Below, piece by piece: positions 1 through 64,000 of a stretch of 64,000 nucleotides of DNA; position 1 is the first letter of the stretch, and each line of letters begins with the position of its first letter. Below the pieces are notes generated by a model. That model did not search any database. It saw nothing but the letters and a program-made list of their open reading frames with translations, and was not told the origin of the DNA. Made by a program: the position numbers and the translations under genes. Source of the DNA: the human T2T-CHM13v2.0 reference genome, Homo sapiens; NCBI RefSeq assembly GCF_009914755.1, contig NC_060928.1; one strand, written 5' to 3'.

Positions 1-1234
1 TTCTTCCAATATAAGGCTGCTTTATCTTCACTAAAAATATGTTGTTTAAATGAGAACACATGGACAAGGGAGGGGAACATCACACACCGGGCCCTGTCAG
101 GCATAGGGGACAAGAGGAGGGAGAGCATTAGAACAAATGTACATGGGGGTTAAAGCCTAGATGACAGGTTGATGGGTGCCACAAACCACCATGGCACATG
201 TATACCTATGTAACAAAACAGCACCTTCTACACATATATCCCAGAACTTAAAGTAAATTAAAAAATAAAAATCTGTTGTTTAGGGCAGCCACCTTTGTCA
301 ATGCTTTCAGCTAGATCTTCTGAATAACTTGTTGTAGCTTCTACATCAGCACTTGCTGCTTCCTCTTGTACTTTTACATTATGGAGAAGACTTTTCTCCT
401 TAAGCCTCATGAACAAACCTCTGCTGGCTTCTATTTTTTCATCTGAAGCTTTCTGACCTCTCTCAGACTTCAGAGAATTGAAAAGACTTAGGGCCTTTCC
501 TTAGATTTTGCTTTGGCTTAAAGAAAGATAGTGGCTGGTTTGATCTATTCAGACCACTGAAACTTTCTCCATATCAGCAAAAAAGACTTCTTTGTTTTCT
601 CACCATCCGTGTGTTCACTATAATAGTACATTTAATTTCTTTCATGAACTTTTCTTTTACATTTACAACTTGCTCAACTCCTTGATGCAAGAGGCCTAGC
701 TTTCAGCTTATCTTTGCTTTCAACCTGTGTTCCTCATCAAGCCTAATATTTTCTAAATTTTGATTTAAAGTGAGAGAGGTGGGACGCTTCCTTTCACTTG
801 AGCATGTAGAGACCATTTGCAGAGTTATTAATTGGCTTAATTTCAATATTGTTGCATCTCAGGGAATACTGGGAGGGGGGAATTGGGGATGAAGCAATCA
901 GAACACATGTGGTGTTTATTGATTAAGATCGATTCATTTTGCCATCTTTTATGGGCATGATTTGTGTCCCCTCCAAACAGTAACATCAAAAATCACTGAC
1001 TATAGATCACCATAAGAGATATAACAACAATGAAAAAGTTTGAAATATATTGAGAATTACCAAAGTGTGACACAGAGACATAAAAAGTAAGCACTTGCTG
1101 TTGGAAAAATTGTGCAAATAGACTTGTTTGATACAGGGTTGCCATAAACATTCAATTTGTAAAAAAAAAAAAAAAAACACACAACATCTGGGAAATGCAA
1201 CAAAGATGAAGTGTAATAAAATGAGGTATGGCTA
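1..1234 (-). mobile_element. Tigger1 DNA transposon (TcMar-Tigger), 5' part; runs off the window edge and is interrupted by an L1 at 49-266
   Basis: Reverse complement of 1091-1234 matches the Tigger1 left end (CAGGCATACCTCGTTTTATTGC...TTTGTGGCAACCCTG...), followed by TA at 1235-1236; decayed transposase N-terminal sequence at 283-830. Confidence 0.9.
49..266 (+). mobile_element. L1PA (about L1PA8-10) 3' end, severely 5'-truncated, inserted in Tigger1
   Basis: L1 3'UTR (aatgagaacacatggaca...ccagaacttaaagtaa) plus A-tail; 16-bp TSD aaaaat(a/c)tgttgttta at 33-48 and 267-282. Confidence 0.9.
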
Positions 1235-1236
1235 TA

Positions 1237-1406
1237 TCTGCTCCTGTCTCCAAAATTTTGAGAGTAGATGTTTACCTTGCAATCTCACTTCTATTATGGG
1301 TCTAAGAAGAGTTGCTGGCCTTCTGTGTGTTCAGCTTTTTACTTATTGTTGCAATGGAGTGATGATTTCCAAGTTCTTACATTTGGGGCAGGAAATTGGA
1401 AGTCCA
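1237..1406 (-). mobile_element. Old L1M (L1MC/MD-type) 5' end fragment
   Basis: Reverse complement ggacttccaatttcc...atgtaagaacttggaaatc...aagtaaaaagctgaac resembles the L1MC/MD 5'-end consensus. Confidence 0.6.
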
Positions 1407-2156
1407 AATATAGTATTTTCAAATGACAGAAGAGCATATTTTCTTCAAAAATATAGCCAGTATCAATTTAAAACTCAAATGTTTAAATTCCCAGATGACG
1501 AAATTTTGTATATTTTCTCTTATTCTGATTTGCTGACTTATTCTTTTACAATATTTATACTGACAACCAAGCCCTCCTCCAAGTATAGCCAGGAGAATTT
1601 AGTCTTCTGACCAAATTCTTGTTCATTGATTGAAATTTATAAAGTTCATACCTTTTGCCAAAAACCAGGCTCATTCTTAGAAACAGAAAGACTTACAGGA
1701 CAATAAACTTGCCAGATTATGTGGCAGATTCAGGAGGAAACTCTCACAATGTCTTTTGTGATATGAATCTGTATCTGAAGAAGTATTCATGGACTTCCAC
1801 GCTATGCAAGACATTCTGACAGGTACTATGGAAGTTAACAGAAAACAAAGGGCAAGGCCTCTGCCCTCAAAAGTCCATTATTTAGTTGGGGAGAAAAGCC
1901 TGAAACTGAAACATCAAGTCATGACATAAGAAAAATGCAGGATGTTAAGGAGTAGTTGCCTTATAAGGTATAAAAGTGGTATGATAATACTTGCCAGGAG
2001 TTCATGTGAGGGGTCGACCCTTCGGCCAAAAAGGATAAGGTGGACCACAAAAAGGACAAAGCCCTTGACCTACTTTTTGGAAGAAATATAATTTGGATAC
2101 AATGTTATGCTCATGATTCACATTATGCTATCTCACATCCAGATTTCAGTGGGCTC

Positions 2157-2509
2157 TGATATAGCTTGGCTGTGTCCCCACCCAAATCTCACCTTGAATT
2201 GTAATAATCCCCACGTGTCAAGGGCAGGGCCAGGTGGAAATAATTGAACCATGGGTGCAGTTTCCCCTATACTGTTCTCATGGTGGTGAATAAGTCTCAC
2301 AAGATCTGATGTTTTCATAAATAGGAGTTCCCCTGCACAAACTCTCTTGCCTGCCACTGTGTAAGACATGTCTTTTTCTTTCTTCACCTTTTGCCATGAT
2401 TGTGAGGCCTCCCCAGACATGTGGAACTGAGTCATTAAACCTCTTTTTCTGCATAAATTACTCAGTCTCGGGTATGTCCTTATTAGCAGTGTGAAAATGA
2501 ACCAATAAA
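2157..2509 (+). mobile_element. THE1 (ERVL-MaLR) solo LTR
   Basis: Starts tgatatagcttggctgtgtccccacccaaatctc, ends ...gaaccaataaa; 5-bp TSD ggctc at 2152-2156 and 2510-2514. Confidence 0.93.
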
Positions 2510-2559
2510 GGCTCTGTGTGTCTTTCTCTTTTGAAAGTATAGAAAATAATTAGAGCTAA

Positions 2560-2785
2560 CTTTAATTAGTAACTTACTATATTAGGTATTATCCTAAACA
2601 ATACAATGATTATGAGGTTGATCTGATATAGGCACCGTTGTCATGATCATTTTCGGATGAGAAATTGAGATACTGAGAGATTATGCAATTCTCCTTGATT
2701 CACACAGGTCAGAAGGGATGAGCATAATCAAACCTAGGCAGCCTAATTACAAGTGTACCCACTTTATATGTACTCTCCACTTAAG
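2560..2785 (-). mobile_element. MIR SINE
   Basis: Core-like tttcggatgagaaattgagatactgagagatta...cacacag. Confidence 0.6.
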
Positions 2786-4279
2786 GCAACAAACTGATAA
2801 GGGAGGTCAGTATGTTCCAATTAGCATTTAAAATCAGCATCTCCCTCTAATAAATGTCTAAATTATATTAAATCTGGGAGCCTTGTGAATTGTAGTGGAT
2901 TCATTGAGCAAACTAATTAAGCATGGTTCACCATTTGCTGGATTGATTTTATATCACAGAAATCAACCTTTCAAATAATTATGAAACACCAAATTGAATA
3001 TAAACTAAACCAGGTAATAAAAACACACTCCGATGCTTCACAGTAAAATTCAATTATTATTGCTTTTTGAAACTAAAATAAATTGGGCAAAGTGTTTTTG
3101 TATTTAGTCTATAGGAAAATTTCTTGTTTATTATTCATTTGTTTATCTTAGCTCTGTAGCTTTTATTTATTTATATGTGTCATTTTTTTAAAAAAATATT
3201 TTTTACCAGTAAAGGAAGAATCATTAATTCTAGGAAATTGCTGGAAAGCAAGCTCTTTATTGTATTCTGTACTACCTGATTTTATGACTTCAGATCTCTC
3301 CTGAAGCATTTCGTGAGTTCTAATATAAATTCAAATTCAACTGTGATGTATTTTAGTTCTATAATGAAAATAAAGATGAGCTGTCTTTCAATTTCTGGAG
3401 TTAATTATCTTTGTTGAGTTCAGGATTATGAAAATATATTGTAGAATGTGGAGGGACAAGACTGTGCACAAGCGAGGGTATAACTATTGGATAGCTCCAA
3501 CAAAACATCTTTCAGTGAGCAGCAATAATTCTCCTTGAAATCTTCACTGGCCCTCCACTCCGAAGTAATCTCTCCTTTCTCTGAATGTGGAAAGCGGTGC
3601 AGGATGTATCTCTATTAGCATTCTATCACTACTTAGGTTATTTGCTTACCTCTTATTCATAATGAATGTAAGCATGAGTGCAGGAACCTTGTGCGTCTAT
3701 TTTCTAGAACACCATTAGGCCTGATGTCTAGAGCATCAGGCTACAAAAACATTTTGGAGTATAATTTATCAGTGCCCACCTTGCATAGAAAAGTTTTGAT
3801 TTATCAACATAGAAGCAGAGCTAAGTAATAAAACTATCACCTATGTTCATGAGGCTCAGCTAGTGTGATGAACTCTGGTGATAGTCATTATTCCCCTAAT
3901 TTTCACAACCTCTAAGGTAGATACAATCTCCATTTTACAGATTAACAAACATAAGTTATTAATTTTATTAATTAAATTTGTTGGTTAAAACTCAGGCTTT
4001 ATTTAAAAAAATAGTATCACTATTTGTTGAGAGACACAGTTCCCAAGTCATCAATTTTACTATTCTGGATTGCATGTCTGGCCTTTGAATTTGTTCAGTA
4101 ATAATTAGTGTTGAACCTCAAAGCCAAGCTATTAGGCTACCTAAATCTAGCAAAAACCACCTCTTTTTAAAATATAAATATATGCAGAACACATTTATTT
4201 ACTTTAAGAGGATCACAAAGTCTAGTTTCATTGATACATCTCATGTTTCTCAGTATTTTTTATTTATTCCTTAATTTAT

Positions 4280-4550
4280 GGAGGTAATTTAGAAAACTTA
4301 AAAAATACATCATTCAATGGCTTTAATAGATTCACATAGTTGTACAAACATTGCCACATTGTAATTTTAGAACAGTTTTTCTTTTTTTACTGCAAAGGAA
4401 CTTCATGCCCATTAATAGTCACTCTTCATTTACTCCACCCACGTCCCCTAGCCCTAGGCAACCACTAATCTACTTTCTGTCTCTATTATGTATTTGTGGT
4501 CTTTTTGACTGGCTGTTTTCACTTACTATAATCAAAAACTTGTGAAGTTT
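4280..4550 (-). mobile_element. L1M 3' fragment
   Basis: ttagaacagttttt...ccctagccctaggcaaccactaatctactttctgtctcta is typical antisense L1MB/MC 3'UTR. Confidence 0.65.
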
Positions 4551-5209
4551 ATTTAAAAACATGTATTTCTATACAGACACACACATTCATTCTAATGATA
4601 TTACCCAAAGAAAACCATTGTTGTTTATTGTTTGGCCATTTCATATTGTGGTCCATTTCCATGTGTTCAAAAATAAGGCTGTATTTGATATAACAGAGTT
4701 TTTACTTAATTACACTGAACTTGAGATTATTCAAGCTAATATAAGGCAATAGTAGCATAGGTTATGATCAAGTCACTTACATTTACCTTTGGGATATACT
4801 ATGTGTAGTTTTGACAGCGTGTTTGCTTAAATAATTATGTTCAGCTAGAGTAAAGTCAAATTATTTTTGAATTCCCCTAGCACATGTCAACTAGGACTAG
4901 ATAGAGATGGATGTAAAGTGTCATGTCAAGCAGAAGTCACCATAAGATTAAAGTCTTATTATAAATAATCCACAATGTGAACAATCCAACTATAGATAAA
5001 GAATTTTGACTGCATGTTGTATAACTGCCTTATTAGATGCTGAAAAATGTGGACATTAATACTTGGATGGAAATTGTTATCATGATTAATAACAATGAGT
5101 TGTGGCAATTTTACAATTAAGAGAATGTTTTGGGGATCCATGTTATATAATGAGGGTCTTTGTGGAACTTTGATAAAATTCATTCTTCTAGATGGAATTA
5201 CAACTGATA

Positions 5210-5400
5210 ATCATAATATAGCTAACATGTATTGAGTAATTACATTCCCAGGCACTGCTGTAATGGATTTACATGCACTCAGTAATTTAATCTTCCTCAT
5301 AACGCTATGAGACTCAGATTAAAGAAAGTAAATTTCCTATAGACCACCAGCAAGCATTGGTGGATGTGCAAAATTTCTTAATTCCATACTTTCGTTTTCA
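5210..5400 (-). mobile_element. MIR SINE
   Basis: atagctaacatgtattgag...ccaggcactg...atttaatcttc..ataacgctatga. Confidence 0.6.
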
Positions 5401-6098
5401 ATGTGTTTTTGACATAGGATAATTAGATTATTAAAAATTGTTTTCTCTAGTGAAGAAATGCTACTATTCCTAGTACCAATAGAAACCCTTGTTTCCCTTT
5501 GAAAGAAATATGGAGCGCCTGAGGACTAGATAACCAAGGTTGCCTGAGGAAAGGATCACAATAACAGTAGGCAATTCTGTCCCAAGAATGAGTGCTTCTT
5601 AAAACATAAAATAGTTTTAAAAATTTCTTAAGATAGAAAATGTATTCTCAGTCAGATTTTTTAATTTTGACTTTGGTTAATCCTAAAATTTCCGGGCTAA
5701 CAATGGAAAAATGTTTCTTAAAATTCTAGCCAAATGTTTTCATTTATTCAACAGAGTTAGTTAGTTTGAAATTCTTCTTGAATGTCTCAGTATTGCTCAA
5801 TCAAATGGAATCTAGGTTAGACTAACAAATATTGTTGACATTGAGTAAGAATGCCATAGAGTGCAGAGATGTGGTAGGAGCTCAGATTCCACTAATCCAC
5901 AATATTATGAGTCATTTAACACAAATTCTCGTCATTTCAGCAGAAAGTGTTTGTACTTAATTGAAGTAAGTGGTCCCATTCAAAATCTTTCTTTATTCAG
6001 TCTCTTCAATCACCAAAGCAAAACAGGATATATGCATCTTTGAATAAATATCTGATTTATTGTGTATCTGTTAATTTATATAGAATATATTAATGTTA

Positions 6099-6135
6099 AA
6101 TGGCAAAAACTGCAATTACTTTTGCGTCAACCTAA
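6099..6135. mobile_element. MADE1 (Hsmar1 MITE) half element, one TIR
   Basis: aatggcaaaaactgcaattacttttgcgtcaacctaa followed by TA matches the Hsmar1/MADE1 TIR. Confidence 0.8.
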
Positions 6136-6610
6136 TAATAGATTGTTTAATAAATAATAGTGCACATATTTGTGATAACTATAAAGACAAAATAGCTAAA
6201 ACTAAATCGATGATATTTGACCTATGTAGCTAAATTAAGCCTGTGTCTTTCATGTTTCATACATAAATTCTGAGAGCACATATCTAGAATATGATATCAT
6301 AAACATCAAAAATTTGAAAATCACTTTCGTGTTAGTCTTTAGAAATAGTGAGAAACTGTGTTTTAGAAATAATTTTGTTAAATTCCATTAGTGCACTGAT
6401 ATAAAGCTAACTGATAGAATTATTTCCAAATATTTATGTTTAGTCAGGATCTGAGCTACAATTCAGTAATGGAAAAGGAATCGTTGGTAATATGAAAATA
6501 TTTATCAGTGTGTATTTCATAATATTACAGTGCTTTTGACATTGATAAAGTACCCCTTGCTTTACTACATGTTGCTTATCACTGGTAAGTAGTGTGTTAA
6601 TTAGCATTGC

Positions 6611-6686
6611 ATATATATATATATACACACACATTGCATATATATGTATATATACATCGTGCGTGTATGTGTGTCTGTGTGTGTAT
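6611..6686. repeat. Compound (TA)n/(CA)n/(TG)n microsatellite
   Basis: Seen directly. Confidence 0.85.
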
Positions 6687-6699
6687 TGTTAAAGCTTTT

Positions 6700-6822
6700 T
6701 TTAAAAAAAAAAATTTGTACAGAAGAAGACTCAGACTTGGCTCATACTCCTGGGCTCAAATGATATTCTCGCTTTGGCCCCTCAAAATGTTGGGATTACA
6801 GGCATGAGCCACTGTGCCCAGA
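6700..6822 (-). mobile_element. FLAM/AluJ monomer
   Basis: ctcctgggctcaaatgat...aaaatgttgggattacaggcatgagccactgtgcc; ttaaagcttt on both sides (possible TSD). Confidence 0.75.
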
Positions 6823-7091
6823 TCATCTTAAAGCTTTAAACTAAATAAGTAGCAATGATAGGATAAGCTTTAGAAATAAATCTCTGTAGGGAGCATTCTC
6901 ATAATGTGTTCTGTCTTGATTAACCACTAAAGAATTTTCTTAATGCATATTTTAAGCAGGAAGAGCAGGGACATAGGCACTTTATACAAAAATAAATTAC
7001 ATATATTTAGTACAGATTTTTATATTGCAATCAAATCCTAGATAGTTACACAGAAGTAATAAGGGTGCAGTTGTCAGTTAAAATTGCTAGT

Positions 7092-8025
7092 TTTTTTCCT
7101 TTTATTTTTAGTTGACATGTAATAATTGTACATACACAGTTATATTTTAATATATGTGTATATGTGTAATGATCAAATCAGAGTAATTACATAGCCATCA
7201 ACTCAAACATTTATCATTTCTCTGTGTGTGAACATTTAAAATCCTCTTTTCTAGCTTTTCAAAAATATACACTAAATTATTGTTAATCGTATTCATGCTG
7301 CAGTGCTACAGAACACTTGAATTTATTCCTTCCATTTAGCTGTAAGTTTGTATTCATTAATTCACCTCTCCCTACCCCCACTCCTCCCATTCTTCCCAGT
7401 CTATAATAACCACAATTCTGCTCCCTGCTTCCATGAGCTCAATTTTCTTTAGCTCCCACATAGGAGTGAGAATTTGTGGTATTATCTTTCTGTGCCTGAC
7501 TTATTTCACTTATATAATGTCCTCCAGCCTCATCCACATTGCTACAAATAATGGGATTTCATTTTTTCAGGCAGAATAGTATTCTATTGTGTATATGTAC
7601 CACATTCTCTTTATTCATTCATCTGCTGATTAACACTTAGGTTGACTCCACATCTTGGCTATTGAGAATAATGCTGCAATTAAAAGGGGGGTACTGTTTC
7701 TCTTTTATATGCTGATTTCCATTCCTTTGGATAAATACCCAATAGTAGTGGAGTTACTGGACTGTAGGATAGTCCTACTTTTAGTTTTTTTTTCTCAGAA
7801 ACTTCCATACTGTTCTCCATAGCAGCTGTACTAATTTACATTCTTGTCAACAGTGTATAAGATTTCTCTTTTCGCTTCACCTTTGCTAGCATTTTTTTTT
7901 TTTTGTCTTTCTGATAACAGCTATCCTAACTGGGGTGAGATGATATCTCATTATGGTTTTGATTTGCATTTTCCTGATGATTAGTGATGAACAGCATTTT
8001 TCCCTATACTTGTTGGCCATTTCTT
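7092..8025 (-). mobile_element. L1MA-type 3' end (ORF2 C-terminus and 3'UTR)
   Basis: Antisense L1 hallmarks (tgatcaaatcagagtaatt, ttagctcccacat, ggggtgagatgatatctcatt); ORF 7886-8164(-) contains the ORF2 motif [17 protein letters not shown]. Confidence 0.88.
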
Positions 8026-8288
8026 TAAATAGATTAAGAAGACAAAATTTTAAGAAGATATTTAGAGAAAATGTAGAAATATAGAGTAAAATATTTGACT
8101 GTGGGGGACATGAATAAACGTAAAATATAAAAACATGGTTTATGAATAACAGATAATGTAACACAATTTGGTGCTCTTTTCAGTAAAATATATGTCTGTA
8201 TCCAATATAATTTAAGTGTACTATGATCCTAGTAAAAATATTTAAAGATCTTATTTATCTCAGTTTTCTAGCTCTCTCAGGAAAATAA

Positions 8289-8910
8289 TTTTTTTTTTTA
8301 TTTTTAATTTTAAGTTCAGGGGTGCAAGTTCAGGTTTGTTACATAGGTAATCGTGTCATGGGGGTTTGTTGTACAGATTATCTCATCACCCAGGTATTAA
8401 ACCTAGTACCCACTGGTTACTTTTCCTGATCCTCTCCCTCCTCCCACCTTCCACCCTCTGAAAGGCCCTAGTGTGTGTTGTTTTCCTCTATGTGTTTATG
8501 TGTTCTCATCATTTAGCCCCCACTTATAAGTGATAACATGCAATATTTGGTTTTGCTGTTCCTGTGTTAGTTGGCTAAGATAATGACCTCCAGCTCTATC
8601 TATGTCCCTGCAAAGGAAATGATCTCAGTCTTTTTTATGGCTGCATAGTATTCCATGGTGTAAGTGTAACACAATTTTTTTAATCCAGTCTATCGTTGAT
8701 GGGAATTTGGGTTGATTCCATGTCTTTGTTACTGTGAATAGTGTTGCAATGAACATATGCGTGGATGTGTCTTTATAATAGAATGATTTATATTCCTTTG
8801 CACATGTGCCAAGTAATGGGATTGCTGGGTCAAATGGTATTTCTGTTTTTAAGGGTGTAAATTAATTCAGCCATTGTGGAAGACAGTGTGGTGATTCCTC
8901 AAAGACCTAA
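8289..8910 (-). mobile_element. L1PA (about L1PA13-16) 3' end with a short 5' inversion (8853-8910 in + orientation)
   Basis: Poly-T then antisense 3'UTR/ORF2 to ~8853, then the sense ORF2 segment ggtgtaaattaattcagccattgtggaagacag...aaagacctaa; imperfect TSD ggaaaataat / ggagaaataat. Confidence 0.88.
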
Positions 8911-9526
8911 GGAGAAATAATATTCAATTTCTTGGAAAGAGGGAGACACTCTGCTCTTCCCATCTATATTTTCCCACCTTGATGTTTAAATAGAAGAGGG
9001 ATAATGAAATTATATAAGGAAGCAGGTGAGTTTGGATCCCATACTCTCATAAGAACAGAGAAATAGTTACAATAGGTGGCATTTATGGAATGGTATCTAT
9101 ATAAACATAGTATGCTCTTTGTTTTACATGCCTTAACTCATAAGTCAGTATTGCTAAAGAGAATTCAGTTTCATAGCTGTTGTGTAAATGAGAAAATACT
9201 ATTCTACCTCTATTATTTATTAATTCATAAAGGGGAAGCAATTAGTTTATATGCCAGTGAATTAGGTTTCGACTGGAACAAGTGTAGGAAGATTAAGAGC
9301 ACCAGAACCTGAAAACTAAAATGGAAGTAGCCATACCAATGTGAGATGTGAAAGTGGAGATAATTTATTTTATAAGGTAAACTGTGATAATTAGTTACTT
9401 CTTTATATTTAGCAAATATTAAATGATACTTATTAGTAATTATTTAGAATACTAAATCTTATTTTTAAATGACTGGGAATTGTAATACACCTTCTAGACA
9501 CTTTGCTTTTATCATGTGTTGATTAA

Positions 9527-10550
9527 TGGGATCTTATTAAACTAAAGAGCTTCTGCACAGCAAAAGAAACTATCATCAGAGTGAACAGGCAACCTACAGA
9601 ATGGGAGAAAATTTTTGCAATCTATCTATCTGACAAAAGGCAAAATCCAAAATCTACAAAACTTAAACAAATTTACCAGAAAGATACAAACAACCCCATC
9701 AAAAAATAGGCAAAGGCTATGAACGACACTTTTCAAAAGAAGACATTTATGCAACCAACAGACATAGGAAAAAATGCTCATCATCACTGGTCATTGGAGA
9801 AATGCAAATCAAAACCACAATAAGATACCATCTCACGCCAGTTAGAATGGCGATCATTAAGAAGTCAGGAAACAACAGATGCTGGAGAGGTTGTGGAAAA
9901 ATAGGAACGCTTTTACACTGTTGGTGGGAGTGTAAATTAGTTCAACCATTGTGGAAGACAGTGTGGCAATTCCTCAAGGATCTAGAACTAGAAATACCAT
10001 TTGACCCAGCAATCCCATTACTAGGCATATACCCAAAGGATTATAAATCATTCTACGATAAAGACACATGTACATGTATCTTTATTGTGGCACTGTTCAC
10101 AATAGCAAAGACTTGGAATCAACCCAAATGTCCATCAATGATAGACTGGATTAAGAAAAGGTGGCACATATACACCATGGAATACTTTGCAGCCATAAAA
10201 AAGGATGAGTTAATGTCCATTGCAGGGACATGGATGAAGCTGGAAACCATCATTCTCAGCAAACTATCACAAGATCAGAAAACCATCTGCATGTTCTCAC
10301 TCATAGGTGGGAGGTGAACAATGAGAACACATGGACACAGGAAGGGAAACATCACACACCAGAACGTGTCGCGGGGGTAGGGGGGTAGGGGAGGAATAAC
10401 ATTAGGAGAAATACCTAATGCAGGTGATGGGTTGATGGGTTCAGCAAACCACCAGGGCACGTGTACATCTATGTAACAAAACTGCACGTCCTGCACATGT
10501 AACCCAGAACTGAAAGTATAATTAAACAAACAAAACAAACAACAAAAAAA
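9527..10550 (+). mobile_element. L1PA (about L1PA7-8), 5'-truncated ~1 kb; ORF 9802-10317 is the ORF2p C-terminal CCHC region, not a host gene
   Basis: [32 protein letters not shown]...[14 protein letters not shown]...FSLIGG is L1 ORF2p; G-rich 3'UTR and A-rich tail; TSD gtgttgattaa at 9516-9526 and 10551-10561. Confidence 0.95.
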
Positions 10551-10563
10551 GTGTTGATTAACA

Positions 10564-10984
<421 letters not shown>

Positions 10985-12599
10985 TTAATACTTTTTTTTC
11001 TTTAAAACTGTTTTTCAAAACTCTGTTATAATGGGATACTTCTAGTAGGCAATCTTCAATTCCTTAAGATACTTGGTTAGACCATTGTCATCATGGATGG
11101 AACAGGCTTGAAGAGAGAGTTGCAATTTGCCTTCCTAACCTATAATGGCCACAACATTAGTATCATTACTTATATGTATCAGTACTTATCAATGAAAAAT
11201 ACATCTATGTCATTTATTGTATCATATGATGTATACCACATCAGAATCATTACTTGAATTAAACTAGTGGTGATTCAACCTTCTCTGTCACCTCACTTTT
11301 TCTTTTTATCGTGAGAAATTTCCATGAACTTATTTTGCAAATTAAGTGCTTTTTACAATCAATGATTAGACTATTATTAGTAACAACTTGCTTGTCATAA
11401 GTTTTACAACTTATCATAGCACAGCAGCATATCAAGAAATTTGAGCACTGCAACTCTAGGTTACAAATTATTATCAACAAATGTAGATAATGTCAAGAGA
11501 ATACGAATTTAATATTTAACAATGAAACATGGAGTGTTTTGATAGCAAAGAAACTAACATTCTCTTCTGCTCCTAAGGTGTAGGCAGTCTACTTACAAGC
11601 AGAGAAGAAGCAAATTTACATGACTATATGTGTATATACACAGACACATATACATATATGATATTTGTGTCTTTGTTGTACTCATTGAACTGCATACAAG
11701 TGCTTTTTCTTAAGCCAAGTTTTCATTAATTAATATACTAGATTAAATTAGTGAACATTACCATATATAAGCAGAGAATATCCAGTTTTCAATTACTTGT
11801 TTTTATTCTTCTACTCAATCATAGACTGTTGATTATTTAGAAGACACTATAAATATTTCACCTTGGTCATAATAAATAATGATCTGGTCAAGTAAAAATA
11901 AAAATTAACTGATAGCTAATCTTGTTATAGTAATAAACAATGGACATAGATAAAATACATATGTGAAAAAATGAATAAACAAATGATGCAGTGTGTAGAA
12001 ATACCCACTACAAATTTAAATCATTTTCGTAGTGAATATATGATATATATCTCATGCATGTCTGTTGTACCTATCAATTCATGAATAGTGAGATACAGAG
12101 ACAGATACACATGTACATTTATGCAGTTGTAGCAATTGAACCTGTGCTGTGTGTGTTCTATAACAATATTATATTAAGTGAATATAGTCAACTCTTGATT
12201 TTATATATATATACCCTTTTATGATCAATTTTAATTTTAATTCTGGGATATTTTGCCCTAAGTATATAATACATTTCTGGCACACTATTCCCACTTCCCA
12301 ACTTGCCTATTGTCAGTCAGAGACTACAAGGCAATTTAGTATCACCAAAGCAAAACAAGATTACAAAAATGAAAAATCTGCCATTTGGTATTATCTCTAT
12401 ACTTCTCCCTATATTAGCAGAGAAAATTGACTTGATGTCTATTGCTGACTCTTCCAGAATTGTGGCTTCAGCATAGCTGAGTGATTTCATGGATATATTA
12501 GCCAGTTGGCTTGAATATTTTACAGCAAATAAGCAAAAACTCTCAGTATTAGCTTTTTCATTATTCATTATCTTTATGAAATCATACACTCTTACATTA

Positions 12600-12730
12600 A
12601 AGTAGGAACCCATGTTACGACACTTACTTTACTCATGAAGAAACTGAGACTCACAGATTAGCATCCATGACTGACTAAAGTACAATTTATAATAGCAGAT
12701 CTGAGAGTAGAACTCATTTTTTTCATCTCT
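12600..12730 (-). mobile_element. MIR fragment
   Basis: tttactcatgaagaaactgagactcacagatta core. Confidence 0.5.
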
Positions 12731-12734
12731 ATGC

Positions 12735-13890
12735 AATTCATTCAACAATCAATCAGTAAATATTTATAGAAAGTAATATGTATTGGGCTCTGGGAAACTC
12801 ATCTATTATTACAAGAATCAGAAAGCTAAAATGTAAGCAAATATATTTGGAAGATAATTACGTATTAAAATATGTACTATGCAGGAAGCTAACAAGGTAA
12901 TTTGTAAAAAGTGCGATTAACAGGAGAAGTTGTGGTGATGCAGACCTACTGAATAATGGGAGACATTTTCCCTAAGGAGATGACATTTGATGGGAGAACC
13001 GAAAAGCAAAAAGTAGTCAACCACAAAAATTTCTGGGAGAGGTACATTCTACATCAAAGGAACAGGAAATACAAGGGTTCAAGGTTAAGAAAGAACATGG
13101 GGACTTCAAGAAACAGAAGAGAAATTAATATAACTGGCATATTGTGATGGGGGCATAGTAGAAGATGAAAATGGAGAAGCAGGCATGAGCCAGATCTTTG
13201 AAGCCCTTCATGCCCTGGTAAAAAATATAGATTTTATTCAGTGTGAAATGGGAATCCTCTAAAGATCTTTAAGCATACATTATCTGATTTGAATTTTATA
13301 GAGAATGTTCTGACTACAATTTGAAGAATCAATTGTAGGAAGCAGGAGTGAAAACCATTGCTGTAATGTGGATGTGAAATTAAGACTTGGACTATGGGGT
13401 TGACAATAGAGTTGGAGAGAAGTCAAGATATATGTTTGGATTTAAAATCAATAGGATTTCCTGGTCAGGTGGATATGGAGAGCAAGATAAAAGGAAATCA
13501 AGGGTGATTTCCATATTTCTAGTCTGAGCAATTAGATAGCTACAATGTCAGTTATTGAGAAGGAAAAGACTAGGAGAAAAACAGAAATGGGAGAGTTATT
13601 GATACAGAATTATTTTCACAGTATGTGAAGATGCTAGGTCAAGAGAAAATGTCAAGTAGTCAGCTGGAAGCTCAGAGACAGGGAAATCTTGCACAAGTTA
13701 TACATTTGGTAGTATTGCTAGACAAAGTCCTCATTAAGATCACCAAGGGATAGTCTATATAAGTAAGAGAAGGTGATTCACGACCAATCCATAGGTATTT
13801 TGTAATTAAAGAATTAGAGTGTGCCTATGGAAAGGGCACACATGAAAGGAAAATAAGAAAGGATAGCCAAAGGTGTTGGAGGAAACCAAG
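12735..13890 (-). mobile_element. L2 LINE fragment
   Basis: attcattcaac...aaatatttat L2 tail followed by purine-rich antisense body (aaggagatgacatttga, ggaagctcagagacag). Confidence 0.7.
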
Positions 13891-13939
13891 ACGCACTGAA
13901 TGTTTCTCTTCATTCCTTTTCCCTTTATTGTCCTAGAAC

Positions 13940-14030
13940 AATTATTAAATAATTACTGAAACATTTTTCCACAGTTTGATTTCAGTAATTATTAAATAAT
14001 TACTGAAACATTTTTCCACAGTTTGATTTC
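13940..14030. repeat. Perfect 44-bp tandem duplication with a 3-bp (agt) spacer
   Basis: aattattaaataattactgaaacatttttccacagtttgatttc at 13940-13983 and 13987-14030. Confidence 0.95.
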
Positions 14031-14453
14031 TAACTCTCATTCCTTTATTCCTGTTTATTCTCTTTAAGAACCTCTATAAGAGGAAGTTCATTATTCTTGT
14101 CCATTATTGTAGTCTCACCTTCAGTGCAGTATCTGGAACATAGCAGACACTCAAGAACTATTTGGTCAAGAAACTTATTTCCATTTTTGCTGCTGTTGTT
14201 TTTATTCCTACTTTGTTTCTTTTCTCAGGTTATCCTGTTTCAAGACCTCTAATGGTCTGATCTAGGTCTCAGGGGTCCCCTCTGGCTTGTTTTCTTTCCC
14301 TAGCAGGTATAAAACAAATTATGGATGTTGTTAGTTAAGAGCTACACTTAAACAGATTAAAAATGAAGGAGAAATTTAGAAAAGAGCACAATTCATGATT
14401 TCACTAGTAAAATATTATTTTGTTTCTTTCTAAATTATGTAAATTATATCTAA

Positions 14454-14759
14454 GGCTGTGTACAGTTGCTCATGCCTGTAATCCTGGCACTTTGGGAGGC
14501 CGAGATAGGAGAATCACCTGGGGCCCGAGACCAGTTGGGCTGCAACATAGTGAGACCCTGTCTCTACAAATAAAAAATTAGCCAGACATGGTGGTGCATA
14601 CCTATAGTCCCAGCTACTTGGGAGGCTGAGGTGGGAGGATCACTTGAGCTCAGGAGTTTGAGGCTGAAGACCTATGATTGCACCCCTGCACTCCAGCCCT
14701 GGTGGCTGAGAGAGACCTTGTCTCTAAAAAATAAAAATAAAAATGAAAATAAAAATAAA
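14454..14759 (+). mobile_element. AluJ (Jb/Jo-like)
   Basis: Diverged dimer with J diagnostics (gggaggatcacttgag, caacatagtgagaccctgtctctac); (TAAAAA)n tail. Confidence 0.88.
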
Positions 14760-14766
14760 TTATACT

Positions 14767-15086
14767 CGTGCTGTCCGACATTATAACCACTAGGCATATG
14801 TAGCTATTGGTCACTTGATATGTGGCTAGTACAAATTGTGATGGGTCATTGTACAAAATATTCCAGATTTGAAGGCATTACTAACAAAAAAACCTAAAAT
14901 ATGTCATTATTAATTGAATATTATATGCTGAAAAGGTAATATTCTGGATACATTTAACAATTACTAAAATTAATTGCAACTTCTAAAATTTGTTTAATGT
15001 GGATACTAGATATTTAAAATCAAATATGTAGCTCCCTTTATAATTTATTATAATTATAATAAACAGTATTTGGATAGTACTGTTCT
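14767..15086. mobile_element. MER33 (hAT-Charlie MITE)
   Basis: gtgctgtccgacatt...accactaggcatatgtagcta...tatttggatagtactg with imperfect TIRs. Confidence 0.8.
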
Positions 15087-15104
15087 ATACTTTTGATACA
15101 CAGA

Positions 15105-15255
15105 GCAAGGACCTTAGATGATTTAGGTACGACTCAGTGTATTGGTAGGCATGTAAAATCTCAGGTCGTTTTTCAGGCCTATGAATAAAATTCTGTGTTT
15201 TAAGAAGATCCCCACATAATTTGAATGCATGCTGAAGTTTGCAAAATGCTGCTGT
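15105..15255. mobile_element. MER5-family (hAT-Charlie) fragment
   Basis: tgtgttttaagaagatccccacataatttgaatgcatgctgaagtttgcaaaatgctg. Confidence 0.65.
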
Positions 15256-18169
15256 ATATATTGTTGCTGTCTCCAAAGAGCAAGGTGTGATTTTGCCTTC
15301 GAACAATGACATATCCAACCTCATTTCCGATGTAATTCAGACTAAAATCTAAAAACTGCAAATCCTACAGTGATGCACAGAAAGGTTAATATCAAGTGTG
15401 AACCCAGCTTACAAGCCATAGTTCTGCATTTTCAACTACAAGGGTTCATGTGCCATACTTTGGAATTAGTGCAAGCAAAAGCCAGCTCACATTGCTTGTG
15501 CATTTTGTTACCTAGAGAGATTTGCATTTAGCAAATTTAGCTCAGCTGGCACTTATAAAAAAGCCATTGCCAGAATGCCTGAGAAATTTAGTCTCTTGTA
15601 TGGTACTTAGAGTGGTCAGCAGGAATGTTAGCAGACAACATCTCATTTTTGCAATTAATCTGCTTTATCACTACAGTGTAATTTAAAAGAATTTTGTCTA
15701 GCAGGAGTCTTTTTATTTGCTGGGTTGTGATTTTTTCCAGGTTATATGTTATTCCCATGCTAATATTTGCCTTAATAATAATGTGTGGACTTTAATATAA
15801 ATATGATTTTGCAGCAGCATATTAATTACAAATATGTTGCAATAACTTCAAGAACCCAATTTTTGACTATTTTATCTTTACATTTGATTTATTAGTTTTG
15901 TAGATTCTTGATTTGTTTAGATAGGGTTGGGAGAGTAGAGTTCCTTTTTAAAAATATTAAGTCTATGTAAACATAGTCATGCCATCTACTTATTTGCACT
16001 TGAGGTTCAGAAAAAAAATGTTATGAGAATTTAAAATTTTGACTTAATTAATTTATTTGTATAATATTTTACCTTAAAAATAATTGAAGATAATTGTGAT
16101 ATATCATATAGATCACATTTCACCATTTAATATGATTCAGTACTTAGGCAATGGAAGCAGAATTTAGAAACCTCTCTTTATTGGAATTGAATTATATTAA
16201 AAGAAATGAAAAATAAGTTATTAACACATTTCCTAGAATATGCATCCCTTATATATTTGTTGTTATGTAGTAGAGGCTGTCATTTATCAATTACCCTCTG
16301 TAGTAGACAGAACTAGGTTTTAGGAGTCATAATTTTTATCATTTGTTTTGTTTTTCACAATACAAATGTGCAAATGTCAAACTCCTAGAAAAATACATTA
16401 TTCTTCATATATATTATATCAATGATATAAAAACTGAGAATTATTAGACCTATGTGCAATGTAGAAAAGCATTGAAACTCATTTCAAACATAGCATAAAT
16501 GTATTCAAAGCATTATTGAGGAAGAATGAATAATATGGGTTTGAAAATGTGGCAAATTATCCCAAAAATATGTAGCTACTTACCCAGCTGGCATCATGGC
16601 CACACAAACAAAACACTGTTCCCACATTGTTTCACTTACTTTCCATGGCAAGTCTCAAGGGCAGTCATATCTTCATTCTTATATTAAAGCTGAATTTCAG
16701 AAAAGCCAAGCAAATTACCCAAGGGCAAATAGGTAACTGAAATAAAAAGTATAATTCATTTCTGTCTCATTTCAATGTTGATAATTTGCTCATTACCCAT
16801 GCCTCAATACCAGTCAAAACTCAATATTTCTGTATCTTTGGTGTCATTTTAAAATACTTCCAGTATGTATGTATAATTTAGTAGGAAAGTTTGCTGAATT
16901 ATACCTATATATATGTGTGTGTGTGCATACGTCTTAAGATATTGACAGTCCCAATAGAATAATAATTATTTAGTTCATTTTTCATAAAACATTAAAATCA
17001 CTGCCAAAGTCACTGATGTAAACACTTTGTGACATAATAACCACTCTGTTCCTTAGATGTAGCAGTTAATGCGTGCGTATTATTGATCATTATCTAGTTG
17101 TAACAGTAAAAGTAATTGTACACTTGAGTAATTCTTGTAATTATTATTAGATGTATTCCATGTCTACACTTGTAAATGTGGAAAGCATCAATAGTTCAAA
17201 AGTTTTAATCAAGGGCAGAGAGATTATATCTGCGGCTAACCCTCATTTCCAAGGCCTCCATCTCTTTATATTGTATCTTTATGGATTAAAAGTTAATGCA
17301 GTTTCTCAGTGCCTGCATCACCAACAAATCACATACAGTGAGTTGAAGCTGGATTTGTGGGAACAATTACTGTTGGTTGTATTTATTATATAAATACATT
17401 TGATGATTCCCAACAGTTCTGGAGAGACATGGTCGTAATAATTCAGGAAAATATTGGGAATGCATTCTCTAAAAACACAGCTAATCAATACAATATAGAG
17501 ACTAATAACAAAATGAATAACTTTTTAAAAATTATTTCCATTTTAATTCTTTGTTAAACTGGGAAAACGCACATCTATGCAGATCAACAACTGTAAATGA
17601 TTTTAAATTGTGCAATGTGGAAGTGAACGTTGCTGAGTTTGCCCAGGACAAACTGTGCTGACATATGGGAAATTTAGTTTATTTCAGTTTTTACAGAAAA
17701 GTATCTTCACAGTCTAAAGTACTGGTAAAAAAAAAAAAAAAAGAAAAAAGAAAAAGGTGACTCAGGAATCAACACCTATATGTGATAAGTAGGAGTCTCA
17801 TTTTTACTCCCCTACTCAACTTTCTCTCTGTTAGATGTGATAATGAACTGTGAAATGGTCAAAATGAGAGGAAGAAAAAAGGATGCGGCTAATTTCCAAA
17901 CTAGATAGTGTCAAATTCAGAGTTGTCTACAGTAACATTAGCTCTTGATATTTGTGATAAACATGTGATGTTGCAAAGTATATAATATTACCAGTTGAAT
18001 AGATGTAGTTATATGAATATTACATGTAAATTTCTTTTAATCATTTTAGATTTAAAAAGTTGAGGTACGTTCAGATTAATTTATGAAAATGTCATTTTAG
18101 CAATGACATATTATTTGAGTGATTAAAAATTACTCAAATTCAATTGAATAACCTACATAAGTTCTAAAA

Positions 18170-18400
18170 TCATCAGAATAATTCTTCACACTTCCCATTT
18201 TATCAGTTTACACACCTGATTTGGTCCCAAATTCTGATTCTTCTGCTCTGCCCTTTCATCCTCACCATCAATGCCTTAGTTCATTTTCTCATCATCTTTC
18301 ACCAGGATTTTTGCAATAGTCTTCTGCCTCCTCTCAAACATTCTTTACTCATTTGATTCCCCACATTGCCTCCATGGACATTCAGATTCCACTTATTGTA
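18170..18400 (+). mobile_element. L2 fragment
   Basis: Pyrimidine-rich L2 body (ctcatcatctttcaccaggatttttgcaatagtcttct). Confidence 0.5.
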
Positions 18401-18868
18401 AAGTCTGCTTTTTCATAGTTCTTTGGCTAAGGTGTTGTGTAGGGTAATAAAGAGAGAAATAAAATAATAATAGATGTTAAGCAGAGCCATGTATTAAAAG
18501 TTGCAGATTATTTTAAGAAATAATTTCTACTTTTTTAATTTAACAAACACTCATTAAGACTCATTAACCGTTCTCATTAACCTTTAGAGGATACATAAAT
18601 TATACTATATATCCTATTCTGAAGACCTCCAAGTAGAGAGGAAGCATGTATTATTGCCAATGCCAAAAAATAGAAACTATGTATCAAACTGGGTCAGCTC
18701 TGATTATAGGAAGCCAAGTATCTACCGTCAATCAGAGATAGGAAGGAAAATCTCCCTCATGTGAAAACTAATGGTGGTTTTAGGAATATTCCTATCTGGG
18801 AGTGGATGGAGAAGAGTGTATCAATTAAATAAAGTGATTTGGCACACAAAATACAACAATATTGATAT

Positions 18869-19174
18869 ATAACAGAATACAAGAGGATGGGTAATTAATC
18901 ATGAACAGAAATTTATTTCCTACGTTTGCTCTTGGAAAATCCAAGAGCAAGTTCCCAGCACCTGGAGAGGAACTTTTTACTGTGTCATTACATGGCTGAA
19001 GGTGAAAGGGCATGCAGGAGTCAGTTCCATTTTTAAGTGCCTTTTTAAGGTTACCTAAGCCCATTCACAAGAAAGGAACCCTCATGATCTATTCAGCTCT
19101 TAATGGCCCCACCTCTTAATGTCATCACATTAGCAATACCTGAATTTTGGTGAGGACATATTCAAACCACAGCA
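18869..19174 (-). mobile_element. MST/MLT1A-type MaLR LTR (partial)
   Basis: ataacagaatac...gaaatttatttc...ggccccacctcttaat...ggacatattcaaaccacagca. Confidence 0.78.
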
Positions 19175-20209
19175 GTAATCTCATGATGCATTTACATCAT
19201 TTGACATATCTCATTTTTTTGTCTTCAAATTATCAAATATTCTTTTATAAACATATAGTATATGATTATGAAATTTTCATAATTTCTAATTCATTTTAGT
19301 CTCATAAGCAAGAAGGAATAATTCATTATTATAATTTCTTATATATTTCAGTTAGAACCCTTTAAGATGGAAAACACCTATAGTTAGTGCCTACATAGAT
19401 AAATTAAGTAGAAATAAGTCAAGTTTTACAGATTTGCCTTATTTGCCTCCTCTTCTAACTCCAACTGTCCAATTAGTCTCTACTATAAGGGCACACTGAA
19501 ATAAAGGTAGGAAGGCTTTACTGTCAGAACTCTGTATATGTTTATTTTATGTCAATGCTAAGGGGGTTCTTTTAGGTCTAGTGAACTAATAGAAAACAAA
19601 ACTAAACTTGAAGAAAGAAGCAATAGCCTGTAATAGGACAGAGACTGGGATTTTGTGCCGATAACTCAACATGTAACTTTGGACAGGGTACATAATCTCT
19701 TTGGCCCTCAGTGTTTTTGATTGATAAAATAAGAAACTTCAATTTGATCATCTGTGATGTTTCTTCTAATTCAAATAAAGTACAGCTATAAATATTTTTC
19801 ATAATGAACCAAAATTGACTTTCACAATTAGCCAGTTTACATGATATATAAAAACATTGTCATCCTTCTATTTTTCTCATATGTACTTGTCTCTTTTTTC
19901 TAAATTACTGGAAACTCATACTATTCCTCTACTACATTTTTCCTCTGCCACCATAGAGTTACATCAGTCTTTGAACAGAAACAGAAAGTGCAGAAAGCCT
20001 GTCACTAACGTGACCTCCTCACAGATTTTGAATTATTACCTCAAGAAGAGGGAAAGTTGGAACAGCTTATATCATTGCAGAAAGATATTTTACCTGTCTA
20101 CATACAATTTTTCTGTGATATAGCTTGTTTACTCTTTGTTAGAGAAAGACTGGCTTGTATCTTTGTGTCTTGGACACAGTACAGTTGCTCCATCATTTGC
20201 AGTACAGCT

Positions 20210-20370
20210 AATACTCATTTGGGTACCATGCATGGATACATCTATTATCTCACTTTGTTTTCACCATAAACCTCCGAGGTAGAGATGACCATTTTCCTCA
20301 TTTCGAGTAAGGAATCCATGGCCAAGAGAAGTGAATAGCCTACTGATTCCATTAGCTAAACTAAAGACTA
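20210..20370 (-). mobile_element. MIR fragment
   Basis: acagctaatactcattt...aggtagag...ccattttcctcatttcgagtaaggaa. Confidence 0.45.
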
Positions 20371-20379
20371 TTTGAATTT

Positions 20380-20905
20380 CACCAGATGTCCTTTTCTGTT
20401 CTAGAATCTGACATTGCACATTGTGTTTGGTCTCTGGAGTCTCCTCCAATATTCAACTTCTTTTTTTTTTTTTCCCAGTCTTGACAATTTTAATGAGTAG
20501 TAGTCAGCTAGCTTCTTTGTTGAGTCTTTTTCAATATTAGCTTTAAAATTAAATTTGGATTATACAGTATGGGCAATAAAATATCATAGAAATGATATTT
20601 TTTCTCTCACTGCTTCTTGGTAGGACTACATAATATTAACAAGTCTTATTACTGATTGTATTAACCTTGACTAACTACGTTTAACAGTTTTTCTTTACTG
20701 TAACACTGTGATTCTCCTCTTTGTATTGGAAAAACATATGAGGGGGAAGTTTTTGAGACTGTAACAACAGCCTGATACCTTGTTTCTCCTCAAATGTTTG
20801 CTCACTGATTTCAGCATCCAATGATAGTCTCATCTGCAACAATTATTACCGTGGTTTTTGCCAAATGATATTTTATTTTTATAATTTCTTATATATTTAA
20901 TCCAA
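20380..20905 (-). mobile_element. L1MC/MD 3' fragment
   Basis: gtccttttctgttctagaatc, ttgacaattttaatgagtagtagtcag, ctgattttagcatcca-type motifs of antisense old L1. Confidence 0.6.
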
Positions 20906-20916
20906 AATAAGGGTAA

Positions 20917-21227
20917 TTTTTTTTTTTTTTTTGAGACGGAGTCTCGCTCTGTCTCCCAGGCTGGACTGCAGTGGCGCGATCTCAGCTCACTGCAAGCTCC
21001 GCCTCCCGGGTTCCCGCCATTCTTCTGCCTCAGCCTCAGCTGAGGACTGGCCTCAGCTGCGACTACAGGCGCCCGCCACCATGCCGGGCTAAATTTTTTT
21101 GTATTTTTTAGTAGAGACGGGGTTTCACCGTGTTAGCCAGGATGGTCTCGATCTCCTGACGTCGTGATCTGCCCGCCTCAGCCTCCCAAAGTGCTGGGAT
21201 TACAGGCGTAAGCCACCGCGTCCGGCC
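20917..21227 (-). mobile_element. AluY with an internal palindromic rearrangement
   Basis: ctgcaagctccgcctcccggg, tgttagccaggatggtctcgatctcctgac; many CpGs retained. Confidence 0.95.
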
Positions 21228-22254
21228 GGTAAAAATATTTTTTATATGGTCTCCTTTATCTCTAGTCAACGTTCTTCTCTCCCCTCTTCTCTCCTGAAAG
21301 CATGACAAAAAAATGATTTACTGCATGATTTTTATTTCCAGAATGAATGAAGGTAACATTTTTGATGACTTTGTCCTTTAAAGGGGTTAAGATATTACAC
21401 TCTTTTCAATACCCAAAGGCGAACTGTAACATTCCCACAAATTTGAGAAATATTCCGCTTATGATTGAGTCAGATGTTGTCACTCAGCCACAAGTTATCT
21501 TCCAGAGTTTGAACTTCCTATTGAAGTTATACATCAATTATAGAAGCTGACTGAAATATTGCCATAGATTATATATGTGATAGGTTCTACATCTGAGGAG
21601 GAAAGCATCTATAATACATTTTCATTAAAGCAGCTCTCAATTCACCGTCTGCTTAATTCCTACATTCTCATGCATATAACTTATGAGCAGTTTTCAAAAA
21701 ATGAAAGAAAATTGAAAATGTAGCACAGCCAAGGCATGCATTGGTGGAACAGGTAAAATTGATTTTTATATTTGCTTGGGGACATGGATCACTTCCCTGA
21801 ATCTGGTTTGCATTGATCAGTGTTGATGGACTATAGATTAAATGTCATACATAAGCCCCCATTTTCAAATTCATTATCCTCAAGGGAAAAGTATCTGAAG
21901 AAGGATGGACTATATTTATAATCCATGCCAATATCAAGATGAAATTTGATACATCTGAAAGTGAGAAACTCTAGGAAGAATACTATTTGTATTAATAAGA
22001 GGTAAAATATTTTCAATAAAGAGTCTATTTTTTGATTAAATCAGCCAATAAGTCAAGAAAAAGTGAAAAATATATGTGTTGAGGGTCTACTTTATACCTC
22101 TCTGCACAATGAGATATAGGGTTTAACCACAGAAATTCTTTCTATTTAAATGTTGGTCATGGTAGGCACAGGAAAACAAGGAAAGTGGCAAATACTGAAA
22201 GTCAGGGTTACTTCCTCCCAACCCTAGAAAACTACTTTGGTAGCACACCACTGG

Positions 22255-22420
22255 CGAATAGTGTAGCAATGTTAACTTTCTGGTTTCCATGATTGTGCTA
22301 AGGTTGTGTAATTTATTAATATAAAGGAATGCTGCCTAGGGGGTATATATGAACTGTGCACTGTATTTGCAACTTTCCTGTAAGTCTAAAATTATTTCAA
22401 AATACAGACTTTTTTAAAAA
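22255..22420 (+). mobile_element. L1ME/MC 3' end fragment
   Basis: atgttaactttctgg...tttgcaactttcctgtaagtctaaaattatttcaaaata. Confidence 0.65.
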
Positions 22421-23126
22421 GCTGTAACAGAACAGGACTAAATATTATAAATACTGTATAACAATAAAATAATTTATATTTTTAAGTTCTTATGTTCTGA
22501 AGATAACGTAAAGATAAATAAAGTCCTTGTCCTCAAAGATTCATTGCTTAACATAGTTGAGAGCTCTTAGAAAATGTGGACAGCTTGGTGAGTTGACAGA
22601 AACTGAGTGGTATAGGGTCTTTCCTTCCTTCTTTTTGTCCCCCAAAAGCCTCAAACCTGAAATATTCCAGGAGTTAATAGAAAAATAATGTATACCCTTG
22701 AACAAAGTTTTATGTGTGAAATTTCAGAGTAGATTCTTAACAAAGGATGGAAACTGTGCAAATATTATTGTGTCTATTTATAACTGATTTACATTAATTT
22801 TCATTTATCAAGTACTGATTTTTTGCCAGCTCTCCTGGTTCAGAAAGGAAATTACTGTTATACTAAACTTACGAGTAAGAAATCAGAATCTCTAAAATAC
22901 GGTGACTGATAAAATTTTTTTTTAGTAATGGGAAATGGAACTAAGATTTGAACTTCCTCACCATTAAAGAAGGTACAGGCAATGTTGATAGCCACAGCAC
23001 AAGACAGAAGGGTAACTCTTCATGTAATGGCTTCACTGAGAAATTGTAGTGCAGCCTAAATGGTGTACACTCAGTGAAATTGCCAGAACAGTGAGGTTCC
23101 TTTGTTTCAACAACTATTATTTATAA

Positions 23127-23331
23127 TGTTGTGGGGGTGGGAGGAGGGGAGAGGGATAGCATTAGGGAGATATACCTAATGTTAAATGATGAGTTAATGG
23201 GTGCAGCACACCAACATGGCACATGTATATATATGTAACAAACCTGCACGTTGTGCACATGTACCCTAAAACTTAAAGTATAATTAAAAAAAAATAAAAA
23301 TAAGAAATAAATAAATGAAAAGAAAAAATAA
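23127..23331 (+). mobile_element. Young L1PA (about L1PA3-5) 3' terminal ~200 bp
   Basis: gggatagcattagg...gagttaatgggtgcagcacaccaacatggcacatg...taccctaaaacttaaagtataa plus A-tail. Confidence 0.92.
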
Positions 23332-23744
23332 ATCCTATTGATGCTAGAAAAAGTAATTATAGTTTTTTCTTCTAATGAGATGATATGGTTTTTGAAATAT
23401 TTTATTGAATGAATTTAGACTTAGAGATTGTCATTTTTTTCAGAATATTAAAACAAAAAAATATATACTTGTAGAACTTGGCAAATGCCAACTCTCTCTA
23501 ATTATAACTGTTAAAATACAAATACTATATGGTACCGAGAATGGGAGTAATAAGGCAATATTTAATTAGATATCTGCTAATATCACATAGATGTTATGTT
23601 TTGTGCTTCCTCATGAGATGTTTGAGGGATTTCAGTGATATGACATTTTTTCTTCAGTGCATATTGTGTTACAGACTTAAAATTTACATTAATTGATCAA
23701 TTCAATTATTTATTTATTCAATTCATTTATTCAATAACTATTCA

Positions 23745-24300
23745 TATTGGTTATCTATGGCTGTGTCACACATTATTCCAAAATTCAGCAACTTAAAACC
23801 ACAAACATATTACCTTATAGTTTTTTTGAGTTAAAAATCCAGGAATGGCTCAGCTGGGTGCTTCTGGCTCAGGGTTCATTACAGAAGCTATAATCCAGAT
23901 ATCAGTAAGGGCTTCAGCCATCTCAAGGCTCAACTGGGGAAGCATCAACTCTTAAGCTCAAACAGGTGGTAGGCAGGGTTTTGCTCTTCAAGGACTGTTG
24001 TACTAAGGCTTCAGTTCCTTGCTGCTTGGTGGCTGAAAACCAGTGTGAATCGCTCTCTAAGGCAGTTCACTACATAGCAACTGATTTCCTTGAGTGTGGG
24101 CAAGTCAGACAGCAAGAAAAAGGAAGCAAGACAAAAGCCAGACTCTTCTTGTAATCTAATCTTGGAAGTGGCATCCCTTATTTCTGCTATATTTTATCCA
24201 TTAGAAACAGGTCACTAGATCCAGATCTCACTTGAAGAGAGAGGATTGCACAACCATGAATCAGAGATCATTGGGGACAATCCTACAGGCTGCTTATCAT
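23745..24300 (-). mobile_element. MLT1F-type MaLR LTR, within an L2 fragment (~23700-24570)
   Basis: tattggttatctatggctgtgt...ggctcagctgggtgcttctggctcaggg...gatcattggggacaatcct. Confidence 0.72.
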
Positions 24301-24689
24301 GGTATTTATTACATTTTAACTGGATTACCCAATTTATAGACACGAAAAAGATTGATCATGGTTTTATGGAATGGCTTAACTTATGGTCCCTATCCTAGAA
24401 GTAATTAAAATCCCTGGAAGAATATAGAAAAATAAATGGATAAATTCTAACAATAATATGATAAATAGCATAATTGTGGAATAAACAAACTGACAAAGGA
24501 AAACATGTGGTGTGTTATTCACTCTATTTGGGAACTGTAAGGTCTAAAGAGAAAATGGCATAACTGATACATGAAGAGAAACAGCCTCATAATTAGTATC
24601 AAGGTATTCTGTGTTTCCTATAATATTTTAGGTCAACTTCAATTTCTAAACATATAAACAATGATCTTTAAGTATATATAAAAATCCCT

Positions 24690-25199
<510 letters not shown>

Positions 25200-25887
25200 T
25201 CAAGGTTTGCATCCCAATAAAAAAAAGGTACGATAGGTTTTAAGCTGTATAAGTGAATGTATAACTAGTATTTGATGTCATTTTACTAATTATCAACACA
25301 GCTGCTCTGGTCTGAAATTTTTAATGTCATGACAGAGCTAATTTTAATAAAAGGTAACATTTTATGACCCCAAATAAATTACACACCAATATATGCATCT
25401 GCTGCACTAAAGTACCATAATATTAACCTGTTAACAATTGAGCCAAAATCTTTCACACAATTCATCATAATTTATCTGGGTGACATATGACTTTCAGATG
25501 CTACATCTCTTTACTGAATGTTTTGAAAATTGAGCTAAGACAAAAACATCCGTTTATATGAAAGAAAGAAAAAACATACAGAAATATTGTAAGATTCTAA
25601 GAACATTTATTTAAAATGTTCACTTTATTAAGAACTAGGCATCAGGAATTGAAAGAAAAACCTAGATGGGAGGAATTTACTGAAATCTCCGTGTTAAAAA
25701 AGAGAGCATAGCACTTGTCTGGCTTTGGAAAATACTTTCACAGTAATCAAACAAAATAAAGACATTTGATAGCAAACACTTGGAAGTGGAAATAGGCTAA
25801 GTTCTTTAATTTTTTATGTAACCTTCTTTATGTTGGTGTATAGCAAAAATACATGGGTCCAAAATAGAGTGGCATTCATCTTAACAT

Positions 25888-25891
<4 letters not shown>

Positions 25892-25936
<45 letters not shown>

Positions 25937-25972
25937 TATATGTATATATATATGTACGTAGATATGTGTGTG

Positions 25973-26011
<39 letters not shown>

Positions 26012-26012
26012 A
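25892..26012. repeat. Compound (TG)n-(TA)n-(TG)n microsatellite
   Basis: Seen directly; first (TG) run is about 22 units. Confidence 0.95.
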
Positions 26013-26015
26013 TAA

Positions 26016-26296
26016 TTTTTTTTGAGATAGAGTCTTGATCTGTCACCCAGGTTGGCTCACTGCCACCTGGGTTCAAGTGATTCTCCTGGGTTCAAGAGAT
26101 TCTCCTGTCAGCCTCCTGAGTAGCTGGGATTACAGGTGCACGCCACCACATCCTACTAATTTTTGTATTTTTAGTAGAGACGGTGCGGGGATTCATCACG
26201 TTAGCCAGGCTGGTGTTGAACTCCTGACTACAGGTGATCTACCCGCCTCAGCTTCCCAAAGTGCTGGGATGACAGGGGTGAGCCACCACACCCATC
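26016..26296 (-). mobile_element. AluS with an internal deletion and a 19-bp tandem duplication
   Basis: Antisense Alu; cctgggttcaag(t/a)gattct at 26066-26084 and 26085-26103. Confidence 0.9.
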
Positions 26297-26659
26297 ACAT
26301 TTTCTGGCCATTTTTAATGTGTTAGTAAATGCTACGTATATTTACATTGCAAATATTATACCCTGTATCATGATAATTTGAAATGACTGAAGAAAAAAAA
26401 ATGAAGTCCAATACTTTCACAGACACAGAGACCTAAATGAAAGAACAAAAGATGACAGCCCTAGAAACGGATTTGATGGTGACTACTGAAAATATACAAA
26501 CACAATTTCCATTGCCCTCTAGAAAAGTAAAAACATAAGCATGATAGCTCTAAAAAAGACAAGTCTGAATGTACTTTAGTTCAAATTATTCTAGCACACA
26601 TATTGTAGTATTGTTACTAAAGAATACTATAACAAAATTACTATTATGAAAAGTGGGCA

Positions 26660-26900
26660 ATAATGATGATAATGGTAGCCATCTTGAATGTCAGCTCAAT
26701 ATGCCAAGAATTACACTAAACTCTTTATATATTTTCTGCATTACGGACAATGACTCTGTGAATAGGGTATTATTGTTTCATTATTTTTTATGAATTTAAA
26801 TTACCTGAGATTTATGAATATTAAGCATTAACCCAAGTCACACAGAGAATTGGTGTGAAACCCTGACTTTGTTTAAATTTTAAAGCTCAGAATCTTGCAG
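26660..26900 (-). mobile_element. MIR
   Basis: taatgatgataatggtagcc...aacccaagtcacacag. Confidence 0.5.
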
Positions 26901-29900
26901 GGCTGTAATAATCATGGTTTGCAATACTCTTGAAGATTCAATAAAAGGGATTTATAAAGGACATATACAGACTATCAGGACACTCTTGGCAAAACATAAA
27001 AGTAGGCCAAAAAAATTACTGTAGTCTTTGTTTTTGAATCTCAGAGTAAAGCATAGTAAGCTATCAAACTGACGATAAGTGTGAAATCATGAATTGGAAT
27101 AAATGTGGTGTAAATGAGATATCATTATCTGACGAAGTCCACACCATAGAAATTAATAAACCATCTCCGTGCAAATAATTAATGCTGTTTAACCACCCAA
27201 AGGGTAAATAGAATGTGAATCGAATGTCTCAAGTTGGTTTTATTTATAAGCAGTAAACAAAGTTAAAGAATGTTGCTAAGTATAGGATAGGCAACAATTA
27301 AAAAGCAAGGAAAATGCTTTTCTGAGATCTGCTACACATTTGTAGATCTGAGTTTCTTAAAAAGGATTTTATCGCTTGCCAAACGTTGTAGAAAATTAAT
27401 GAATAAAAACTAAATTTAAAACAACTAAAAAGTATCAGGAGACTGACAGCTGCACCTGCGAGTAATTTAGGCCTGAGTACAAATACACAAAAGTTAGGAA
27501 TTAAATCCAAATGACATTTTGAAATTTACTCTTAAACCAAAACAAACAAACAAAACACATTACCACATTACAGGATACATAGGAGTGATATTTTTGAAGT
27601 TTTTTTAAATACAAAAATGTATTTTCCAATACTTTATATCAACGTATGTGAGGGGAATAAGAGGTACATTGGCAAAGGTAAATTGCACTGTCTCGTAGCC
27701 CTGCACCTTTGTAACATTTCAGGAAAGTCAGTGGGGATACCCAGTAACGATGACTCCTTTTCTGTACAAAGTTGCATCAGGTAGAAGAAGGCAAACCCAG
27801 TTTAAAGAACTGGGTTGCCTGTAAGACCATGTATCTTTACATTTTCACTATTTATCTCAGAGGATGAGCCATTCTCATAAGGTAAATACGGGACTTTTCC
27901 AAACCACTTTTATGAGTGGGTCAAAGGTTAACCACAAAATTTAGGTCAGAGGGGGGCATTATAGTGATGTCTCTGAGAATGGATGATAAATATTGTTTCA
28001 TGGCAACTTCAGATTTATTTACCACAACTCCTCATCATTTCTAGGTGCACAAATAATGCAACAATTCTATGACCCCTGGAGCCTCAAATGTGTTGAATTA
28101 TTTTATATAATAGCTAGGCACTGATAGTATAGTTTTGTAGTTTTAAAGTATTATCTGGAGTTATTTTATTTGGGGTATTATCTTTATAAAATGCAATGTA
28201 TCTTTTCCATTTTCCTTTATCTTCAGTATTATATTTTGCAATTTCATATTGTGACTTCTATATAATAAGGAATAATTAGTGCACATTAGTGAAACTCATC
28301 TTTATTTGTGAGAATTTCCATTTAAGCTTGGATCAAACATGCTGGCACATGACTGCCTTTGATTTTACCTGTAAAACAATAGATTTTTGTAGTCCAGTGA
28401 GCAATAAATGCTTCCTGCCTCTCCTCTATATTTACCAGTAGATAATAATGAAATGTCACAGACTTGAACATTATTAAACTTATATTTGAGATGCCTTTCA
28501 GAATTTTTCACGTTTCCTGCTGCTGTCTGCCTTTTCTCCTCTTTGTTGTGTCTCATAAATTTTTATGACCTCTTTGCGTTGGAAATCTGTAATTTTTCCC
28601 AGAGCTCTGCTAGGTACCTTCTAGCAGTAATAAAACTCTTGTCACTTTCCATTGCAGCTACTTTCAGAGTGAGGCTTACTGGCTTCACTCTGCAGCATAT
28701 TAGATAAAATAATCAATATGCTCAGGTTGAAAAATTAAATGCAGCATTTGTGTATCCATCGAATTACAGTGCTTTGAGCTTGGAACAGATGGCCTTGCGA
28801 GACATTTGCTAGCTTACTTGAGAGTGGCTATTTTTTTTTCTTCTTTTTGTTTGTACTTGATTTTGCATTTACAATAATAATAATAAAAGAATTGCCCAAG
28901 ATGATTGGTATAAAATTCATTTGGCTATTCTTGAAAAACAAAGCATTGTAAGTACCAAAAATAATAGTAGCATTAAAAAAAAAAAACAAAAAACTTTCTG
29001 TTGAATGCAGTTACTTTCTGAGTAAATTTACAGTATTCTCTTCCCTTACATTTGTGAACTTTATGTGTGCTTGTCCCTACTTACCTCACCTCTGTTTCTT
29101 ACCCAATGTGAACTTATGTGTGGATGTAATATTTCTATTATAAAACTATTAAATAATAGGGAATACAAAATTTTTCAATATTGTGGAGTTATGCCTATAT
29201 TTCTTTTTACCCAAAATAAATTAATGTTAAAATTAATCTCCATCTCTTCTCCCATATTTCTCTTTCAATCTAGTCATGATACTGTGTTCTTTACATAGGC
29301 AATTTGGAGAGGATGGTTAGGTGTTTAAGAAAATGACTGACCCATTGTTTCCACATAGATCTCAGGTCACTGATTATTCTGTGAAATTTGGACAACCTCA
29401 AAGACTACAGAGCATTGAATTAACTTACTTGTTCAACACTATTTGTTAAGTATCTATTATGAGTCAGGTAGACATTTGTTGGAGGGTCCTAGATATAAAG
29501 CAGTTTATAAGACTTGTGATCTTAAGAGTGTGGCTATAATTTAAATATGATATAAGTCACATTTATGTTTTCTTGTATCCTTGTTCCCAGGATTGTTTCA
29601 GTAAAGATCTTTAAATTATAAACATTACTGAATAGAACTGATTTGTTTTTCCAGTCAGCATATCATTTCAGGGGCCAGTAGAAGCAAACCCCTGTTCTGT
29701 TCCTCATCTTTTATCCAGTGTCTGAGGATACAATGAGATTGTCTTTGAAGGTTGCAGGTGTTTGAAGATATGTCCTTTGCAGTTTGAAGGACATGGAAAC
29801 CAATCCAGAATTGCATTTAAATAAGGAAATTAGAATAGATGCAGAAATGGAGGAAGGAAAAAAGCAAACTGAAACATAGCAATGAGGCCCAAAAGATGTA

Positions 29901-30019
29901 GGGCTACATAAATAGATTTAAAACCTTATATTCCAATTTGTTTGTTTTATAAACTCAGTGATCTTAATATTAGACAACAAATCCTTAGAATCATGTAACA
30001 TGTTTCGCACTTTAAGTTA

Positions 30020-30355
<336 letters not shown>

Positions 30356-30546
30356 TGATGTTCAACACATGCAACATATAGAACTGGGACCCCAAATTGA
30401 TCAATAACTCAAGTTGATGAAAGGCCATGTTTTAAAGGCAAACACCACACAGTCTTTCACATTGGTGCCAACGAAGGCATTTTGGTATATTCCCTGGATG
30501 CAACCAAATCCTGTGGTGAGAACCTGGTGAATGAGAACCTATGCTA

Positions 30547-30719
30547 CAGTGTATGTTGGAGCCAGCTCACACAGGCATATTTCCCAACTCTGTTTGGTGA
30601 CTTCACATCGATAGCCAGCCACAGTGGGAGTATTTACACTACAGAAATCAATAAATTCTGCAAACATGTATTTTTTTTTTCTAAGAAAGCTGGTTGTTAA
30701 ACAGCCAACACACAACTGT
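30547..30719. mobile_element. MER63 (hAT-Blackjack MITE)
   Basis: cagtgtatgttggagccagctc...gtgggagtatttacactacagaaatc...caacacacaactg with CAGT/ACTG TIR ends. Confidence 0.82.
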
Positions 30720-31690
30720 CCTTGGAGGAATAAAAGGTTTGCCTTTGCCTTTCTCACAAGTTCTATTTCAGAATTGCAGCCAAAGCATATCATCTCAGCC
30801 CTTAGCTCTAGAGACCTCCCTCCTCTAGTGGGCAGAGACATTTCTTCCTTCTCAGTGTATACAAATTTTATGCTTATCAGTAGAGGTGAGATTATTGGCT
30901 CACTTTTCCTCACAAGTGGATACATCTCTCTTCTTTATTCTCTCTCTCCCTCCTCTAATTCTCTCCTTTCATATGTGTCATTAAAAATGTGTTTGTGCAT
31001 TTGAGTGGCATTGTGGGAAGATGGAGTGAGGAGGGAGAAAACTCAAATTATATTGCACATTGGCCACTGGCACACACTGTGTTAGATGCTTTATATATTC
31101 TCTTTTTAATTATTTTTACTATTTGAAACCCAAAAGGATCATACCATTGTGAGAAGAGCTAGTTTTCTAGAAAAAGAGATATGGAATTTTAATATATCTT
31201 GAAAAGCTAAAGAGGTGATTTTAACTGAAGTGAAGTAATAAGGTAGGGCCTTGTATAAGTAAGAGTTTCACAATACCAAAATTTATATTGTAATAATAAC
31301 ATTGTAATAGTAAAAATGTAATAGTATTAATGTATTCAGTTTTTTATTCTCTGAACTATATATGGCATTACTTTGATATCATTTCATGTCATCTGGAAAT
31401 GACTACTATTGCTACAGTATGCCAAAATATCTGGGCACAATAAACAATTATAGCATTTTCTCTATCTTTTAGACTTCTCAGATAATGCTACAATATGTTA
31501 AAGTATCTGGGCTTGATTAAAAATGCAAGCATTTCTCCTATCTTTTTGATTTCTTGGTTTTGGAAGACTTGATATTCTACTGATCATTGCTATTCCATAC
31601 TGTAATGACACCTGTCATGATTTTAAACAGTTTTTTTTTTTCTATTCTAAACATGGTAACATAGAGTTATGTCATTAAAACATTAATCTT

Positions 31691-32007
31691 GGCCAGGCAC
31701 AGTGGCTCATGCCTGTAATCCCAGCACTTTGGGAGGCTGAAGTGGGTGGATCACCTGAGGTCAGGAGTTTGAAATCAGCCTGGCCAATGTGGTGAAACCC
31801 TGTCTCTACTAGAAATACAAAAATTAGCCAGGCATGGTAGCAGGAGCCTATAATCCCAGCAACTTGGGAGGCTGAGGCAGGGGAATGGCTTGAACCTGGG
31901 AAGCAGAGGTTGCAGTGAGCCAAGATTATGCCACTGCACTACAGCCTCGTTGACAGAACAAGACTCTCTCTCTTTCTAAAAAAAAAAATAAAAAAAATAA
32001 AAAATAA
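31691..32007 (+). mobile_element. AluSx/Sz
   Basis: ggatcacctgaggtcaggagttt; TSD-like aaaacattaatctt / aaaataataatctt. Confidence 0.92.
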
Positions 32008-32974
32008 TAATCTTATTTCGATGTTTGCTACTAAAAGGTTTTTAATTATTTATTTTTATCATATCATATTATACATATGTTTGCCCAAGCACTCACGTGT
32101 GTGTATATGCATGTATGTTTCTTTAACTCATGGCTGAAACAGTAACACAGAAGACATAAACCTCAAATCTGTGTCTGGGTCTGTAACATGGGGAAACAGG
32201 TCAACCTTAACACTACAGTGTACATTTGCATTGCATTGTACATTACTGATGTCTTCAGGAGATTGATGTGCTGAAAATCCTCATTCTACATGTTGGAGAT
32301 GGGGAATGAGAAGTCAGGAGCCGGAAAATTCTAAACTCTTTTAGATCACTCAGATTCCATCTAGTAAATTACCTTTCTCTGAGATATTTTCAAGGTCTGA
32401 AATGATAGTGTACTTACAAGAGGTCATTATGACTTCTGGCACCCGTTGGAGCAGGCCTAATGTCTTGTAGCAAATATAAGAGTCTAAATGCATTGCTATA
32501 AGTGTCAGGCTGGCAGCAAATGCATTATGCTTCTCCAGTTGACCCTTTCTGCTCCTGTCTCTCACACTCTTACCAGATAGACAGTTAGCAAGCAGCCTGT
32601 CCTATCCAGAGGATTATCTCATAACAAATATGGCTATTTAAAAGTGAACCATGTTGCTAAAACTCTGAAAGCCTTGAAAGAGGTTTATCCATCATACGTT
32701 AGGTACCAACTGCTGTCTTGATGATTATCAAAAAGCATCATCATGTTTGACATCTTATATCTTTAAAATAATATTTCTATATTCACTTCAGGTGTTTTGC
32801 CTATTAATAATTGAGATGTAGTAGGTGATACAGTAGGAGTTATGTGGCAACATTTAGGCTTAACACTACCACAATAAAATCATTATGTGTCAAGGCTGTG
32901 AAAGAGCTAGTGTGTTAGGAAGCATTATCCTTGAGTGAAAGGAGTTCATGTCTACTCATAATGTGTGAGCTGAA

Positions 32975-33600
32975 AGTTTGATATAGTCAGAAGAGTAAGA
33001 TACAGGAACCCAAGGAACCTGAGCTCTGATCCTAAGACTCTCTCTAAGTCTGTGTAACCCTATGTGATAAAATAACTTGGAGTGGGAGAGGGTTCCTCAT
33101 AAGATCAGAGACCCTAGTGCAGCAGTCCTTGGAGATATAAATTATTAACTCATGAAAAGCAAGGAGACACACATTATTTTGTTTTGATAGTGTTAGAAAG
33201 AAACAGTTTCTTGGAAGAAATTGTTATAGCACATCCTTAACCTCAGGTAGCTGAGGGAAGTTGAAGAGGATATGGATTGTGTCTCTGCTGACTGAAATGA
33301 AGGCAGTGGTCTGGCCTCACAGCAGTGAAGGCCTAATGGTTTTAGGAAACACTGAGAAAATAATTTTATCGCTCTGATTCTCAGTTTCTTCTTTTATAAA
33401 ATAATGGTTTTCAAGTAATCCTATAGGCTTCAGAGTTTGAAGTCCTGCATTGAAATTTTAGCTTTGTCACTTACTAGTTGTGTGATACCAGCACAGCAGT
33501 TAAGACCCTTCATGTTGAAAAATATCAGAAAATCTAACTCTTAGTGGCTCATGGAAAAAATTAAAAGAACAGCAAAACATAATGAAATGTATTTATTACT
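32975..33600 (+). mobile_element. Cluster of MIR fragments (~32975-33100, ~33370-33600)
   Basis: gaacctgagctctgatcc, ctcagtttcttcttttataaaat, gtcacttactagttgtgtga. Confidence 0.45.
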
Positions 33601-34289
33601 CACATATCGTGAATTCCAGGAAAATTTGTCAAATCACATATCAGACATATCTTATGGAGTCCTTCTTGGTGGCTCCTAAAAGCTATGGCTTTATTTTCCC
33701 TTAAGTTCAAATACTTTGGAATAATTAGACTAACTTGATTCATATACTCCCCTGAACCAATCCTATGGTTATGTAGACATTTGGGTTGACAGTTCATACT
33801 CTACTCTAAAAACTCCAGAACTTGCTCCCTTGAAATTAATGAAACTAGGCAAACATTGAAATCATTTCTTAATTTCTCATAATCAATTATTTGGAATATA
33901 CATTACATTGAAATCATTTCATTATTAAAATAACTATCTTTCCTTGGTTACCTTTTATTGGCTTACAGTATTATTTATTTATGTATTTTGAACTATTTTC
34001 ACTGATCTTAATCAAAGAAAATTATATTCTCTACATCATAATGAAATAGAAGTTCTGAACATGTTCTTTCTGTGTTTTCCTGGATTTTCAAATTAAAGTA
34101 TGAGTTGCTTCGAAATTTAATTGAGGCTATTGGGACTACAGAGTTCTTGCCTTTAAGAAAGTTAAGTTTCCAAATGTGTGTGGTTTCAGTTAATTGCAGT
34201 GTAGTACCACATGCATGAGATTTTATATTCAGAAGGGAGGAAATTGATTTTCTTTGGCATGTTTATAGCAAATATATTCAGTATTATTG

Positions 34290-34415
34290 TTCAAACAAGC
34301 TGAAATTATTTACAGAATGTTATATGTGTATGTGTTTTCTGGGAAGAGGGTCCATAGCTCTTGTCAGATTTTTTTTTTTCAAGAGGGTCCATGACTATAG
34401 AATCATTAAGAATTA
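34290..34415. mobile_element. MER103C (hAT-Charlie) fragment
   Basis: tttctgggaagagggtccatagctcttgtcagatt...gggtccatgac...ttaagaa. Confidence 0.7.
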
Positions 34416-35008
34416 ATGTATGGGATAATTTCTTTTTCTTCTAAAACCCAATAAGCTCACTTTTTAAAAATTTGATGGCGTTTTATTTATGTTAAAGAGG
34501 ATCATTTAAAAAAATATTATTTAACTAATATTCACATTAATTGCAATCATTTCATGGTAAAGCTATGCTTAGATTTAAAATTTCCCTTCTAGAATTTATT
34601 TTTTTGGACTCAGAGACTGCTATGGTGATCAATAATGATTTGTAGAAAATTATGATATAGCTTGAGGTCTTTTATTTTAAAATGTTCTTTGTGACAATAT
34701 TCTTGGCTGGTCCTTATTGTATTGGTGTCTCAAACTGTTGCTCAAAATTTAAGTGTGTTTTTAATGTACTATTTTTTTCCATAGGAAATGAAAGCTCATT
34801 GTATAAAACTTTTAATACATAGAAAGGTAGGAAAATAGAAAATCATCCTTAATTCTTAGCCTAGCCACTGTCAAAATTTGCATGCGTTATTCTTGTGTAC
34901 TTTTCTATGCAGTGCAAACATGTATGACATTTGTAATTGCACCATGTATAGAACTTTGTCTTCATTTATTAATTAATTTATCAAACATTTGTCAGAGGCT
35001 TACAAAGT

Positions 35009-35127
35009 AAAGTAACCAATTTTCCCAGTTTGCCTGGAACTTTCCTGCTTTTAACAGATTTTTAACAGGATACTCACCTTCTGGGAAACCTGTTAGTCCT
35101 TGGCAAACTGGGATAGTTGGTCACCCT
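35009..35127. mobile_element. MER94 (hAT-Blackjack MITE) among old L1ME/L2 fragments
   Basis: Imperfect TIRs gtaaccaattttcccagtttgcc ... ggcaaactgggatagttggtcaccct. Confidence 0.8.
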
Positions 35128-36438
35128 CTGATAAAGATAAAGATGAATAAAAACAGACTATAGACTATCAAGGTTAGTGTGGGAGTAATATATATTCTAA
35201 AGTTGCTATATCTTATATTTTTTACTTATTAGTATTTTTCAGGTTACTGCATAATTTTATTAGTCCTTTTATAAAAGTAAACTTCAACAGGTTGAATGCA
35301 AAATGAGTTATAAATCTATTCCTTTAGCATAGATTTTTTGAATCATTTCCTAGTTTTGCTATCATAAACAACAAAGAAATAAAATCTCTGATCACAGCTT
35401 CTTTTGACCGTTATATATTTTTTTCAAGACAGCCATAAGATATATAATTGCTGGGATTAAGAGCATAAATTTGTTAGATTGCTGATACATGCTGTCGAAT
35501 TGCTCTCCAAAAAGATTTTACTAGTTTATATTTTCATTAGAGATATATTTAAAATATGACAGGATTTTATTATTCTCAGCTAGATACGAACTTTATTCAT
35601 CAGGAACAGTTTGTCCTATATTGGTCAAATAATATTCTCCCAGGTATTCTGAAAGAGAATTCTAAAGAATAATAAAAAGGAAACTTGTTTGCATTTTTAT
35701 ATGAGAATTTCAGTTAAATGTAACAATCTCATTGGAGAAAAATAAAAATATTTTGTATCCTCAGGGCTTTAAGAAAGGTGCTTCCATTGGCCGAGATGCT
35801 TAATGTATAGTCTTTTGTGAAAAATTCTCGTACTTAGAAGAGTTAATAACTCAGTAACTATTTAATTTACTAACTTGGGAAATAATATATGTATTAGTGA
35901 GAATAGTAACAGTGTTTTGTTTGTTTGTTTGTTTTGTCATCAAAGACACTATTAGCCAGGGTCTTTACATAATTCTTAACATAATAATTATATTTAAAAT
36001 AATCTGACATCAGATTTTCAAAATAAATTTAAGACATGCTGAGAATTATTGAATACCATGATTGGAGCTATTAGATGAAGTTTCTGATATACCTTTTTTG
36101 TTGTTGCTGCCCTCTTGCCCTTTCTGGCAGAACTTTTATTTTACTAGAAGAAAAATCTATAGCTTATTAAAAATAATCTAACCCCAATATGATCAAATAA
36201 AGGTATCATCCTTTGATTCAAAGAAGCATAGTAACTTATAAAAAATTAAAATGTTATTTTGTTAATAGTGCTCTAGCACAGCAGAATAACCTTGTAACTA
36301 TTTTATATATTAAAAACTAATAATTTGATTTAATAGCAATTTACCTATAATATTTTTCTATATATGTTTCATACTTTGTTAAACCATAATAAGTATGTCA
36401 AGTAGTTTTTATTTTTTATCAATTAAATATTCCATTAA

Positions 36439-36650
36439 GGGTACACATGGACATAAAGATGGAAATAATAGACACTGGGGACTCTAAAATTGGGGAGGGT
36501 GGGTGGGAGAAGGGGGTTGAAAAACTATCTATTGGATGCTAAGTTCACTATTTGGGTGAAGTCCAAACCTCAGTAATACACAATACACCCATGTAACAAA
36601 CCATGTAACTAAATATACCCTGTGAATCTAAAATAAAATAAAATAATTTT
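36439..36650 (+). mobile_element. L1PB-type 3' end
   Basis: gggtacacatggacataaagatggaaataatagacactgggg...gaatctaaaataaaa. Confidence 0.85.
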
Positions 36651-38404
36651 GAGAGAAGCAAAAAAGTAATAAGTAGATAAATAAAATAAATAGCAGTATT
36701 TCATTAAATTAGAAAATACAAGAGTAAAATGATTTTGCTAGTAATTAAACATCTAGCTCCTGATGAAAACATATTTATTTGGCTTAATAATGTTATGTCA
36801 GCAAATACATGTTTAATATTACACAATGATTACAATTTTTCCTCCCTATATTCAGCATACACTTTAATTTCAAATTAATATTTACATATCATGAAACTAT
36901 AATTTATTTAAAAAATAAAAATGTTATGTGTAAACACACAAGTATATAAGCTGTCTTTTTTGTTTTATGAAATACAATCACAGTAAACTTCATTTCAACA
37001 CACGCCCTCCAATTTCATTAGTGATGATTATATAAGCTTATGATAGAACAAGGAGAGAGGAACCAAGTGTCACAGTTAGGCTACGGAATTTTGGTTGGAT
37101 TAATATGTAAATGAATAATATGAATTATTATAGGAGTCAAAGCTATTGTACTATCTGCTAGAACTTGCTACTTATAGGAATAAATAAGATATCAAATACT
37201 TTGCATAATAGTGAGTGTTTTACTTGTTAAATCTGCATAAAAGCAAAATTAAAATTTTCCTGTATTTAGCTGGTACTGTGAAAACTATACAAAGTATTTA
37301 GAGATATTTATAGTATTTGTATTGAAACATTTAATATCCAAATGAATGATGGTCATGGGTTAAAGGAAAGAGAGGGAAGCAAATGTTTACAGAGAATCTG
37401 CCTTTATCAGCTGTGTGCTGGGTCAGTAAATTCATTCAACATTTCAATGAACTATTACTAGTCTCAATGCATTAACAAGAAAACTAAAATTCACAGGAGC
37501 TAAGCAAAATTTTCAATTTTCCATGCTAGTGAATGGCATGTCTGTCTCATGAGTTCATATTTTATTTTGTATATCACAAAATTATAAAGGATAGACACCA
37601 GGGTAATTATTTTAGGCCAATTCTACATTTTTCAATTTTTTTTCAAGCAGTGATCAAACAAAAAATTTTACACACTTTTTTGTGCAGGTATCTAAGTAAT
37701 TCTGTAAGCTAGTTTCTAAGAAATAAAATTTTTAGAACAAGGTGAATGTTTTAACTTTTCATATACGTGGTACAGCTACATTGTTTTTCCCATGGTCTTA
37801 CCAATGTACATTCACATAGTATGGAAGAGTGACTATTTTCCTCAATCTTACAAATAATAAATAAAAATTATGATAATTTTATCCTTTTTTTCTGCTATAT
37901 GTGAAAAATGACACCTCATAATTTAACATTTTATGGAAAAAATTAATTTTAGTATACAAAACAAATCCAATATTCGATTTTTATTATAGCTGGCCAAATT
38001 AAAATTAACCATGATGTTCTACTGTAATACAAAATATACTTGCTAGGCCAAATTAATAATGTAGAGACAAAGACCTTGTTTACCGTAGCCAAAAAAAACA
38101 TAGTTGATGGGCCGATGACTTCATTCTGGTCATGTTTTCCATCTTTGTTTTAAGTATTGTTGACACTAAATATTTACAGGTCTAAACCTTCTCGGTGTCA
38201 TACATTCCTGGAAATTAGAAAATAATTTATCCCATCTGCAAAGAGTAAATTTGGTCAAAAGAGAAAATATCAAATTAAGTAGATGAAAAATGATTTTCTG
38301 CTTTGTTTTCTATTTTTCCCCCCGGTACTTGAAAGTAGTCAAATAAAAAATAGATTCAGAGTTGATTTGTTCATATAAACAGAGCCAATATAAAATTATG
38401 ATGA

Positions 38405-38860
38405 TTAGACTATTTCCTATGATGGCTGTAACAAATTACCACAGGCTCTGTGGCATAAAACAGTGCTTTATTTTCTTACATTTCTGGAGATCAGAATTCC
38501 AACATTTATGTCAACAGGGCTGGCTTCTTTTGGAGGCTGTAGGGGAGAATCCATTTCTTCATCTTTTCTAACTTCTAGAGGTCACCTGCCTTCCTTGTTT
38601 GCTGACACCTTTCACACACGACTACATCCTTTTCCTTCCATCTTCACGTCTCCTAATTGTTTTTATGTTGTCAGATCTCTCTCTGCCTCTCTCTTATTAG
38701 AACACTTGTGATTACATTTTGGATCCACCTGGATAATCAAAGACAATCTCCACATCCCAAGAATCTTAATCACATTGGCAGTGTCTTTTGCTATATAAAA
38801 TAACATCCATAGGTCCAAGATGTTAGCATTTAAATATCTTTGTGGTTATTCAGCCTACCA
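38405..38860 (-). mobile_element. MLT1C/D MaLR LTR
   Basis: ggctgtaacaaattaccac...ggaggctgtaggggagaatcc...ttcagcctacca. Confidence 0.8.
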
Positions 38861-39959
38861 AAATGATACAAACTGCCAGTCTATAGAATTATTTATTTAA
38901 TCTTTTTATTCAGTAAAGTTATTCTCAAAGGGCAGATTTTACAGGGCAATTTTTTGAAAAATAAAACTTGTAAAAGGTTTAATTGATTAATTACTGTTTA
39001 CAGCCATGAATTCAGACATGCATAGTCATTTAAACATTTTGATTTCTTTAACATATTTTACAACTGGAAACCTGTCTAACACAAATGGTCCTACTGCTTT
39101 ATATCTTTTTCTGCCTACATCTATCTAAATTGAGAAATATATGGCATGAATAAGTATATTCAGTTTCCATGGCTATGGCTAAACAATTACTGGAAGCATT
39201 TTATATGGGAATAATTTACATACATTTGTGATATTACTTTTCTTATCTCTCCTCACTATTTTGAGCAATCTTTGACTTGCTCTTCAATCCTAGTTTATGG
39301 AAAAATTAGTCTGGCCATGTTAATAGCGGTGCTGGTGTCAGGGTACCTTGAAGAAATGTTTGTTTAGGAGTTAGAGATAAACAGCTGTGTCTTTATAGAA
39401 TGCTTATGCTAATGTGCATCAGAAATCTCCAGGAATATGACTTAGTATGTGGTGTTTCTAAAACTCTATTTAATCAGAGACACTTTTGTACTTGGAGTTT
39501 CAACATCTTCAGCAACTAGTGGGCCAAGGAAATACTGAACATTAAACATCCACAGGACTTTACAATTGTGAAATTTGAAAGTTTCTGAAAACTAAAAGTG
39601 TGTTGACTTTTTAAAAATAAAAGCCAAACCAAAATGTAAGGCTTGTGTGTGGGTGGATTTGTGTGTATTTACAATACTTAGTGTGACTATTGATATCTTT
39701 GCTAAGGAAACATAAGAAAATATGCTTGATTATGGGATGCTGCCCCAAGACTTTCCTGGTAGTGTTATATAAAATGTGGTATATGCAAAATATTGCCAGG
39801 ATTTCAAATATTAGACATATCACATTTTAGGAGAGGCTGATAAAAGATTATGAACCTGTATTACAAGAAGCACCTGTATTCTTTCCACAGTGACCAAAAA
39901 AAGTCTTTTTTTTTTCACCTTTAGATTTGATCATGGTCTAATGACCATTATCTCAAGTG

Positions 39960-41800
39960 GGTCCACAACCCTAATCAACAACGTGCCTATAGTTTCTTAG
40001 AGTTCTTCATTTTATTTGGAAAATAGAAGCAACTGGTAGAGTCCTGCCTCCTTTTCCCATCACCAGCACCATCAGCCTAGCTATATCTGTGCCTATGCAC
40101 TTTATTTACCACCTATGGCAAAGCCTAAACTATCTTCATGTACTTAAAGCCTTGCTGCCATTTGTACACTGTTCCTGCAATTATCCCCCTACAAGTGTGT
40201 GTGCACACACTTATGAATCCCGAGTTTCTCCTTTTCTACAGCATCCTTCCCAATAGCAGGCAAAAGTGTTGTTCTACCTCTTATTTTATATCACGACACT
40301 CTTATATCAATGAAGACCATGTACTCTTCTAATGAGTGTCACATCTTCCACTCCCCCTCAGAGCAGAACTCCTAAATGAGCTGTCCTGACTCATATTCTC
40401 TACTCCTTCACTTGTGTTTCTCTCTTCAGCCAACTCTAGTCCACTGAAATTGTACTTATCAAGGTTGCTAATAATCTCCATTGTGACAAATTCAATGGCC
40501 AGTTCTCTGTCCTTATATTATATTAGAATTTGGCCCAAGCAATTCATTAGTCAATCATGAAAGTATTTTTTTCACTTTGCTTCCCATTTTAGTTTCAGTT
40601 TTTGGTTTTGTTTCTTTGTCTTTGTTTTTTCTGTCTACCTCAAGGCCTATCTCTTGCATCTCTTTCTTACTTCTACATGATCTAGGGACCTAGCCTTTAG
40701 GGCACTCACTGCTTATGTGATTCCATCTGTTCCAGTGATTTGTAAATTTACCAGTGTTTCTACTGTGCTCCAGATTCACTCATTCAACACCCATCTCATG
40801 GGGATGTCTAACAAGAATAGACAGAATAGACAGTTTCAAAATAGGAACTGTTGACTTTCCTTTATAAACCTGTTCCTCTCTTAATTTTTTAAATTTTTTA
40901 TCTCAATAGATAACATGGTCATTCATCAAAATGTTCAGTCCACAAATTTAGGAGTTATTCTTGAATGATAATTTATCATATATTCTCACTAACTCACTCA
41001 ATAAGTGCTGCTGGTGCTGCCTACAGACTTTATACCAAATTCTCTGACTTTCCACTGTGAATCCTGCTACTGTCCTAGTCCACATCTTTGTAGTATGTCA
41101 CTTAGAGTACTGCAATAACCTCCTGCTTCCCCGTTTCCCAGCTTTCATTCTTTCAGCAGCAGCAAGCATGATCTTTTCAAAATGGATACTTTCCTCGGAA
41201 CTCTCAAATAACTTATCACTTTCAAATAGAAACTTATACTCAAAATAATTGAAAACAGGTATGCAAATAAATACTTTTACATGAATGTTCATAGTAGCAC
41301 TATTCAAAATGACCAATAAATAAAAAGAACCCCAAGTCTTTCAACTGATTAATCATTAAAAAGTCATAGTATATACATGCAATGGAATAGTATTTGACCA
41401 TTAAAAGGAATGATACACTGATACCTGCTACAATGTGGATGAACATCGAAAACTAAGTGAAAGAAGTCAGCCACAAAAGGTTGCACGTTGTACGTTTCTT
41501 TTTATATGAAATATCCAGAATGGTTAAATCCATAGATACAGAAAACAAGCCTCCTACCTAGCTTATAAATTTCATTATCTACCACTCTCCATTTACATCT
41601 CCCATTTTAACCACGCTGGTCTCTTTGCTTATTTTTAGTCTCAGCATATTCTAACTTAGTTTATTTATGATTGCTTTTCTATTTGCTTGGATTTCTCCTA
41701 AATCAAATCCTAGAGTGGCCTATTCTAGCATTTCTTTAAAGTAGCGTCTTAAAATATCACCTCTCACAAACACCTTCCCTTCCACTCTATCCAAGTCTAC
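39960..41800 (+). mobile_element. L2 LINE, interrupted by L1 at ~41225-41550
   Basis: ccactgaaattgtacttatcaaggtt, ggatgtctaaca, ttaggagttattcttga, tactgcaataacctcct. Confidence 0.7.
41225..41550 (+). mobile_element. L1MB-type ORF2 end / 3'UTR fragment
   Basis: atgttcatagtagcactattc...caatggaatagtatt...aagtgaaagaagtcag...atccatagatacagaaa. Confidence 0.78.
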
Positions 41801-42439
41801 ACAGACATCTCTAAAAACCATGTAGATTATAAGCAGCATAACTACCCACAAAAACATTTTTAGCATAACTAAAATACATTCAATACAACAAATTTAAAAT
41901 TACCTCAGCAAAGTATATAAATGACACCTGTAACAATAGTTCTGGCTCTGGAGCCCACACTGAATTAGAAAGACAGACAGAGACTGTGCATCAGGAGGAG
42001 AGGGGGAGACCTAGCAGCGGCTGAGAGTGGATAAAATCAGACCCACAAATGAGAATCCCATAGTGATACTGAGAATAGGTCTAAGGAAATATTGAGCACA
42101 GATATAAGAACAGATGAAATAGAAAAGAAGGTGTTTGAAATTATGTGAGACTAAATATAACAGTCTTGGGAAGATATGGTTTCTGGGGCAAATTAGAAGT
42201 GTATGGAAAATTCTTTGGTGGCTCTGTGGCTAAAGGAAAAATAAAAGAATGAAAAGGTTAAAATTAAAGGCCCTACTGAAAAAAAAAAGAGAGTCACTAT
42301 ATCAGAAAACCGTATAATATCAAAATATAAAAACACCCCCAATTAAATAAGTTTTTTTTTCATTAACTACACAAGACAATGTTCATGAAGAAGAAATCTA
42401 TAAAGGCAATAAAATTTTCTCTGACCTTCCACCGGTGGT

Positions 42440-43211
42440 TGCTTGTTTAGGAAAACCTTAGTACCTCAAAATGAACAGAAAATCATTGGCAATACCTATA
42501 CAAATTTATAGAAAGAAAAAAAAACAGACAGCAAAAATTTTCAACTGATGAAATTTCTCTTCCTTCCAAAAGTAAGTAAAAAAACAGCAACCAAGAAACA
42601 ACAACAACAAAAATAAACAAAAAACCCTGTCTTAAATATATTTTTAAAGAATTACCTGGAAATATTAAAAAATTATATTTCTAATCAGTGAAACAAAAAA
42701 TAGCAATGGAGAAAGCATACAAAGATGTGAAATGAAATCTAAAAAGGTCAGAAAAGAGAAGAAAAAGAAAAACAAACTCAGCAGCAAAGCATCAGCCATT
42801 AGGTAGCTACAGAAGAATAGATTCTAATGAGTATTTTATAAATGGCATATAAGTGCCACTGGGGAAGGAAATGAAGAAAATTCAAACAACACAACAGAAA
42901 AAATTATAAAGGTTATAACTGAAGAAAGTTTTTCAGAAATAAGGATCTTCAGCCACATGTTGAAAAGTCACATTTTGGTAATTCTTAAATATGTTCTAGA
43001 AAAATTTTTAGTTCTTAAGGATATTTTAAAAAAAAACCTCTGGACTTTCAGGCAAACAGATCAAATTACTTACAAAGGAAAAAAGAAAATTAGGTTGTCG
43101 TGAGAAATCTTCACAGCAATAGTCAAAATAAAGCAGCAGTAAAGCCTTTTTTAAAAAATGCAAGGAAAGACTATATGAGCTAAGGTACCTTTCTGGCATC
43201 AAGATTATAAA
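42440..43211 (+). repeat. Inverted repeat arm 1 (~772 bp)
   Basis: Reverse complement of 46218-46989, aligned by hand end to end. Confidence 0.97.
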
Positions 43212-43441
43212 GACATAGTTTTAAACTTAAAATTATTTTGTGAATACTATACTCACAAGAGAATGAGTATATCTAACTTAGGGATTATTAAATAAACTTG
43301 ACAAAGGAAGATAGTGAACACTGAATATATTTAATCGTAGATCCCAGGCTAAAACAAAGGTGTTAAAAGGGGTAGAATGATAAATATGTTCTGACAAATT
43401 AGAATTTTGCAGTTCAAACTAATGGATAAAGAAAATAAAAT

Positions 43442-43735
43442 GACCAGGCACAGTGGCTCATGCCTGTAATCCCAGCACTTTGGGAGGCTGGGCCCAGTGG
43501 ATCACTTGAGGTCAGGAGTTGGAGACCATCCTGGCCAACATGGTGAAACCCCATCTCTACTAAAAATACAAAAATTAGCTGGCCATCATGGTGGGCACCT
43601 ATAATCCCAGCTACTCAGGAGACTGAGGCAGGAGAACTGCCCAGGAAGTGGAGGTTGCAGTGAGCCAAGATCGTGCCATTACACTTCAGCCTGGGCAACA
43701 GGGTGAGACTGTCACAAAAAAAAAAAAAAAAAAAA
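43442..43735 (+). mobile_element. AluSx/Sz
   Basis: Dimeric Alu with A-tail; ggatcacttgaggtcaggagtt. Confidence 0.92.
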
Positions 43736-46029
43736 TCCTTGATTTTCATGTAGGTAATAGATGGCAGTCAATTTAAAGCTCAATTAGTAGCCTAAATAAC
43801 GGAAACAATGGACTAAATGGACTAAGAGCTTTGTAAAATCTTAACTTTCTCTCAAAGAGCTGATGGTACTCTCTGCAAAATTCTTCTAAAGTGGCGTAAA
43901 AAATGAGGGTGACTAAATTCTTGGGAGGATTTCTATATTAAAATATTGAAAATTTTACCATAAATTTAGGAATCTGTTGAAATTCTGAGCAAGAAAACCT
44001 ATACTGTATGTGCAAGAACTCTGCTGAAACAGTATGGTAGAGTTGTAAAATGTATAGAAACTTGTATATGCCTTTGCAAATGAAGTAACAGCCTTTGAAG
44101 TCTCCTTAGTTCAAATCCCAATCTATATAGTTGAATTTTCTTTCTTTCTGACTTTCTCTTCCTTTCCTTTTCTTTTTCTTTTCAAAATGAATGTGTTTTT
44201 TAAACTGTTCCTGCAAGTTGTGTCTGTTTGTAAATATGTGGGGTTTTCTTCAGTTTTTTTGTTGTTGCTTGCGTGTTTTGATGGAAGTGGTGTTTGTGTG
44301 TTTTGATGGTAGTAGACATGGCAGTATTGCTGGAGATAGTTGATGTAAATCATCTACTTCCAAATGCATTTTACAATGTGGTATATATCAATTTTTGCTT
44401 TTGTGATCTTTTGCATCGGCCATAGATAGCTGTTTTTCATTTTTTTTGCTTAATGAAGTAAAAAGCAATATAAATAAAATTTCTCCTTCCAAATGAATCT
44501 CATTCAGCTGCGTTCAACTATGAAAGAGCTCTCAAAAAAGACTACTCATTAATTTTCATTTCAAAAATATTTTGTAAAGTGGTTCATAGGCCTTTGTTAA
44601 TGGCTTGCCTAATGTCCTTGGATCACCATATGTTCTCTTCACAAAGTATAGGCCCATAGAGAAATAAATTTCCCTCTTAGTTTTTTAGGTTAGATTGTTG
44701 GAAAAATATCAATAATTCAAATCAGATGATTGTATTTCTAATCAAAATTTTTTGGGATTTTTGATGGCATGAAAACAAAGAAATGTTTTTAACTTTTTTA
44801 CTGCATTGGCAATATATGAATAAAAGAATGGAGATGAGGAAATGAAGGAATCTACTGAATTAACTGCATGATCCTCTCTATACTTTCCCTACTGCAAGAG
44901 AAAACAATATACACATGGCCTTCTAATCACTTGGTTGGTTCCCCTTGAAAGCAGCCCTCAGTAGTTTCTTACTACACTGCTATCACTCTGAACATAAGCT
45001 GGAGACAAAGGGCTGCTTTGTACGGAGTGAAAAATAATCAGGGTCTGGTGAGAGGATAGATAGAAGGATGCTCAACACCAACCTCACCATCAGGAGGAGA
45101 CCACAGTCATTCCTTTTGTAATAAAACATACAAAGCCAGAACCTGAATGGAACGCAAGGACTCTCTTTGGAGAAAAATCTTCCTTATTCTCTTTAATGTA
45201 TGACATTTTCATAATCTTCTTGATTTTCATTTTTCCTTGTGGGGCCAAAATCAGTAATTTGAATTAAATCTCCTATTTATTCTAACATATGTAGTTGAAG
45301 TCCATTTTATCCCCTCTCCCACAATATCTGAATTCAGGAATTTTTTATTGTTGTTTGTTTGTTTGTTTGTGGTCTTTTTGCCCTTAGCAGCTAGAAGTGG
45401 AGACCTTGGTTTCTCTGATTCTATTTCCAAGTATTTCTGGAAGATCAGCATTCTACTCTCTCTTCTAAGACAGTGTTGTCTTATATTAAAATTTATGATT
45501 TTGGTGAGATGCTTAAGCCTTTACCCCAATTCAAGGTGGTGCCCTGATTCTTCAAAGTCCTCCTGCCTTTACTAAGATAGATCTTCTCAAGTGCTTTACC
45601 TTTAGTTTTCCCTAGGGCTCCCTGCTCATTATTTTGGCCTCTTTCTGTCCATAAGTAATGTTAATTATGATAATACTGCTAAGATATTAGTAGGAAGTAT
45701 CAAGGTCCTGTCAACTAACCTTTATTCTACAGTATTTGAAGCAGTCAGATGGAAAGGAGAAGAGTCAAGCCATTAAGTGCCACTTTTGATATGCGTAGTA
45801 GGAGGTTATTCACTTTGGTTTATTTGACAGTAACTTACTTAAAAAAATTTTTTTTATCATTTTAGATTTCTGTTACTGGCTACTAAAGAGTCGATGATAG
45901 ATGATTATATGATACAGTTTCATTCCACCATCTTTACCTACATTTTTCTTTTAAATATTTATATCAATCATTAATATTTTTGAGAGAGATGTGTGTATAC
46001 ATACACATATATATGCATATGTGTATGTG

Positions 46030-47329
46030 TACACAATCATTTGCTGGAATGGCTCACAGAACTTAGGAAAACCGTTTGCTTACTAGATTACGGGTTTATT
46101 GCAAAAGGATACAACTCAGGAACAGCGGAATGGAAGAGCTGCACTGGGGAAGGTACATGGAAAGGGGAGCTGAGCCTCCATGTTCTCTCCAGGCATCCCA
46201 TCCTCCCAGCACTTGCACTTATAATCTTGACGCCAGAAAGGTACCTTAGCACATATAGACTTTCCTTGCATTTTTTAAAAAAGGCTTTACTGCTGCCTTA
46301 TTTTGACTATTGCTGTGAAGATTTCTCACAACAACCTAATTTTCTTTTTTCCTTTGTAAGTAATTGATCTGTTTGCCTGAAACTCCAGAGGATTTTTTTT
46401 AAAATATCCTTAAGAACTAAAAATTTTTCTAGAACATATTTAAGAATTACCAAAATGTGACTTTTCAACATGTGGCTGAAGATCCTTATTTCTGAAAAAC
46501 TTTCTTCAGTTATAACCTTTATAATTTTTTCTGTTGTGTTGTTTGAGTTTTCTTCATTTCCTTCTTCAATGGCACTTATATGCCATTTATAAAATACTCA
46601 TTAGAATCTATTCTTCTGTAGCCACCTAATGGCTGATGCTTTGCTGCTGAGTTTGTTTTTCTTTTTCTTCTCTTTTCTGACCTTTTTAGATTTCATTTCA
46701 CATCTTTGTATGCTTTCTCCATTGCTATTTTTTGTTTCACTGATTAGAAATATAATTTTTTAATATGTCCAGGTAATTTTTTAAAAATATATTTAAGACA
46801 GGTTTTTTTTTTGTTTCTTTTTTGTTGTTGTTTCTTGGTTGCTGTTTTTTTTAATTACTTTTGGAAGGAAGAGAATTTTCATCAGTTGAAAATTTTTGCT
46901 GTCTGTGTTTTTTCTTTCTATAAATTTGTATAGGTATTGCCAATGATTTTCTGTTCATTTTGAGGTACTAAGGTTTTCCTAAACAAGCAGAAGCTCTCAG
47001 AAACTCATCTTTTGGGGGTTTTAGAGAGGCCTCAATACACAGGCCTGATTCATTATATCACCTGCCAGTAGTGATAAAAAAATTCAGGCCATTTCTTCTC
47101 CCCAGAGGTGTTGTGTGGGACACTGGGGTGTCTGAAATTGGTAAAGTTCTAATCACTTGGTTGGTTCCCCTGGAAACCAGCCCCCATGCTTGGGCTTTCC
47201 AGGAGCCCCCAGCCCCCAGCAATCTCATTAGCATATGAAAATAGTTACCATTTCAGAGATTGCAAGAATTTAAAAGCTGTGTGTCAGGAAATGGGAAAAG
47301 AGACCAAACATATTTCTTACCATGTCACA
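46030..47329 (-). mobile_element. MER21C-like LTR, split in two (46030-46217, 46990-47329) by the inverted duplicate
   Basis: ggctcacagaacttaggaaa...ggatacaactcaggaacagc...cctcccagcac | agaagctctc...ctcattagcata...atatttcttaccatgtcaca (reverse complement starts TGTGA, the LTR start). Confidence 0.85.
46218..46989 (-). repeat. Inverted repeat arm 2 (~772 bp), the derived copy
   Basis: Reverse complement of 42440-43211; about 20 substitutions and a few small indels by hand count. Confidence 0.97.
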
Positions 47330-49827
47330 TTGACAATTATTTTGTATATTTAAGTTTCTCAGGCATCACATCGAGATGTATCATGTTCCAAACAAGAAAA
47401 CGGAACACAATAGGAGCTTTGAGACTGGGAGATGGCTTAGTTTTTATCCACCTAAAGTTAATTATAACTTCTGGAGCTGCTTCTGGAGTTAGACATATAT
47501 TGCTATCCAATAGAAAGAACAGCACTGGAATTCTCACTAGCTTGTTTTGTCATTTAAGCTTCCTAAATCGGATCTGCTTCTAGCTTCGGTTTTATAATGT
47601 ACAATGATATGTACTATAGAACATAGACAATACTTAAGTACCTTCCCTTTACCCCATCCCTAAATGAGACCTGAGCCATAGGAATGATGACTAGCACTGA
47701 AATAGTTGGTCACCTGGAAACTCTGTGAACTCTGAAATTTCCCCATATTGTATTATCAGGCTGAAAAAAAAAAAAAAAAAACATGTATAGTGACACCTGT
47801 AAGTGTACTTCAGATAAGAAGAGATTAAGGAGTAATAGTTCCCTGGTGCAGGTTTTACCATTATTCTTCCAATTTTTTCATTCTAGATGAAGGTAAACCA
47901 ATTGGAACACCACTTATTTTTGCACTTCCCTCTTTGCCCTCTCTTCGTTTTGTCTCTCCTTCAAATCAGCAGAGGCAGAAATGTGTTTTTAGTCAAAACT
48001 GCAGATTCACATACACACTCACACACAGACATCCATTTATTCCTTAGCATCACCCCCATATACTATACCTAAGGTCTCTCTTTGTCTACATTTTGATTAT
48101 CCACACCAAAATAAAATCTATGAAAACACCTGTACAACAGAATTAGTCTACTGAGGCCTAGGGCAACGTGGTGTAAATCTACTGTGCATTTGATAGGTGG
48201 TGGTAGCTTATTGCCACATCATGATGGATGATGTGTATCATCCAGAGCTGGACTCTGGAGTTGTCCCTTGTGAACATTAATTAGTAAGGCAAAATGGCTT
48301 GAGTTTTTGGATCAAAAGAGACTGTACTAATAAAAAGAGCAAAGGATACTATAAGGATAAAAAAAAAACCTGTGCTATTAAAATCTCTACAAGTTATGCA
48401 AAAACATAAGAACTGAATGAAATTGCCTTTAAATAGTTGGGTTCTTTGAATTGCTTACCTAAAGTTATTCTTACTATGGAGAAATAAAAACTTACTCTGC
48501 AGAAATGAGAAATTTATTATAGCTGAGCCAGATTATACATATGCATGTGTATACGTGGGAATATATATGACATATATCTATGAATATATATGACATATAT
48601 ATATAAAACATTTATCATTGAACATGACATTGAAATAATTAGAATCTAAAACTCCTTTAATATTTAATATACTGATGGCTTTGCTAAAATTCATATGGGA
48701 TATTTTATGCATAATTACTTACCAGGCAGGATTAATATGAGGATTACTATTTATGTGACAGAAACATTTGTAAACCACCTTGACCTTCTCAAAGAAAGGT
48801 TGCACTAGTGATTACAGAGTAATGTCTGCTTTCCTTTTAATCACAATCTAAGATCAGGTCTTCATTTCACAGTGGTAGAGGAAGTTGACATAACGAAAAA
48901 CATCTAAATAAGTAGGTGGATGATCTCGAGAGATGGTATGGATGATTATTTAAGAGTTTTATAGCCTTCTTTTGTTGGTTGAGTTTTTTTAATCTGTATT
49001 TATTGAGGATAACTTTATGTTTATTGACACCATATGTTAATACTATGTAAACACAGGATGTCTTCATATTTAGTTAATATTCCATGTGCGGAACTTCTCA
49101 AAGATTTCAAATAAGCCTACATACACTATCCATATGTTGCTTTTTAGCAAGGGTGCTAAAAATTGTAAAGATTTTAACTTAGCATGGGGATTTATGTATT
49201 TATATATATATACACACACACACATACATATTTTAGGGGGTTATGTATTAAATACTATTCCTGTATTAGAGGTTCGTGCTTGTCATCAGTCAGTATTTTT
49301 AGTATACATGTATGTATTGCCTTTACTGTCACCACTAATTCATACTTTGTGACTCCCCCTTGCATATATCCTACCTATGTAAATCTGTATTTGCACAAAG
49401 AAGTTACTAGAAATTTTGATTACTTCTTAATCATTCTTAATCAGAATTATTTAACTAATCCACTTTTAATGTTTAAAATTAAAGGATATATATATATCTC
49501 ACATATTCATTTATTTTAATAAACATTATTTGAGGGGCAATTATGAACTAGTATTTTATAAAGCATATTGTAGGATTAGGGAAAGAAGTGGAAGGGAGAA
49601 ATAAAAGATGATAAAATATTGAATAATATTTACCTGGTTCTCCAGAAGATCAAATTTCATGGTAAAGACTGAATCCAAGAGATGTACCTATAAAACAATT
49701 TATATGATAATTGAACAAGCATAAAGTAAGATATTTGAGCACTTTGTGGAGAGAAAGGGAATAAATTAATTCTGCTCATGTGTCAGTTGAAAGGCTTATA
49801 GAAATATGGGTGTTCTACATGCTAAAG

Positions 49828-50023
49828 TGTTTTAGTTTGTTCAGGCTGCTATGACAAAATACCACAGACTTGGTGGCTTATAAACCAAAGAAATTTATTT
49901 CTCAAGTTTCTGGAAACTGCATGCCTGATCACCACCCAGAAGCCCTACCTCTAATGCCATCATCTTCAGGAATACTATTTCAAAATATGAATTTAAGAGG
50001 AAAACAAACATTCAGCCCACAGC
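49828..50023 (-). mobile_element. MLT1A-type LTR with an internal deletion, within L2 (~49600-50760)
   Basis: tgttttagtttgttcaggctgctatgacaaaataccacagact...aacattcagcccacagca; both ends present but only ~200 bp long. Confidence 0.78.
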
Positions 50024-51029
50024 ACAGAGATAAGTGGGCATTCTTAGCAGAGGGAAATGTACACAGATAATAATATGAATAACACAGAGTTATCTTAAGG
50101 AAAAATCACGTAGTTTGCTGGGGCTGGAACTACAGCATAAAGAACCAGGGTGGTAAATTGAGGCTGGTATATGAAGAATTATTACATAGAGACAATCCAG
50201 GCCCCCACAGAAAATTTCAGCTGGAGTAGACACATGAGAAATTTTTGTTTCAGAAAGGTCACTTTTGATGACAATACTGAAGACATGCTGTGAGATTAGC
50301 AAGGAAGATAATTTATGTAGTGGCCAATATAATATTAATGAGATTTCCATGACAAATGGCTTATGGTCAAATGTAATTGTGAAATTCTCAGTCAATAGAA
50401 GCATTTTATAAAAGATTGACTAATGGGTCACTTGGAATTTTAATATGTTAATATGCACTGCGATACACACACGTGCATTAATAGTGTCTACATCATTATC
50501 CTAACTTGTTTTGCTGTAAGAACAAAGAACTGTACGTTGCTCAAGGCTAATGAAATAGTGGATCTGGGGGGTCTATTCCATATCTATTTAATACAAAAGT
50601 GTTATTCACTACTCTAGATTCATTTCACTGGAAAAATAAAAAGATGGTGAGTGATATTCTTAGTCAGTGGCAGAGGGATGGGAAGAAAGAGAAAACTTCA
50701 AGAGGTGATTAAAATAAATGACCAACAGAATTTGTTAAATGCTTAATGTAAGGTTCTTAACAGAGAGGCTTCATGAGGTAAACGAATCTCCCTATGTTGG
50801 GTGTGAAACCATGCTTCCATACACATTGGTGCTTCATTCTGAAAAAAAGGTATTTTAACTTTTGGCAGCTGTCTGTAACCACTAAAAGATTAAAACCCAT
50901 TGGTAATGGGCCAAAAATGGAACTCTGGCATAGACTAGATAGATCTAAAGAAGGGGAAAATGGAAATGAGAGAGACAATCTTGAGAAAGCAATGTTCTGA
51001 AGTCAAAGCAACAAGGAAGCTACTATACA

Positions 51030-51250
51030 GCAAGGGAATGAAGAGCACAGATGCTGGAGCCACATTGTGTGGGCACAAGTCTTGGTCCTACCCATAGCTA
51101 AGATTTTGTTTGGGAAATTTAGCTCTTTTATGAAAGCTATCCACATTTATAATGCAAATAAAAATAGCAGACAACCTCATAGGGTTGTAGTGATCATCAA
51201 ATGGTTTTATACATGCTAATTGCTTAGATAAGTGCTCAACACATAGGAAA
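51030..51250 (+). mobile_element. MIR
   Basis: aagagcacagatgctggagcca...acctcatagggttgtagtga. Confidence 0.6.
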
Positions 51251-51735
51251 TGAAAATCATGAACAAGGACCTTCCTGGTGATTTATATATGCTATTAATC
51301 CTCACAGCAACATCAGGTGGTGCTATTATGAATTTTCATCATGGAACACAAAAACTGTCATGAAAACTTAGTAGACCCACAATTCTGTTTTACTCCTAAA
51401 CTCAAGCTCCTTTAAGTACACTACATGGACGTGACAGACTTTCAAAACAGGGAGTTTGGAACCTGGATAATCTTGGCAAATCCTACAGAGGAAAAATACA
51501 AAAAGTAGCTACTAGATCAGTGTTTCTTATAGCAGGCAAACCTCAACCCCCCAAACAAAACAAAACAATTTCATAAGAATGGACTTGTTGATGGCAGATT
51601 GCAATACAAGATAAGCACATGTAAATAACAAATACAAACCAAAGTTGGATGAATTATCACAATAAAGGGGAAGAAGCAGATAGGTAGTATCTACAAAGAG
51701 TTAAGATAATGTGTTTTTTTTTGGGGAGGGGGAAG

Positions 51736-51770
51736 TGTGTGTGTGAGTGTGTGTGTGTGTGTGTGTGTGT
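51736..51770. repeat. (TG)n microsatellite
   Basis: Seen directly. Confidence 0.9.
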
Positions 51771-52029
51771 TTAAATGTTTACCTTTATGTGTGTTTGGAA
51801 GATGAGAGGCTTGAGCATACTAGCATGTTCAGGGAAAGGAACCATTGAAAAGAAAAAAGGTAATAATACTAAAGAAAGAGGGAATAATACTAACGGATGT
51901 ATCAAAAATTGGAATAGAAAATATCATTAAATAGGGAAGGATGTCTAGCTTCCTAAAACAGGAGGGAAGTTAAGGAATGAAGTGACCTCTATTCACCTCT
52001 GAACCCAGGGATTCGGTAACATAGATCAG

Positions 52030-52230
52030 TAACTCTTCCTGAGTGCTTACAATGCACTGTGCACTATTTTAAGCGCTTTCTGTAAATTAATTTATGTTGC
52101 TTTGAGGTAGCTAGTATAACCAAGAGGATAGTAGAGTAAAGAGAGGTCCTCCAGTGGCTGTTCTGGGCCATGAATTTGACAGTTAGTCTTTAGAATCCAT
52201 GTACTTTACTCCATGCACTGCCTCTCTGCC
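52030..52230 (-). mobile_element. MIR
   Basis: tgagtgcttacaatgcactgtgcactattttaagcgcttt. Confidence 0.55.
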
Positions 52231-53217
52231 CATCCCCTCTCTGGGCAGTTGGAAGTGGGAGGCTGGATCAGCGTCTTTGAATGTGGTGGAATGTAGAGGT
52301 GTCCAAAGAAGGAGCAAGGGAAAGAATCTAACACATACAGATAGGACAAAGTGAAAATGGGAGCAGCAAGAAACAAAATAGAAGACAGAAAACTAGCAAA
52401 AGATTATAGAAAGAGGGGAGGCTTAGAAAAAGAAAAGATAAATGAAGACAAATGCAAGCCATATTAGATATCAAGTCAAGTGCATTATTAAAATTCAACT
52501 ACTTTAGTCATTTTGAGCACACTTGTTTTTAGAATAAGTTATCACATTATTAGGTTTGAAATTTTGTCTATTTTTTTTAAATGACTTTCTTGAGTAGCTA
52601 AAACCGTTGCTTAAAAAAATTCTCTTCTATGATGCTTCTGTCACGTTTTGGGGTAATTGCACAGAAAAGATGAATTCATGTTGAGACAGAATTGGGTGGA
52701 AATGTCTAGTTGAAGGGATAAAAACTGAAAATTATCAATAATGAAATTTGGAAGTCTTGTCAATAATTCTTTAATCCCCTAAACAGATTGTATCTTTTAA
52801 AACTTATCTACATTTCAAAGGTAATATTTTGTTTCCCATGGGGATTTTTTAAAAAATTTGGGCAAAACCAAGAATAGGAATGTTATTATACAAATTACTC
52901 AATAGCAATTTTGCTCATGGACATTGTTAACTATGTATGTAGGTTAAATAATTTTTTTCCTATAAGAAAATAAAATACAGTTTTAGATTCTAAATAGCCA
53001 ATTTGTTGTATGTAGTTGACAGGGTAGCCTTTTTTAGTATAGCTACTTTATTTTCAGCCTAACCTATATTTAAGTATGAAATTTATTGGAGAATGAAAAG
53101 TTAACTTTTGCTGCTGCTACTTTCAAAAAAATTTTGTAGAAAAGAGTATTAGTGATAAAATACTTAATAATCTTTTTCTTTCTTTCTCCGTACTTCACCT
53201 GAGTTCTATATATATAT

Positions 53218-53492
53218 GGCCACGCGCAGTGGCTCACACCTATAATCCCAGCACTTTTGGGAGCCCGATTCTAGTGGATCACTTGAGGTCAGGAGTTCGA
53301 GACCAACACAATGAAGCCCTGTGTCTACTAGAAATACAAAAATTAACCAGGCATGGTGTTAGGCGCTTGTGATCCCAGCTATTCAGGAGGCTGAGGCTTG
53401 AACCCAGAAGGTGGAGGTTGCAGTGAGCCAAGATTGCACCACTGCACTCCAGCCAGGACTCCAGCCAGGACAGAGCAAGGCTCCTTTTCAAG

Positions 53493-53523
<31 letters not shown>

Positions 53524-53529
53524 AATAAA
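53218..53529 (+). mobile_element. AluS/J with small deletions and a 12-bp tandem duplication
   Basis: Dimeric Alu; actccagccagg twice at 53446-53469. Confidence 0.9.
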
Positions 53530-54311
53530 TTGCAAATAATATGTGCACCAAGACATAAGACAGTAAGCTTTTTTTTTTTTTTTTTTTACTCCTATGTCAG
53601 TTCCTGAACAGTTTGGTAGAACATCTCCTTAATCATCAATTAACCAACAGGTTACAGAAATTGAGTGAGAGAGGACTTCTTGGAGGATTACAATCTAATT
53701 ACGTAACAGGAAGAAAACACAAACTGATTTTTATTATGTCCTACAGTTTTTCACTGTTCAGTATAAATTATACTTTTTCTCAAGGAAAGAGAGATAGATA
53801 TAATGGATAGGCTATGAAATGTTGGGAGATACTGAGAACAAAATTTTGCTGCAATTTATGAAGAATAATTGTTTTATTTTAATTTTAAGTTCCCAGTGTA
53901 TTTTGTTGAAAAAAAAAAAAAACCTACAAGGAAGTTTCAGTTACTCAGGGACTAATCAGTTAGCTGGCCACTTTTTTATATAAAATGGCATTTTCTTCTA
54001 GGTTTGCCTTTAGTTTTCACCATAACAGTGTCATTACTTATTACAACTTCATCCTGAGTAGAAAGAGAAACAGAACTAGCTAATATCAGCTTGTTTGGCT
54101 TTATGCTTGGTGAGAGATGTTGGCATTGTGGTTTAAAGTGGAGGTTTTATTTATTTTGAGTCGTTATTCATCCATCACTGGTTTTCACTAACGAAAAGTT
54201 AGCTGTGCTTATCTACTGAGAGATCAATTCCATTTTAAGAGCAATTTATAAAGCTTGAAGACAGCCATGAATATAAAATAGCACAATTCACCAGGTCTTC
54301 ACAAAGAATAC

Positions 54312-54352
54312 TCAAAATTGAGTATATCAATTTCAAAATTGAGTATATCAAT
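54312..54352. repeat. 20-bp tandem duplication (period 21)
   Basis: tcaaaattgagtatatcaat at 54312-54331 and 54333-54352. Confidence 0.9.
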
Positions 54353-55619
54353 AATCAAAATCTAATTTTACCACTGGTGTAAAGAGAAAGTAAGTTAAAA
54401 AATCCCAAATCCTTTCTTTGTTGGATTAGGTTCCTGCCTTTCTTATTATTCTTTGCTTTCATCTATTGTATCCAGCAAAGTGGTATCATATCAATGAAAA
54501 GCTAAAACTCCTAGTAACTTGTAGGAGCACATTGACATAGGTGTAAAAAAGAGAGACTTCAACTCAAAACAAAACTTTTACATTAAAAGTAAAAGGCCTA
54601 CTCAGAAGTGGAAATAATCTAGATCCACTTCCCTTAAATACCAGTCCTTATCAGAAAATGCATATTTAGTAGTATTTTATTTCACAATATGTGAGTTATC
54701 TAGCTCAAGAAGGAATAAAGGGAGTCTTTAGTTAAATCAGAGGATGTTGTGAAATAGCACTGCAGTGTTCATAATGAAATTCTTTATATTCATCAATGTT
54801 TTTCAGACTGAGTTCCAATATATATTCTCTAGGATCTAAAAGTCTCCATGATATTTCATTTATAAATTATGTCAGTGTTCCTACACATTCATATACACAC
54901 ACATACATGTACACATATACATACTAGAAGAATTAGATGACAGTCTTACAGCCAAATACCACAATTTTTTTTATTACTTACATTTGCTTCTATCTTGGAG
55001 CCAAATGAAGAATAAATGTTTTTGTTTTCTTGTCAGTTTGAGTTTTTCAAGCTGTCTTCTAAGACCATATTCTTGGGGCCTGAAGTTTTTCAAGTTTAAG
55101 AAACCCTGAGATAGGTGACTCTTATTTAACCAATTGCTGTGATCAGTTCTATGACCTTGGCATTAAGACCTGGGTGAAATGATCAAAAATGATCTACATT
55201 TTGGTTATTAACATATCTTCCATGTTCACATCCTTTTCCTTTCAGAATTCGTAGCCTTAAAAATAATAAAAAAGGGCAGAAGATAGTCAGACTAGTAGGA
55301 CTCTTGAGGAGGCTCTCCTACCCTCACTCACATCACAGCTGCTGCTTTCCTAATGGTCAGGATTACATGCCCAAAGCCTTAGAAAATTATCTTAAAAGGA
55401 TGCCTTCCCTTCACCTTTTTCCTCTTATTGGCTCCAGATGCTCTCTTTTTTGTATAAAATTCAAAACTTGGTCATCGTTTTAAGAGAGATATTAAAGGGT
55501 AACACATTGTATGATCGTATCAAAGTATCACATGTACCTCATGTACAGCCATTATACATCCATAAAAATTACAAATTAAAAAAACTTTTAAAACAATACT
55601 TTAAAGAATAGTAAATGAT

Positions 55620-55800
55620 AGCATAGAGGTAAGAGAATGCATTGTGGAATCCGATTGCCTGTGTTCAGATTCTTCATTCTACTACTTATTAATTCTGTGA
55701 CACTGGACATGATATTTGACTTCTTAGTGCCACAGTTCACAATTTATAAAACGGGAATGAAAATAGCACTTACTTTGTGTGTATTGTTGATGAATTCACA
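55620..55800 (+). mobile_element. MIR
   Basis: gcatagaggtaagagaatgc...gcctgtgttcagattc...ctacttattaattctgtgac...aaaacgggaatgaaaatag. Confidence 0.65.
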
Positions 55801-56434
55801 AACCAGTAATTAATCATATTTGATATTTACAAGTAACAATCTGAAACTAAAATTAAAGTTTTATTGAGGTAATATTTGAGTGCAATGTCATATTACAATT
55901 AGTATCATGTCTTCATGAAAAAAGTAATGGTCTATGAATTTACCAAGGATAAATGGCTGGTCTGTTCCGACATCCCTATGAATTTTTCTTTTCAGCCTAA
56001 TAGATGACTTTTATTTTAATATTTTTAGCTGTAATAAAATTTTAAAATTCTATGAAAAAATGCAAAGAAATCCTGCTGTTCATATACAGTTATTAATTAA
56101 TAACATGATTGTATCACTAGATTATTAAAAGTTCACATACATATGCCACTGTGGCAAAAGGATTCTCATTATTGAAAAGAACACCAATAAATGGTAAAAA
56201 AACATAGTTTTGCATAACTTTGCTGATCATGAATAGTCAAAGACTAATGTGGGTTTAAAATGTGGGTTTAAAATGGAATTATTTTTAGTAATATCAAAGA
56301 AAATCTGAAATCATATGGCATTCAGTCTTTCATATTCTGGGGAAACCTTAAGAAATAAAAGACTTGTGACAACTTTTCTTTATTACCCAATGTCTATATT
56401 TAAAATGTTTGTGTTTCTTTAAAAGAAATATATG

Positions 56435-56740
56435 GGCTGGGTGCGGTGGCACATGCCTGTAATCCCAGCACTTTGGAAGGCCGAGGCGGGCAGATCACCT
56501 GAGTTCAGGAGTTCGAGACCAGCCCGACCAACATGGCAAAACCCCATCTCTACTAAAAATACAAAATTAGCCGGGCATGGTGGCGGGCACCTGTAATCCC
56601 AGCTACTCCGTAGGGTGAGGCAGGAGAATCGCTTGCACTGCAGGCAGAGGTTGCAGTGAGCCAAGATCATCGTGCCATTGCATTCCAGCCTGGGTGACAG
56701 AGCGAGAATTTGTCTCAAAAAAAAAAAAAGAGAAAGAAAA
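56435..56740 (+). mobile_element. AluSq/Sp-like
   Basis: gatcacctgagttcaggagttcgagaccagcccgaccaacatgg; A-rich tail. Confidence 0.92.
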
Positions 56741-57239
56741 ATATTTTAAAAATCAGTAATTAATAATCCTGTCATTAAGGGCAGGCCCATTAATAATTGA
56801 TAATTGATATTTCAGTTATTTTTCCAGGTTTATGGAAATTTTACATATAAAATATAAATGCCTGAAAAAATAAGTTTTGTATTATTCATGAAAATAACTG
56901 GAGCATTTTTAGAATGCATCTTATATACTCTTTGTAAGCATTCCAGAAAGCAATCTTACTGGATAATTTATAGATAACTGTCTAAAACTACTTTGCTAAA
57001 CAATGGAAAAATTAATAACTTAGAAGAAAATGAAATTCTACTTCAAAGAACATATTAAGAGATCTATATTATAAATGTTAATAGAGTTATTTAACATATT
57101 TCTATTATAAAAATGATAGATATTTAATTTTAAAAATTATTAAAGGACTCAGATTTACTTTTGAAATCCATCTGCTAAATATAAAAAAATAGGAAATTTT
57201 GGGCTTATTTTTGTAAATAAAAAATGAATGAAAACAAAT

Positions 57240-57560
57240 TTTAAATAATAAATAATATATATTATATAATTTTTATCTTAATCTTATATATTATTTATAT
57301 ATTGTATATATTATCACTATATTATAAATATAATTATTTATAATATGTATACTATAAATATAATTATTTATAATATGTATATTATGAATATTATAATTAT
57401 TTATAATATGTATATTATGAATATTATAATTATTTATAATATGAATATTATAATATTTACAATATGTATATTATATATTATTTTTATAATAAATTTTAAT
57501 ATACTTATATAATAAATATTATTTTTAAATAATAAATATTATAACAATATTATTTTGTAA
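57240..57560. repeat. Extremely AT-rich degenerate minisatellite (30-33 bp units)
   Basis: tataattatttataatatgtata core repeated at least four times at ~57320-57445. Confidence 0.85.
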
Positions 57561-57637
57561 ATGATAAAATTTTTAAAAACCAAAGCTTTTATAGCTTCAA
57601 CTCTGGAGAGAGGAATTTTATTTACATAAACTTCATA

Positions 57638-57692
57638 TTACATTGGTGCAAACATAATTGCAGTTTTTGCCATTACTTTCATTGGCAAAACC
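57638..57692. mobile_element. MADE1 (Hsmar1 MITE), truncated
   Basis: ttggtgcaaacataattgcagtttttgccattactttcattggcaaaacc. Confidence 0.8.
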
Positions 57693-57999
57693 AGAATACA
57701 AAATTGGCAAGCCAGAAATACAGAAAATATATTATTCAATTAAATGAATGCCCTCCAAACTCTTATTCTTGAATCTAAGATATTTACAAAAATCTTTCCA
57801 TAGATATTCTTTCATAAATACATGTTTGTGTATATGTATATGCAGATGTATCTATCTTTGATTATGTCCTTTTTCATACATACGCATATACACACACACA
57901 CAAACACACACATATATATATGTTTATAAGTTTGCATAAATATTTATATGTGGGCATATATAATGAGGGAAAGAATCAGCTCTTTTTTTTTAGGATACC

Positions 58000-58640
58000 A
58001 AAAATGCTATTTTAAAACTTTCTTTAATACCAACTCAAACAGATTCTTTCCTTCTATGCATTCTAATTCGTTGTGTGGAATACTGTAATTTATTTTTTTA
58101 GTCATGTATTGGTATACATTTAAATTTTTTCACATTGTCTTGCAAGCTCGCTATTATGAACAATGTTGTAATGAATGTTTTAGATCATAAATCTTTGCAA
58201 TATTTTCTAGGAATACATTTTTAGTCAAGAAATTCCTAGTTAAAGAAACTACATTTTGAATTTTAACAGGTATTGCTGAATTATCCTCTAAAACTTTTAA
58301 TCAAAATGTTTTCACAAAATTGCATCTTAATTTACCCTTTGTCAACATAATAGATTTTAAAATTTTAATTTGTATTAATCTACCTTTCTTTAATTATAAG
58401 TATCTATTTAGTCATTTATTTCCTGTTTGTGAACTACTAAAGTATTATGCTCATTTTTTCTTATTTTGTTCAACTTTTACTTACTAATGGTAAAAACTTG
58501 ATATAATAGTAAATGTTTTCTTTGCCTGCTGCATGTTTTGTAAATATTTCCCTCATGTTCATTTAAAAAAAATTCACTTGTGTCGTTTTTCAATTCAGAA
58601 TTTAACATTTTTAAAACATATATTCAATACTCTTGTTATT
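58000..58640 (-). mobile_element. L1ME-type fragment
   Basis: Decayed antisense ORF2 end (ctattatgaacaatgttgtaatgaat, ttcctgtttgtgaact). Confidence 0.5.
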
Positions 58641-58775
58641 ATTTCATCCCAAATCTACAGTGATACACAAAGGCCAGTAAAGAATGTTGACATTGTTTAT
58701 GTATAAATAGTGAACCAGTGCCATTGATTTTAGGACATTTAATGAGAAGATTAAATTGGGTGGCCACAGAGAACA

Positions 58776-58777
<2 letters not shown>

Positions 58778-58818
<41 letters not shown>

Positions 58819-58835
58819 GTGTGTGTGTGTGTGTC
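58778..58835. repeat. (TG)n microsatellite
   Basis: Seen directly. Confidence 0.92.
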
Positions 58836-60759
58836 TGTATTGGGCATGTATCTTTGGATAATAACTATTAGTTAATGGTAGAAATAGCTGATTTTACCAT
58901 TTTTAATTAATGACATATTGCTGGCTGTATTTTCCTGAATGATATGTATGTATGATAGAATTTCTCTAGATGTTAATAATTATTCCAAGAAAAAAAATCT
59001 GTAGTGAAATATTTCAAGAAAAAAATATCATAAGATATTCTTCTGTTAAAGATACACAATAGATCATGGAAGATTTGAAGAAGCTCTGCAATAAGGAAAC
59101 CTGTGTAACTTTGTTTAATCACAATGTTTCTCAAATCATTTACACATATGTCCGTTTTCTGTAAAACACTTTTTGACAGCACACAGGAAATTCTAAAACA
59201 GCTAATAGTGTGGTATTTTCTCACAAAGGAATTAAAATATGTAATTTTTAAAAGAGAAATAAGCAATACCTGAAATGAACTATAATATTTTACAGATTAT
59301 AGTGAAGCTTAAAAGTGGGGTCTATGCCTTGAGGACAGGGCTAAGACATATATATCACATATAACCTCAAATATCTTAAACTGAAGCTACTTTTACTTTT
59401 CCTTAAATAAGCTAAAAACACGTCGGAATATGATGGGTGTTACATTTTGTTTCTTGAATATAGAGAAATAAAGGGTAAAATATTTTTAAGACTAAATAAT
59501 GTTCACATTATTCTAAACAAAGAAATAATAGAGCACCTGTAGCTGTGTTTCAGCAGCACCTAGAAACACTTAACTACACAGAACTTTATATAGTTCACTG
59601 AAGTAGGATAAAATGTTTTACAAAACATTACTCTAGTGTTTTTCCTTGGAGTATCTTCCACCTAGCCCATTGTTGAGCAGGAAAAAGATAAAAGAAAATC
59701 TCTATAAAAACAATTTACAAGTCATTTCAAATAAGTCTCTTACTTTAACTATCTGGTAGGTGCAAAATAAAAAGCCAGATACGGAATTATATTCTGAGTC
59801 TTGTTAATTCAAAACCTGGCATTTATTTTTGTAAATGTCATAATTTCAAGTCTTACTAAGATCATTTTTGCTCCCTTAGCCCTCTTTAATGAAACTCCAA
59901 AATGTATTATGCAAACAGGTTCCAATCAAATGAGGCTTAAATCTTTCTCGGAGACAAATGCAGAGAAATTTCTGTTTATGAGTATGCAATAGATTTTAAT
60001 GTTAGGAATAATATTGATTCTCAGAAGTTGTAGGAATAGCTTATGGGGCATAAATTACATATTTATACCATAGAATTTATTATGAGAACTTAAAAATTTC
60101 AATTTACTTAGCTGTAAATTTATTGACTTCTAGAGATTTAAAATTTTCTTCTGAAGTTAAGCAAATTTGCCTGTAAAATGTGTACAAATTTTAAAATCTT
60201 TATAGTTTAGCAGAAAGCATGAAGACTTTCAAAAAGACAGGTTTTAAACATTGCAAAACCTCATGTATTTTACATTATTTTATATATTTTAAAGGTTACA
60301 TTAGTTCTACAGTTTGGTGTGATGGTTTCACTGGCAAATGCACTTGTCAAAATTAATGACTGAATACTTAAGATTTTCATATATTGTTGTATGTAAACTA
60401 AATGTCAATTTTAAAAAGTACTTAGGTAGTATTAATTCCTTCTTTCTGTTCCTAATGCTCAGCCTCCCACTTATCCACTATCACACTGAAACAAAATTAT
60501 AAAGATTACATTAACATGGCATTATTTCTTTGTCAGTGGAGATTAAATAACCTATATTTTAATGCAACAAGGAGGAAGAGAAAGAGGAGAAAAAAGAGAA
60601 GACCAGCTGTTTTATCTCTGTGAAGCAGAGAAATGATAACTAAAATGGCAACTGGCTTTAATTAATCCATATAAGTGCATATTAGAGTACATTGCTTAAT
60701 GAAAAAGTGGCATTCAGCACAAACCTAGCACACAGTAAGCCTTCATTAATATTTGTTGA

Positions 60760-60865
60760 TGGAAGAATGAAGGAAGATAGAAAGTAAAGAAAGAGGAGGG
60801 AGGGAAGAAGGGAGGGAGAGAGGTAAAGAGAGGGAGAGAAAGAGGAAGGGGGCTAGAAGGAGAAA
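60760..60865. repeat. GA-rich low-complexity tract extending an L2 3' tail
   Basis: cacagtaagcc...atatttgttgatggaagaatgaaggaag followed by a purine tract. Confidence 0.7.
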
Positions 60866-63759
60866 ATTTGAATCCACTCCAAATGTGTTTGGAAACATTT
60901 AAGTTCTCAGCATATTTCTCTAAAAGAAAAGAGACTTCTCCATAAGTTTATGCCAAACAGCATTTCAGACAGATGTATCATGTTTATATTCTTCAGGATT
61001 CAATATTAACTTGGCTAAACAGATATTTATTAATCCCATGCAATACTAGAAGCTCATGTTCCCTATTCTGAACTTAGTAAGATTAGCCAGTAATGTAGGA
61101 CCCTATAATATTCTCCTCAACCTATGATGTGTAGGAATTTGTTTCATCTACTTTTTTCTCACAACAAAATCAGGTCCTCTAGTTGTCAATTGATGATGGT
61201 ACAGATGGTTGCTTAAAATGGATTTAAGCCAGGCAATATGAGAGAATTTTTATGTAGATTATTATTTTAAGTAGTCCAATTTGTAACATTTACCTATAAT
61301 AATATTTAAAAATTATACTTTTAATGTTCCTACCACCGGGGCAAACTTCCTTCCTTGCAGTAAGTAGCTTAAGAAGAATAAAAACAGTGAGAAATAGGCT
61401 TTAAATATAACCATTTTCACTTGGTAACTGGCTCTAACATAATAGCTTCCCATGAGATAATGTAGATGAACAAGCATTTACTGAAATTTGAACCATGATA
61501 GATTTATCAAGTCATTCTATATTTATTTTTTAATGTGTATTCCTGGGCTACCTCCAAGCTTTCTAGAATAAAAGAGATGATTTTGAATTTTAGAAATGGA
61601 ACCAAGTTAATCTGGAAAATATTAATATCTAGACATCAATCCTAGTAGTTGTGTTTGAAAACTCTGTATTATATTCATTACTTAGAAGAGAACAAAAAGT
61701 AGGGAAAGTTGATAATTTTCTAATTCATTTAAAGATGTATTATAATTTCTTTCACTGAGAGAAGTAGTGTAATATCAAGAAAATATTTTTGACTAACAAA
61801 CTGTAAAATGAAGGTTGTTTTCTTCTCTTTTTATAATCACTATCTTCCCTTTCAGCAGTTATAATCAATTAGGATTTAGCTTGGAATTATGGTCTCAGTT
61901 ATAACCCATTTCTGCTTTATTCAAATGTTTTCTGAGATTTGCTTTGTAGCTTAATTTTTTATACATTGAGCTCATTATAAAATATTTATAGGGCATATTT
62001 GGCCTCACACAATACTCTTAGCATAGAGAAACCTATGCATCACCAGGGAACAATTTCTGTTTGAAGATAAACATATTTCTCATCAGTACAGAATGAATTA
62101 TATCGGAAACAATTTTGTATCCTGAGCTTGGCTTTATTTCTTATTACTATGATTTTTAAAAATTATTTTACAATGTGTGAACAAAGAAGTTATGTATACT
62201 TTAATGCTTGAAAATCAGTTCCATTTTTTTTCTCATCCATAAGTATTTTCAGATTTACTTTGATGGTACAGAAATAGAATCATGTAGAAGAGGATATTTT
62301 TAATAATTTGGAGTGCATTTGTGAGGTGTGCGTGTGTGTGTATTTTTCAGCATTATAATTCCTTGAAAATTTTCTTTTAGCCATCATTTGTCCTTGCCTG
62401 ATCATTGCATCTTGAGTTTTTAATGCTGGGTGGAGTATATTTATGAATACCTAAATTTAAGAATGACTACTCACTAAGAACAAATGAAATGCAAATATCA
62501 TTCATTTATAATTTAATACTTACACAGCATACATTTTAACCTGCTTACTTTTTAAAAATACAAAAAAATGATAATGGCCTGAAAAACTGCCCATTTATAG
62601 TAGGTAACACCAAGAATAGGCAATCTGTGAAGATGAGAAGAATGTTTGTACAGATGCGAAGCATAGATGTTACTCAGAAGTGAGAGGAAGAAAGGGGAAG
62701 AGTTAGAAAATTGCTTTTCCAAATACATTGGCAAATCAACTGTGGAATGCGATCAACACCATTTTTTTGTTTGTTTTACATATAAAATCATTTTCTTCAG
62801 TTGTTTTTGAACTATATGTGTGGAAGCAGTGTTTTTTTGGTAGTGGTGATTTATTTGCTTCTCTTTGGCTGCTATTTATATAGGATTACATTATTAGTTA
62901 TTTATCAGTAGTTAGAACAGTCAAATTTTTAGGGTCAATATGCCTGGTGTGATGGTTTGTTTCACTGATGCATAGCAGTTGGACATACTATTTTTCACAC
63001 TTTATTACTAACTTCAACATTCTCAAAGGAAGCATTGAAGAGAAAATTGAGGCGGGACAGTACAATTTCTTAGCATGCCTAGAAAACAAAAGATTAAAGC
63101 AAGTAATATATATATCACATGGACAAAGGAAGAGTGTACTCCTGGTTGTATACTAAGAAGCCTTGTATTGCTGGATTTTACAGAGTGTATCCACAGACAA
63201 GTTTTATTAATCTTTGCCTACCTGTCTTGCATTTTCACAGTGAGAATATTCAATAATTCAAAGCACATTCATATGTTGTTATCTTTGGAGATGAGAGGAA
63301 GATTGAATAAGTGTTAAAATGTGCACTGATTTTTACAGTGAAATTCAGAAATTGATAAACATTTTTTAACTTCAAATTTAAATTGAGATTTAGATAACGA
63401 TATATTTAAACATACATGTTAGCTCATATTATTTTGCTAAATGAAATACCTAAATACAAATTTAATATCTTAGGATACATTTGATATTTTTCCATGGCAG
63501 GTTGTTAATATAAAAGTTATTTCTAAAAGCACCACACATACCTATTAATATGAATAGTAAATACAAATCCAAATTTAAATAATCTAAAATATTATTTTAT
63601 TGATAACATTAAAATAGTAATATTTACATGTATTTTTAAGTAATCTCAATTTTTCATGTCATATCTAAGAAATTAGAAGAACATAAATCCATTATAGTAT
63701 CTAATTCACACTTGGAAATGTTCCTGCTGCATACTTTCTATTCAGTCTCTTCTTGATTT

Positions 63760-64000
63760 ATTCATTCAACAAATACTCATTTTGTGCCTGTAATTTGCCA
63801 AGTACTGTTTTAGGCATGAGAACAAAATGAATAAATTAGACGCAGTCCATGAGCTCTTGAAGCTTATAATGCAATGAGGAAGACAGGATACACCAAAAAT
63901 TGTGTAAGTAGATAAAAGCTAGTCAGGCACTGACAGGTGTACTGACTTTGATAGAGTGATAAAGAAGGTATCTAGAACAGTAACTTGAATGAATTGATGG
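63760..64000 (-). mobile_element. L2 3' end
   Basis: attcattcaacaaatactc...gtgcctgtaatttgccaagtactgttttaggc. Confidence 0.72.

What the first reader, a model, noticed from the sequence alone, without database searches (positions are those of the whole stretch)
42440..46989. ~772-bp high-identity inverted duplication around a 3-kb spacer
Seen: 46218-46989 is the reverse complement of 42440-43211 over its whole length, with about 20 substitutions and a few homopolymer/CAA indels by hand count (~96-97% identity). Known: the source is an ancient HAL1/L1-ORF1-like relic, and independent insertions of such families are far more diverged from each other. Repeat masking would therefore label both arms as old TE and hide the relationship. 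Inference: a local, relatively recent (probably ape-era) duplication, not two transposition events.
Basis: partly seen in the sequence, partly recalled or inferred. Interest (0 to 1): 0.8.

Follow-up and report, generated by a model that had tools for sequence, protein, structure and literature searches.

The report
Local inverted copy inside GRID2 intron
A 772-base piece of an ancient LINE-1 relic in an intron of the human GRID2 gene was copied backwards into a spot 3 kb away, apparently by a DNA copying or repair slip and not by transposition; this is a real but fairly ordinary kind of small genome rearrangement.

Summary
42440-43212 (+) and 46218-46989 (-) align at 96.6% identity (20-22 substitutions, 4-6 gap columns). 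They are the only pair in the window with at least 88% identity over 80 bases or more. They are also the only two high-identity copies found in the whole T2T genome.

- **Arm 2 is the derived copy.** Its two flanks are halves of one old interspersed repeat, adjacent in 7 of 9 paralogues, with about 13-14 host bases missing at the insertion point. There is no target-site duplication, no poly(A), and only 1-2 bases of possible microhomology.
- **Arm 1 is the source.** It lies inside an L1 ORF1p-like relic whose homology runs 47-147 bases past the arm's end.
- **The spacer was not inverted.**

The most likely mechanism is a DNA-templated inverted insertion, by replication template switch or break repair. 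The clock age is about 12-15 My (range 7-29). It was not tested in other primates, because no primate genomes were available.

In GRID2 pre-mRNA the arms could form a roughly 750-bp, 97%-paired hairpin. That consequence is untested. Interest is low to moderate.

The parts
42440..43212 (+). Arm 1, the source copy: an internal piece of an old L1 ORF1-like relic, A-rich on the + strand
   Evidence: alignment; relic homology to paralogues continues past 43212 to 43259-43359, so the arm boundary lies inside the relic.
46218..46989 (-). Arm 2, the derived inverted copy, inserted into an older interspersed repeat
   Evidence: both flanks belong to one host repeat, adjacent in 7 of 9 paralogue loci. 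About 13-14 host bases are missing. There is no TSD and no poly(A).
43213..46217 (.). 3.0-kb spacer, in its original orientation. Mostly single-copy or very old sequence, plus one Alu.
   Evidence: few genome-wide matches. Collinearity at both ends: the relic continues at 43213+, and the host repeat is collinear across arm 2.
43029..43359 (+). L1 ORF1p C-terminal-domain-like relic that straddles the right end of arm 1
   Evidence: protein search: chr12 E 8.6e-7; chr6 E 2.2e-4. (the chr12 paralogue L020 hits PF17490 at 25.1 bits against a 22.2 cut-off). (BLASTP E 4e-12 and 2e-8, running to window nt 43259 and 43274). (blastn L022 43015-43335; L020 43255-43359).
43441..43736 (+). Alu in the spacer, not part of the duplication
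   Evidence: 70-81% matches to other Alu-like copies in the window. (sub-threshold 7SL/SRP match at 43443-43554).
46036..46217 (.). Host interspersed repeat, the half on the spacer side of arm 2 (MaLR/MLT1-like by recall only)
   Evidence: query 45-233 matches many loci at 74-83%..
46990..47260 (.). Host interspersed repeat, the half on the outer side of arm 2
   Evidence: query 999-1271 matches the same loci..
45992..46035 (.). Self-complementary TG/CA-AT microsatellite next to the host repeat, about 183 bases from the insertion point. A possible fork-stalling structure (inference only).
   Evidence: 44 nt, 86% self-complementary. (sub-threshold hits to TG/CA-hairpin miRNA families).

Best explanation
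A 772-base internal piece of an ancient L1 ORF1-like relic (arm 1, 42440-43212) served as DNA template for an inverted copy (arm 2, 46218-46989). The copy was written into a site about 3 kb downstream, inside an older interspersed repeat, and replaced about 13-14 bases of that repeat. The junctions carry no transposition marks. The most likely process is a copying error of the DNA machinery. Either a nascent strand left its template at about 46217, copied the opposite strand from 43212 back to 42440, and returned about 14 bases further on (a kilobase-scale template switch, order 3-2-1-4 in the four-point notation; FoSTeS/MMBIR-like). Or a double-strand break at that site was repaired by synthesis primed on the nearby sequence and then end-joined. 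These two variants cannot be told apart from sequence. Shown: which arm is derived, the junction anatomy, the uniqueness of the pair, and the unchanged spacer orientation. Inferred: the enzymology, and the age of about 12-15 My from 2.9% divergence. As a consequence, the GRID2 pre-mRNA (+ strand) carries two arms able to form a roughly 750-bp, 97%-paired hairpin with a 3-kb loop.
For: Pair and uniqueness: for the window. for the whole genome, where the first look found 3 candidates: the two arms and one 74-base, 81% low-complexity match. Arm 2 is an insertion: 9 paralogue loci of the flanking repeat were examined. In 7 (L007, L008, L009, L010, L011, L012, L013) both flanks match on one strand, 10-39 subject bases apart. 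In 1 (L006) they lie about 1.2 kb apart. In 1 (L015) only one flank matches. In L007, L009, L010, L011 and L012 about 13-14 subject bases have no counterpart in the window. Junctions read directly: no duplication of target bases, no A-tail at either end, no TTTT/A-like target, and only 'CA' and perhaps 'C' shared between host and source. Arm 1 is original: relic homology continues past 43212 to 43259 (L020), 43274 (L021), 43335 (L022) and 43359 (L020). Published frames: the template-switch four-point model, in which pattern 3-2-1-4 gives a single inverted repeat (PMC7954356, passages read). MMBIR (PMC2621351, search listing and abstract only). Insertions without TSD or poly(A) but with microdeletion and microhomology are read as break repair (PMC5110952, passages read).
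Against: No outgroup or second human haplotype was available, so the empty site is inferred from paralogues of the host repeat, not from an orthologue. The left boundary of arm 1 (42440) could not be shown to lie inside the relic, because no collinear paralogue match crosses it. Microhomology of 1-2 bases is weak and is judged against diverged paralogues. Published short-range template switches span tens to hundreds of bases, whereas this event copied 772 bases from 3 kb away. A fork-internal switch is therefore less natural than strand invasion. An RNA-templated patch cannot be excluded.
Confidence: 0.78

Rival explanations
1. RNA-templated patch. A piece of GRID2 intron RNA, or of an antisense transcript, containing arm 1 was reverse-transcribed and captured at a double-strand break. 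This would be an endonuclease-independent, class-2 'templated sequence insertion'.
For: The junction features match class 2 TSIPs as described in PMC5110952: no TSD, no poly(A), a microdeletion and microhomology. Arm 1 lies in a transcribed intron (hub annotation).
Against: In that work the donors were distant, not nearby (passage). Here the donor is 3 kb away on the same molecule, which favours a proximity-driven DNA-templated event. Nothing in the sequence marks an RNA intermediate.
Confidence: 0.1
2. The duplication is much older than its 2.9% divergence suggests, and the arms have been kept alike by gene conversion between the inverted copies.
For: Inverted repeats a few kb apart can convert each other (general knowledge). 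There are exact blocks of 154 and 82 bases.
Against: Differences are spread over the whole arm with no long converted tract standing out. An 82-base clean end is not unusual at 1 difference per about 35 bases. This rival changes only the age, not the origin.
Confidence: 0.12
3. Two independent insertions of one repeat family, or the terminal inverted repeats of a single foldback or DNA-transposon unit.
For: The arm content is transposon-derived.
Against: Only two high-identity copies were found genome-wide, and other relatives are about 59-66% identical. Both arms share the same internal breakpoints. Arm 2 alone interrupts the host repeat, so the arm-spacer-arm unit was not inserted as a whole. 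No TSD or poly(A) is present.
Confidence: 0.02
4. An inversion with staggered breaks that left inverted duplications at its ends, or an assembly artefact.
For: Inverted duplications can flank inversions. Fold-back chimeras occur in long-read data (both general knowledge).
Against: The host repeat is collinear across arm 2, and the L1 relic is collinear across the right end of arm 1, so the spacer is not inverted. An artefact would give near-identical arms. These arms differ by 22 substitutions and several indels and have clean junctions with a target microdeletion.
Confidence: 0.03

Closest known systems
Template-switch mutations (four-point model, pattern 3-2-1-4; Loytynoja & Goldman; Walker et al. 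2021, PMC7954356) and FoSTeS/MMBIR (Hastings et al. 2009, PMC2621351)
   Same: A reverse-complement copy of nearby sequence is written into the nascent strand. This creates a single inverted repeat, with little or no homology at the switch points and a small loss at the return point.
   Different: The published short-range events span tens to hundreds of bases within one fork. This one copied 772 bases from a template 3-4.5 kb away. FoSTeS/MMBIR is usually invoked for kb-to-Mb pathogenic CNVs, not for a fixed sub-kb insertion.
Class 2 templated sequence insertions (TSI/TSIP; Onozawa et al., reviewed in PMC5110952)
   Same: An insertion without TSD or poly(A), with a microdeletion and microhomology at the junctions. 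This is read as the patch repair of a double-strand break.
   Different: Those patches come from distant loci and are thought to be RNA-derived. Here the donor is local, and no RNA mark is visible.
Segmental duplications and inverted-repeat catalogues of the human genome
   Same: A high-identity (96.6%) intrachromosomal paralogous pair in inverted orientation.
   Different: At 772 bases it falls under the customary 1-kb limit for segmental duplications (limit recalled, not from a call), so it would not be in those tracks. It is far smaller than the large X/Y palindromes.
Long, highly paired intramolecular dsRNAs (dsRNAscan preprint, PMC11838218)
   Same: It meets that paper's cut-offs of >300 bp and >96% paired: 751 of 772 nt paired (97.3%), with a span of 4.55 kb inside the paper's 10-kb scanning window. 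Like most of its 2,018 cases, it is formed by inverted LINE-derived sequence.
   Different: It lies in a gene intron, whereas 88% of that class is intergenic. Whether this locus is in the paper's Table S5 could not be checked, because the table is not in the held supplement.

Membership tests
L1-mediated retrotransposition / class 1 TSIP | Target-site duplication of at least 5 bases at both junctions | tested here: not met
   Junctions were read. There is no duplicated target; instead about 13-14 host bases are missing.
L1-mediated retrotransposition / class 1 TSIP | Poly(A) tail at the 3' end of the insert and a TTTT/A-like target | tested here: not met
   The arm ends read ...GATTATAAG and TGCTTGTTTAGG..., and the host site reads ...CACTTGCA / CAGAAGCTC. 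No A-tail is present on either strand.
Break-repair templated insertion (class 2 TSIP) | No TSD or poly(A); microdeletion and microhomology at the junctions | tested here: met
   Definition taken from PMC5110952.
Break-repair templated insertion (class 2 TSIP) | Donor at a distant locus, copied through RNA | tested here: not met
   The donor is 3 kb away on the same strand of DNA. An RNA intermediate is not testable here.
Template switch, four-point model | Reverse-complement copy of nearby ancestral sequence, with switch-point order giving one inverted repeat (3-2-1-4) | tested here: met
   The order 42440 (3) < 43212 (2) < 46217 (1) < 46990 (4) follows. The pattern is described in PMC7954356.
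Template switch, four-point model | Short range (tens to hundreds of bases, within one fork) | tested here: not met
   772 bases were copied from 3.0-4.5 kb away.
Segmental duplication (customary definition, recalled) | At least 1 kb long and at least 90% identical | tested here: not met
   Identity is 96.6%, but the length is only 772 bases.
DNA transposon or foldback element with long terminal inverted repeats | The arm-spacer-arm unit is inserted as one piece, with flanks contiguous outside both arms | tested here: not met
   Arm 2 alone splits the host repeat, and its inner flank (46036-46217) is part of the spacer. No other copy of the unit was found in the genome.
L1 ORF1p (Pfam PF17490 Tnp_22_dsRBD / PF02994) relic, as content of the arm | Direct match of the window's translation to the Pfam model | tested here: not met
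   0 families at E<=1 for three frames of 41900-43452, and 0 at E<=10 for 42900-43301. 0 PDB chains were found (one search used the wrong frame).
L1 ORF1p (Pfam PF17490 Tnp_22_dsRBD / PF02994) relic, as content of the arm | Homology by way of a less decayed paralogue | tested here: met
   The window matches L020 at E 8.6e-7 and 4e-12. L020 matches PF17490 at 25.1 bits against a 22.2 cut-off, E 1.9e-5. L021 scores 19.4 bits, below the cut-off.
HAL1 specifically | Match to the HAL1 consensus rather than to L1M or other old L1 families | not testable with these tools
   No repeat-family library (Dfam/Repbase) is on hand.

The most novel reading that the evidence does not exclude
The inverted pair is more than a scar. 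In GRID2 pre-mRNA it forms one of the rare long (about 750 bp), >96%-paired intragenic hairpins. Such a hairpin would be heavily A-to-I edited in cerebellar neurons and could affect intron processing, feed small-RNA pathways, or act as an innate-immune ligand when the intron is retained or ADAR1 is lacking. At DNA level, the 772-base arms (longest exact block 154 bases) could mediate a recurrent inversion of the 3-kb spacer, or fork stalling, in a gene whose large introns are described as fragile in mouse.
Probability: 0.07. Interest if true: 0.55.

Novelty: new member of a known kind. Interest (0 to 1): 0.25.

Why it matters
This is a clean, fully resolved example of a sub-kilobase inverted templated insertion in the human germline. 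The donor, the recipient, the roughly 13-14-base target loss and the near-absence of homology at the junctions are all readable. Events of this size fall between the short template switches that are catalogued (tens to hundreds of bases) and the segmental duplications that are catalogued (1 kb and more), so they are easily missed. They also create long near-perfect inverted repeats inside genes. Taken alone it is an ordinary neutral rearrangement in a 1.5-Mb gene. Its value lies in being a worked case, and in being a candidate long intronic dsRNA in a neuronal gene.

Tried and rejected
- **Pfam on the window.** Scans of the window's own translation with stops read as X gave no family. One search failed because of the stop codons and was re-sent with X.
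- **PDB sequence search.** The ORF1-like frame found nothing. One search was run in the wrong frame.
- **Left boundary of arm 1.** tblastx and sensitive blastn against 7 paralogue loci gave no collinear match crossing 42440, so that boundary could not be placed inside the relic.
- **MAFFT across arm 2.** The alignment of host-repeat paralogues misplaced the junction bases, so the junction was read from the raw paralogue sequences and the BLAST coordinates instead. The fuzzy motif search hit the wrong place or nothing in 4 of 8 rows.
- **Rfam.** Nothing reached a gathering score in 41500-48000.
- **dsRNAscan Table S5.** Not in the held supplement, so it is unknown whether this hairpin is already listed there.
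- **Rejected readings.** Two independent insertions, a foldback transposon, an inversion with staggered breaks and an assembly artefact (see the rival explanations).
Full report
**1. The observation**

The repeat finder on 41000-48500 returns a collinear series of inverted pairs that together cover 42440-43210 and 46219-46989. blastn of that stretch against the whole window gives a single minus-strand alignment: 96.6% identity over 773 columns, with 22 mismatches and 4 gap openings. A global alignment with 30-base flanks counts 748 matches, 22 mismatches (11 transitions, 11 transversions) and 6 gap columns. The last two mismatch columns (43211-43212) are an ambiguous end. If one A of a homopolymer is allowed as an indel, the arms are 42440-43212 and 46218-46989. 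The gaps lie in A-runs and a CAA-rich stretch. Seven of the 22 mismatches and 4 of the 6 gap columns fall in the low-complexity part 42576-42661. Megablast of the whole 64-kb window against itself finds no other pair with at least 88% identity over 80 bases or more.

**2. Copy number in the genome**

Arm 1 was searched against the window's own assembly (3.1 Gb, 24 contigs). It finds itself, arm 2 at 97%, and one 74-base, 81% low-complexity match on contig 1. The first look gave 3 candidates and all 3 were scored. The same holds with 740 and 230 bases of flank added. The tool warns that it skips very common words and that counts are lower bounds. However, any copy above 95% identity would share the words that found arm 2. 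So this is not a young repeat family.

**3. Which arm is the copy**

I searched the genome with 45990-47260, that is arm 2 with its flanks. The two flanks (query 45-233 and 999-1271) match many loci at 71-83% identity, from 638 first-look candidates of which 40 were scored. Several loci hold both flanks side by side.

I re-aligned 9 of the fetched loci: L006-L013 and L015. L014 overlaps L009 and was left out. The results were:

| Outcome | Loci | Count |
|---|---|---|
| Both flanks match on one strand, 10-39 bases apart | L007, L008, L009, L010, L011, L012, L013 | 7 of 9 |
| Both flanks match, about 1.2 kb apart | L006 | 1 of 9 |
| Only one flank matches | L015 | 1 of 9 |

So the flanks of arm 2 are the two halves of one old interspersed repeat, and arm 2 is an insertion into it. 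I recall the host sequence as MaLR/MLT1-like, but no call tested that. In L007, L009, L010, L011 and L012, about 13-14 paralogue bases between the two flank alignments have no counterpart in the window. About that much of the host was therefore lost at the insertion.

The junctions, read directly, show:
- no duplicated target bases;
- no A-tail on either strand;
- no TTTT/A-like target;
- at most 'CA' at one junction and 'C' at the other shared between host and source.

**4. Arm 1 is embedded in a longer relic**

The + strand frame through 42900-43301, with stops read as X, was searched as protein against the genome. It finds old paralogues on contig 12 (E 8.6e-7, query residues 45-121) and contig 6 (E 2.2e-4, residues 39-124; E 0.026, residues 23-121), plus weaker ones. 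Arm 1 ends at query residue 104.

The contig-12 paralogue (L020) scores 25.1 bits against Pfam PF17490, the L1 ORF1p C-terminal dsRBD-like domain, where the cut-off is 22.2 (E 1.9e-5). L021 scores 19.4 bits, below the cut-off. L025, L022 and the window itself give no L1 hit. Earlier, three frames of 41900-43452 gave no Pfam family at E<=1, and PDB sequence searches gave nothing (one search was in the wrong frame).

Pairwise BLASTP of window against L020 (E 4e-12) and against L021 (E 2e-8) runs to window nucleotides 43259 and 43274. Sensitive blastn runs to 43335 (L022, E 1e-12) and 43359 (L020, beyond an Alu-like insert in that locus).

The L1 ORF1-like identity of the arm is thus supported by transitive homology. 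The relic continues 47-147 bases beyond the right end of arm 1, and those bases are not in arm 2. Arm 1 is therefore the original. The duplication breakpoint lies inside the relic. The left end (42440) could not be placed in the same way. HAL1 versus other old L1 families cannot be decided without a repeat library.

**5. The spacer**

It holds an Alu at 43441-43736 and otherwise sequence with few genomic matches. The host repeat is collinear across arm 2, and the L1 relic is collinear across the right end of arm 1. The spacer therefore has its original orientation. This excludes an inversion with staggered breaks. It also excludes insertion of the arm-spacer-arm unit as a foldback element.

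**6. Mechanism**

The anatomy is as follows:
- an inverted copy of nearby DNA;
- a microdeletion at the target;
- 0-2 bases of microhomology;
- no transposition marks.

This is what is expected of a templated insertion made by the replication or repair machinery.

In the four-point notation of template switching, the points lie in the order 3 (42440) < 2 (43212) < 1 (46217) < 4 (46990). This is the 3-2-1-4 pattern, which the authors say gives a single inverted repeat (PMC7954356, passages read). However, their events are short-range, tens to hundreds of bases. A copy of 772 bases from 3-4.5 kb away fits strand invasion (MMBIR-like; PMC2621351, seen only as listing and abstract), or synthesis-dependent repair of a break followed by end joining, better than a slip within one fork.

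The junctions also fit class 2 templated sequence insertions, which are read as break repair with an RNA-derived patch from a distant locus (PMC5110952, passages read). The local donor argues for DNA proximity, but an RNA template cannot be excluded.

A self-complementary TG/CA-AT microsatellite lies about 183 bases from the insertion point. That it stalled a fork there is only a thought. GRID2's large introns are described as fragile in mouse (PMC4146306, passages read), which fits a replication-stress origin but proves nothing.

**7. Age**

The K2P distance is 0.029 with a standard error of about 0.006. With substitution rates of 1.0-1.2e-9 per site per year (recalled) the age is 12-15 My. 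With 2.2e-9 or 0.5e-9 it is 6.6 or 29 My. No primate genome is reachable with these tools, and gene conversion between the arms would bias the estimate downward.

**8. Consequence**

GRID2 is transcribed from the + strand and the window holds no exon (hub annotation), so both arms lie in one intron of the pre-mRNA. RNA duplex folding of the two arms gives -1188.9 kcal/mol, with 751 of 772 nucleotides paired on each side (97.3%) and a longest uninterrupted helix of 176 bp.

A preprint that scanned the human genome in 10-kb windows found 2,018 predicted dsRNAs longer than 300 bp and more than 96% paired. Most of them lie between inverted LINE elements, and 88% are intergenic (PMC11838218, section 10 and methods passages read). 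This locus meets those cut-offs and lies in a gene. Whether it is in their list could not be checked. No Rfam family reaches its gathering score in 41500-48000. Editing, small-RNA production and any effect on GRID2 are untested.

At DNA level the longest exact block between the arms is 154 bases. Recombination between the arms, which would invert the spacer, is conceivable but was not shown.

**9. Verdict**

This is a real, unique, local inverted duplication. Arm 2 is a DNA-templated (less likely RNA-templated) insertion copied from arm 1. It is a known kind of event at an under-catalogued size. It is clean and instructive but not surprising.

Noticed in passing
window 45992-46035: A 44-base self-complementary TG/CA-AT microsatellite (86% to its own reverse complement) lies directly beside the host repeat, about 183 bases from the arm-2 insertion point. 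It gives sub-threshold Rfam hits to TG/CA-hairpin miRNA families: mir-297, mir-466, mir-3149 and mir-1277, all far below gathering.
   Followed up: partly
window 44918-44960 and 47147-47186: A 40-base direct match at 92.5% links the spacer to the outer half of the host repeat. The same spot also matches the host-repeat paralogue on contig 3. It is probably a fragment of a second copy of that repeat family in the spacer.
   Followed up: partly
window 42440-43212 vs 46218-46989: The differences between the arms are 11 transitions to 11 transversions, a lower transition share than the usual roughly 2:1 (recalled). The numbers are small. Seven of the 22 mismatches and 4 of the 6 gap columns sit in the A/CAA-rich 42576-42661.
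   Followed up: no
window 41235-41546: A 63%-identical, 336-column match (E 3e-22) to locus L023 (contig 4, near 2.18 Mb) lies upstream of the arm. It shows another old interspersed repeat there. It is not clearly collinear with the ORF1-like match in the same locus.
   Followed up: no
window 44411-44444: A weak match to the Rfam XIST A-repeat model (25.5 bits, gathering 33, E 0.003) lies in the spacer. It is most likely chance.
   Followed up: no
whole window: No two Alu-like copies in the 64-kb window reach 88% identity over 80 bases. The Alu-like matches to the spacer Alu are 70-81% identical, so the window holds only fairly old SINE copies, and the 96.6% pair stands out sharply.
   Followed up: partly
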